Assembly (NCBI GenBank): GCA_023920165.1
Contig: CP089275.1
Coordinates: forward strand, 1,860,001 to 1,924,000
DNA: 64,000 nt
Direction: 5' to 3'
Source: Curvularia clavata
Lineage: Eukaryota
Shown here: positions 1 to 64,000 of the stretch, in pieces
Layout of the letters: each line of letters begins with the position of its first letter
Position numbering within the stretch: the first letter of the stretch is position 1
The notes under the pieces: model-generated
The model's database searches: none
Told to the model about the DNA's origin: nothing
The model's input: only the letters and a program-made list of their open reading frames with translations
Program-made: the position numbers and the translations under genes

Positions 1-827
1 CTGCTGTCGGTGCAAATGCTCCGGCGATCATCCTCATCGTTGGACGAAGCCGTGCTTGCAAATGACCGGTCAGTGCATGAGGTAGAAGGCCGCGAGCCAT
101 GTTGTTCCGGCACCCAGGTCTTGTCCAGTATCCACTTCTTTGCCTGGCCAGAAGGTTTCCTCTTGACCGTCTTGCGCGGCGGGCTCTTGGGGCGCTGCAG
201 CTCTTCGGTTCCGGACCCCCTCCTAAAGGGACATTGTGTGCGCTCATACTGCATCACATGGGCCAGGACCGACTTGAAGTGGGTGACCTTGGCCTTGTCG
301 TCGTCGGTCTCGAAGGGAAGCTCCATGCGGTAGTATGAGTCGTGGCGTACGCGCAGCACGAAGACGGACTGGTTGTCGACGCACCAGCATTGTGAGCGGG
401 GGAAGATTGTGTGGAGTAGGTTGCCGCTGTTAAGGAAGGAGACGTTGGAGGCGGTCACACGGTAGATGCGCAGGACACCTGGTCAGACATTAGCACTCAT
501 TAGACGCCACAGCACATGGGGCGACATGCCGACTGCCAGTGTGCGCTCGGTGGGCGTCTTCCACGGTATCGGCTGCCATGCGACGCCCTGTCGGTCGGGT
601 GAGGGGCGCCGAGCGGCGCCCGCTGTGGTAAAGGAGAAGATCTTGCAGTCGGAGCAGACAAACAGCGTCTCGATGCCATCTGCGCTGTGTGTCGAGGCAG
701 GCACTGACGCCGTCCTCTGTGCAGCGCGCGCGGGCATAGTGAAGCTCCTCCGGCCGCTGGTAGAGTTGCTGACACTGAGGGCCGAGGGCGCGTCATGGGG
801 GTGCTGGGATGAAGCCGGCAGGGGCAT
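1..827 (-). CDS. INP1: Inheritance of peroxisomes protein 1 (Inp1)-like; 3' end lies beyond the window
   Basis: ATG at 827 (MPLPASSQ...). Exon 1 ends ...WKTPTERTLAVG; intron 479-529 (GC donor); exon 2 reads VLRIYRVTASNVSFLNSGNLLHTIFPRSQCWCVDNQSVFVLRVRHDSYYRMELP, matching the filamentous-fungal Inp1 domain pattern (SQCWCVD, YRxELP). Confidence 0.75.
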
Positions 828-1402
828 GGCGGGCTGTCTATGCGGTCTATGTGAGCATGTCGGGGCCAGGCAGTGTGGTAGCAAAGACGGCGTATACGTA
901 GGAGACAAGGCTCGGCACCTGGCCAGAGGATTGCTCGAGTCTTTGGCAAGTGTCGTGTGCGTGTCGAGGGGAAGGTCGTCTCAGCTGCGTCGGTCAATGG
1001 CAGCGGGCGGAAGGCTACGCGCTGCCGCCGCTATGGCCACCGGCATGCTGCCTGTGTCTGTCGAGTCTCAACCTGGTCTGCGACCCCGCGTGTCAGACAT
1101 AGATGGCTCTCTGGCCATGCCACAGTATCGCGAGCACGTCGCCATGAATACGGGCGTGTACATGCTGCCATGCACAAAGCGCGCGTGCCCTCTGTTCGCA
1201 GCGGAGCGCTGCATAGCTCTGGGGCCGTCGGCGGCGCGGCTGCTGGCGCCCCATAGCGCTACGTCATGTGCTCCGCCAGTTCGCAGGGCGTTCGCACATG
1301 CACTCAGCACAGTAGCCCACAATACCAAGCTTTGCTGCGTGTCCGCTGTGCAGCCTCAGACCACCACGCTGCCTGCCCGACTGGCCTCTCGGACCGCCCG
1401 CC

Positions 1403-2751
1403 ATGGACAAGCTTGACATGTCCAACTTCGATGTCTCCAACTTCGACCCCAATGCCATCCTGCGGGGCGCCCAGCTGACCTTGGTCGGTGGTACGTTGCT
1501 GTCCATGACGCTGTCGTGAGCTGCTTTCTGACAGACCACACAGTCAACCGCGCCCTACAGAACCCGCGTCTCTTCACCTCCGACCACTACCGCCAGGCCG
1601 CCATTGCTGTAGCTGCTGGTATCGCCATCCGCATCATCGTAGCCATTCCGGTACGTGCCGCAGCCCAGCCTGCCAGGCAAACAACAAACAGCGTTGCTTA
1701 CACGCCTTAGATTGTCGGTGTACGAGTGTTGCTATGGATAATATCGCTGTTCGTGGACATGAGCCAGACCCAGCTGGACGAGACGGTTATCAATGGCCTC
1801 CATTTCCTTGAGCACTCGGTTCTCCAGGTTCCCTTTTTCCTCATGACTTTGATGCGTTATGTCACGCCAACCCTCGACCAAATGTAAGCTGCCTCCGGTC
1901 GTGTCAGTTCATGACTAAATCCATATCTGCAGGTTCATGGACTCCCTCCGCTGGGTAGACGAGACGTACGTCCAGAAGCACAAGACCGACGACCCCCACA
2001 ATCTCCGCGCCATGTACTACCCCAACCTCGAAAAATACCCAGACCACGCCCCCAAGCCCGAGAAGAAGGACAAGACGCCCATTAACAAGGCCGTCATGAT
2101 GTACGCCACAAAACAGGGCAGAAAGGCTGCCATTTCTCTAGGAGTCTTGGCACTATCCTACGTGCCCTACATCGGACGCTTCGTGCTCCCAGCTGCCAGT
2201 TTCTACACTTTCAAGAAGTCGGTGGGAACCCAGCCAGCAGCTGCCATCTTCGCCATGTCACTGCTGTTCCCTCGCAGATACCTGGTCTCTTTCCTGCAGG
2301 CCTACTTTTCTTCTCGCACGCTTATGCGTGAACTGGTACGTTCCGATTCCCGCATTCCCCTAGTCTTACTCCGCTGACAACCTGTAAGCTCGAGCCGTAC
2401 TTCAGCCGTGTCCGTTACACCGCGGAGCAGAAGAAGCTTTGGTTCAGAGACCGAGCTGGGGTCCTTTTTGGGTTCGGCCTGGGCTTTTACATCTTTGTCA
2501 AGATACCACTCGTCGGTGTCCTTATCTACGGCCTTGCTGAAGCATCAACAGCCTACCTCATTACCAAAATCACCGAGCCGCCTCTGCCGCCGAGCGAAGC
2601 CGAAAAATTCAAGCAGGAATCGCTCCGCTGGAAGAACAAGCACGAGTTCCTCAATCTGCCCTGGCAGCACATGGATGAATACAACCTAGCCATGCATAAG
2701 CCCAAGGAGCAGTCTGAAGTGCGCCAGACCCCGAGGAAGACATTTAGTTAG
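1403..2751 (+). CDS. usgS: Transmembrane protein UsgS-like (5 exons)
   Basis: gccATGG at 1403 gives MDKLDMSNFDVSNFDPNAILRGAQLTLVG. Four GT-AG introns. Hydrophobic segments, plus FMDSLRWVDETYVQKHK, YFSSRTLMRELLEPYFSR and WKNKHEFL. TAG at 2749-2751. Lies directly upstream of formamidase, as A. nidulans usgS does. Confidence 0.75.
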
Positions 2752-2926
2752 ACTGTCATGACGTCTAGCAGCCTCCACAGTCCGCTTTGGTCGGACCGGG
2801 AACAACCGCTGAGCCATGACGAACACGCAACTTGTTTCCGTGGACATTATTCGCAGCCAATTCAAACTTGCGGAGCCCGCGGCCAAGTACACCTGGCTGC
2901 TGCGCTATCTGGTGCGGCATGACGAT

Positions 2927-3112
2927 GATATCCCTTCTCGACGTACCCCGCAGTGGGGTCAACGCGTCTTGTTATGGTAGGTAGCTTGATAGCTCTCCAA
3001 CCGATGATACGTAACGTAACCGCACCATATCGTTGGGCTTATCATTGACGCTGTATTGATAGCTTGTGGGAATGAGTGCCGTTTCTCCGGCAGTTAGATG
3101 TGTCAACGATAA
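2927..3112 (+). promoter_or_regulatory. Cluster of GATA (AreA/NIT2-type) sites upstream of formamidase
   Basis: HGATAR matches at 2987 (TGATAG), 3039 (TTATCA), 3057 (TGATAG) and 3107 (CGATAA), plus GATA cores at 2927 and 3006. An inverted pair of SYGGRG (CreA-type) motifs, CCCCGC-A-GTGGGG, lies at 2946-2958. Confidence 0.55.
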
Positions 3113-3278
3113 ACAATTCATGGCCTGACGATTCCAGTTCCCCCTTCGCCCGTTCCTTATATCGTGAGCCCCCTCTTTTGTGTCATCAATCCCATCTGCC
3201 CATTCTTTGCGCTCTCCCTCTCTCTACTAACCTCGGCCTTGTTTTTCTCTACACTTTGTTGATATCCAATTGTTTACC

Positions 3279-4937
3279 ATGGGCAAAGAAGGCATCCGCT
3301 ACGCGGCCAAGGTCGCTCTAGACAAACCAGCATCAGAGCAAGAATGCTTGCATGTGCGTCGACACCTTCTCGCACTCTCACAAAAATAACCCACCAAGTC
3401 GATACTAACAAGCATTTTCAGAACCGCTGGCACCCCGAAAACCCCTCGTACGCCACCATTAAGCCCGGCGAAGTGGTCAAGATCGAATGCGTCGACTGGA
3501 CCGGTGGCCAAATCGGCAACAATGACTCTGCTGACGACGTGCGCAACGTCGACCTCACAAAAATTCATTATCTGACCGGTCCCTTTGACATTGAGACTGC
3601 TGAGCCGGGTGATGTGCTCGTGGTGGAGATTCAGGATGTGCAGCCCTTGGACGAGCAGCCGTGGGGGTTTACGGGCATTTTTGCCAAGGAGAATGGAGGC
3701 GGGTTTTTGGATGAGATTTATCCTGAGCCGTGAGTTCATTCTTTACTTTTAGGGGAAAATATGGTTCGGCGGGTTACTTGAGTGGATTGAAACGAGAACT
3801 GACGTGAGGAACGATCACAGAGCAAAAGCAATCTGGGACTTTGAAGGCATCTTCTGTAGTTCTCGCCATATACCCGGTGTGAGATTTGCAGGTTTGATCC
3901 ATCCTGGAAGTAAGTAGTCCATTTTCTTCTCTCTTATCCAAAAAAAAAGAATACTGAACATCAAAAAGTCCTCGGCTGCGCGCCCTCCGCAGAAGTCCTC
4001 GAAACCTGGAACAAACGCGAATCCGAACTCATTTCTACCCACAGCCACCTCAACCGCACCGTCGCCGAGCCCCCTCAACCCACAAACGTGCACGCAGGCA
4101 CCGCCACGGGCGATCTCAAGACGAAAATCGGTGCCGAGGGTGCACGCACGATCCCCGGTCGCCCAGAGCATGGCGGCAACTGCGACATCAAGAACCTATC
4201 TCGGGGCTCCAAAGTCTTCCTCCCCGTGCACGTGTCCGGCGCCAAGTTCAGCGTCGGAGACTTGCATTTCAGCCAGGGCGACGGCGAGATTTCCTTTTGT
4301 GGTGCAATTGAAATGGCGGGCGTGATTACGCTCAAATTTAGTGTCATGAAGGATGGAATGAAGCAGTTGGGCATGAAGAGCCCGATCTACATCCCTGGAC
4401 CCGTTGAGCCGCAGTTTGGACCGGGCAGGTATATCTATTTTGAGGGGTTCAGTGTGGATGAGAAGGGAAAACAACATTATTTGGATACCACGGTCGCGTA
4501 TAGGCAGACGTGCTTGAGGGTCATTGAGTATTTGAGACGATATGGTACGTCATCCTTTTTTCTTCGGTCTTGCGTAATCTCGAGTACACGTTCCTTTTCT
4601 CCGCTTCTTTGCTTCTGGAACTTGTATCCGAAATGGCAGGGACGTGCTTGAAACGTGTTTTGTTTCTCTCGTTTCACCTTTCTTTCTTCCGAGTTTGCTT
4701 TTGTTTAGGTTCCGAGTGAACTACGCTTACACGAATCTCTGAACAGGCTACAATGATTATCAAATCTACCTGCTGCTATCGTGTGCCCCAGTGCAGGGAC
4801 ATGTGGCAGGGATTGTGGATATACCCAATGCGTGTACGACCATGGGCCTGCCAATGGACATCTTTGACTTTGACATTAGTCCACATGTTCCGGCTGAGAA
4901 GAAAGATATGGGGTCCTGCGCGTTTGTGTCAAAGTAG
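3279..4937 (+). CDS. fmdS: Formamidase (FmdA/AmdA family), 5 exons
   Basis: MGKEGIRYAAKV...HNRWHP, IECVDWTGGQIGNNDSADDV, RTIPGRPEHGGNCDIKNLSRGS, GDLHFSQGDGEISFCGAIEM, and a final exon IVDIPNACTTMGLPMDIFDFDI...FVSK* (TAG 4935-4937). Confidence 0.95.
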
Positions 4938-6249
4938 GGTAGCGTAATCCTTGTTTGATATAACAGCAGTAGCTTTCTTCGACCGCTGGTCCAGTCTTAA
5001 GAATTCTAATGCTGCTAGGATCTGTGAACATGCAGCTTGGAGCCGCTCGTAAAATGCAAGCTATAAATGCATGCAATTGCACCCGGCCTTGCAGAAGTAA
5101 ACCGTGTCACTCTGAATCACTGGAATGAGAGATGCAAGTGATTGACAGAAAATTCCCCTCCGTTCGGACAGTGTTTGTTCCAAATGCAGCCTAGTTGTAA
5201 CGAGCCAGCGAGACACTGTTCTTCTGTTGCTAAAACGGGGAGATAGTCAAAAGGCGATCATCCGGAACGTGATGCTCCGGATTACGAGCGACCGAAAAGC
5301 ACATGAGCCGTGTCTGTGGACTACAGTTTAACTCAACTGAGCTCAGTGTTTCCAGGATCCGATGATACGAGAGGCAAGCAGCACGGTGGGGAACGGCAAG
5401 TGAGATTACCGCAGCAAGATTCGGTACCGAAAGATTAAGAGAGATCTTAAGCGGAATGTGATTGAAGGTCGGCGACGATGCGGGGAACAAGGAGAATGTT
5501 CCTAGGTTGAGCATTGACAGCGGGATACGATGCAGTCCTTACTCGGCCCGAATAATGACTGCTCTATTCTGGTATAGGCATCTGCGTAGCCGCTGCACGG
5601 AAGACATCCACTGTGTCGACCAATGGTATACACTGTATAACCGGAACGGAATGATGGACTTTTGAACAACAAATTGGGAAATGTTGAGAAATTTCTGTCA
5701 AAGTGAGGCGTAGTTGTCGGCTGCTTGGCTGTGGCAACTCTTGTAAGTAGTGAGAAAAAAAAAGCCACAACGGCGGTTGAACATCGGCTATTTTTGGTCG
5801 TGGCGTAACACAAAGACATAGAGCTCCTGACATATGCCTGCTACTTTGGATGTGAGTGAGCAGGACCAGACTGTATGAATCAGCAATCTTGGAACTCTCT
5901 TTGACCTCAGTGAGCATGTGCCAGGGGCGGCACAGCAAACATATCCGCCGTAGTTATGCCGCGTGAGATGGAAAACTTCAAAGCCCTCATAGGAAGTCGG
6001 AGTGGATTTGTTGTCCATGGAACAGAAAGCTGGTGATGCAGGAGTAAATATGATGTATTGGACCACAGCTATGGGTAATGCACGGTGGCTCCTCATAAAC
6101 AGAGGATCGCCAATGGCACAAGGTGACACAGGCTGTGGATGTGCTGCTTATGGTTGACAAGTCTGACCGTATTATCATGATATGTTGTGCGACCAGCCAA
6201 AAGCTGGCATGCGGCACTCGGCATACATGGGCAGGTTGTGTCAATCACT

Positions 6250-7121
6250 TCACAAGACTTTGTCAGCGGCAGAGACTGAGAATTGTTAGCTGTGTGGAGC
6301 CTTGACGAGTCAAGAAACGTGTACCATTTAGTCCGGTGTTGTCGGGTTCTACGTGGGCGGCCTTGACAGTACCGTTTTCGACGACTAGAGCGTACCGCTT
6401 TGAACGGTCGCCTCCGAAGATAGAGGCGCCGTCAAAAGACAGGTCGAGGGCTTTTGTAAAGCTTAGGCTAGGGTCTCCTAGGAAGCGAACCTGGCTGATT
6501 TAGTACAGGGCAGTCGGATCATGATGCAAAGGAGCACCTACACCGCTGGAACCGGATGGATCTAGCATTTTGCCCCAAGCCTTCATGCTACAAACAGTCA
6601 GTCTCGCAAAACGCCAATCCTTTCTAAGCTATGATCCGAGCCATGTCTTGTGCGTTTCTGGTACATGAGGCATGAGGCACGAGCCAATGATTCATGACCG
6701 AGTCAGGCATGGACCGAGGGTGCCCGGCGAGAAAATCTCCGGAGGGACTCGACCTACACAAAAGGGTCGTTGACCGAGACTACAAAGACTTGACCAGCAT
6801 CCTTGAGCTTGGGAGAGTTGATGTAGCCGGGTACATGGCTTTCCGAGCACGAGGGAGAGAAGGCGGCAGGGACACCTGCAACATCTGTCAGACGGATGCG
6901 TCTTTTATGGAGACTGGCGGCGTCTTGAGCTCACCGACAATGACACCCTTGCTGGTCAATTCTTTGGCGAGGTTGATCTTGTTTCCGGGCGATCCCTCTA
7001 CCAGGTCGACGTCGGGCAGCTTGTCGCCCACCTTGACAAAGGCAGGCGCAGAGGCATGGAAGAGACGTCGGCCGGCGAGGGGGCGCACCAGAGGCAGGCG
7101 GCGGGAAGCAGCAGAGAACAT
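6250..7121 (-). CDS. Peroxiredoxin, Prx5/Ahp1/Pmp20 (Redoxin) type, with putative mitochondrial presequence; 5 exons
   Basis: Arg-rich presequence MFSAASRRLPLVRPLAGRRLFHAS, then VKVGDKLP, GVPAAFSPSCSESHVPGY (peroxidatic Cys), VSVNDPFVMKAW, RSKRYALVVENG, ...VSAADKVL* (TGA 6250-6252). Four GT-AG introns. Confidence 0.92.
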
Positions 7122-8035
7122 GACGAGATGCACGAGAGGGGCGAGGATGCGTGCGGGCGTGGAGTGGTAAATGTACTTGTACACAGTACACAGTACAGTA
7201 GAGAGAGCACGTGTGGGATTGACGGTGGTGGAGGAAGGTGGGGGCGGCGTGCTAGCGCGGTGTGGAAGACGGCAAGCGCAGCCCGCCAGCAGCAGCAGGA
7301 GCACATGCGCCTTCCTCGTCGTTGTCGACGCCGCCGTGCAATGCCCGCAACCGCAACGACGCCCGTTTTGGACGTGAGGGGCCACGTTCAACTAGGCTGC
7401 ACAAGTACGGCGGCTGGCAGATTGCGGATAATTAATGAGGTGCTCCACCAGGCGGCCTAGTGTGCGCGCCCATGTTGCACGTCTGCCACGGTGTGCCGAT
7501 CGCACTGTGAGGCCGGTCATGGCCGTCAGCGGCACAGCTAGCGGAGGCGCCCACGTCAAGAATGCGATGAGACCCATGGCACGGCGTTGCAGAGGTGACG
7601 TGCGAGCCCTGCCCTACCAGCGAGGCGAGGGCAGAGGCAGCCCACGGCGCCATGGATGCCCGCAGTATCCATGCCATGTTCCGGTGCATACATAGTTACT
7701 TGTACAGAGAGCACGGCGGATGGCACTCGACGCTGCTGTCGTGTATAAAAAAAAGGGACACAGGCCCGTCTCGTATCCGCCCACGCCGCCATCCCTGCCG
7801 TCTTCGCTCGGCACGCCCGCTTGGCCTCCCCTAGCCCATGGCCGACTGCAATCCTCTCAAGGCCCCGGGTTAACCTGCTTTAGGCCCGTTTAGCCCAGAA
7901 GCCACAGGTAGAGCCCATGTCTCCCTGCCTCTTACACCTAAAGGCCCAGATCTCGTCCATTGCCCTTCGCCCTCTTGCGACACGGCGCGCCTGTTTTGGC
8001 CTATTTCGTCATCGCCCCTTCGCCCTCGATCCTCT

Positions 8036-8061
8036 GCTACTACGCTACTACGCTACTACGC
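8036..8061 (+). repeat. Short tandem repeat (GCTACTAC)3 upstream of skn7
   Basis: gctactacgctactacgctactacgc read directly from the sequence. Confidence 0.8.
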
Positions 8062-8292
8062 CAAGCAACCCTGCCCATCCATCTTCTGCTAGACAGCGCA
8101 CCCTGAACTCCCGCGCGCCCTCCGCTGCCTGCCGCACCCTCGACTTTCGTTGGCTCCAATTGCCCCAGGCTGTGCCTAGACACTCGACATTGATCTCGAC
8201 CATCGACGCGAGCACCCACTTGTTGTCGCGCTTCTACCACCACCTGTACCCACGCCTTCCGCGCCTGTAGCGTTTGCGAACCCATCGACATC

Positions 8293-10564
8293 ATGGATTC
8301 CAACCAAGGCGGTGGAGGCGGGTCCAACAACTCGAGCGACTTTGTGCGCAAGCTGTACAAGTACGCAAACGCGCGCCTGCGACTACCCCATGGCCCCCCT
8401 CGTACTAACGCCCATCCAGGATGCTCGAGAACCCCAGCGACGAAAGCGTAGTGCGATGGGGAAATGACGGCGATAGTTTCGTCGTCCTCGAAGTATGCGC
8501 CTGGCCATCTTGATGCGTGTGCAAAGAACAAGAAAGCTAACTTTGAGACAGAACGAAAAGTTCACCAAGCACATCCTCCCCAAGCACTTCAAGCACAGCA
8601 ACTTTGCCAGTTTTGTGCGCCAACTTAACAAGTACGATTTTCACAAGGTCCGACACAACAATGAGGAAAATGGGCAATCGCCCTATGGACCCGGGGTACG
8701 CTTTACACACGCCTCCTGCGACCATAGCTCGCCGGGCGTACCGTCCCAAATTTGACACACCAATGACTGACCAACATTGCACAGGCCTGGGAGTTCAAGC
8801 ACCCAGATTTCAAGATGAACAACAAAGACGCACTCGACAACATTCGTCGCAAGGCTCCGGCGCCGCGAAAACCAAACCAAGCGGCAGCCGAGGACTTTGC
8901 GCCCTCGCAACAGATGGACATGGTCAGCGGCCAACTCATGGCCACGCAGGCCCAACTGCATCAGCTCGAGGCTCGATACAACGAATTGAACATCCACCAC
9001 TCCATGCTTTTGCAGGAAGTCATTGGCCTGCAAAAGACTGTCGTCAACCACGAGCACGTCATGCAGCAAATCATGACATTCCTGCACGGGGTAGATGCGA
9101 CCCAACGAAGGAACAGCAAACTCGTCTTCTCCAACGGTGCAGACGCTCAGAACGGCAACATGGACCCCCCTTCGAACAACGACGACGACAACCCCGCCTC
9201 GCCTCTCCAACATGCTTCCAAGCTTCTCAGCGAAACCAACGCCGATGCCATGTTGAACCCCCGCAACCTGGAGCACATGAACGAAATCACCATGCGAATG
9301 AACGGCACTCTGACAACACCTCCACCAGACTTTGCGCGGGCGCAAATGCGGCCCACTAGCCGCGGCCCGCCATCAGCCACTTCGACAAACTCAATGCGCT
9401 TGGATAACCTAGACAACCTTGTTTACCCGGTCGGATCATCTAACGGCATCGATCCCATGTACAGTGAGCACATCAACAACATTCCCTACGCTGCTCCGCC
9501 AAAGGTGGTGGAGCAAAACGAGCCCAAGATGGCTGAAGGCAAGAAGAAGCCTGGTTTCCCTGATCCGGGTTGGATCAGACCACCACAGATTTTGCTTGTA
9601 GAGGACGATCCTACGTGCCGTCGTATTGGAAGCAAGTTCCTATACGCTTTCCAGTGCTCCATCGATAGTGCTGTAAGTTTTCCTGGCTCCAAATGCACGG
9701 CCTGTACTGACCTAGCCTAGCTCGACGGTCTTGAAGCAGTTAACAAGATGAATGCTGGTTCGAAATACGACTTAGTTCTCATGGATATCATCATGCCCAA
9801 CCTTGACGGTGTCTCCGCATGCCATCTGATCCGACAATTCGACACTACGCCCATTGTTGCCATGACTTCGAACATTCGTAGCGATGACATTTCCATGTAC
9901 TTCCAGCATGGTAAGATATCTCCGACTACGTCTCACCTGTACGCTAACAAAAATAGGTATGAACGATGTTCTTCCCAAGCCATTCACTAAAGAAGGACTA
10001 CTTCACATGCTGGAGAAACACTTGGTCCACCTGAAAAAGCCAACAGGCCAGGCCGATGGGTCTATGGTGGCACCCCAACCTGTACCGATAGCACGGCAAC
10101 TAGTCCTCAAGGACGAGGATTCCCCCGGAAAGTCACCTCAAACCGTCAGCAACTGGAACTCGCCCAATCAAATCACGGGCGTATCTCCAGTGGGTACTTC
10201 GGTTCCGGAAGACTTTGCACAGGCCATGCGAGGCCAACCTGTGCAACACCCGAATTCGTACGGGGTCAATCCCATGCAAGGCAACATGGGATACAATGCT
10301 TCATCTCATATGCAAATGCAATCGCAACAGCAGCAACAGCAACAGGCACAACATCAGCAGCAGGCACAAGCACAGGCACAAGCACAGGCACAACAACAAC
10401 AGCAGCAGCAGCAGCAACAACAACAACAATTACAGAGTGGTCATCGCAGACAGGTTTCTGAGATTTCCGGGGGTGATGATATGAACAACCCATCAAAACG
10501 TCAGCAAATGTATCCTCCTCAGATGCAACCGCAGATGGGATCCATGCAGCCGCGCCCACATTGA
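8293..10564 (+). CDS. SKN7: Stress response regulator Skn7/SrrA (HSF DNA-binding domain, coiled coil, receiver domain); 6 exons
   Basis: SSDFVRKLYKML, LPKHFKHSNFASFVRQLNKYDFHKV (HSF). ILLVEDDPTCR, DLVLMDIIMPNLDG (phospho-acceptor Asp), NDVLPKPFTK (receiver). Gln-rich tail. Five introns with canonical signals. Confidence 0.96.
10325..10430 (+). repeat. CAA/CAG-rich poly-Gln and (Gln-Ala) repeat in the Skn7 C-terminus
   Basis: Translates as QQQQQQQAQHQQQAQAQAQAQAQQQQQQQQQQQQQ. Confidence 0.9.
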
Positions 10565-11350
10565 TGGCTGGCATAGGCATGGCTTGGTGCGCGGAAGAAC
10601 TGGAAATAAGGAATCAAAAAAAAATTAGGAGCAATTGGCGGCTGGCTTTTACGCCAACAGGCATTAGCGACGGAGTTGGAGACAAGCTCCCCTGGTCGGA
10701 AGACCGTTTGTTATGGCTGGCCCTTGGACACTTTGTTGTAAAATGCAAGGATGCAATGGTTCAAAAGCTATGTTGTTTGGGGTGGGCATCAAGAACTACG
10801 GGTTCTCGGCGTTCAAGGTTGTGGAGTGGCTCAGTTCTTGAGCTGGATACCGGCTAGGAAATACCCTACTTGCTAGATAAACAATTTGACATGTATTTTT
10901 TCGCTCTTTTTTTGCATTCAAGAGACTTGACTATAGGACAGTAAACCCTTGTCCTTATTTGAAACGTGCCATTTGTTTCTCTCCGGCTTGGAACTATCGT
11001 AGTCGCTCTTGAGTCGCATTATGAGAAATTTTCCTCTAGTACCAAGCCCTCAGCCGTCGGCGAGGAGCGCTTTGCAAAGACTTGGGTGTTCAGCCGCGCC
11101 GAGTACTCACCGATGCCGGATAGCAGCATGTGTTGGGGCGCAGGTGTCGTCGCAATAAGCATTTTCGAGTAGAGGTGCCCCTGGCGGTCCAGACCTTCGA
11201 AGCCTGGCCAGAATGCTGCGCACGAGCGTCTTCGATAATTCATGCGGCCTGTTGCAGCGGCTTACCCGCAGTGCCTTCCCGCTAAAGGATCCGAGACGAG
11301 ACGGGACCCGGGGTACTGGTTTGCGTGGTGGTCCCCGGTTGGGGGGCTTG

Positions 11351-11357
11351 TGACTCA
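11351..11357 (+). promoter_or_regulatory. TGACTCA (Gcn4/CpcA/AP-1 consensus) about 140 nt upstream of the eIF2B-epsilon start
   Basis: Exact 7-mer is present; function is inferred only. Confidence 0.35.
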
Positions 11358-11496
11358 GCGGCCATGGTGGGAGGTTCGTGGTGGAGGGCTTTTTTTGAAG
11401 TCGCAGCATACACCCCCACCTTCGGCTCCCACCCATCACCCCAGCCGCCCACCACTCTCTTGTCCTTTTGTGCACTGTACCTCTACCACACTCAGC

Positions 11497-13756
11497 ATGG
11501 CACCCAAAGGAAAGAAAGCACAGGACAAGGGCAAGTCGGGCGAGGAAGAGCGCGACGAACCGCTGCAGGCTGTGGTATGTCCCACACTGCGTCATCCCTT
11601 CGCCGATTGTGCTAACTCTGTAGATACTCGCGGATCCGTTCGAGACGCGCTTCAGCCCCTTCACGCTCGAACACCCCAGAGTATGCGCAACCCCAATAAA
11701 GACGCCAGTCGCATACTGACACGCTGGCTAGTGTCTTCTGCCCCTCGCCAATACCCCGCTCATCGAGTACACGTTCGAGTTTCTCGCCAACGCTGGCGTC
11801 GAAGAAGTCTTTGTATACTGTGGCGCACACCGCCAACAGGTTGAGGAATATGTCAAAGCTTCAAAATGGGATTCAAAGTCCTCGCCCTTCTCGAAACTAG
11901 ATCTGATTCAGTCGACGTCTCATTCCATTGGCGATGCGATGCGCGACCTGGACAGCCGAGGGTTGCTAGTCGGCGACTTCCTCTTGGTGTACGGTGATGT
12001 AGTTAGCAACCTGCCGCTCGAGTCGGCCATTGCAGCACACAGGGCGCGACGAATGAAGGACAAGAACGCCATCATGACCATGGTGCTGCGCGAGGCTGGT
12101 ACAAATCACAGGACAAAGGCCCAGGGAACCAGCCCTGTCTTCGTCATTGACCCACGCAAGGACAGATGTTTGCACTTTGAGCAAATGCCCAACCGAGACC
12201 AGACGCACTACCTTTCAATAGATCCCGAGATACTTTCGACCCACCAAGAAATCGAGGTCCGCGAGGATCTGATTGACTGCGGTATCGATATCTGCACCCC
12301 TGACGTGTTGGCACTGTGGAGTGACAACTTTGATTTCCAAGCGCCTCGTAAGGGCTTCCTGCACAGCGTACTGAAGGACTACGAGCTCAACGGCAAAACG
12401 TTTCACACCCACATCGTATCAGACCACTACGCGGCAAGAGTACGGAACCTCCACGCCTACGACGCGGTTAGCAAAGATATTGTGTCACGTTGGGCTTACC
12501 CGCTATGCCCAGACAGCAACCTGGTCCAAGGACAGTCATACCGGTTGCAAAAGCGCAACACGTACAAAGAAGAAGGCGTCATTCTAGCGCGTGATTGCGT
12601 CGTTGGCCCCAAGACGGTCATCGGGCGTGGTACCAGCGTTGGCGAGAAGAGTGTCATTACGAATAGCATCATTGGAAGGAATTGCCAGATTGGCCGAAAT
12701 GTCAAGATTGATGGGGCATACATCTGGGATTATGCAAGCATAGGAGACGGCAGCACCGTGACCAAGGCCATTGTTGCAAATGAGGCGGCAATAGGGCGGA
12801 GGTGTACTATCGAGGCTGGTGCGCTCATTTCATACGGGGTAAGCATTGGTGAAGGCATAACCGTCAAGGGAGAGCACAGAATTACAAGAACAAAGCGGAG
12901 ACAAGAAGAAGGAGAGGATCTTGTTCGAGGAAACCCAGACCCCAAGATCGTTGGCGAGAAGGGCGATGGTTTCGAGTTCCACGACTCCGATGAGGATGAT
13001 GAGGACGAACTCATTGAGGGTCTTGTTATTGGAGGACCGAGTAAGTCTAGCACTGGCATTACAGCATCTGTACTAACATGGCTAGTGTACAACCTGTCAA
13101 ACGAGTCCATATCAACGCTGAACTCGGACTCGGAGGCCGATGAATACGACATAGAGCGGCGCGAGAGATCCGCAACGAGCAGTTTCCTTTCGGTGGGCTC
13201 GGCAGACAGCCAACACGCGGCAAACTTTGACCACGATGCGTCGGCTAGTATCTACGACTCGCTGGTTGAGGGCCACGAATCCGCCAACATCCAGCTGGAA
13301 CTCACAGCACTCCGCATGAGCACTAACGCGTCCGACCATCAAGTCAGACGTGCAGTTGTCTCGTCTTTTGTCAAGCGCGTCATTCAACTGATCAAATCGG
13401 GCGACTCGATCAAGAGTGCAGTTGCTCAAGTCTTTGGACAGCACAAGGAGCTCATTGACCGATCCATTTTCGACAAGAACGCACAAAGCAAGGTGGATCA
13501 GATTGACTTTTTGCTGCTGCTCCAAGCAGATCTCTGCAACAAGGAAAGCGGTGATAGTATCCTATTGAGCGCAGCGACAAAGCTAGTTGAGCTCGATTCG
13601 ATCGAGGAGGACGGGATGCTGCAGTGGTGGGAAGACGAGAAGAGCACCGAGAATGCAGACATGACTAGGGTGCGGGAGAAGACCAAGTCGCTCATCGACT
13701 TTTTGCAGCAGGAGAGTGAAGATGAGAGTGAGGAAGAGAGCGAAGAGGAAGAATAG
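11497..13756 (+). CDS. GCD6: Translation initiation factor eIF2B epsilon subunit; 4 exons
   Basis: MAPKGKK...[57 protein letters not shown]...DNFDFQ, hexapeptide LbH repeats, and an acidic W2/HEAT C-terminus (LQWWEDEK). Third intron 13041-13085 is in frame. Confidence 0.95.
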
Positions 13757-14697
13757 GCGGTCGACGATTGTAAATCGAAGCTGCAGCAGCAACGAAACAA
13801 ATGGCCGTCCATGGTGGACAAGCCGATGCATCGGATGCTGGCAGCCAGAGGCATCATGATCACACGAGCGTATTACTCGCTCGTCTCTACTTTCCATGGT
13901 TCCCTCGCCAATGTGACAATGTCAAAAAATGCACCACAGACTGACAGCGACCCATGTTCACTCGTCGAGACACAAGAGCCGTTTTTTATCTTGTGCGTTG
14001 TTCGCTTTTTGTATTACGATACACGAGAGGCGCTGTGGTGAAACGCAAAAGCACACAAGGGTTGAGCAGATGGCTCAAATGGCGCCAGCACGTGTTTTGC
14101 GGTGGTGTCAAGAGCCCCTACAAATATAGAACCATGGTAAGTGGTGGGTAGCGCTACTGCAGGAGTCGCAGGGTGCGATAGGGAGAGAAAGGGGGTGGTG
14201 TCGTTAAGGTTCACAGAAGGGAGCCGGCGTGGGTGAGGGCGGAGAGGGGCGGCCGGGCTGGCAGCGTGCAGCTGTGCTGTTGCCTCTCTTTACGTCAGCC
14301 CCGACGCTACAGCCCGAGCCAACCATCGGATGAGGTTGCCCGCATCCAGCCCAGGACATTCCATTCCACCTTTGACCACTTCCTCCCGCCGCCTCGCTGA
14401 CCAATACCCTTGCCTGTCTTTTGCCCAACTGTCAACCGTCCCCGCCGCTGTCCACGCGCTCCCCCAAGCCCGGCTTATCGGCCGCCTACACAGTCACACT
14501 CTCCCTCGCCGCAGCAGCAGCCTAGTGTTCCGTCATCAGGCGGGACACGCCCAACCAAGACGCCTTCCACTACGACTCGCAAGCGGAAGGCTGACGAGGC
14601 CAACTACCTCAGTCCAGCAGAGGAGCCTCCCCAGAAAAAGTCTCTCCACCCGCCTGTTGTCCGTCTGCCACCTGCCCCCGCCACCCACGCCGCCAAC

Positions 14698-16401
14698 ATG
14701 GATTCCGACGACGACTTCAACAGCTCCATGAGCGGTGATGACTTTGATGACCAGGACAGCGACATGGGCCTCGAAGAGGGTGCGTACACCGCCGTGCTGT
14801 GGCATTCCCCCACCTGCTGACTGTGTCTAGACTCCGATTTCGACATGGACCAAGACGACGTCGGCTTCGAGTCACAGGACAAGGACATCAAGCCCACCAA
14901 GCAAGCCTACGAAGTCGACTTCAAGGTCTTCGACCCGGCGCAGATCCAAGCACAACAAGACAAACAGGTAGACGAAGTATCGAGCATCCTCGGCCAACCA
15001 CCCGAAGCCACGGCCATCCTCCTCCGACACCTGCGATGGAACAAGGAGCGCCTCATCGACCAGTACATGGAAAAGACAGAGGAGATCTTGGAGACGGCAG
15101 GCCTCAGTCAGGACTCCGCTACCAACCCACCAAAAATACAAAAGGTCAGGGGCTTCGTCTGTGACATCTGCTGCGACGATGACCCCAACATGGACACGTT
15201 CGCCATGAAGTGCGGACACCGCTTCTGCCTCGACTGTTACAGGCAGTACCTTGCCACCAAGATTCAGGATGAGGGAGAAGCGGCCAGAATACGGTGCCCG
15301 GGTGAGGGCTGCACTAGAATCGTCGATTCGAAATCGCTAGACCTTCTGGTTACGGACGATCTTCAGGAAAGGTGCGTTAATGACGGCCTTGCTTTCACTA
15401 AATCCCGCTCACATACGCAGATACCACACGCTCCTTACACGAACCTACGTCGACGACAAAGAGAACCTGAAATGGTGCCCTGCCCCCGACTGCAAATACG
15501 CCATAGAATGCCCAGTCAAGAGCAAGGACCTTACAAGAATCGTACCTACTGTGCACTGCGAATGTGGACACGCTTTTTGCTTTGGTTGTACGCTGAACAA
15601 CCACCAGCCGGCACCCTGCGCTCTGGTCAAGAAATGGGTCAAGAAGTGCGAGGATGATTCAGAGACGGCCAACTGGATATCAGCCAACACAAAGGAATGC
15701 CCCAACTGCAACTCCACCATTGAAAAGAACGGCGGTTGCAACCACATGACTTGTCGGAAGTGCCGCAACGAGTTTTGTTGGATGTGTATGGGCAAATGGT
15801 CTGAGCACGGTACCAGCTGGTACAACTGCAATCGGTTTGAAGAAAAGAGTGGCGCAGAGGCACGCGATGCGCAGGCCAAGTCCCGCCAATCACTCGAACG
15901 ATACCTCCACTACTACAACCGCTTTGCCAACCACGAGCAGTCAGCAAAGCTGGACAAGGATTTGTACCTCAAGACGGAAAAGAAGATGCAACAGCTCCAG
16001 AACTCGTCAGGCATGTCTTGGATCGAGGTGCAATTTCTCGACCAAGCCTCGCAAGCATTGCAGCAATGCCGTCAGGTGCTTAAGTGGACCTACGCATTCG
16101 CCTACTATCTTGCGCGGAACAATCTCACAGAAATCTTCGAGGACAACCAGAAGGATTTGGAGATGGCCGTCGAAAACCTGAGCGAGATGTTCGAGAAGCC
16201 GATTGACCAGTTGAAGGATTTGAAGGTCGACATCCTTGACAAGACGTCGTACTGCACAAAACGCCGCATAATTCTCTTGAACGATACCGCCGAGAACCTT
16301 AAGCTTGGTAAGCAACGAAGACCTCCAAGTTATTATTAGTGTTTCTAAACAACTACTAACTGATAAAAGGCAACTGGAAATTCAATGTGGACCTGGCGTA
16401 G
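14698..16401 (+). CDS. ARI1: Ariadne-family RBR E3 ubiquitin ligase (RING1-IBR-RING2-Ariadne); 4 exons
   Basis: Acidic N-terminus MDSDDDF; RING1 CDICCDD...CGHRFCLDC; IBR WCPAPDC; RING2 TKECPNCNSTIEKNGGCNHMTC...FCWMC; Ariadne domain LERYLHYYNRFANHEQS. Last exon ...NWKFNVDLA* (TAG 16399-16401). Confidence 0.93.
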
Positions 16402-17131
16402 AATACCTTGATGAGGCGAGCAGATTATCACACACAACAACACACAGTGGCCGCTGCCAACAGCTCGTGGTGTTACCCGACCAACGTGTCCAGTATATAC
16501 CACACCCCAACACTGTGTTGCCTCCATTTAACGGAGAACACAAACGCAAGCGGACAAGAAAGACATTTTGTGCCCCAAACGCAGGACCCCGAAAAAAAAA
16601 AACTAAAAGCAATAGACTGAGGCATAATCATATTGCCCTTTTTTCTTCTCACAGGAAAAAAAAAGGGCTATGTTGCATCAATATATTCTCCCGCAAACTT
16701 TGGCGCTCATCAAACCCTAAGTATCCACCAGCATGGCGTTTCTGTTTTGTAGTAACAATATGAGCGGTTTCCATTTCAGCGGGGGACTAGGGGCGTAGCA
16801 TCTGTTCTTGTGCTTCCTATTTGCCATATTTCTGGGAGTTTGTCTGGCTTGTTTTCTTTTTTTCAAACTTTTATATGAGGGGATTTTCATGTAGCTGTGT
16901 ATGAATGCAAAGGACGAATTCTCATACAAGTGTGTTTGTGAGGTTGTGGGGTGACACGTTGGCCTGCCGTCGTATGTGAGTGTTGATGGCTATCCGTGGT
17001 TGAAAAGTGTGGATGTAAAATGGGACCAGGAGAAGGAGTCTTTGCAATGCCGTTTTCAAGACATGCTTCAATGAATTTTCCTGGCTCGCCTCTCAGGTAA
17101 GGGGGTTTATTCAAGATATGTTGAGGTATGG

Positions 17132-17132
<1 letters not shown>

Positions 17133-17208
<76 letters not shown>
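17133..17208 (+). repeat. (CT)n microsatellite, about 38 units
   Basis: Uninterrupted CT dinucleotide run. Confidence 0.97.
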
Positions 17209-17212
<4 letters not shown>

Positions 17213-17231
17213 AATGGTTTTTGTGATAGAG

Positions 17232-19290
17232 TCAAGTAGACGTGGCCGATAGTATAATCTGCGGCACAATACTACACAGTATGAATCCCCAAAAGAAAAT
17301 CACAACACGGCTCGCCCGCGTAGACCCAATGTACAGCGCGGCGGCTAGCTCGATTGGTAGAGCCACGAAGACAGCGATGCTTTGGCTAAGAAATAAGCCG
17401 CTCAAGAAGGGGAGGAAACAGGAAGGTACCATGCCTGCAATGGACCACTTGTGGGCTTTTACCCAGGCCCATAGCGTCCAGTCATCTGCTATCTCACCGT
17501 TCGCAAGTAGCGGCGCTGTGTACGCTATCGAGCCTCCGCGCAGCTCCTTGGTCACGCGGTGGCGTAGCGAGGCTTCTGTCACAGGGATGGCGACGGCAGT
17601 GGTAGTAGTTGAGGCGCCGTCTTTCTCCTCCTGTTCGTCTTGCTCTTTGATAGGAGAAGCGAGACCCGCGTGCTGCTGCTGCATGGCCTGGGCAAGTTCA
17701 AGCACGGCTTTGTGTTCGCCGGCTATGTCGGTACGGCCGCGTCGTTTCATGACGCTGTGAGAGCGCAACCACATGATATAGATGCCGATGGACCATATGA
17801 GGAGGAGGAGAATGGTTATGAAGGATTGGATAAAGGAGAAGCCCCATTGGTAGGCCTAAAAGAAAGGGAGGGAGAAGTCAGCTCTTCTCTTATTTCTTGG
17901 CATGCTCGTTTTATACAAGAAAAAGACGTATAAGGCTCTCGTCATGTTTCCTCTAGATTGGTGGACTGATGACTTACCAAGTTCGGTTGACATTTGCCAT
18001 CTTGCAGCAAGTCGGCTTCGGTGTAAGTTGTCTTCTCATACAGCCATTGCATAGACGGTCCTTTTTGCACAGTCATGGTCGAGGTATCCAACACTGGAGA
18101 CCAGATATTGAGCACGGGAGGCGGTAACTCTTTGTCTCCAAATTTGGATGTGACATTATTTTCCCCGTTCAAGCCGTATTTTCGAACGTCTGTGTTATGT
18201 GGAGTTAGCTCAAGACTTCTCGTCTTATCAGCAACTAGAGCAATCATACACTCAGTGACGTTAAGGTGGAAAGCGCAGCTTTCGTGACGAGTATAGTACG
18301 TGTAACGGAAGCACTTATCGTCATTCAGATTGCCGTTCCTTATGGTAGGTTCGACGGGAGAGGAGTCTGTATGAACCCGTTAGCCTTGTAGTGTTACTTG
18401 AGAGGAACTTGGCTCGCCGCGCTTGCCTTGTTCGAGTCCACCAGTTCCAACAATGTAGTCATCTCCCAAATCTATTCTGCTGCCATCATGAATGACAAAG
18501 CTCACGTAGTCAAATGAGCTGAAGGGAACGTAGTTGCCTTGTGCTGTCTTCACAAAGGCACCGACATTTCCCTTGTAACCGGTCAGAGAACTCACGAGAG
18601 TGGGAAAGGCGAGTGAGAAAGCCATAGTAAAAACCATGAATACCATGGCAAATCTCGAATGCAGCGCATGACGAGAACAGAAGTCACGAATCAAGCGGGG
18701 AATTCCAACGAGAAGGGACCCGTTTTGCAGAAATATCGTGCGGTAGGTCCTAAAAGTGACGGGCATGACTTCCATTGATGTCGTCACGTAGTTTGCAAAA
18801 ACGCACCACGAAATGTACGCGAGAAGAGATTGACCCCCACGTCCAACCACCTTATGACCTCATTAGTTTCCATGGTAGGATAGTAGCCCTCTAGCAATTT
18901 GAGATAACTCACAATGTCCCACGCAACGTCTATCGCCTTTGCTTGGGTAAAAGTCATACTGCCAAATGCGAGAGTGATCTCAAAGAATCCAGACCCAGAA
19001 AAGTACCGATATGAGTCAGGATCAAGTGAAAAGGATCCATCAGGCAGGCATGCTCCAAGGTCATACTGGAGTTCACTATCGGCGAGGATTAATGCTATGA
19101 GGGCGAAGATTAAGCCGACGAGCCACATGGCGACAAGGCACCACAGTCCGCAGCGTCGCCATCGTGCTCGAAAGTCTTTGGCAGCTCGACGATGACCTTC
19201 GCGCCACAAGGTGGGAAAACGCGATACTTTGGCGCGGATGGCTGAACTAGAAGTAGCTCTGTCCTGCTGGGGTGTAGGTGGTTCAAACAT
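17232..19290 (-). CDS. Hypothetical multi-pass membrane protein; 5 exons
   Basis: Exons join in frame through introns with branch points: ...AKAIDVAWDI|VVGRGGQ..., ...EQ|DSSPVE..., ...VTE|YVRKYG..., ...CQPNL|AYQWGFSFIQ. Several hydrophobic helices. No family recognised. Confidence 0.7.
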
Positions 19291-20166
19291 CGTCGTGTGC
19301 GATTGGAAGGAAGGGAAGTTATGCGTAAAGCGAAAGCGTGGCTGAGGAACAGCGCAGTACTAAGTACGCCGGGCCACCTGTAACATGAAACAGGGTAGAA
19401 GAGACATTTTGGGCTCATTGAAAGTCGCCTTGCCCAAGGCTAATTAAATCAGCGGGTAGCCTTGCGGTCGTGGGGGCCAAATTAGGCCACCCTCCAAAGC
19501 AACCAAATACTAGAGCGGAAGAGGTGAGTATCCTTGCTTACAATGGTGTATTTGTTTAGGAAGACTGTAAGCCTGATCTATCCAATTTTTTGTGCATACA
19601 ATAGGTTTTGAGCAAGGGGGTTGTTTTTCTCGATCACTCATAACGCACATGCAATCAATGTGTAAGTGATAAGATTGGGAGATTCTTGCCAATGAAACGA
19701 AGCGCCTGTTGTGTGGCACAGCACAGCCCCAAGCGTTTGGGGTGATCGGGTTCATGTCCAGAATGAAAACTCGAAGGTTCCGTGGACATCTTTTCTGAAG
19801 CGTCTCGCTAAATGCATTTGGAAGGTACTTCTTTTTGTGTGCATCCACACTTCTGGAGTCAGTAAGAGCCATGATATGACCCACATTTGGAAAGGGTGAC
19901 CTCCGATATAAGATGGCCTATGTCTCTTACAGGACTGGTTGTGTTTGGATTACTCTGGCGCGTCAACCCACTCATTTGTTTGTTTTACTGCTTAAAAGGA
20001 GCTCCAGAGTACTTTTACCAAGCGCGATAATACGATTTCAAATGTTTGTCCAGAGAGAAAACATAGATCCTAATTTCTTTTGGCTCGAAGATCATCCATA
20101 CTTTTTATATACATATCATATTCGCCCAATCTCTCAGTCATAACGTCGTGCTCTGTTAAGCTCGCC

Positions 20167-20821
20167 CTATTTTTGGCAAGCAATGTCCGTTGGCGAGTGC
20201 GATGGGCTCACAATGAAATCATCATAAGCTACCAGGCTTCCAGAGTGAGGTGTAAGCTGCGGCGCACCGGTGCTGTCCTTGGTGACCGTGAACCTAGTCG
20301 AGTAGCTGTAATGATTAGCACAAAAACTCGTTCGAACCCGGAGTACTTGCTTAGGAACTTACTACGCCTGAGAGCAGTTGCCGCCATCGAACCTTGTCTC
20401 GATAACACCAAGCACCTGGTACGTCTTTTTCGTGCTCGTCTCCGAGTCGACGGTTGTGATGTTTGGAATGTGGTTCCAGTGCTTGTTGCCCATAGTGGGA
20501 AGGAGTTCCTGCTTCAGCTCGATAATCTTATCGGCGCCAGTGGCAGTATTTGCGAGGACGATAAGCTGTCCATCCGTTGTGAAGAAGTCGGTGAATGTTG
20601 ATGTGGTAGCTGGATCCTCAGCTGATGCATAGAGTCTGTGGATATTTAGCTGAGTGCTCGGTTTACTACGGCAACTTGTGTGAGAAGGATGAGATGCCGT
20701 ACGCTTGGAGAAAGGGATTGAAGCCTGCATCAACCCCAGCCTTTGCGGAGTACTCAGACATGTCGACTGAGGCTGCCATGCCAAAGAGGCAGGCGGGAGC
20801 GATGAGCGAGAGGTATTTCAT
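20167..20821 (-). CDS. Small secreted protein (about 176 aa), possibly NTF2/SnoaL-like fold; 3 exons
   Basis: Signal peptide MKYLSLIAPACLFGMAAS. Introns 20636-20702 and 20306-20362 (GT-AG with branch points) leave a 531-nt frame ending ...PTDIACQK*. LYASAED...FTDFFTTDG...ATGADKI resembles SnoaL-like starts. Confidence 0.75.
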
Positions 20822-22737
20822 GTCTGACTTTGCTACGAGTTGGTGAACTGTAAGATTGAGTAATAGGAAGGTGTCTGTAAAGGAGATGGGGATTAAAAAG
20901 TCTTCACAACAAAGTATATCAGTACTTATGTCACGAGAGACTGGGAACACATTGATGAATATGTGGGCCTGGGTCCATCGTATACGACCTGTACTAGGCC
21001 ACACCCAGAGACCGACACGAGCGGTGTGTCCATTACTTGTTTCCAGAGCCCACTCCCTCCAGCATACGTTAGGATGCTCCACAGAATATGGCAGACTATC
21101 TCCATTTCCATGATCTTTCTCCAGTAGCAACAGTCCAAGTGTGGTCCACCTTGATCTGTATCGGGTCTAATCATTGCTCATATACTACACACTGTTCGGA
21201 AGCAGGCCATGTAACTGTACATAAAGCCACCGAGCGATGGCATATTGGGTCTCAATTCACGGCTTAATCTCGGTCTATTAAGTGTCTAGCTCGAATTGTC
21301 AGGAAAAAACGCTGATGATTTTCATGAGGCCAAGAGTAGCGAACGAGTTCAGTAAGGCAGGTCTCCCGCCAAAATCCAAGAATCCTTGACCGCCAACCAT
21401 CATTCCGCATGTTCGCACCTACTAGGTACTGGTGTGAAGTTCTGTAAACGCTATCTCTAGATGTTTCTTAGAAGCTAACTACAGCACTTAGTTTCTGTCT
21501 AGTAGGGAGATTTTGATCTAGCCAAGCAAAGGCCATAGCCGCGAGTGACACAGTTTTGGCCTGATACTGTAGTAAATAATTTCCAGTTGAGTTTTCTAAA
21601 TCAGGTAATGTACGATTGACTAATACGTAACTAACTGCATAGTGTCGTAAGCAGCATCCGTTTTACTCCTATAGCATGCCAAGCGTTTCTAGGTCCCACT
21701 GTGTCCCAAAGTTCTACGGATCTAGCCGTGCTTGCTGCAACAGAAAACCAATTAACAAAAGGCCCGAAGTAAGCACTCTATCACTACCGCATGCCCAGGG
21801 ATCCTTTTCGTACGAGACTTCTGCAGCCTGCCAATTTCACAGAACATGACGTACTCCTAAAACTACTTCTGGGCAAAGGAATATGTTCGTTCACGCAAAT
21901 AGTATGAAATCACACAAGTTCTGTTCTTTTTGAATCTCGGTTTATGTGTGTTTCATTTTTCGCCATCTCCCCGGTGTACTTTCCACTTCCATATCGCGGA
22001 AATTGGACCAACCTGTCAAGTTGCAAAAACGCGATCGCCGCATTTTCCATTGGATTGAGCAGTAACAAATACAACCTAAAATTAAAAACAGAGCTATTTC
22101 TGGAATGATAGTTGCCTTTTATGATAAGGTAGCGCAGTAGCACGTGACTAGGCTATCGGCACATATTGGGATTTCTTCTCAGCGTAGATAGGCGCCTTCT
22201 TCACTCGATCGCTACTAGCGATTGCTACTCTGACTTGAGCTCGATCCCGTATCATGCCACAACACATGTCTCAACGACCATGCTTCAAAAGATTGATCAC
22301 ATGATTTATGAAATTGTTTGTGAAGTTTGTGAAGTTTAACGTCTCTATGAAAACCTTCCAAGGGTATGCGGAAGGGCGATACCCAAGGCTCATAGTGTTG
22401 ACGCATTGTCTGGTTAAGCCTAGTCTAAATACCGGTTTGTGCGGTTAATTAATTACCAAGTAATTTTTAATGCGACAGTAGAAAAGCAGTTTGAACAACA
22501 CAATTCCAATCACTTTGCTTGAATAGCTCACTTATAAAATCTCAAGTCTTCTTTCATCAAAAAGGTTCATGAAATTCAGGTAAAAATATTAAGATATAGA
22601 TACAAGAAAGTATAGAAAATCTATAGCATCCACAGTCAATCACTTCAAACCACAACCCCTATTCATCACAGGCCGATGGCACGACCCTCATCAGCATTCA
22701 CACCCCTCCTGGCACCTTCCAATCCCAGGAAATCTCT

Positions 22738-23355
22738 CTACGAGATGATGATGTGGAATCCAACCGGGCACTCTCCATGACCTCCGTTATCCTGGGTAAA
22801 CTTCAAGGTGGTATCATCACTGCAGATGCTTCCACCAACGCTGGCAAACTCCTGACCCTCCTTGTAATCGCAGGGCCCGCCACCAAGACGGTATGCGTTG
22901 CCGAGCAGAATCTTAGGAGCATCCGTGAAGGGAGGGGCAAGCACAGGCTGGTTGTTGTAGGTAGTCTGGCCGGGGATAGGGAAAGTAACGCCAGTGTTAC
23001 CGGCGAAGATGATGTTGCCGGGACCCTTTTCGGATTGCTTGGAGGCGCAGCCACCGAGGGTGAGGATAAGGCTGCAGGTGTTGTTCTTGGCCCAGGCGGG
23101 GATGTCGAATTTAGTCAATGTGCACTTGTCACCGGGAGTGACTTCGGCTTTTTGGCCAGCGGGAACAGCCTTGTTGGGGTGCTTCTTAGAGACAACCTGT
23201 AGGAAGGTTGGGCTCAGGAAATGGGCAGGAAGCTGGCCGGTAGGCACGATGGGCTGGATGGCAGGACATGTTTTCTCGCGAAGGACCAGGGTGGAGTCTG
23301 TAGGAGCGGCGACCGCAACGGATAGGAGGGCAGTGAAGATAGCGAATGACTTCAT
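22738..23355 (-). CDS. Secreted protein, But2 C-terminal-domain-like (205 aa, intronless)
   Basis: Signal peptide MKSFAIFTALLSVAVAAP. Motifs PTFLQVVSKKHPNKA, TKFDIPAWAKNNTCSLIL, TTYNNQP and CPVGFHI resemble But2-domain proteins. Cys-containing. Confidence 0.7.
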   Translation of the reverse strand: MKSFAIFTALLSVAVAAPTDSTLVLREKTCPAIQPIVPTGQLPAHFLSPTFLQVVSKKHPNKAVPAGQKAEVTPGDKCTLTKFDIPAWAKNNTCSLILTLGGCASKQSEKGPGNIIFAGNTGVTFPIPGQTTYNNQPVLAPPFTDAPKILLGNAYRLGGGPCDYKEGQEFASVGGSICSDDTTLKFTQDNGGHGECPVGFHIIIS

Positions 23356-25560
23356 TTTGAAGATGGAGAGAAACTTGGAACTGTTCCTGATAGAAGGTAT
23401 CTGGATGGCAAGAAGGAGTGTGAAGCGCTGGTGGATGATGAGCCTCGAAGTTGATGTTTGCCAGTAACTTTATATCAAAGCAACTAGAGCACCGTGTCCC
23501 GATTAGGGCATGGGCGATATTCAGCTCCGCGCCACACGGCTGATGGTGGCCCTGAGAACCCATGAGGAATACGAACAGCTGACCCTGTTAACTGTCAACA
23601 GTACCACGACCAACATGACGCACTAGCTAATTTTAGTAAGTGAGTTATCGGATCCCCCAGGGTACACAAGACATCGCCAATTATAGTGATGCGCGAGCGT
23701 TTATTGAATTCAAAATTGGGTTGAGCGTGGAAGTGGTGAAGAAGGCTCGCCAGGCTATCCGAGCGCGCCCTGCCAACAAGGCGTGGGAATCAAGAGGTGA
23801 TCCGGGTTTTTGGGATTGGGTCAGTCAGGGATAAGGTTTACCCCCTTGTTGAACTGGAAAAGCCTAAGGAGCACGTCGAAATAGTTGTTGTAGTTTCGAA
23901 ACCCCCATGGGAGATCACAAGTGCCAGCCTTGCCAAGACGACGTCGGTAGAGCGAAGCTTGTGCTCGGTAGTTTGGATAAGTAAGAGAACATTCATAGTC
24001 TCTCATTGGCCCATGTATGCGGCTTTGGAATATTGATTTTCTTTTTACTCAGCTTATACCCCACTCTGTGGTGCTCACAAACTGGGTTGAGAATGCTCTC
24101 CTTACGCCCTGGGGCCTAGGGATCCTTTGCGCTTGAGGAATGATGTTGTTGATAGCAAGTTCACCAGTGTCCGTGTTGGGCATAGTCTGAATCCACACGG
24201 CGTTCCCCCTCTTCCGAAGCCGAAGCTAGGCCTACGCCTCGCGGGATCCATCTCGCGTGCAACACGACGTGGCGTGCCAGGCATCTTTAATCGATATGAA
24301 ATTATCCTTGGGTGCGTTGTTGTGATATGGATGGAAGGAGAAAAGTAGTGAATGAGCTGAGCATAGCCCCATCTCAGGAGACCCCTCTGTTCATCGGAAT
24401 AAGCAATTTGTTGAGGGGAAAGCATGTCAGGGCATCTCTCCTAAGCCCAATGAACGTTAGATGCAGGGTGCTTAACTTTGTAGTCACGCATTGTGGCGCA
24501 AAGCCTCCTTGGGTCCAGTGGGGCTTACAGCGACTACACAGCCTAGGCAACACCGGTGCTTACATGCATATGTGACAGATGTCACGGGTGTTTGCAGCTT
24601 CTGGGGTCGTTGTAGTTGCTACAGCTGAGATGTACTATCTGAGCAGTCCCTTTTTCATTTGAACAACTGCCGTGAAAACGGCGGATCGCCGCCCGTTTAG
24701 TTCGTTCGGGCATACCCAGACCCGTGATGTAGAGGCGGCAGAATGAATTACGGTGCGCGCCACAGCTTTTCTGGTCCGAGAAAAGATCGTCCTCAGAGTG
24801 CCGAACCGAGCCTCGCGAGGCAGATTAGTCCCTTGTTGCTTGACAGGTTGTTTCAGGAGTTCTTCGGCTATTAGAATCTCATTTCCTTGTGTAAACGTGG
24901 CGGTAAAAAAACAAGGACGAGCTGATGTCTTGATTTAGAACGAAAATTGGGATAGTTCTGTAGGATGCACGGCTGTCGACTCTGAAAGATCCCACGGACT
25001 TTTACCTCAGACTATCTTTAATTCAAATTGAAGCGTACAATGATCATCTTGCTTTGCTCCAGTACTTTGCATCTGCCTGCCGAGAGAAGGGTAGCATTCG
25101 CGAAAACCGCTGTGATGTTCCTCACCAGCATTCATAGAACTCTATTTAGAAACGTGTCGGCATAAGAAAGCTTGTGCTCGCGTGCACAGCATGCACGTCA
25201 ACTACTCACGTCACACAAACGTCTAGGGTTAGCGAATCACAAACTCCTGTCATATCTCAACTCGACTGCAATGTACATGCAAAGTTAAGTTTTGTAATGT
25301 CATTAGTGAGACCTAGAGATTTCCCCTATTCTTATCTTCGGTGCAATTGGGACAGCAAGTAGCGTTTCGATCAATTTTGTATTCATTAAAAAGGAAACAA
25401 TAAGAGAAATGACATTTGAGTGGGTATCTAAATTATTCTCTCGTGCTGGAAATTATTGGTTCCAGTCATGAGCTTCATCATCAGGGGTTTCATTGACAGT
25501 CGTATGAACATGGGTAGGAAACAATATCCAAGGATCCGCAAAGGATACGAAAACTCCAGT

Positions 25561-27520
25561 CTACCTTGTGTAATCCGGCTTGGTTGCCTTGTTCACAATT
25601 GGAGGGGGTCCGTCCGTATCTGGGTACGGTAGAGGTGCTCCGGGTGGTGGCCTTGCAAATGATGTGCCAGGAGGTGGTGACATAGGAGAGACCAGTGTGA
25701 TTGGGGGCGGCAGTCTTCCGTCGTCTTGCAAGGGTGTCTTGGGAGGCCTAGGTGGTACATTTGACATCGGATCGTCCCAGCTGGGCGCTGAGCTTACCAT
25801 AGATACCGGACGTCCAGTTGAAAATTGCTCGTGTGAGCGGCGACCTGGCGAGACAAGCTCGCCGGAATGCCGATGCATCAGGCCATGATAGCTGTCGCGA
25901 TTCGGTGAAGGCGGATGCTCGTCGGAGCTTACAACCAAGTACTTGTCGTTCTCCGAAGGTCGACGCTGGTCTGCGGGTGGAGGCCGGAAAGCTGGATGTA
26001 TGTTTGAATAGTACTCTGGCGAGAGCTCCTCGGCTGGGAGTTCAACGGCCATGGGCGCAGGATCGGGTACTCCAGGAAGTGGCTTGTTTGGTGCCTGTGC
26101 ACCCGGTGAGAATGGGGATTCTCCTTTGGCAGCACGATCCCATCGGATCTTGGCAAAGTGTATCCGTGAAATCTTCGCAGCTGCGTCCATTGTCATCCCC
26201 TGCACGCTCTGATCCGCCAAGTACATGCGCGTGTTTGTGCTGATGTCGGCCAGGGCATTCCATTCGTTCATGCCAAACTCTCCAACACCGACATTGACGT
26301 TCAGGCGGTAGTAGTTCTCCGGGTTGACGTGTCGTTTAGCAAGGTGGTCCTTCATCTCCTTGTGTGTCTTCTCGCAACCCTCAATCTTGGATATCAGCCT
26401 CCTCCTAGCCTCTGCAAAGTCCCCCATGCCGCCTGAAACGAAGCCTTCCCACCACAAGTGCTGCTGCGCATTCGTGCCTTCTGGTCGTTTTCCCGTACCA
26501 ATGCTGATGAAGACGCCAACTTCGCGTCCAGGCCATTCATTGCAAACGGCTTCGTCTAGAGCCATAGGTGCTGGGTTGTATTTGCCTGTGCCCTCATCAA
26601 GAAAGACTGATTGACCAATCTGGATAGGCTTGAAAGCCAGCGCTGTCGCTGATGTCGCTCGGCCGGCTTGCCATATTGTTGCGTTGGGCTCAATCGCGGG
26701 TTCTTTGCGTGAGTCGTAGGAACGAAGCAGGACTTGGCCGCCGCCAGACTTTCTGGTACCTTTGTACACAGCTGTGACAGCACTGCGCAGTGTTAGTCGA
26801 GTTTGTTTTCGCAGATGGATAGAGTATACTCACGTCTTGGTGCGCTCCTCGCGGTTGTCGTATAGCAAAGCATGTGGGTTCCCCCACTTCATGGCAGCGA
26901 TGCGCATATTCACTGGCGACATGCCAATCTGGCTGTAGTTGCTAGCATTGCTAGCGCTCCTCTGCATACGGCCCGACACGGCGCTTCCGGGGGTCATGGG
27001 TGGCGCATCCCGTCCTTCGTGGCTGTCGTTGCCTTCGTCATCGTAGATGGTGTGTTCGCGTACGCATTGCATGATGGCCTCTTCCAGCTTTGACGCCTTG
27101 AATAAGGTCGACCGGTACGGTATGCCGGCAAATGTCTTATCGGTCTCAAAGACTCTTCTCGTCATGCGCACATAGACGTCCTTGCATGTCTCCACGTCCA
27201 TCCTCAGCCGGCCCAGCATTATAGCAATCAGGCCGCCGGTTCCTGTTCCCACGATGAGGTCGAAGTGTTCGCATGGTTTCGGTAACTCGTGTCTTTTGGG
27301 CGCTCGGCCGTTTATTTCAACAAATGTTCGATGCATCAATTCCTGGAGGATGATGAGCATGGAGTAGCCCCGCACACCTCCACCGTCTGTCAAACATGTT
27401 AGCCACTCTACTCCCCATACTGAAGCCGTGCCTCACCCACGTACCTAGCGACAAGATGCGCAGCGGCGGCCCTTTTGTTGTATCCTTTCTGCGAATCCCG
27501 TTGCTCGCCATGTCGGGCAT
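25561..27520 (-). CDS. Patatin-like phospholipase-family protein with atypical catalytic motifs and Pro-rich tail; 3 exons
   Basis: LRILSLDGGGVRG, PCEHFDLIVGTGTGGLIAIMLGRL, IWQAGRATSA, FLDEG, FISIGTG, YYRLNV. Confidence 0.9.
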
Positions 27521-28682
27521 GGTGTCTGAAGCAGCTGTAAAAAGCATAAAGTGACTCGCAGGACGGGTGTGGTTGCCTTGGGAAGACGCTTCGAAACGCT
27601 TCCAAGTTGCTGGTATAAGCAGAAGCTAAAAAACGAGGCTTGTGGATACCCGGTTCTGCCGGGACGACGGTTGGCGTTATATCAGGCTGAGCTGTTGGCC
27701 AACTGGCGGAGCTGATTGTGAGATGCGGAGGCTGAGCAGATGCTAAGGCTGGGCGCGCGCGCTGAAGGCGCTCAAAGACGGTGAGTAATTAAAGGTTGTC
27801 TGCGGCCAACGCGTGCAGGCAACGTAGGAGCTAGTCACAGGAAAGACAAGTGAGTAAGTAGGGTTCACGTGGATCACTTAAAAGATTCTTGACCCTTCTT
27901 CGCCCGTGAAGGGCAGCCAGTGCGATGACTGCGCAGTCATTCGTCATTCGCCAAGCATAGCTCCAACCGAACTGCACCGCCACCGCAAAAACCTGGCATC
28001 CCGGCTCTGCGCATGCTGTCACTGCCCAAGATCTTCCGTCTGTGCCGGTTTTTACGACTAGAGACTCTCTGCCCTTGCAGCGGTAACGCGTTGACCCGCT
28101 TTGCCTTCTGGAGCTCTCTCCCCTGTCACAAACCGGCGAACTTAGAGCTGCCCAATCAAGCCTGCCCAGGCATGTCTCGGATAGTCACGCTTCCATCGCG
28201 TGTCGCTTCCTCCGAGCGAATGAATATGCTGGACGTATTGTATGCTGATCCATATTCGACAAACAGACCGTATTGGCCGTGTTACCTGGCTGTGCTCGAC
28301 GTGCCTATCATCAACCTACAAGTAACTCGAGCAGCTATCCAGCACGCACAGACCAGCTGCATGCTAACTTGACCAAAGTGTGCGAGGAGCTCAGAACCAT
28401 GGCTCGAGGGCAAGATAGTTGGTCCTAAGAACCCAAGGCCACTATGGAAGCTACAGCGCTAGCATGTGCTTGTTTTTCGTGACGTGTGTGTTGTTTCACA
28501 TCAATACGTTACAGAGTAGTGATCGAAGATTACATCTTTGCAACTATGTGTGTGTACAATTTAGGTATTGCGAAATCATAAAAAGTATTACATTCAACGT
28601 ACATTCAACGAACAGCATGTCATATTTCTCAAAGGGTACGTTGCTCTCCTAGATATGGAGCAATCACAAGTACGTCAACATG

Positions 28683-29840
28683 TTACGCTTTCTTTGGTAC
28701 CTCAACAAGACCCCTCTTTTCCTTCGTCCGCCACTGGATCGCCTTTGCAAGGTGATACAATACCTCAAGTGTAGGCATGGGAACACCAGCATTCTTCCCC
28801 GCTCTGAGTGGCTCGCCCAACAAGTTCTCAAATTCAATAAAGTTGCCCTGTCGGTGTCAGTCAGCATGTTTGCTGTGCTGATCTTAGTCAGCCTCATCGC
28901 TCTAAAAACGTACCTTTTCCAGATCCTGCTGCATGCTTGGCTTCAGGTAGCTCTCTATCGGGTCCATGTTGATAGCAGCCTCCACTGAATCCTCACCCAA
29001 CTCCACTCCACACACCGCTTTGGCAGCTGCGACGATTTCTCGCATGGCTGGCCTGACAAGCCCGTCCAGAGCGCCATCAGCAAGCCGTATGCGCCCATCG
29101 TCTAGACCCGTAATGGCGCAGATGGGATTCAGAGCCGCGTTAAAGACGAGTTTCTTCCAGCGATCATACAGTACATTGGGTGAGTATTGACAATTGGTCT
29201 TTCCTGCTTTACTGTATATTTCGACAAACTCTTCTGCTCTTCGCTCTGGAACAGCAGGATTGATGTTTGATGTCGGAAAGGCGCCGACAAGCAGTCTATC
29301 GCCTTCATCGTGCACAATGAGCCCCGGTGAAGGCTCCGCACTGCCAATCATGGAAATGCCCGAAAGAATGGGCACGTTGGGGTGAGGACGCAGGAATGGT
29401 CTCTCGATATTAAGACCATTTTGGAGGAGGAGCAGCGTCGTCTTGCCACTGTTCTTAGGGAGTGCTGGCGTGATAAGCTCAACTGCCGTAGGTGAGGTGT
29501 CCGGGATGTTCTTCGTGCATAGAATGACATAGTCGTACGGTGGAATGTTTTCTTCCACAAGATTGGGGACAGTATTGCGGACTGAGTATCGTTAGCTTGG
29601 GTAGTATTGAATGGTGCCAACGGGAGACATGGAATGCCACGTACCAACGCTAGGCCGCCAGCCGTTCAATGTGCCATGGTCGCAGCTATCGATGGTATAG
29701 CCTTTCTCTTTGACGACGTTGTAGTTGGATCGCAACACAACAGTAACCGTCGCAAGGCCGCCAGCTTCCAAATTGACGGCTGCAATTGCACCGACAGCGC
29801 CGCCACCAACAATGAGAACCGTCTTCTTGGAATCAGCCAT
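28683..29840 (-). CDS. Ketopantoate reductase (ApbA/PanE)-family oxidoreductase; 3 exons
   Basis: Rossmann motif VLIVGGGAVG, YDYVILCTKNIPD, LLQNGLNIE, RWKKLVFNAALNPICA, KPSMQQDLEKGNFIEFENLLGEP. TAA at 28683-28685. Confidence 0.92.
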
Positions 29841-30293
29841 TGTAGAACAAAAATTATGTCAAAGTCGCCGTACACTTACATCGAGAGAGTTGGGCTATAT
29901 GTACGTCGTCGGCGAGATAGGGCGCGACACTTTAGTGGGGTCGGAACGGCAACTACACCCTAGGAACATGACTCCAAACTGCCCAAGCCGCACGGGAGGA
30001 CCTGCTGCATTCGGCCATCATCATCATAAGACACATACGGAACTGATGTCACTGATTTGATGCACTATATTTTGCGGTCCCTTCAATCGAGCTCCATTTG
30101 ATGCATATGTAGGTTACAGTCCGTAAATTCGTGGCTGGTGACCCTGTGTCGCCAAATCTTCCGCCTCACACGCCTTCATTCGTGTTATACTGATGGTTGA
30201 TGCATTGCTTGAGTCGAAGGTAGAGCCGTCCATTCCATCCGCCCGAAGACTACGCCGAGATCCCAGCAAAAGAGAGAGAAAGAAGGCGCACGC

Positions 30294-31283
30294 TTAGAAG
30301 ACGAGAGCAGCACCCTTGGTCTTCTTGTCACCACCAAGCTCGAAGTGCTTGCATCGCTTGAGGGCAAGCTATTTGCTGGTTAGTAGCTGCATAGAGAAGA
30401 GCGCAGAGGGTAAGCATACCTGTGCCTTGGTCTTGCACGCAGTGCACTCTAGACGGAGAACGACCTTCTTGGTGGTCTTCGCCCTCTGTTTGTTGTTAGT
30501 ACCGATTCTGCATACTCGCATGGAGATGATCGTACCTTGTGGAAGACGGGCTTGGTCTGACCTCCGTAACCGGATTGCTTGCGGTCATAACGACGCTTAC
30601 CCTGAGCGAACAGAGAGGCCTTTCCTGCCTTGTATTCTACATCGTCTCAGTATGCGAAGGTAACGTATGGGGCGTGGATCACTAACGGGTGACCTTGTGC
30701 TGGGTGTGCTTCTTGCAGTCCTTGCCCTTGCAGTAGGTTCGGCGGGTCTTGGGAACGTTGACCTGAGACATCAAAGTCAGCATTCGTTTTATGACTTTGT
30801 CTATTCATTCTCTTTTTAAGCGACAGCCGAGCAGGCGACACGAGTAGGCGACCGGACTAGGCAAGATAGAAGGATCGGAGGCTTGCAGCGGAGGCGACTA
30901 ATGCGAGCGGTCGGGCAAGCAAGAAGGTGGGCAGTATCGGAACTGCTCATACGATAGCAGCTTGGTCGGTCTTTTCCATGTCCACTCTGCGATAGAGTGC
31001 GACGCAAATGCCATTTGCAGTCCGCGCTGATATACAGCGTCTCTCTAACCCACACAGCCTGCCTCCGGTTCGTTCCAATGGCTTCCTTCGGTGCGACATC
31101 TCTCTCTCCTCTCCTCAATCGCCCATGTATTCCAAATGCCGAGGCCAGCCCCAATGTTCGATTAATTTGTTATGTCGTGCGGTCCGCAAGTTCGCCATCG
31201 TCGTCGAAGATTCGTCATGTCGTCCACTCGTGTCGTGACTGTCGTATTGCGCAACCTCAAACAGCAAATATTTCACTCACCAT
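30294..31283 (-). CDS. RPL42: 60S ribosomal protein eL42 (L44/L42/L36a); 5 exons, first coding exon is ATG only
   Basis: caaaATG|GTGAGT at 31283-31281; intron 30763-31280; then [31 protein letters not shown]...[15 protein letters not shown]...LECTACK...[21 protein letters not shown]. Confidence 0.97.
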
Positions 31284-31641
31284 TTTGACGGATTTTGCTC
31301 TGTGGTTAGTATGAGCGAAAAGGTTGGCGGTGGTGCTGAGGTGTTGATGGTCGCTGAACCGATATTACTAGCGTTGTGTGGGCTTTCGGCTAGGTTAGTA
31401 AGCCGACAGCATGCGCCACACACCAGCCACACCTACAAGCCCACAGTATCACCATCAATTCATACTGAACGCGACTACAATGTAATACAAGGATAGTGTT
31501 CAAGTGGAGAAAAGAAATCTGTCATTGTGGTATCATGCGCAGCAAATCAAACGAAAATGCCCACCCGTCCATCTTCTCTTAACGGTCTAATTGCCCTGTG
31601 AAGCCATTCTGAAGAACAAAAGAAAGCCACCAGCAAAATCA

Positions 31642-33804
31642 CTAAAAGACAGGACGCCCCTCATCCCACTTCTTGACATCTTTTATATCCTGCGAAGCAG
31701 ATGGGGGGCTGCTACCCATACCAAGACTAAAGCGGCCACTCTCGCGAGTACCACTACTTCGACCATCCTCGAGCCGCCTCACGGGGCCGACCCACTCCCA
31801 CATACGAGCAACATCACCATTGGCTGTTGTTCGTACACCTGCACGGACATTGCTGTTTTTTTCGACTTTCGCTTGGACCCTTTTCCATAGTTTCTGTCGT
31901 CGAGATGCATTGAACTCAGTGCGTAAGACGTCATCACGAAGCTGAGTCATGCTAATGCCCTTCTCGACGCCGGGCGCTTGATAGCTAAGTGCAGCTTGAT
32001 CTTGCAGTCTGTCGTAGGCGTCACTTGCTAGCTGCTTTGCGCGAACCTCCATTGCTCGATTGCTGGTGTACGAGTACTTGCCGTAAGAGCCAGTAGCGAT
32101 CAACAGGAAGAACATCACAATCTGGAGAAGATGTCGTTCAAAAGATTGTCGGAGGGATCGTCGGACGCTACAGGAGAGGGAGAGCTTGGCGAGAGATGTT
32201 GATGCAAGGCGTCGTTTGCCAGTTGTTCTGTATCCAAGGAAGAGGAACTGATTAGTACAATTCCAAGTCAGAAATAATGCACATAAGGTTGGGACCTGAA
32301 AGAAGCGAACTTACTCATCTGTTGTTTGCACAATCTCCTCACGCATCAGAAGCTCCGGAAAGGCCCTGTCAAACAAATCACTGAACTCCTGGTCCGTCAA
32401 GCTCTTGCTTTTTTGGGCAGCCATTTGCTCCTTGAGATCAACTTCGCTGACCTCAGGGCTTTCTACAGGTCGTCCTTCCGCGTCGGGCTCGCCGCATTCG
32501 TACTGAGCCTTACGTTGTCGAAGGACCTCCACAGCCCGATTGGCAATGCCGTTCACCTTGCGCGTCTTTTCGCTATCTGGCTCGCAAGTTGGCGGGAGGG
32601 GTATCAGGCCTCCCAGTGATAGTGGGTGGTCTTTCTTAATAAAATCGGGGTCGCATCGGATATTCAGGCCTCGATAGCACTGCGCATGCGGCGGGCAAGG
32701 CTCACACTGTGGGAGGATCTGGTCCGCCCAACTTGGTATTTCCACACCAGCAAGCGCAGTGGCCTCTCGTCCAATGCCACAGAAGCCAACATTAATCTTC
32801 TCTTGTCGCCAAACACCAGCAAAGGCTGCTGTAGCAGTAAGAAGAATAGTCCCGGCCATGGCTTTGATAGTACCGGTAGCCTTCGCTTTCTTTTGCCTTC
32901 GCCTCGGTGGCAGAACGTCCACTTCACCAGTCTTTGCACGCTCTTGTACTAGCGCGAGCTGTTCTTCGGGCGTAAATTCTTCCCCGGCATCCGCAGCTTC
33001 TTCTTCTTCCTCTTTCTCCTCCTCCTCGTGCTTTACGCGGGGATCAACGACATCAAATGTTCCACGTGTGGGGACCACAATTCCTTCGTCTAATTGTTCG
33101 GACTTGGGTTGGACGGTTCTTCGACGGTGCACGTCGCTCTTGCGTCTCTCGTGATGACTGTATCCTGTAGTCCGCCTTCGACGATCGCGCGAGATGGTGT
33201 CCGGTACCGCGGGGGAGCTCCCACTCTGGAAAGGGTTTTCTTGCGTAAAAGGACTTGCTGCATCATTTCGATGCCATGCTTCCGGTTCCGGTGACGGCTC
33301 TTTCGGGGCCGGGGCCGGGGCCGGAGCAGGCGTAGCACTCTTGCGCGTACGTCTGGCCGCAGGTCTCTCATCAACCTCAGCGTCGAGAGCCCTGCTATGC
33401 TTAGCAGGCACAGCGCGAGAAGGTGTTTTGGCACGTGGTGCAGGTGTATCTGCTTCCTCTGTTGTTGCACGCCCTGTCCTCCGTAATGTTCGTCGCGCGG
33501 TTGCAGGCGTGGGAGCCGCGGGTGTTTCGTCTTCAACATCGTCCGTATCCACGGTGCTGGCTGAGCTTGAAGGTACATCCACGATGCCCCGCGTTGATCG
33601 CTTCGTGCGAGCATACGCTCTCTGGACCTGCGATTTCTGGGGCAGAACGATGTCGTTGAAGAGGCCTACGAGAACCGGCTTCTTCGCTGAGGATGGATAT
33701 GTGACACCGTGGCGAAGTAGGATGCTGCGTAGTTCCGGTACCGTGATCTTGTTCGCATCCACGCCATCTTCGTAATACCAATACTCCCCGCGCGCATCCG
33801 CCAT
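31642..33804 (-). CDS. SRC1: Inner nuclear membrane protein Src1/Heh1/Man1 (HeH/LEM plus MSC domain); 2 exons
   Basis: N-terminal HeH (ITVPELRSILLRHGVTYPSSAKKPVLVGLF), TM1, lumenal QCEPCPPHAQC...PTCEPD, intron 32228-32314, TM2, and a winged-helix end (QLRDDVL...LWKRVQAKVEKNSNVRA...WEWVG). Confidence 0.93.
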
Positions 33805-35198
33805 CTTGTCTTGGGTTGTGTGAATAAGTTTGGGCGCACAAAAATGTCTGTCTTGGCGTCTGGCGAAGCGTAAGTATGTTGAGCTGAAAGGACAGTGCAG
33901 GGCTCAGCCTGTGGTAAGCAGCAGGTGGAGCAGGGAAAGTCTGTTTCGCTTGTTTGTGATGTCACCAAGGCAACAGGTGGGTGGCCTGGTCCGTGCACCA
34001 CCACTCGACTCTGCTGCCTTCGCTCTTTGTTCGAAGTATCATGAGAACAGGCTCCACACTGTAGTTAGCACTATGTCAAAGGGTTTTTTCTGGAGATCCT
34101 TTGTCATGTGAGACGGACTAAAAATATGCCCACATCTGTTTGTTTAGATCTTGGCTGTTTTCTACATGGCTGACACATTTCACGACCAGTGCTTGACAAG
34201 CAGTATTCATTGATTGTTCGCCATACCTTCATTTCAACTTCCGGTTGTAAAGGCTAGACAATTAAAACGCGCTGTTTTTTTACAGCAGGCACCAATCCAG
34301 GATTTTGATGAAGCAGGCTGTATCAAACCTACCTCCCCAACCATCATCAGGTCTAAGAAAACCAACAGTAAAGGGAGCGCCTAAATCTCTCCAAGTACGT
34401 AAAGATCCTTGTAATACAGATCAGCAACTTCACTAAGCACACTTCGCTCCAAAAAAGTGATTGTGGGATCACGGCTGGAGAATACGGAGCAATGCTAGTA
34501 TCTCACCACGCAAGTATATATACTGCGTTCATATTCGTCCCATATTCTCCAATCTAGCAACGCACGTCATGATCTCAGAATTCACCACTCTATCTTTACC
34601 GTAAAGCTCCTCCAGTTTAAGCGATTTCCATATGTGTATTTCACCCAAGCTTTCAGCCTCAAATCCAAATGTAGTTAATTGTGGGGAGACACCGGCTTAA
34701 TGTAGCTTAATCTCAACAACCCTGTAACACCGCCGCCCACCTACCAATTAGACGGTCCCTTTCCCATGTCAGTCTGACAGTACTTTGCTGGTAACGAGCC
34801 ACGTGCCCCTTGTGTCGCGTCGAGAATCAGGAACGCCGTCTCCGTTCCCGTGCTCATGCGGAGTGTCAATGTGCTCCGGACCGCATGGCCGCCGCTAGAT
34901 CCACTCTGACACTCAAACTGCCGGCGGGATACATATACATTGATTGAGCAACATGGTCACCGAGTCCAGATTAAGTAACGGCCTGATCCGGAGCCAAGTC
35001 ATCTGTCCTCTACAGGATATTGCAGTACAGGGCATAGATTGGAAGCTTCGCTCGGATTCCCGGGCCAAGAGATCAGTCTCCGACAGACTGGGGATTTCCT
35101 TTATATAGTGCTTTGGCTTTACATATATCAACATTAGATCTGAAGTCATCTGCTGGTGTCTCTTCACACCCTGAATTCTTCTGTCTCTAACCTCCAAA

Positions 35199-36235
35199 AT
35201 GTTGGGAAAAGCTACTATCATCAACGCACTCGTGAGCGCAGTCTCCGCAGGTTCGCGAACAAATATCAATGTGTTTGTACATCGCTGATCATCATTAGGC
35301 ACAATCCTGTGGGATGGACGCTTCAACGACATGACTTCGAGCGCCGACCTCGAAAAGTGGTCTTGGGCAAACCAGGTTGGCAGTAAGCATCTCACTGAAG
35401 CAGGGTTCCAGCAACAGCTGAAACTGACCCTCTTTCCCACAGACTACCAATACTACATCCACGGTTCGGGTCCCACCTCCCGATACGGTACGTTCCTCTA
35501 ATCTGTAATCTGAAGATGAGAAACGAATTGATTTCACCTAGTCAATCTCTCGCCCAATTACAAGAATCCTGGCGACACCGGCAGCAAGCAAGGAGCCAAG
35601 ATCACCATTGACAACACAGCAAAGTGGAATAGCGACATGTGGAGGACAGAACTTATTCCTCAGACCAAAGCCGCCATAAACAAGGGCACCGTCTTCTACC
35701 ATTTTTCCATCAAGCGCTCGAACACCAACGCCCCGAGCCCAACCAACGAGCACCAAATTGCCTTCTTTGAGAGCCACTTCACCGAGCTTAAGTATGGCTG
35801 GATCAGCGGCGAGTCTGGCACCAGCAACACCAACCTGTAAGTACCACATCTTCAAAATAACATCCAACAAAAAGATACTCTCTTGTTTCTCTCCTGAAAC
35901 CAAATTCTGATTCAATACACAGGCAGTGGATGGTCAGCGGCCAGAGCAAGTGGAAAACCGAATTCGTCGCCGACGAATGGCACAACGTGGCGTACGAAAT
36001 CAACTTCTCCACCAACCAAGTCTCCTTCTGGCACTCTACTGGCAACAGCTCGCTCGTCAAGACAGCTGGACCTTTCTCCACCAGCACTTCTTCCAACGGC
36101 GCCGACTGGCATCTTGGTGTGTTGCGTCTGCCGCGCCAGGGCAATGACGGCACGGGCGCTGAGGACTGGTACTTTAGCGGGACTTATGTTGAGAGTGGAT
36201 CGCTGACCACATCGGTTGCCAGTCCGTCGTCGTAG
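35199..36235 (+). CDS. Secreted glycoside hydrolase family 131 beta-glucanase (no CBM1); 5 exons
   Basis: Signal peptide MLGKATIINALVSAVSA, then GTILWDGRFND, WSWANQVGNYQYYIHG, MWRTELIPQT, EHQIAFFESHFTELKYG, WHNVAYEINF, SSNGADWHLGVLRLP. Confidence 0.9.
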
Positions 36236-36471
36236 AGGGATGGTGGGGGTAGAAGAGAGGAGAAGAGGGTGTGTTGGGGGCCTGGGGCGTTTTGTACATA
36301 GCCCTTTTTTCTTCGATCTTCAGTAGCTGTGATCGATCAAGTTCCTTTGTTTGCCAGTGGGTAAGCATCCACCTGGTTCTTGAAGAATTCACGCACTAGT
36401 CCCATGTATCATTCCCACGGCCACCAAGACCCCCTAGTTCCCTTCTCCGTACCGCAGAAAAGCCCATACCA

Positions 36472-37053
36472 CTAAACACCCTTAAATTCCTCCTCCTTGA
36501 CCTCAGCCTTTCCAAATATCTCGTCCTCACCACCATCCTGACTCGACTCGTCATCAGCCTCCTTCTTCTTCCGGACCTTCTTCGATGGCATACTATCCAC
36601 GTCCTTGGTCACCGCCTTGCGCTTCCTCGGCATCGTCGCAGCCTTCTTCGGCGTAGCATTCGCCTCGCCACCGTTGCTGCCATCACCTTGTAGCGCCGCA
36701 ATCTCCGTCTTCAACATGTTCTTGAGTCGCACCACCATGAAGCGACAGGCGTGGACGGATCTGCCGTCGGGACGAGGAGCGTTCTGAATGATGTTAGTGG
36801 GTGGCCCGCGGGAAGAGAGTTGCGGGGAGGTGATGAAAATGTTCATGTTGAGGGGATCCAGGATGAAAAGAGGGAAAGGGAAGTACTTACGATAAAATCG
36901 AGCTTGACGTTTGAGAATTCGATGAGGCTGAACAAGTAGGCCAGCTATGGGATCGTTAGTATGTTGGTGGTAAGAGAAGGGGAAGAGGGGAAGACCGACG
37001 CGTTGACGGTCAGTCCAGCATTTACCGGCCTTGGTGTCTTCGTTTTCGGACAT
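36472..37053 (-). CDS. Small basic/acidic hypothetical nuclear protein (paralog A); 3 exons
   Basis: MSENEDTKAGKCWTDRQR|LAYLFSLIEFSNVKLDFI|NAPRPDGRSVHACRFMVVRLK...TPKKAATMPRKRKA...EEEFKGV*. Both introns have ACTAAC branch points. Confidence 0.75.
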   Translation of the reverse strand: MSENEDTKAGKCWTDRQRVGLPLFPFSYHQHTNDPIAGLLVQPHRILKRQARFYRKYFPFPLFILDPLNMNIFITSPQLSSRGPPTNIIQNAPRPDGRSVHACRFMVVRLKNMLKTEIAALQGDGSNGGEANATPKKAATMPRKRKAVTKDVDSMPSKKVRKKKEADDESSQDGGEDEIFGKAEVKEEEFKGV

Positions 37054-37524
37054 ATTGAGCTTGTGGGTTTGTATTGTTGTTGTTGCTTTGATGAGTTTGT
37101 TGTGAACGTTGAATGGTAGATAGTCCGTTGAAGTATGTGGATTTTGGGTTGAGGTTTGTGCGTGTTGGGAAGAGCAAGAGTGGAAGAAAGGCGGGGTATT
37201 TAGAGGCAACAAGTGAAGTGGGTGTGTGATAGATGAAGTTTTATGTATTAGCGTGTTGCCAATAGCAGAGTGATGTAGTGAAGGTGAGCGTACACCACGT
37301 CATTCGAGTGGAAGTCTCTATGTCTGCTTTCCGTCTCACATGCATGACCGTAAACCTGTACTGCCCCATCCAAGCAGACTTTCAGAGTGTACATCTCTCG
37401 CAGCTGATCCAAAGTTTCTGAAAAAAGCTCAAAATGAACCAGTTGCTTCCACCATATCCCATCCGACCTCGGTCCAGACATAAGCAACTATCCTGCCTTT
37501 CAAACCATCATCTCCCTTTCTTAT

Positions 37525-38068
37525 CTAAAGCTCCAAAGCTGCATCTAAATCGCAATCGCCATCCTCAAACTGCCCCTCCTCCTTCTGCTCTTTCTTGACG
37601 CTCAAATCCATCTTCTCGCCATCATCTCCACTGCTCGGGGTCAAAGCCTTCTTGCTCGAACGATCACGCGGCTTCTTGGCACTGCCCTCCTGGTCGGCTT
37701 CAGTCTTACGCTTGCGCGGCGTAGCAGAGGTCTTTTGGGGAGTCGCTGGAACACATGGTGCACCAGCGCCCATGGCATCCCACTCTGGCTTAAGGGCTCG
37801 CTTGAGAGCGTTGATCTTCTGCCTGAAGCCGTTGGCGTTGCGACCCTCCGGGTAGACGCCATCCTATAAATGGTTAGACGTGCTCATGTCTTGGTGGTTG
37901 GGTCGGGGTACGTACGCTCCAGTCGAAAGTGACGTTGTTCTTCTGGACGAGGTACAAAAGGCTGGAAAGCTGGGAGGTGTTATGTTAGTGTTGCTTTGGG
38001 TTGAGCGAAGGCCGATTGCATACCAGCTCACGCTCTGACCATCCTCGGGTAGACTTCGCGTCGTCCAT
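37525..38068 (-). CDS. Small basic/acidic hypothetical nuclear protein (paralog B); 3 exons
   Basis: MDDAKSTRGWSEREL|LSSLLYLVQKNNVTFDWS|DGVYPEGRNANGFRQKINALK...ATPQKTSATPRKRKT...ALEL*. Canonical introns at positions equivalent to paralog A. Confidence 0.75.
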
Positions 38069-39385
38069 GGTGACGATGTTGCTTTGTGGGTTGACTGCGT
38101 AGTTGGTGTAGTACGAGAGAGGTATGGATAGAGCCTTAGTGCAGATTTGGTTGGAGTTGAAGATTCCAACAGCAAGATTGATGGACAGTGGAGGGCAGTC
38201 TAGGTTGAAGCTTGGCTCTAGCTTTGCGTAAACAGTGAGCAGTGAGAGACGGAATTTTCCAAGTAGTCCCGATTTGTCGTAAAATGCTATGGTGAGTTTC
38301 CTAAGTGATTTGTTGTTTGAAGTACGTTATGCGGTAAAAGTGGGTCTCATTTGTCCGCAACGATGAACAGTGAGTCTGTTCAAGATGGTGCTTTGGAGCT
38401 CACATTATCACACCCTCGCATCTAATGCATTCTCTCCATCCCACGATCTTCATTCCACGCCAGTTAACGGGTATTAATTTCTCAAATCACCTGCAGCCAA
38501 ACAGTTTTCTACCATAGATGAATGTGGCAAATGTGCACAACATTCTCCTGACATCTTACTCTCGACCAGATGTGAGTTCAGAAAACCAACCTTCATCCTT
38601 TGCCCATGCATATCCCTCTCACCCCAAACAGGAAAAGTCTGGCTACGCCCGAGCAGCGCCACACCCTCACAGCCGTTAAAAGCCGCGGCGGTCCAAACGC
38701 GCTGTCCACCCCTGGTCCCTTCCCGCCACGTTCTAAAAAGCCACCATCCCACCCCATCCCATACGATAACAGGGGGGTCCGCGGGGAAGGAAGGGGGATC
38801 ACGGGTCTTGCCGTTAGTGTAGTTGGTTATCATGCTGGTGGTTAGACTATATGCATCGGAGCTCGGAATACACTTCTCAGGCGGTTTCTGGTGTAACGTG
38901 TGTAGGGAATGGATAGTGGCGTTTTGGCGCCTTCGGGGTAACGAGAAAGATACGGAGGGGGAGTGAGGCATGTGAAGAAGAAGTGCGGGGAGGAGGGGTT
39001 TCGGGTCTCAACAGAAACAGAGGGTGTTGAAGGTGTCGGTTGCATGTGAAATTGGGCACTATCTCACTTGTGGAAACAAGAGTACCGATTCAAGGGGAAG
39101 GTAGTGTTGTCATCAGTAACATATTGCATTCTTGCCGTCGTTTCTACGGTGTGCATGGTTGCACCAAGGAAAACTATCTACATTTCATGCATCCGTCTTG
39201 TTGTGAGAAACCGTGATTAGTGGGATATCCAAACCGTGTCCAGCCCGTCGCCGAAAAAATAGAAAAACATTTTTGAGTCCCAATACCCTAGAGTCCAAAC
39301 GATGCGGCGGCCGAAACGGAAAAAGATCAAGTATCCAGAGATTAAATGGTGCCAACAAATTATGTCAGAGAAATGTACAAAACAA

Positions 39386-41400
39386 TTACAGGTGAGCAAG
39401 ACCGTTGGTGACCTCAGTTACACCAACAGTGGTACCATTGAGCTTTTCGCTGGCAACAAGGTTGGATACCTTGCGGTCAAAGTATTGGCGCTCAGTGTAA
39501 GGGTCGTACATGTTCTTCTTGATGTAGTCGTCCAGCTGCTCGTCCGACATGTCGCGTAGCTCAACGGCGCGGTCGACGCCGTTCTTCTGGGCAGCGCGGA
39601 TGACACCGCGGGTCACAGTGACAGAGACCTCACGGATGCGACGGATGTCAGGGTACAACCAGCCGTCGGCAACCTCCTGTTTGTTCAAAGAGGTCGAGAG
39701 AGACTCGGCAGAAGCGTAGATCATGTCCTGGGTGACAGAAACGGCCTTGGAGATGATGGCACCAAGTCCGATACCAGGGAAGACATACATGTTGTTTCCT
39801 TGGCCGGGGGTGAGCAGCTTGCCCTCAAACTCCATTGATGGGAAAGGAGAGCCAGAGGCGAAAAGACAGCGGCCCTCGGTTGCAAGGACAGCCTCTTCAA
39901 ATGTGCACTCAGACTTGCTTGAGGGGTTGGAGAGGGGGAAGATGATGGGGCGGTTGTTCAGCTTGGCCATCTTCTCGAGGATGTCCTTGTTGAATGCACC
40001 ACCAATGGTGGACAGACCCATCAGAATCGTGGGCTGCACGTAGTCGATGAGACGGCTGAGCGATTGGTACTGGCGGCCGTTGTTGTCGTCACGGGCAAAG
40101 TAGACCTTGTGGTCGGCCAGCTTGTCACCACGGTCGAGGGTAACCAGTCCGTTTGAGTCAACAAACCAGAACTTGCGGCGAGCCTCCTCTTCTGACAGAC
40201 CCTCCTTGATGAAGAACTCAACAATCTGCTTGGCAACACCGACACCAGCACTTCCAGCGCCAAGGAAGATGGCCTTGTGGTCCTTGACGGGAACACCAGA
40301 CGCCTTGACGGCGTTGATGAAACCACCGACAATGACGGCACCAGTGCCCTGGACGTCGTCGTTGAACATGGCGTACTGGTTCTGGTAGCGTTCGAGGGCG
40401 GGGAAGGGGTTCTTGAAGTCCTCGAATTGGATGACAATGCTATTCCGTTGTTAGTAGTTTTATGGACACTGAGAAGATATGACGTACTTGGGCCACTTGT
40501 CAGTGAGAGCAGCCATCAGCTCATCAAGGAACTCCCTTTCTTGCTCAGGAGTGACCTTGGGCATCCTAGAGCCCATGTAGAGAGGGTCGTCGCGGAGCGT
40601 CTTGTTGTTGGTTCCCAAATCGAGGGTGAGAGGCAGAGTGCTGTCTGGGTTGATACCGGCGCAAGCAGTGTACAGAGCCAGTTTGCCAACGGGAATACCC
40701 ATGCCATTTACACCAAGGTCACCGAGACCAAGGATACGGGAACCGTCGGTGAGGACAGTGATGTCGACCTCGTGGGGCCAGTTGTCAAGAATCTTGCGGA
40801 GGTTTCCACGGTCGTTCCACGAAAGGTACATGCCCTCGGGTTGTGTCCAGATCTCGTGCCATCGTACGCAGGCCTCGCCGACGGTCGGGGTATAGATGAG
40901 AGGAGTCAATTCCTAATTGAAAGTCAGATTTTGTTTGTACAGATTGTTGGTGTTGTTGCCCACCTTAATGTTCTCGCCGAGGAGTCTGTAGAAGAGGTGG
41001 ACGTTGGTGGCCTTGAGATGGACAAGGTACTGAAATTTCTCGAGCGGTGTCGGCTTCATGGCCAGGAGGCGGAGGCCTAGGGGGAAAGTCAGCAATTGGC
41101 GTCTACCAAATGTACAAACAACACCAACTCACATCGCTCAGTCTGGACATCATAGCTCTCGACGGCTGGAGGCGTAAGGCCGTATGTGCCGAGAGTCTTG
41201 CGCAGATCCGGGGTGTATGACAAGTCATAGTCACCAGAAGTGGTGGACAATTGGCGAGGGAAACTGGGGCGAATGGCGGAAGGCATATTGTCAGTGGCAA
41301 CAGTAGCCATGTAACGACGGACAGGGAGGGATTTGGGGACTGAAGAACGGAGGCCTTGGGCAGGAGCCGCGAGTTTTATAAGCGACCTGAAGCGGTGCAT
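39386..41400 (-). CDS. NAD(P)-dependent malic enzyme; 4 exons
   Basis: PLIYTPTVGEAC, TVLTDGSRILGLGDLG, IQFEDF, MFNDDVQGTGAV, FLGAGSAGVG, IFPLSNP, GQGNNMYVFPG. Presequence-like N-terminus; C-terminal AHL. Confidence 0.96.
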
Positions 41401-44018
41401 TGAAATGAGCTGAAACTACGCGTCGGCAATTGAAAAAAAGAGGTCAGGGAAATCGGCCGCCTGGGGCGCGCGGAGGATTGGGCGGGCTGCTGTACATAAC
41501 GGAACAGCCTATCGGGAGGGGTCTGGGTTCCGTAAAGAGACGCTGTGAGGAGATCCGTTCTCGCCGTCAAAGACAGCCTGTAAGGGAAGCATAGACCAGC
41601 CCGCCCGCCGTTGGTCAGCCTATTTTCTGCCGCGACTCGCATGTTCCCCCAACTTTCCCATTCCATACTGAGCCCACATACCCGCAGCCGCCACGCCCCT
41701 GTCGCCTGTCTGGCGCCTGTCTACCGCTCTGCCGGTCGGTCTTGCACGACGATGCTGCTGCTCTGGGCCTGGCTGCTCAAGCCGTCTGCAATCTGCTATG
41801 CCACGACGCTGCGTACCCTGCGACTACAACTTTTTTTCTTCGCCCAGGCCCATCTTACCTGAAACCGCGAGCATACAGTACCCATTTTCGACGTGCCACA
41901 GCCACAGCGACCGGGTAGCAGGGGTATGACTGGACGTGCATATCATCGGGAGCATTCGGAACAGCCGCCATTCGTAGCCCTTGCAACCAGGGCCGCATTA
42001 TCCACCGAATGGGCTCCAACACGCATCCATTGCCCACACATGCACACTTGCTTCTGTCGGTCTTGTTGACTTGACAGAACCATCGACTGATTAGTGGCCG
42101 TCCACGGTACATCGTGTCAGCCCGGTCCTATTGTGCGTTTTCGTGTCCCACTCGGCCCTCGTCAGGCTCTGTCTCGTGTCGAGCCCATGGTCAGGCATCG
42201 AGGCATTTTTTTTTAACTCCAACGTCCATGCGTGGCCTCGCTCCGCTACACGCTGACTATTATTAATCGCGTTGATCTTACGAGATTCGTCTCACGCTTC
42301 TTGCTATTGCCACCAGGAACCCTGAACAAGCCTTACGTTGCCTCGCACCAACAGTGCGGCTTCCGGACTTTAGCCACTTCACCTCACCCGTCCTCTTACG
42401 GATCCGCATTCGGCTCCATGTGCCTATACACCGATCCGACGGCTTGTTAGTCACCCAAAGGCGGTGTGTGCACCTCGAGGAGCCGCGGGAGTACTTTTTT
42501 TTTTTCTTAACGCCCATCTACCGTTATCCTTGTCACCCGAATCATTTACCATTCACTACTCCCAAGTTAAGCGACCTGTTGGAGCCAGGGGAGGCCGGCA
42601 CGATTTCAATCTTCCTTCGCTCCAAATCTGTAACAAAAACAACGTGGCGAAAACAAATCATTCGTTCATTGGTGTCCCCAAGTCCGACCCGGCTCATATC
42701 ATTTATGCAGTCTGCGTCTCAACTGCAGCGACCGTTGAGTTTTACTGCTTGGGCTGAACAAAGAAAGTGTCTCGGGCAAACATTCTACAGATGCATATGC
42801 GGCCACTGTGGACCGGCCGCAGTTGTGGGGAAAGCTTGATGGCCGGCTTGGGAAAAGCAGCCGCTTAGGGCACGTGTCCAGTTCACTCTCTTCCGAGAAC
42901 TGGGGCACGCGACTCCACACTCGACAGCGCCACGGGAGGTTACGGAGTGTCGCTGCGAGCATTCATCTCAGATAGTGTTGGCGCTACACACCACTTGCGA
43001 ATCCATATCAGAATGCGCCTGGTCCGCGGCGTCTTGCCTTGTGCCTTGGATTTGCAGCATAACTGTAACCATCATGCAACTGTCAAGTCTCACCGTCTCT
43101 TGACAACCTTGGCATGCGAGTCAGCCCCAATCCGATCTAGATGCCCTGGGCTTACATGATGCATGGCTACAAGAATTCGGTAGGGATTCTGTCAGGTCCG
43201 TCCAACGTGCCGCTTCCCCGACCACAATGCAAAGTTGCTCAAGCGGCTTGAACACTGCACCCATGGCTGAAAAACTTTCCCTCTGTGGAACGTTGGACTC
43301 CGTTCTACAGAGGTACCTGACTGTGCACGCTGCATTGACGCATCTGGAATTTCTCGAAAAAAAGCATTCGATGGGTCCAGGTTCTTTTGGTGGAGACATT
43401 GACATTGCGTGCTAGCACGCGACACTGTGCGGGGACGGTCGCGCGTGGCTGTGGTGGCTGTGGTGAGCTGCGAGGTCTGGAATCTTTCAAAGCCCAACTA
43501 GCTACTTGGCCAAACCCTGATTCCCGCTGCCGCCTTGATATATCGCCTTTGTGCTCGTCATAGAAGGTTGACTATTCCATCCTGATTCTGACTGTGGCGT
43601 CGCTCAAAACTTGACTTTTATTCGTGAGTAAATGGAATGCGACTGGATGCTCTGGCAAGGCTGTGATCGACCCAAGGAACGCGTTCGAGAAATATGGCAC
43701 GCGTCCTCCCGCGCATCTTCTCGCATGGGTATGCGACCAGCTGGTGATTGATATACACAGGGGACGCGGCGTATATGAAGTCTTCTCCGCAAACCCAGAA
43801 GAGGAAGTGGCAGCCTTGGCGCAGATGTGGAGCCGCGGATCGACACAACGAACGGCATGACGTCGTTGCGCTAGCTCCGTCTCGTCATCCTTACCTACGC
43901 GTAGTACTGAAGCCTGCAACCTGGGGTAGCTGCCATTGAGGGTTAAGAGTCTACTCTGCCATCATTCCGCCTCTATTGCATCTCTCTCAGTCGAGCTCTG
44001 ACTGCAATCATCATCATC

Positions 44019-46344
44019 ATGTCGCTCTCATCCTGCTTCGGCATGCGGAAACGCGACGATGACCAGCGTCCGTTGCTACCCCAGGTTGGTCTACACACGT
44101 CCTGTCCAGTTTGCACGTGTTAATCAAAGCTATCAGTACCGCGATGACACGGCGTTGCAGAGAGAGGTGCATCAGAAGTTGCACTCGTACCAGATGATAA
44201 GGGCACTGTCCATGGGTTACATGCCATCCAACGAACAGCTCATCATCAACCTTCGAAGCTTGCTCTCTGCAGACATCCTCAACCCAGAAAATCCAGATCT
44301 GAGTGATTCTGGTCGCCTTCTGGTCAAGTTCACAAAGCAGTGGCTACACCAGTTCATCGAGACCCTAGGCCACAAGAACAGCAAAGACCAAATCCAGGAC
44401 TTCATCTGGTACCTCTCCAAGTCTAGGGTATCGGTTGATGTAGAAGACATCGCGCGAAGGGCTACTAGGTCAAAGGCAAAGGCGGATGCTACTGCAGGTC
44501 AGTATGGAAAACTTACTTGACAGACGGGTACTAAATCACCAACAGCATACCACAGCCTGCAGACCGTCGGGTCCTTGCTCTTGACCAACTCCGACTTCCG
44601 CATCTTCCTTGCCGACTTGAACACTGTCGGCCGGGAAGTGTTCAGAGATACTGCCTTTACACTGTCAAATGTCTCGAAGAAGGCTGCTAAGAAGATTGAC
44701 CCTTCACCAGCAGAACGAAAGGCGCTCAAGGAGCCGGGCGCGGACGAGTCCCTCCCACATTCTGCTGAAGAGCTCAATCAAGAGGTGGCTGAGGTCGCCA
44801 AAGTCGTTGGCAACGGTGTAGCCAAGGTAGCTAAGCGGGCAGACGTAAGCCTGGCCGAGAAGCTTCAGGGTGAAGAGGGTGAATCACTCTTGTTCCGTCT
44901 GAAGAAGACAATCACAAATCTGAGGCAGAAGAGAGACTACAACGACTCTGTCTCTGTGCTAGCAACACTGTTGAAACGGTATGCCATGGCATACTCTCGA
45001 ACTGTGGAAGATGCCATGGGCGCCCTTGAAGCCGATGTCGAGCCTAACCGTGAAATGGAAAGGGCTGTCAAGAACTTCTGGACTTTCCTGAGCTCCTTTG
45101 GAGACAAGGAAGAGTGGAACAAGCTCGAGAATGCATTCCACAAGGTCTTGGAGCACTCGCGCAAGGATCCCGAATTCGAGGATTTGCTCATTGACGTTGG
45201 AAACTCGCTGCAGAAACTCCTTACAGATCCCGACTTTTTCGACCATGTTGACGAAAAGTTCCAAGAGCTCCGACAGAAGGCCAAGGGCGTCGGATCAGAG
45301 TCATCGCTGCGCCAGGATGTCGATGCGTTCTTCGTACAGGCTCAGAGCACATTCATGGCAGTCACACAGGACCAGGATATTGCGAGGATGATCAACACGA
45401 CCATGAAGATTTGGAACATCCTATCGCCTCTGCACTCTAACGTCAATAGCGAGCTACTCCAAGACGCTATCAACGTCTTTGTCCCTCTCGCCATACAGGC
45501 CATCCAATATATCCCCATTCCTCGACTTGAAGTATCTACGCCAGAGATCGACATGCTCCTGGAAAACTTGATCATCGAGCCGGGCAAGACTGTCAACCAT
45601 ACTTCATTCCTCCCGTTCCGCTTCCGGGTAGAAACATATAATGACTTTGAACTCCGCAAGGCCCGTTTCCGCGTTGCATCCAAGGCTACCTCCAAGTTTA
45701 CCATCAAGATCGATGGCCTCTCCTTCCGTGCAGACGAGGTCGGTTTCCTTCTCCGCGCACACTCTGGTCTCCTTCGCCTCGCAGACGAGGGTATTGCTTC
45801 ATTCCAACTCGACGAGCGTGGCATCGATATTCATATGGATGTCGAAGTGGGCAAGGAAAAGTTGGAGCAGATCCTTACCCTCAAGGCAGTCCGTGTTCAT
45901 ATCCACAAGCTGTCGTACACGCTCCGTAAGTCCAAATTCAGCATCTTTGGCTGGATCCTCAAGCCCCTGCTACGTCCTGTTGTCCGTAAGGTTATGGAGA
46001 GACAGATGGCCCAAGGTATCGCCGACGCTATTCACGCCGCCAACCGGGAGCTCATCTTCGCACGTGAGAGGCTGCGAGCAACGAGGATCTCTGAGCCAGA
46101 AGATCTCAAGACGTTCGTCAAGGCCGTCATCACGCGTCTTAAGCCGGCAGATGACCCAGACCTCTACACGAGGGTCGGCGTCGATGCCCCTAGAAAGGGT
46201 GTCTTCGCTGGCAAGTATGCGCCAGGCAGCGTGGTCAAGTTGTGGGAAGAAGAGGGTCGTCGTGCACCAGAGCGCATCGATGACTGGGACGAGGGTGGCT
46301 GGAGGAACGACGTTTTCGACCTTCACGCCATGGCTCTTTCCTAG
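44019..46344 (+). CDS. HAM1-like / DUF4449 (BPI/TULIP-like) protein; 3 exons
   Basis: MSLSSCFGMRKR... exon 1, then HQKLHSYQMIRALSMGYMPSNEQ, LLTNSDFRIFLADL, IQYIPIPRLEVSTPEIDMLLENL and beta-rich LADEGIASF...IHKLSYTLRKSK. Family assigned from recalled motifs. Confidence 0.65.
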
Positions 46345-46943
46345 CCGTTTCTTTGCTCCAGGTAGTAAATTGTTCTGCGCTCGCCAGCAATGTGTTTATT
46401 CTAGTATGCGTCGAGTATAATTAGTGGATCTATCACCTAGGTTTCTTTGGTCAAAATTGGGCTGCGATTGGCACGCGGGTTTGTAGGGGTTTATGGAGAT
46501 TATGTGTTTGCGATATGAAGCTTTATTTTCCTATGTGTTTACACACATCCATGTTAATATGTACCTTGTAATGAGTAAATGGTCTTCTCGAATCTGATTT
46601 AACCACCATCATTGCACACGTGTCAGGGCTTTTGATCCAAAAGAGGCAAGTGGTATGAGGACTTTGTCATCGTCTGAGACAGTTGCTTGCATGGATGCTT
46701 TTGCCATGTGGACAAGTGCTATTTTCTTTTGCCTTGATTCTTTGGTTACCGTACAGACTACCAAGCTTATTCATACAACGCGCACCATGCTCAAACCACG
46801 AGCAATGGCGCTTCATCAAGCGTATTTCAACAATTCGTTCTCTTTTCCTCTATGCGCAAAATAGTGCAACAAAAAGCGCCGCTCCTGATATTTTCCCATC
46901 TCTTCAAGAGCCTCCTAGCCTTCCTTCCCCGTGCATAATGAAT

Positions 46944-47996
46944 CTAAAACGGAGGCAGCCAGAAGGGGTATGAGCCATTCTTGATACGGAAGACGCTCAT
47001 TAGGAAGCTGTACATGCCGAACAAAACACCAGTCCACAGGAAGACAGCAAAAGACTGGGCGCGCGCATCCTGAATCCTGGGAACCTTGACAGCCAGGGAG
47101 ATTGCTGCAAAGGCAAGCACACCGTAGATGGCAGCCACAATCTGCGATTCGAGCCCGTACTGGTTGCTAAACCCTCCGGCAAAGTAGCTAATGCCGCCCT
47201 TGTTATCGCCAACAACATAAGGTGTTTTGCGGATGTGGTTGAACATGTGGCCGCTGGTGAAGAGCAACACGGCGATGAGACTGACGGCGGCCCAGAGGTT
47301 GCGGTTCTGAAGAATGGGGATGACGTAGGGCCATGCAACCGCAACGGCTGTGATGGCACCGAGGACAGTGGTCGTCAGCGTGATGACCTTGACCCAGTTG
47401 ATGGGACGGGACACGGCTGGCTTGGGAAGGCCATCGGGGACCTGACGGGAGACCCAAGCGTGAATTTGTTCGGCAGATTGAGGACCGCCGGTGAAGTCGA
47501 AGCGGGTGGGCTGCGAGTCAACCTTTGCATGGGGGCCGGCGGTGGGGTGGAAGTAGAGCAAGACGGGTGCGGTTTGGAGTTGCATCTGGTCCAACCATTA
47601 GTTTCTGTAGACAATTCTAAACGAAGTTGCAGTGGACGGCCATACCGACTGGAAAACATTCTTTCCATCCACAAAGTCCAATGTTCCAAATACCACTCTG
47701 GACTGGCCCTCTCGGTCGCCCTTCATCCAGCTATTGGTCAGCAACTCCCACTCTGGCTGAAAGTCTCTACACAGAGCACATCCGAATCGAGCTTCCAGCG
47801 CAGTAAGCAGAACAGCGACGCCATAGTCGCGCGGGGACTTTGTCAATTGTGCGTAGCTGGCATCGTTGAGCTTGAGCGAGCGGCCGGCGGAGAGCGACTT
47901 GGCGCGAGCGTCATTGAAACGGTCGCCGGTGGGTTTCTTAGCTGCGAGAGCTACAAAGGGCAGCAACGAGGCTGTAAGGAGCTGGAACCACCGCAT
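46944..47996 (-). CDS. OST3: Oligosaccharyltransferase subunit OST3/OST6 (MagT1/TUSC3 family); 2 exons
   Basis: Signal peptide, thioredoxin-like CALC, SGHMFNHIRKTPY, QYGLESQIVA, four TM helices, and C-terminal FRIKNGSYPFWLPPF. Confidence 0.93.
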
Positions 47997-48446
47997 TGTG
48001 TTCGTCTGGCGAGCGGAATGGGGGGTGGTTGTTGCGGAGACGATATGGAGGACGGGACGGCTATTGCTTGGGAACGTGGCCTTGAGAGCTGTCGGAGGTT
48101 GCGGCGTGCGTAATGGCGCTAGGGCCGGACAGGGATGTGCGCGAGATGCATGCCTCCTCCATGGGGTCTCTCAACACCCGCTGCGATTGTAAATCAGACA
48201 GGAGTTTACCTGGGCATCGGACTTAGGCTACTGTAAACACCGTCCCGGGTTCAGTGCGCTTGTACAGCAACTTTTCCTTCTTCTGCGTTATTCTTTCATC
48301 CTGTCGCGCTACTCGTCTGACGACGCTACTCGGCCCTCTGTTTGTTTACTCAAGTCGCGTCCACCCCCGACCCCACCACCATCAGTCCTCCACCGACCGC
48401 ATTTCTTTCCACATTATCAGGTACATATTTTTCTGTGCTCGCAGCC

Positions 48447-50631
48447 ATGAGCGCAGACATAGATAGCAGTTATGAGATGAGAGACGTAAGTGGAATAGAG
48501 TTGGACCCTATTCTGCCTCGTATAGTCCCAACTAACCCCCTCAGCTTCAACATGCCCTGCGAAGCGCCAACTTGGAACTTAGCCTCGAAAGGAGTAAGCA
48601 CTCGGTCGAACTCGTTGCCAAGGACGAGGACATTCGGAAGCTGCGGGTGGCCCAGTGCCTTCTGCAGGACGAAAACACCGACCTCCACGAACAGCTCGAA
48701 GAAGAGCAAGCCCGCTCAGATGAACTAGAGAACGCCCTCGACGACGCTCGTGTACAGCTGGATGAGCAGCTGGCTGAGGGCGAAGCTGCACAAAACACAA
48801 TCCGCACTCAGGCACGGGAAATCGCAAATCTCAAGGTGGGCACGTCAAGCACGCCGGCCAAAGCGTCACTAACCCTCACTAGGCTGAACTGAAGGCTATG
48901 GAGAACGTCACCTCCGACTCGAACAAGATCCTATCCGAGAAACTCGCCCTCTCCCGCGAAATCTCATCGCTGCGTCCCGAAGTCGAACACCTACGTGCCC
49001 AAGTCGAATCAAACACAGGACTTCTCACCGAGAAGCTGGCCTTGCAACGCCAACTGACAACACTCCAAGTCGAGCTTGAGAACGAGAAGCGTGCCGCTGC
49101 CCGCGCCCTGGCGAAGCAAGGCAAGAAGATGGAGCAAGATGAGGATCTCCGTAACCAGTTAGAGGAGGTGCGCCAGGAGCTTGCAGCAGAGAAGAAGGAA
49201 CGAATGAAGGCAGAGGCCGGACTCACAAAGGCAGAAAAGGCAATGGAGAAGGTGCAGGCCGATCTGGAGTCGCAACAGCAGTCAACAGAACAGCTACAGG
49301 CTAAGATTGAGAAACTATCAAAGAAGGAGGCCAGCAAGAACAACAAGCGAGATGAAGCTCATGAGGCAGCGATTGAAGAACTTCGTCAGGAGCTGGAGCA
49401 GGAAAAGGCTGCACGCATGCGAGCGGAGAAGGCCAGCAAGAGCGCCGGTGACCGCGATGCCGAGATCGACCAGCTACGTCAAGAATTAGAGCAGGAAAAG
49501 CGCGAGCGTCAGAAGGCCGAGAAGACTTCCAAGAAGAGTTCACACCCAACAGACGAGCAGGTCGAAGCTGTCAGGAACGAACTGGAAGAGGAGAGGCGGG
49601 AGCGTAAGAAGCAAGAGAAGGAGTTCAACAAGACATTAGCAGAGCTGAAGGGTCGCAACACCGTCCTCGACGATAAGCTCAGTGCTTTCCGCGAGAAGCT
49701 ACGGACAACCAAGGAGAAACTCAAAGAGAAGGAAGCCGAGCTCGAAAGGGCAGAGAGGGCACAAACAGCACCACCTGCCAAGAGCACTTCAAAGGCCCCT
49801 ACCAAAGCCGCCGCTAAGAATGTCCGGAAGCGCGCAGCTGCTAGTGCCGAGCCCGAGACCATGCTGGGTACACCAGGAGACGGCTTTCCGGCAAAGAAGG
49901 CTAAGCGTGGCACCTCGGTGTCAGCAGTTGGTGATACATCGACCTTTTCGTTGACGCCATTCCTCAATCGCACGGGCAATGTAACAGCCGCCAGCCCCAT
50001 TGTTGAAGAGGAGGAAGTAGATGAAGATGAGGCAGAAGAAGAGGCATCTCAGGAACAGGCCACTCCTACAGCTCCGCCCAAGAAGGCATCAGCGAAGGGT
50101 GCTCAGCCTAAGGTCAAAGCGCTGGCCCCGGCGGTGTCGAGCAAGGCCAACGCAAAGCCTCGCAAGAAGAACCCTGCACCCGCCCTGGAGATGGTCTCCG
50201 AGGAGGCCTCTGACGTCTCTCACAACACGTCCAAGGAAGAATCCGAGAATGCAGTGTCTATCCCACTCAAGGATGCTGACGATGGTACCTCGAAGAAAAC
50301 GGGCGGTGCACCAAAGATCAAGCCTCGCAAGTCACTCATGTCCTTTGCTACGTTTGCCGAGGAACCGGCTGTAGAAAAGAAGAAGAAGCGCAAGCTGGGT
50401 GCCAGTGCTGGCAAGACACTGTTTGATACCGAGGATGGTGAAGATGCTGCGCCTTTGAAGCCCGTTGGCATCAGCAAAGGCCTATTTGCGGCAAGGGCGT
50501 TGGGCAAGAGCGTCTTGAATAAGCAGGGTCAGCAACGTCCAATCTCGGGCGGTTTCAACATGATGAGCGAGGAAGCTTTTACATTTTCGCCGCTCAAGAA
50601 AGATCGGCGCGGCGCGAGTATCTTGAAGTAA
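48447..50631 (+). CDS. Long coiled-coil protein with basic disordered C-terminus (uncharacterised); 3 exons
   Basis: MSADIDSSYEMRD|LQHALRSANLELS...NLK|AELKAMEN... E/K/R heptads to about 49760, then a low-complexity tail with FSLTPFL, KKKKRKL and FSPLKKDRR. Confidence 0.8.
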
Positions 50632-52395
50632 ATGACTGGCGCAGAGTCTGACACGTAAATGGGTTGCGCCTAGTATCATTTGCTCTGAAAATTGAGTGTT
50701 ATCATATTTTGGGCGTTGGGGCTGGTATTTCTTGCATTAGGGGAACGGAGTATATGCGTTAACACAGGGTAGATACCGCATTGCGGCGGTGGTGTACGAT
50801 TATGTGGTGGGGCGTAGCTACGTATGTACAAGTAGTAGCCCATATTCATCTAAAAGTAGTTCAAGGCCACCTTTGCCCTCACAGGTTTATCGTAGTTGTG
50901 TGTCCTTGATGCTACCAATCACAGCACCCAGTTGCCTCGCATGTCTCTACCTGAAGGTCTCTCAAGCGGTCGCTTTAGTCATAGTCATGCGCAGGGCGCT
51001 TAAGGTACCCTGCAAAGCCATGTGCGGCGTTTAAAAAAGGGTTCCGCAAACCAAGGCTGCGGTGTGGCAGTGGAGATGGGTCAGGCTCACACCTAAGGCC
51101 AACATTTACCTTTCTCTTACCAAGAAGCGGCTTGGACGGGGCAAAACAATAAGGCAGAAAGGGGGTCGAGTAGTGAGGGAGGCCTGATAAAGGCTGTGCC
51201 ATAATCATCTCGCACTTGTAGTGAAGACGAACAAGAAAAACAGTGGACATGACATTTGACCGGTCAGTAGGAGTAAATCGGCGAAGCGAAACAGAGGACA
51301 GTGCGAGATGATTTGCAGGCGCAGCAGCGAGTTCTGTTGTCCTATTCACGGAGAAACAAAGGCTTTTCGCTATCAGGCGCGGACCGGAGTTGAGCAGAAT
51401 CAAATGCGAGATACGAATCGAGTTGACAAGACAGAAATCTGCTCAAGGAGGCGGGGCACACATGACACAATAATACACTGGACTGTACAGCACCGCGCAG
51501 AATGTGCATGCCATACACCGGTAAGATTGAATCCACACCGCGATGGCGCAAAAAAATAAAGCCAAGAAGGTTGTTACTTGTAAAGTCAACCGTGCCGTTC
51601 ACAGCAGCCTCCACCAACGAACCACGCCTCGGTAGCAGCGCGCTTAGTCTTCCAGAAAGCAGTTAGAACATGGAATATCGAAGGCGGCGGCACAGGCAAC
51701 AGTCACAGTCATGCCCAGGGGTCTCTTTCTTTCCCTACCTTCGCCACAGGAACCGCGCCCCTCATCTACATTACAGGGCTGCATACCCCAGTGGAGGGAC
51801 CCATGTGCTGTTCATTCGCTTGTGCATCGGCGCCCGCGTGATTTATTAATGCCGAGTTCGCGGATGGCTTGAACGGGTCAGTCGCTGACGTCGAGACATA
51901 TTGGGGCGTTGGCCGGTGTGTGTATCTGTCGAGTATGCCTTGGGTGTGTGTTTTCTCGACGTCACGAGAGATGGGGGGGTGGTGTGTGCGGTGGGCTTAG
52001 GGCTCCCGTGTTAGCCGTGGTGGAGGGAGGCCTTGGAGGCGAGATTGTGAGAGAGTAGGTAGATGGAGTAGTACATTGAGTGGTGTGAAGAGAGATGCGC
52101 AGCGATTGGAAGTTGCCGTTGGTGTTTCCAAGCTGGAAGATGGAATGTCGCTCAAGATGGGGGCCCACGATAGTGAACTTGTTGGCTGACAACGAACCGC
52201 CCACGACTTGAATACCTATCTCCCTCCATGTCCCGTGGAAAGACAAAGTGTAGCACAGCCCCGCGAGGCGGGCCCGACTAGCGCATCACAATGGGCAAGC
52301 ATCAAGCTAGACTAGCTTCCCCGCTCGCATGGGTGAATACAATTCGCCTTGGTCCGACATACATATAAGCCAACCATATCCTGACACCACTAGCC

Positions 52396-53656
52396 ATGTC
52401 CTCTACTCACGACTCCTCTCATATCGCTGAATCCGTCTCCTCGACAAATCCTTTTTTACCCAACAACGAAGCCAGTATGAGCGACCCGAATGGAAAGGCT
52501 CCCGTCATGGGTGCGAGCAACGGCGCATCGCATACTGCCGAACAGGTCATCAAGGTCCAGCCACCACGACGAGAGGACCTGCAGCCCAGCTACGCTCGTG
52601 TTATCCAGCCTGACGATGCTGATGCTGATACGAACGGATGGTATGGCGGCATGGTGAGTTTCATACCCCAACGCCATGCTACTATCGACAATCACGTGAC
52701 TAAAACCACCCCAGATCAACGCCCTCGGCGGCTTCATCGGCACCCTAGGCGCCATTCCCTGCTGCATCGTGTGCCCGAATCCGTACAAGCCCGTCAGCCA
52801 AGGCAACGTCGGGCTCGTTACGAAATTCGGACGCTTTACCCGTGCCGTCGACCCCGGTCTTGTCTACGTGAACCCGCTGTCTGAGCAGCTCACCCAAGTC
52901 GACATCAAGATCCAGATTGTCGAGGTGCCAAAGCAAGTTTGCATGACAAAAGACAATGTCTCTTTGCAATTGACGTCTGTGATCTACTACCGCATTACCT
53001 CGCCGCACAAAGCAGCGTTTAGTATCAGTAATATCCGCCAGGCGCTCGTCGAGCGCACGCAGACGACGCTGCGCCACGTCGTAGGTGCGCGTGTCCTGCA
53101 GGATGTGATTGAAAGGCGCGAGGAGATTGCGCAGTCTATCCGCGAGATCATAGAGGAGACGGCGCAGAAGTGGGGCGTTGAGGTCGAGTCGATGCTCGTC
53201 AAGGATATCATCTTCAGCCAGGATCTCCAGGACTCGCTGAGTATGGCGGCGCAGAGTAAGCGTACTGGTGAGGCAAAGGTTATTGCGGCGAGGGCCGAGG
53301 TTGAGGCCGCCAAGTTGATGAGGCAGGCGGTTAGTATACCCCTTCTTCTTTTGCCTTCTCCTTGTCCCTGCTAGAGTGTGTACTGATTTCAGTTCTAGGC
53401 CGATATCCTCTCCTCGGCACCCGCCATGCAGATCCGCTACCTCGAAGCCATGCAGTCCATGGCCAAGAGCGCAAACTCCAAGGTCATCTTCCTTCCTGCC
53501 CAGAACCAGACGGTTCAGAGTGCTCTCGCCCAAGCAGAGGCTGCCGGCGAGGGTCCCAGCTCCCATGGCTTCCAGTCCTCGGCCGCCAACGAGTATGGTG
53601 GCAATGATGCGGGCTTCCAGAGTGCCATTAACGCTCACGTTATTGAGAACATGTAA
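52396..53656 (+). CDS. Stomatin/SPFH (Band 7) family protein; 3 exons (start could be 52477)
   Basis: GLVTKFGRF...VDPGL, IVEVPKQVCMTKDNV, QTTLRHVVG, WGVEVESMLVKDI, AKVIAARAEVEAAKLMRQAADILSSAPAMQIRYLE. Confidence 0.93.
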
Positions 53657-54577
53657 AGCCTTGTTCTGCCCGGATCAACGATATACGGCCCGACCGCAGC
53701 AACAGCTTTCCGGTTTCTCCTCTTCTTAGGAACACACTTCACCAGACTGATTCGAGATTCCTTCCCATTGGCTCTTAATGACTTGTACTATTTTTTGGCT
53801 GCTTGGCTTTTTTACGCACACAATGCTTGATACCCTCGTACTCAACACCCCTCGCTTGTTTTAGTCTAACGCTCACTCGCTTGGGATGTATATGGTTGTT
53901 TTGCTTGTGTTAAGTTTCTGGTTGGATGACATAGATACGATATAGTTATAGTTATGTATGTTAATGATATAGTAATGCGTTATTCTTTGAATGACCATCT
54001 GGCATTGCTCGTCTCTTGGACATTCCTAGTCATATTATTCCATCACAGCTCCCAACGATACAGCACGAGAAAAAAGTCTTACAAATAAAAAGGAACATCA
54101 CACCTCTTCATAACAAGTCATGCTGAGTATTTCTGAATGTTTTTGAATTTTCTTTTCGTCAAGACGTCATCGCTCAAATGACGGCTATTACGTATCTGAT
54201 CATAGATCTGGGTTGCGGTTTTTGGATCTTCTCTCTGACCTCCGCCAATTCCCCATCCTTGATACATGCCCGACCCCAACTTGTCCGAAGAAAAAAAAAC
54301 ACACGATGCTCCAATATGCAAAGTGCTTATATCTTTACAAATGAAAAGAACATATGGAAAATGCACCCTTTCCCCCTTCATTTACCCCCCAGCAGGTGAC
54401 GCAAGATGAACTTGAGAGAATTCGCTAAGACTTCAACCAAAAAGCTGCAGAAATAGAAAAGCAAAGAGAAAAAAATAATGAAGAAAGAGGATAAAAGAAT
54501 ACTCTGTAGGGAATCAATGCTATAGATGAGTGGTAAAATATGGAATAACGGCTAAGTAATCAACCAACAGACGAAAC

Positions 54578-56025
54578 TCATGAAGGAAGCACCGCCTTGT
54601 CGCTCGCCGATCCGTTTGCCAGGATTGGCCGGGCCTCCTGTGGTTGTGCTTCACCGTATGCCCACTTTGTTGCTGCGTTGGTCAGGTTGGCGCAAATTGG
54701 GTCGACGTGCTTGACCCATAGTGAGGCAGAGCGGTAAAGGATGTAGTAAAAGACGGCAATGGCGATGAGCATATGGGGAATGGAGCCGCGCTGAAGATCC
54801 TGCATTTCTCCCTTTTCGTTCTTCGGTGGGTTCATGGCAGAAGGCAGGTAGATCATCCAGGTCAGGACAGTCTTGATGAAAGTATTGTGGAGGAGGTATA
54901 CAGGGAAACTGACACGACCGAGGAAGTTGAAAACGGGCGAGGTGAGCACTTTGCGAGCGTTCTTGGAGAAGAAGACGCCCAGAAGAACGGTGGCGGCTCC
55001 AAGATGGTCCCAATAGCGTCGAATATCCGTCTTCTCAGCTGTAAGACTATACATGATTGTGGCCATGGTCTGGGACCAGCGCGTGTTTTGGAAAGAGTCT
55101 TGAGGGAAGCCGGCCATGAACATGCCGCAGACAATCATAATGGCAGGAATGGGCGCAGGTAGAACCGAGGTAGCGCTATCCTTGAAGTGGTTGTGTAGCT
55201 CAGCCACAAACATGCCTGTGACAATGTTTATGCCCTTGATGGATCCGACAGGGAGTTCTATTATGGTCAACGATTATGCCCGTGTGCAGATTAGTCGAGA
55301 AATGCAAACTTACCCTTGCCCACTTGCCAGAAGTAGACATACAAGACTGCGTAGATGATGAATCGTGCCTTGGGCCTGACGAGGACGGTAGTAAGCATGG
55401 TTGCGTATACGAGGAAAGCGCCCTCAAGAAACAGGTGCAGTGTCCATTGTGTTCCGTCATATTCGTCCCAACCAATGACCCAAGTCTCCATTTGTGCTCT
55501 GAAGAGCGAGGTGATGGCCATCCACAGCGTCGGCTCCTGTCGGTGCCAGCCCTGTCGGATCCATTGCGCATCAACGTGCTTGGTCATGTGGTATGCGTTT
55601 GTCTGGGCCATGATCCAGCTGATTACGGTAGCGATCATGGTGGGCAGGATCAATCTTCCTGAGCGTGCCAGAGCGCTGCGTGCAATTCCGTGGAAAGCGG
55701 CATCGTAGTTGCCGGCGCGCGACTTGGAGATGGGGCCAATCGAATTGACATAACCGGTTACGAGGAAGAATATGGCGACGGCGCTGCGGCCACCGACGGC
55801 GAGGCGGAAAAAGGGCAATTGGAACAGGTGCGGTGCGGTCTTGGGATCGGCGGCTGGCTGGTGTAGCCAGGGCACAAATGCAGTGCAGAGATGGCCGCAT
55901 ACGACCATAAAGGAGGCTACTCCTCGAAGGCCCTGTTGGACGCAATGTTAGCCCGAGTCGCACAAAGCAGGATATCCGGAGCGGGTGTGACTTGCATCTA
56001 CCCAGTTGGCATCGCGAGGGGCCAT
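54578..56025 (-). CDS. Acyltransferase-3 (OafA-like) integral membrane O-acyltransferase; 3 exons
   Basis: MAPRDANWVD|GLRGVASFMVVCGH (xDGLRG motif), AVAIFFLVTGYV, QWTLHLFLEG, FLGRVSFPVYLLH. First intron is GC-AG. Confidence 0.88.
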
Positions 56026-57597
56026 TGTGTGTGTTCCAGCAGGGGTTCAAGGGAGCAGAGTAAGAGAGACCAGGAGAAAACAGGCGCGTATGCTGTGTAA
56101 TAATGAAAGCAGGGTTGTTCAGGGTGTGGACGGGATCAAGCGCATTGCCGATGGAGTAGGCGGTTCCGGGGTCAAGGGCGCTGGGATGTCTCCACTTGTA
56201 GTATCAATGTCAGATGAAGGCGTTGCGGAGAAAAGAACAAGAAAAAGGAACAAAAGGCGATCGTGGACGAAGGAAGCGGTGGGGTGAGTCGAATGGGAGG
56301 GAGCGGCGGGAGAAGAGGGAGCAGGGGAGAGAAAAAAAAAGGGAAACGGTGGAGGTGGAGGTAATGTAATGTAGGGAATAGTAGTATCGTCGGCCAACCA
56401 TGGGCTTTTGGGAAGGCAGTCGGCCCCGGGCCTGAAGCAGCGGGGCGGTGGCTACAACTATCCAGGAACGCGTGCGCGGCTGCACATCGACAGAGACGCG
56501 CCAAGAAAAAGCTTCGGCAACGCGGCGTCGAAGCATTCGCCTCCCTGTCGCCCAAGCAAGCCGTGCTAGGACACACCGCGACCCCCTTCCCGCCCTCTCC
56601 ATCGCCTATCCAAGGCTTGTCTGAAATTGAACTGGATGGCCTCGCTATCGTCATTGCTGTCAACAGCACTCGGTCCGCCCCACGATCCGAGTGTGTACAT
56701 TACACGTCCCAGCCAGGGTAGACGCCAGCCCGTCTATGAACACTCCCTATAGATACGTACATACGTACACTACTGCTCCCGCCATTCGTAACCCCAAATC
56801 TATTTCGGCTTCACCTGCACGGCACAAATCGTATCTACCCGTCACCAGGCCCTCGTGATCCGTCTCAGTCAGCCGCCTAGTCTCTTCGCTCGTACAAAGA
56901 AACTGCACAAATCGCCTGTCGAGCCGCCCACCACTGCGTCACGAACGCAATCCCCGTGTCCTCTCGGCTCACTGTACCAGACACATAGTCGCATCCGCAC
57001 CCTGTGGCGCTGCACTACCATGCACTACCGCAAAATATCCTCAAGCGGAACAACGCTCGTCGTCTTGGCACGCTGACGCGGACCGCCGCTTTACCCGGAC
57101 ACTAACCTCCCCTGAAGCTCAGGGGCTGCTGAAACCCACGCCAATCTTCTCCACCCCCCAGATGCCATTTGCTGCTGTTTCAACCTCGTTACGTCGTCCC
57201 ATCTCCACCTTGATCGTCGTATGGATGTTGACATGCGTTGGTTGCTTGGCTACTCGGCCGCTTGGCTTGCCCCCATAGCGTAATGCGGCTCTTTAGCTGG
57301 AACCTGCTGCGAGTGCCATACCGAGTATCCGTCTCTAATAGATTGCAACCTTTGATATGCAGAACCCATGACTGACCACTGGCGACAGCAATGTAGGACT
57401 AGGAGAGAGGGAGAAAAAGAAAAGAGCTTGATGAACCCATGCGCAACCAGGGATGCTTAGCTAGAAACGCCCTCTACGCCTCCTTCGCTGTCAATTCAAT
57501 ATCTCTCAGTGGTATGAAACATGATACTAATACACAACCCAAGCGTTTACTCCAAACCAGTAGCGTGAACATGCGTCTACTACGACCAGAATGCGTC

Positions 57598-59710
57598 CTA
57601 CGCCTGGTCGCCTTCGCCGTTGTCATTATGCATCTCCGTCCCATGGAACGCGTCGCCAAACGCAGAATCGTCTACGAGATCAAGGCCCAAGTTATCGTCC
57701 TGTCCATAGTCTGCCAGAGCGTCTCCCGCACTGTCCAGGTTGTCGAAGCTTCCAAAGTCTGCACTGTCAAACATGCTGCCTGCATCCGCTTCCATATTCG
57801 CCGCAGCCATAGCACCACCGGCATTGCCACTGGCTTGGTTGTTGTTCGCGTTGCCTGCTTGCACATTGCTACCTGCTTGTTGTGCGTTGTTGGCCTGGTC
57901 GTTCACCATCACCCACTCCTCGCCCTTGTCTCCTGTGGGCGCCATGCCAGACATTTCCACGTCCAAGTCCAAAAGGTCCGCGCCTACATCCAGGCTAGTG
58001 TCCTGTTGATCAAACGTAGGTGCCTGGTTCATGTTACCATGAGGTGCGTTAGGCGTGCCGTTGGCTGATTGCGACTGGCTCGGGGGTTGTGACAGTCGAG
58101 GCAGGGAGATGTTCCCAATGGGCGTTCCAGATATCGATCCCGATCCATACTGATCCAAAAGACCCGAGGCTGAATTCTCCTCCATCGAACCTTCGTGGTT
58201 GGCTCCGGACGCCGTACCGTTCGTGTTCTGCTCAACACCATTAACCTGCGCCTTTGGAGGAGACGGCTGCTGTACCTCAATAAAGCCGCCCTTGTCCACG
58301 CAAACGACGGCTTTCTTGGCATCAAAAGTGACCCCCAGTGACTTTTCTAGGTCTTGCACAACTTCCTCGACAAGATTCGTGCCGCTAGCATCGCTCTCGG
58401 CAGAGCGTGATAGATCCCGTAACCGTCGCTCGGCTTTGATGTATGTGCGGGTGCGCTTTAGTTGTGCAATCTTCTTCGCATGCGTCGCCTTCATCTTATC
58501 AATCTCGGCTTGTTCATTCTTCGTGTACTCTGCAACACGCTTCTCAAACTCTTTTAGCTGCTCCTCATCCAGCTTGTAGTAGTTCTTGACCTTGTAGTTT
58601 TCTTTTGCCGTCTCTACATTTTCCGCGCCTGGAGCATCCAAAATGCCTGCGGTAAGAGGAGCAAGTTCGCCCATTAGACCAAGACCAAGATCAATCGGCG
58701 CAATCTTGCCAATCGCATATGGTGACGAGAAAATCTCCTCCATCCATTCATGATGTTGCTTGTATCGTGACAGACTGATTTCGCGCGGTGTCAAGAAATC
58801 AAACGCATCTTGAGTAGCATTTTCCTCCTCTTCAAGCGTGTTGTCAGGTATTATGGCACCTGGAGCGGGCTGACGGGGTTGAGGCTGTGTCGGCAAGCGT
58901 TGACGTTTGGCTGGAGGTGGTTGTGCAGGATATGGTCGTGGTTGCATCGGGTTGTAGTACGGCTGCGGACCTCTCATGGCCTGCTGTCCAAACTCGACCT
59001 TCGGCCAGTTGGCCTGATCAACCAGCATAAACTCTTTGCGCATCAGCGGACCTGCTTGTTGCAGCTGAGCGCGCATTTGAAGCTGGGCCTGCACTTCGCG
59101 TGGTATGGGAATCTGAGCTGCAGGGATTCTGTTTTGCGGATCTGCCGGCTTGTAATGAACCAGCCAGAGGTTGGGGTCGATGGTACCAGGTCCAGCTGCT
59201 ATCCTATAACGATGGCGCGCATGCATTGTGTACGGCTCATGTGGGTAGTGGTAACCACTGTTGTGGACAAATACTTGAAGGGTCTGGGTGATGTTAGATA
59301 CCGAAATGTCAGCGTTCCCCGGGCACACGTACATAACCGCGCACATTCATGTCATATGCGCTCTCGGCATCGGCCCAAACCATGCCATCCGAGGCGAACA
59401 TGGTGCCCATGCGCGGAGGCTGCCAGGTAAGGATAACAGTGCCATCTGGCGGAGGGGCGGACAGGAACGTCCATGCAACCGGCGAAGTGTCCCGCACAAT
59501 CTGTGGGCCTTTGATGAGGTACTCGAGGGCCTGAGCAGCTTGCAGGCCAGGCAGGGTAGGGAAACGGTACGACGATATCAGATGAACGTGGGCGAGCTGC
59601 GTACTGTTAGTTGGGAAAGATGGTCGCGGAGCTTTGGCTGTACTCACCAGATGGTTAGGGACCTGCGCACTCGGGTCAGGCGCATAGTGGGCCTGATTCA
59701 TGCCGTACAT
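57598..59710 (-). CDS. SSR4: SWI/SNF-RSC subunit Ssr4 (DUF1750)-like; 3 exons
   Basis: DPSAQVPNHL...HVHLISSYRFP, FASDGMVWADAE, HARHRYRI...LWLVHY, DAFDFLTPREISLSRYKQHHEWMEEIFSSPY, and an acidic tail ending DSAFGDAFHG. Confidence 0.82.
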
Positions 59711-61411
59711 GATGACTGAGGTAATGCGACAGCAGTGCCGCGTCGATCAATTCGGGTTGCGTGGTGATGCAGCGGGCGCGAAAGCTGGGGTTGATGTCTG
59801 GAATCTTTGGCGCGTTGGACCACAGCGCGACTGCCAAGAGTCTTCCCGAAATGGTTAGTGCTTTTACTATCAAGACATCGTCACTGCTAAGCCTGGGAGA
59901 ATAAGATTGTGATATTTTTGGCGAGATCAGGTAAGATCTTCTAGTAAATAAGATCTCATAGACTTTGCCCATGCTCTTACGAGTAGACATTTCAAGTCTG
60001 CGTGTCATTGGCCAGGTATCTTGGAATGCACTAAGCTTAAGACTGGAATAAGATTACGAATTTGGCAGTGGTAGTTTTCGCACATATTATCATACTAGAG
60101 CGGCGTGTCAGCGACGAGTTTCCAATGAGAGAACCGGGAGTGCTAAACACACGCGTTGCGTAGGACTTCATGATTACACTATTGAACTAAGCTGGGCCTT
60201 TAATCGAAGACTGTTGAGTCGGTATCTGTGTTCTCCGAAAGAATTTGTGGCAGGACTGCAATCAGTTCAAAGACGAAGGAAATTTGAAAGGCGCTTCTTT
60301 TTCGCACTTCGCATGCAAGGATGGACTCTGGGAACCAGCCCATTGATTGGACCGGTTTTGAATGAAGAGGACAACCACGCAGCATATGTTGATTGATGGC
60401 ATTAAACTAGGTTACTCTGACTTCAGTTACCGATGGTTTATTACCTGTGATACAATTGGTGCATTCATTCTGGCGTTGGTATCCCTGTTGTGACACGTTC
60501 CTTGTGCTTTGGTCTGAGTTTCACATTTTTAAACCCATGCTTTCTTTCCCATCAGTGTAATTGACGAGCTATCTGCCCATGAAACTTGAGGATGAGATTG
60601 ATTTGATTTTGAATGAAAGTCACTGTTATCATGGCAACGAAATTGTTTGGGTGACTGGTGTAAGTGTCAGATTGCACCCACCAATCCAGGAAGGCTCCAT
60701 AAGAATTCGGGTATTTCGGTAGCTATGTGTTGAAGATGTCAGATGATTGGGCTCTCCAGTTAGGGCCAACACTTTCCCGAGATTTCTACAGAGAAGTATT
60801 GGTCGAAGACAGCACTACTTACCTGCATCTCGCTTAGAGTAGGGTAATACTGAATTAGTCGGACAAATGTTGCCTCTTGTACCACGACAGTGCAGCGGCT
60901 TGCCAATAACTTTGATAAAAGCACTTAGTAGCCTCTAGGGACGAACGAAGATCAGTGACATATTTATATGCAGATAGTCATGAATTTGAGTTACTCACAT
61001 AAATCATCACACAGTATTAATGCCGTTGTGGTAACTTAGACTTTGAGTTACACGGCTTACGTGGGGCAAATGCTATCCGGCTATTTCGGTAGGTACGGAG
61101 TGTACCAAGAAATCTGACATTCATGGCAGCGCCCCTGTACAGTAAATGATTGGATTCCAATCACATGACCTTGCCACACACGAAGAGCGGGGCACATGCA
61201 GCACGGACACTTTGTGGCAAGCACCCTCGTTCTCACCCGCACTGCCCTGCAGGGTTTGGTGTATTTACAAATACCAAAGCTGCTTGTGATGATTCCAGAA
61301 CTACATCAAACAGTATCGCATCTTTGCTACGGCGTGTATGTCTTCCTGTGTTTGTAGACTGCGCCATCATCGTCCACTACTGAACCATATAAACACATCA
61401 GTACCTCAGCC

Positions 61412-62848
61412 ATGTCCGAGCCCCGTCAATACTTCGATTTCCTCAAGCTACCCCGTGAACTCCGAGACGAGATCTACGAGTATGCACTTTGTTCCTTCAC
61501 TCAACACTGTGGCCGGTATGACATCGAGGATTGTGCAGCCGTGTCCTCAAGGGCAATGTTTGAGAGGCGTCGTTTCACTGGAAATCTCAACCTGTTACTA
61601 GCCAACAAACAAATCCACGGAGAAGGATATGAGTGCATGCTCACTAACAATCTGTTCGTCCTTATCCAGTGTCCGCATTACATGCTTGAAACGTTGATCT
61701 ACGGCCATATACCTCATATCCCTATTTTGGACTATCGCACTCATACTGGGTCTGAGCAAGATAGCATGAACGACTACCCATGGTACGTCATGCGTCTGAA
61801 AATAGAGGAAAAGTTTGGCTATTCAGGGTCAGCCATGCCGAGCCGTCAGTATCCCGACATTGTCATGCTATTGGAAGACTGCATGGAGTTGTTCAAGAGA
61901 TTCGGAGTCCATCTTCACGAAGACTTTCTGCCTGATCCAAAGGGCAAATCGAACAGCAATTGTCGACCATTGAAAGTGGAGGTGGAGCTCAACTCTAGGA
62001 AACAGGGTGGGGACAGGAAAACCAGCTTTATGGATTTGCGGAGTTCATACCCAGCTATTGATCAACGGAAGCTTCTTGAGCTTGTGAAAGGTGGCTTTCG
62101 CGACTGCGACTACTTCGAGATCAAGAATTGTGACGATAGCGCCCTGGCTGCGGAGATTATTGAAGCAGTGTCCAAAGGCCTATCTATGAGCCTGGACACT
62201 TTCCGTTCTCACCTGGAAAGCCACGCTCGCCACGCCGAAGCCTCTTTTAAATCAGGGGACATCACAGAATGCGCCAACCTCTGTGCTGCAGGCATCGAAC
62301 TGGTTCAGCGCGTCCGTTCCAACGGTTCGCTCATGCCCAAGCTGCGTGATGAAGGGCTGCGAGATTGTGTCGATGTGAGCAAAGCAAATTACGAGCTGCA
62401 TCATCTTTTAGCACAATGTATATTCGCATACCTTCCTACACTAATGGACGGGTCGGCCGAGGCTGGTAAGGAAGGGCGCATCTCCAATATTGCCCAATAT
62501 CTCAGGGGCCTATTCCAATGGTATGACTCAAGGGCGTATGGCTTCCTACCGCGATACCGTCTTTCAGGTGACGACCAAGCGGCAGCTTGTTATATGAGAG
62601 CAAAAGTCCATCGGCTTGGTCTCGAGTACTGTGGATCATCGTTTGACCCCGAATTTATAGAACACATCCAGAAGGCTCTGAGGCTTGAGCCCGAAAACGT
62701 TGATTATAAGCAAGAGCAGGAGAAAGCAATTATATGGCATCAGGACAACGCGAGATATCTTGATTGGTTGCGTGAGACCGACTGTCGGGAGTTTCGTACT
62801 ATGCCGCGATGGAGGGAAGAGATTGATCATTCGAAATATCTACTTTGA
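61412..62848 (+). CDS. Hypothetical protein with N-terminal F-box-like motif and C-terminal TPR-like helices (478 aa, intronless)
   Basis: FDFLKLPRELRDEIYEYAL, LLLANKQIHGE, and C-terminal AACYMRAKVH...IQKALRLEPEN. Confidence 0.7.
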   Translation: MSEPRQYFDFLKLPRELRDEIYEYALCSFTQHCGRYDIEDCAAVSSRAMFERRRFTGNLNLLLANKQIHGEGYECMLTNNLFVLIQCPHYMLETLIYGHIPHIPILDYRTHTGSEQDSMNDYPWYVMRLKIEEKFGYSGSAMPSRQYPDIVMLLEDCMELFKRFGVHLHEDFLPDPKGKSNSNCRPLKVEVELNSRKQGGDRKTSFMDLRSSYPAIDQRKLLELVKGGFRDCDYFEIKNCDDSALAAEIIEAVSKGLSMSLDTFRSHLESHARHAEASFKSGDITECANLCAAGIELVQRVRSNGSLMPKLRDEGLRDCVDVSKANYELHHLLAQCIFAYLPTLMDGSAEAGKEGRISNIAQYLRGLFQWYDSRAYGFLPRYRLSGDDQAAACYMRAKVHRLGLEYCGSSFDPEFIEHIQKALRLEPENVDYKQEQEKAIIWHQDNARYLDWLRETDCREFRTMPRWREEIDHSKYLL

Positions 62849-63224
62849 GATGCAGCAGCACAAGACTAGTTGATGGCTCATCAGGGCGTTGTACAGCGAC
62901 AAAGGTTGTTGTCAGTCGAGTTTGTACCTGGTTGCTAGACTAAGATTCCTTGAAGAAATTCTAATAATGAGCTCACGATCATTATGCTTTTTCTTAAGGT
63001 ACGCAGGGTGAAGTGCATTCAATTTTGACCAGTTTATTCAGGCGTATGTTTATACGGGGAGACTGCATGAGCACTGCGTGGTGCTGTTAAATAAGAGAGC
63101 CTACTTGATTGTCAAGCACCAGTTGCTGCATTGGATCAGGTATCCAACCTCTAGCAGAGTCAAGATTCTATCCTGTTGTTGGCGAAAATTTAAGATTGAA
63201 ATCAAAGGGCTACAGAGCAAGACA

Positions 63225-63660
63225 TCAGGGTAAAGAGCGTAATGATAGGATCACAGTACGAAGATTGAACACGCTCGATGACTTGTAAAGCGCGAAGGTT
63301 ATTTGTCCCCCAGATAAGGAGAAGCCCCTATCTAGTGCGCTTAGTAGAAACATTAGCAGTGATATTTGTATCTTATAATTATATAGGCCTGCGCTAGTAA
63401 CTGCCAAATTTCTAGACACCCAGTATACAAGTCTAAGGATAGTAGTGCTAGGCCATCCAGTCTATGGCACCAGAACTCTAATATATAGTCTACTATACTA
63501 AAACTCCGATATATCATCAATGCGATAAGGTTTTAATAGGGTAGATGCTAAGGCCCTAATACAGACGCCTGTTTATCAGAGGAACAAATAACTTTTGTTG
63601 TTGTAAAGCCTACAACGCAAATCCAGGCCCATAGGTACATAAGGCTAAGATATCGCAGTC
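63225..63660. other. AT/TpA-rich degenerate segment, possible RIP-mutated relic
   Basis: Visibly dense TA, TAG and CTA motifs (e.g. ctaatatatagtctactatactaaaa) and no long ORF. No transposon domain recognised. Confidence 0.3.
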
Positions 63661-64000
63661 CGCCCAGTTCTCGACGGCTTTAAGAGGTCTGATTGCCAGA
63701 AGAATGCATTGTCAGAAAACCATTTACCTAATCAAGGTAATTTATACAAGTCTAGCTCGCCGCAATTGTCGGCCCAAGCGACTTGCGTTGTTAGGTAGGC
63801 GACGATACTAGATAGTGTCTTGGCGGTTCCGAGGAATCTAAATCAGGAGAAAGTGTCAAATCTTGGCAGAATGCCAGACTCAACAACAAGCCGTCCAACT
63901 GGAAATCGGGATTTCCGCTGGAGTGCTAGATGGAGCAGGAATAGCTGAGTCCGAGTCTCCAATATGAAAATATCGTATGTTATGGAAAATCCACGCCCCA

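Follow-up and report, generated by a model that had tools for sequence, protein, structure and literature searches.

The gene for ribosomal protein eL42 (RPL42/L44) of Curvularia clavata carries a long first intron in which a segment following the donor is complementary to a segment preceding the branch point, and comparison with related introns indicates that the resulting long-range helix is real and that its pairing is under selection in the Pleosporales. This helix is probably a splicing zipper stem similar to that of yeast RPS17B, i.e., one that would form in vivo and speed up splicing, and a role as splicing aid appears the best reading of the geometry of the intron, of the correlation with intron length and of the yeast precedent. 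An earlier, sequence-only reading had proposed a functional splicing or autoregulatory RNA domain; covariation upholds function in the sense of selection on pairing and the splicing part is the one favoured here, while the autoregulatory part finds neither an alternative fold nor a motif common to lineages, and little unspliced contig. All positions given below refer to the window, i.e., the whole 64,000-nt stretch of contig CP089275.1 that was analysed.

The eL42 Gene and Its First Intron

The eL42 gene comprises five exons on the minus strand and encodes a protein of 106 aa. The coding part of exon 1 is the ATG only (31281..31283), preceded by a 5′ UTR reaching at least about 31315, with RNA contigs ending at 31308-31315; then follow intron 1 (30763..31280, 518 nt, GUGAGU...CAG), exon 2 (30687..30762), exon 3 (30536..30636), exon 4 (30420..30485) and exon 5, stop codon included (30294..30368). 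These limits are given by contigs of runs X7 and X11, each from a different study (presumed RNA), in which all four introns, including three of 50-51 nt, are joined across, namely at joint 31279/30760 with 518 nt skipped for intron 1, and in which no alternative eL42 joint was found. The branch-point motif UGCUGAC (30776..30782, minus strand, branch A at 30777), recognised in the sequence and aligned in 11/11 Pleosporales introns, lies at a donor-to-branch distance of 503 nt. Over this branch point, an 8-bp hairpin is predicted (30772-30799, minus strand, probability 0.89-0.99), within the loop of which both RNA runs exhibit a one-base insertion; since it is absent from the consensus fold, it was not counted as conserved. 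A stwintron or nested intron was considered and rejected, with no internal branch point plus AG in 11/11 introns, no donor-like word in 10/11 and no alternative joint.

In the same genome, nine other ribosomal-protein genes contain 23 introns of 49 to about 190 nt, e.g., an S17 intron of about 186 nt. Intron 1 of eL42 measures 274-669 nt in 62/62 distinct complete introns (window counted), and the remaining eL42 introns in the recovered loci are mostly of about 50-110 nt. As such, the length belongs to eL42 intron 1 and not to the ribosomal-protein genes of this genome at large. In one relative (L026, 716-1378) all other introns of the gene were lost, but intron 1, with its helix, is retained at 663 nt, where the presence of intron 1 was selected by the search pattern but its length was not. 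A pattern search for ATG-adjacent introns elsewhere gave 14 matches vs 12 for the control, mostly chance. In the protein, HKR replaces HKK (window 30483-30485, minus strand) in all Pleosporales loci and in L015, adjoining a clade-specific intron position.

Beside eL42 lies a Src1 gene (31642-33804, minus strand). Of 120 listed Src1 homologs, 10 are annotated as Src1-eL42 (PF00935) fusions (P0003, P0004, P0016, P0028, P0029, P0030, P0052, P0085, P0107, and P0109), 8 of which run directly into exon 2 and skip the ATG exon. Since eL42 has its own ATG exon in the RNA contigs, these fusions are probably gene-model errors, a recurrent error probably caused by the 3-nt exon together with the long intron.

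The Helix in the Window

The conserved core helix is formed by a 5′ arm (31219..31235) and a 3′ arm (30836..30852), both on the minus strand and supported by pairing probability, consensus fold and covariation, with a mean identity to 10 relatives of 73% and 64%, respectively. Over its 17 positions, 16 pairs are predicted with a pairing probability of 0.88-0.97, including one G-U (on the side of 31226, G56-U435 in intron numbering), alongside one A-C mismatch. Further out, an 8-bp helix on the minus strand pairs 31237..31244 with 30821..30828 and is separated from the core by 1 and 7 unpaired bases; its probability is 0.52-0.57, and in relatives it is out of register, several of them having further outward pairs of different sequence. 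An imperfect 13-nt tandem repeat makes up the 3′ arm (30826-30852) and also harbours the 3′ strand of the outer helix, and this repeat probably gave rise to the outer helix in this species. Between the two arms, an interior of 366 nt (30853..31218, minus strand) is looped out. What the sequence-only reading had described thus largely stands, i.e., a 518-nt intron, now given by RNA-contig joints of two studies, complementary arms pairing as written, a 17-position helix with one G-U and one mismatch, a loop of about 370 nt and a branch point near 30781 (UGCUGAC at 30782-30776); its outer helix does pair as proposed, but only at the probability given above and without being kept in register.

Taken from the window alone, the helix is moderately unusual, which is suggestive only. 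The folding energy of the whole intron does not go beyond that of shuffles (MFE z +0.53, 66/100 shuffles equally good), an outcome which the sequence-only reading had listed as counting against its proposal, though this measure has little sensitivity for a single helix within 518 nt. The end-to-end duplex was reached by 90/2000 and 16/2000 shuffles, the best local duplex was matched in 1/200 and the helix score of the window intron in 2/60; among random 518-nt stretches of the window, 4/50 reach the helix energy of the intron and 0/50 reach a z of -3. Because these window-only tests are borderline, the case for the helix is carried by its conservation in relatives.

Such borderline values are also what could be expected of a neutral leftover, either an old MITE or introner-like insertion of which the terminal inverted repeats persist, or a chance complementarity between CGA-rich and UCG-rich stretches. 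The anatomy is indeed MITE-like, with 17-bp inverted ends around a 370-nt core, and the composition is skewed along the intron. Multiple genome copies, as would befit a MITE or introner-like element, were looked for and not found, the intron element being single-copy in the genome, while the arm pattern has 2 exact matches, both here, and 8 in total vs 24 for a reversed control. With compensatory changes occurring in different families and a loop saturated with change, covariation largely refutes a neutral leftover, which is thereby very improbable.

Covariation in the Pleosporales

Relatives were retrieved with a pattern combining the acceptor and exon 2. The 107 metagenome loci obtained, together with the window, provide 62 distinct complete introns; the rest are loci that repeated another or did not reach far enough upstream, and partial loci contributed 3′ arms only. 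The alignment holds the 11 introns resembling that of the window, chosen after the sequences had been seen, and leaves out L053, which nearly duplicates L035, as well as L045, from the Pleosporales but without the helix. For Src1 beside eL42, the best named matches (87-91%) belong to Pleosporaceae, and Src1 synteny assigns the window, L020, and L028 to this family, L010 and L037 to Phaeosphaeriaceae, L006 and L018 to Didymellaceae, L060 to a Cucurbitariaceae-like and L038 to a Massarineae-like group, and L053/L035 to unplaced Pleosporales; for L026, which had no Src1 match, the placement relies on the coding tree and on the resemblance of its intron.

Applied to a sequence-only alignment of the 11 whole introns, RNAalifold returned the core helix and nothing else, with 16 pairs, 6 of which show double changes; the alignment of orthologs suggested beforehand thereby gives the helix as the sole consensus structure. 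Over 18 pairs, pairing is kept in 88% of 192 cells, compared with 21-42% in slid registers, and both-sided changes are found at 7/18 pairs (16 cells). Shuffles matched the cells and the score in 0/500 cases and the changed pairs in 2/500, the count of further pair types being not above shuffles (273/500). Since this shuffling ignores kinship, coupled changes were recounted on a family tree, a family-level tree based on Src1 being used because the eL42 coding tree was poorly resolved. On this tree, 11 same-branch coupled changes were counted vs 3.3 ± 1.7 expected (3/20000 permutations, 10 rows), one of the 11 falling in the window's unpaired C-C column, which is not a pair; L035 was omitted from this count, its 3′ arm having been aligned in a second register. 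On any tree, at least 8 double changes are required. The own 3′ end of an intron pairs better than that of every other clade member in only 4/11 introns.

Covariation testifies to selection on pairing and leaves its purpose unspecified, and could also be expected of some other RNA or DNA role, such as first-intron enhancement of transcription, the supply of a stable intronic RNA, or nuclease targeting of the lariat or of unspliced pre-mRNA, with the CGAYGACSA motif described below as a factor site. Along the same line, G-U is not above A-C, either overall (40 vs 46) or in the core (6 vs 7), so that strand asymmetry gives no sign of pairing at the RNA level. RNase III substrates need an AGNN tetraloop, and the eL42 structure is no tetraloop-capped hairpin but has a loop of 366 nt. 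Hairpins in the yeast RPL18A and RPS22B introns do trigger RNase III decay (PMC4937481). As to an intron-encoded snoRNA, which had been suggested as worth a search, the Rfam search returned 0 snoRNA matches for the window (E 10) and 0 for 20/107 loci (E 1), and no Rfam match of any kind arose in the window or these 20 relatives; the candidate was rejected, there being no CUGA box in 6/11 interiors, none near the 3′ arm, and only 29% identity in the interior, with H/ACA boxes assessed by counts. Finally, the position of the helix tracks the splice signals. A role other than in splicing is on these grounds quite doubtful.

A Probable Zipper Stem Shortening the Path to the Branch Point

As a zipper stem, the helix would act on distance. 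In the pre-mRNA, an arm located about 45 nt past the donor would pair with an arm ending about 58 nt ahead of the branch point, and this pairing would loop out 366 nt and reduce the 503-nt donor-to-branch path to about 80-100 unpaired nt, i.e., the size of the ordinary introns of the genome. Intron definition is the way these fungi recognise introns, and over a path of about 80-100 nt the spliceosome could bring the donor together with the branch point on the far side of the intron. In favour of a zipper are the intron as supported by RNA contigs, the upkeep of the helix by compensatory change, its position, the trend with length and the removal of false branch points. In budding yeast, zippers have been delimited by criteria including at least 6 bp, a total linker of 42-85 nt and in vivo DMS support (Rangan 2025, PMC12350175). 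The eL42 helix has 16 core pairs and agrees with the spacing used there (36 or 45 nt on the donor side, 43 or 58 nt on the branch-point side); its total linker is 103 nt for the conserved core alone, above the yeast 42-85 nt, and 79 nt if the outer helix is included, for which the probability is about 0.55 and the 8 unpaired nt in between exceed the 5 allowed in one stem.

Across lineages, a helix was called if its end-to-end score beat at least 58/60 shuffles, a similar cut being passed by 2/50 random stretches. Such a helix is found in 26/52 representatives, namely 3/21 introns of 270-345 nt, 8/11 of 346-450 nt and 15/20 of 451-700 nt, i.e., in 23/31 of the longer introns, with a Spearman coefficient of -0.41, uncorrected for kinship, by which the length trend is confounded. 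Beyond the Pleosporales, the arms are of unrelated sequence at the same place in the intron; the linker has a median of 79.5 nt and is at most 110 nt in 24/26 and 42-85 nt in 12/26. The branch word CTRAY occurs 3 times in the looped-out interior of the window vs 23.9 in shuffles, and 13 times in the interiors of the 52 introns vs 74 in shuffles and 35 on the opposite strand; since the opposite strand is below shuffles too, this depletion is partly general and partly strand-specific. No significant helix exists in the other 26/52, including L045 (578 nt, Pleosporales), L003 (466 nt), and L015 (485 nt), so that the helix is not required everywhere. With neither helix nor CGAYGACSA motif in its 578-nt intron, L045 (745-1322) is a natural counter-example within the Pleosporales.

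Arms clustered into 9 groups at an arbitrary cut-off, with 4 outside introns drawn into the Pleosporales group. In separate arm families (L047/L048/L051/L056/L057, L031/L052/L055, and L041/L067/L068), changes of compensatory appearance were noted, as were helices with as many as 59 pairs. The 3′ arm of L031 contains, perhaps by chance, 10 nt in a row from the Pleosporales 5′ arm (L037), as though the duplex had been flipped.

The CGAYGACSA Motif and the Question of Feedback

Zipper function does not explain the persistent length of the intron nor the motif CGAYGACSA (31198..31206, minus strand), situated within a tract rich in CGA, close to the 5′ arm on its loop side. The motif occurs at intron position 75-86 in 10/11 Pleosporales introns and in 0/41 other representatives. 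The idea of a single-stranded tract was rejected, as its unpaired probability (0.23-0.52) is similar to the intron average; in part, the tract may lengthen the helix on the inner side through pairs with a UCG-rich tract. CGAYGA together with a loosely kept CCGA before the 3′ arm was judged by eye as a kink-turn or box C/D-like arrangement, which was discarded for want of a consistent flanking stem. One CGAYGACSA, within chance, is present in the RPL21 intron of L136, a contig on which RPL21 and RPS9 are arranged head to head with about 580 nt between them and RPS27 is located about 4 kb away.

A positioned motif next to a helix raises feedback, where excess eL42 or another factor would bind the helix or the CGAYGACSA tract and block splicing, the zipper being the switched part as in RPL7B. 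The host is a ribosomal-protein gene, RPL7B provides a precedent, the arms are kept in sequence too (73%, 64%), the motif of the 10/11 introns is lost along with the helix in L045, and the intron is long in 62/62 next to three introns of about 50 nt. An alternative pairing of the 3′ arm, with the CGA tract, is also feasible (-8 to -29 kcal/mol), though weaker than the main helix in 11/11 introns. Blocking either arm left no consensus fold, with energies of -0.46 and 0 vs -14.7 kcal/mol, a test in which a small element could be missed given the poor alignment of the interior (29% identity over intron positions 110-400). No motif common to all lineages was found in the intron 1 set, though eL42 itself is almost invariant. 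Retention of intron 1 would bring a stop at codon 9, and a contig with unspliced intron 1 is present in both RNA runs; its depth is low relative to the spliced joint (20.6 vs 614.8 and 83 vs 4685, i.e., about 2-3%, contig depth being a poor measure) and, in X11, not above that of intron 2. With no alternative joint in the RNA contigs either, feedback is considered unlikely.

SR-type proteins prefer GAC repeats. It can be speculated that helix and CGAYGACSA form a Pleosporales-specific module in which an SR-type protein or eL42 opens or locks the zipper, making a gate, controlled through splicing, for the dose of eL42, while other lineages rebuilt zippers independently; this joint proposal is rather unlikely, and if true it would give filamentous ascomycetes their first switch of this sort, in an anciently long intron.

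Relation to Known Intron Structures and Significance

Zipper stems are known from long introns of Saccharomyces cerevisiae, namely RPS17B/RP51B, RPS6B, and APE2 (Rogic 2008, PMC2536676; Rangan 2025, PMC12350175). As in these zippers, the eL42 structure is one helix running from the region after the donor to that before the branch in a ribosomal-protein intron of 400-500 nt, with a helix sequence that turns over between lineages. Unlike in S. cerevisiae, it resides in filamentous ascomycetes whose other introns are of 50-190 nt, covaries across Pleosporales families, has its conserved core farther from the splice signals, with a linker of about 100 nt, and is a predicted structure. Zippers of yeast show 20-30% conservation with covariation hard to find, and that of RPL28 did not promote splicing (Rangan 2025, PMC12350175). 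Intron 1 of RPL7B, described as an autoregulatory switch (Granas 2025, PMC12311795), likewise combines a zipper stem in a first ribosomal-protein intron with a conserved neighbouring element, but the eL42 intron displays no conserved mutually exclusive structure; for this comparison, CUGAC is a common branch motif in eL42 introns (21/52).

Other RNA motifs of fungal ribosomal-protein genes include rps0, rps2, rps20, rpl7, rpl7-l8-s3, and rpl30 (PMC5640933), and RPL12 and RPS13 in a table of 17 structures (PMC8216456), with a further list in PMC4937481. The motifs of PMC5640933 and PMC8216456 are also covarying structures in ribosomal-protein transcripts but, unlike the eL42 helix, compact hairpins with conserved loops. 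RPL42/L44 is absent from the fungal ribosomal-protein motifs in the accessible parts of these three sources, has no match in 12/18 supplementary files of PMC12350175 and does not figure in the main text of PMC7732827, the supplements of which may list it. In a search thin on subscription journals, no published report on eL42 intron structure was found, the literature on “zipper stem” concerned S. cerevisiae or cited such work, and there is no earlier report of a zipper-like stem in filamentous fungi in the literature searched.

As such, the eL42 helix would offer a zipper that covaries across fungal families, where the zippers of budding yeast are hard to prove in this way. In a group with short introns, it amounts to a clean natural experiment on the handling of a 500-nt intron by a spliceosome used to short ones. 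The helix may also represent a new RNA family not included in Rfam, and it makes a genome-wide look for comparable helices in the long introns of filamentous fungi worthwhile.
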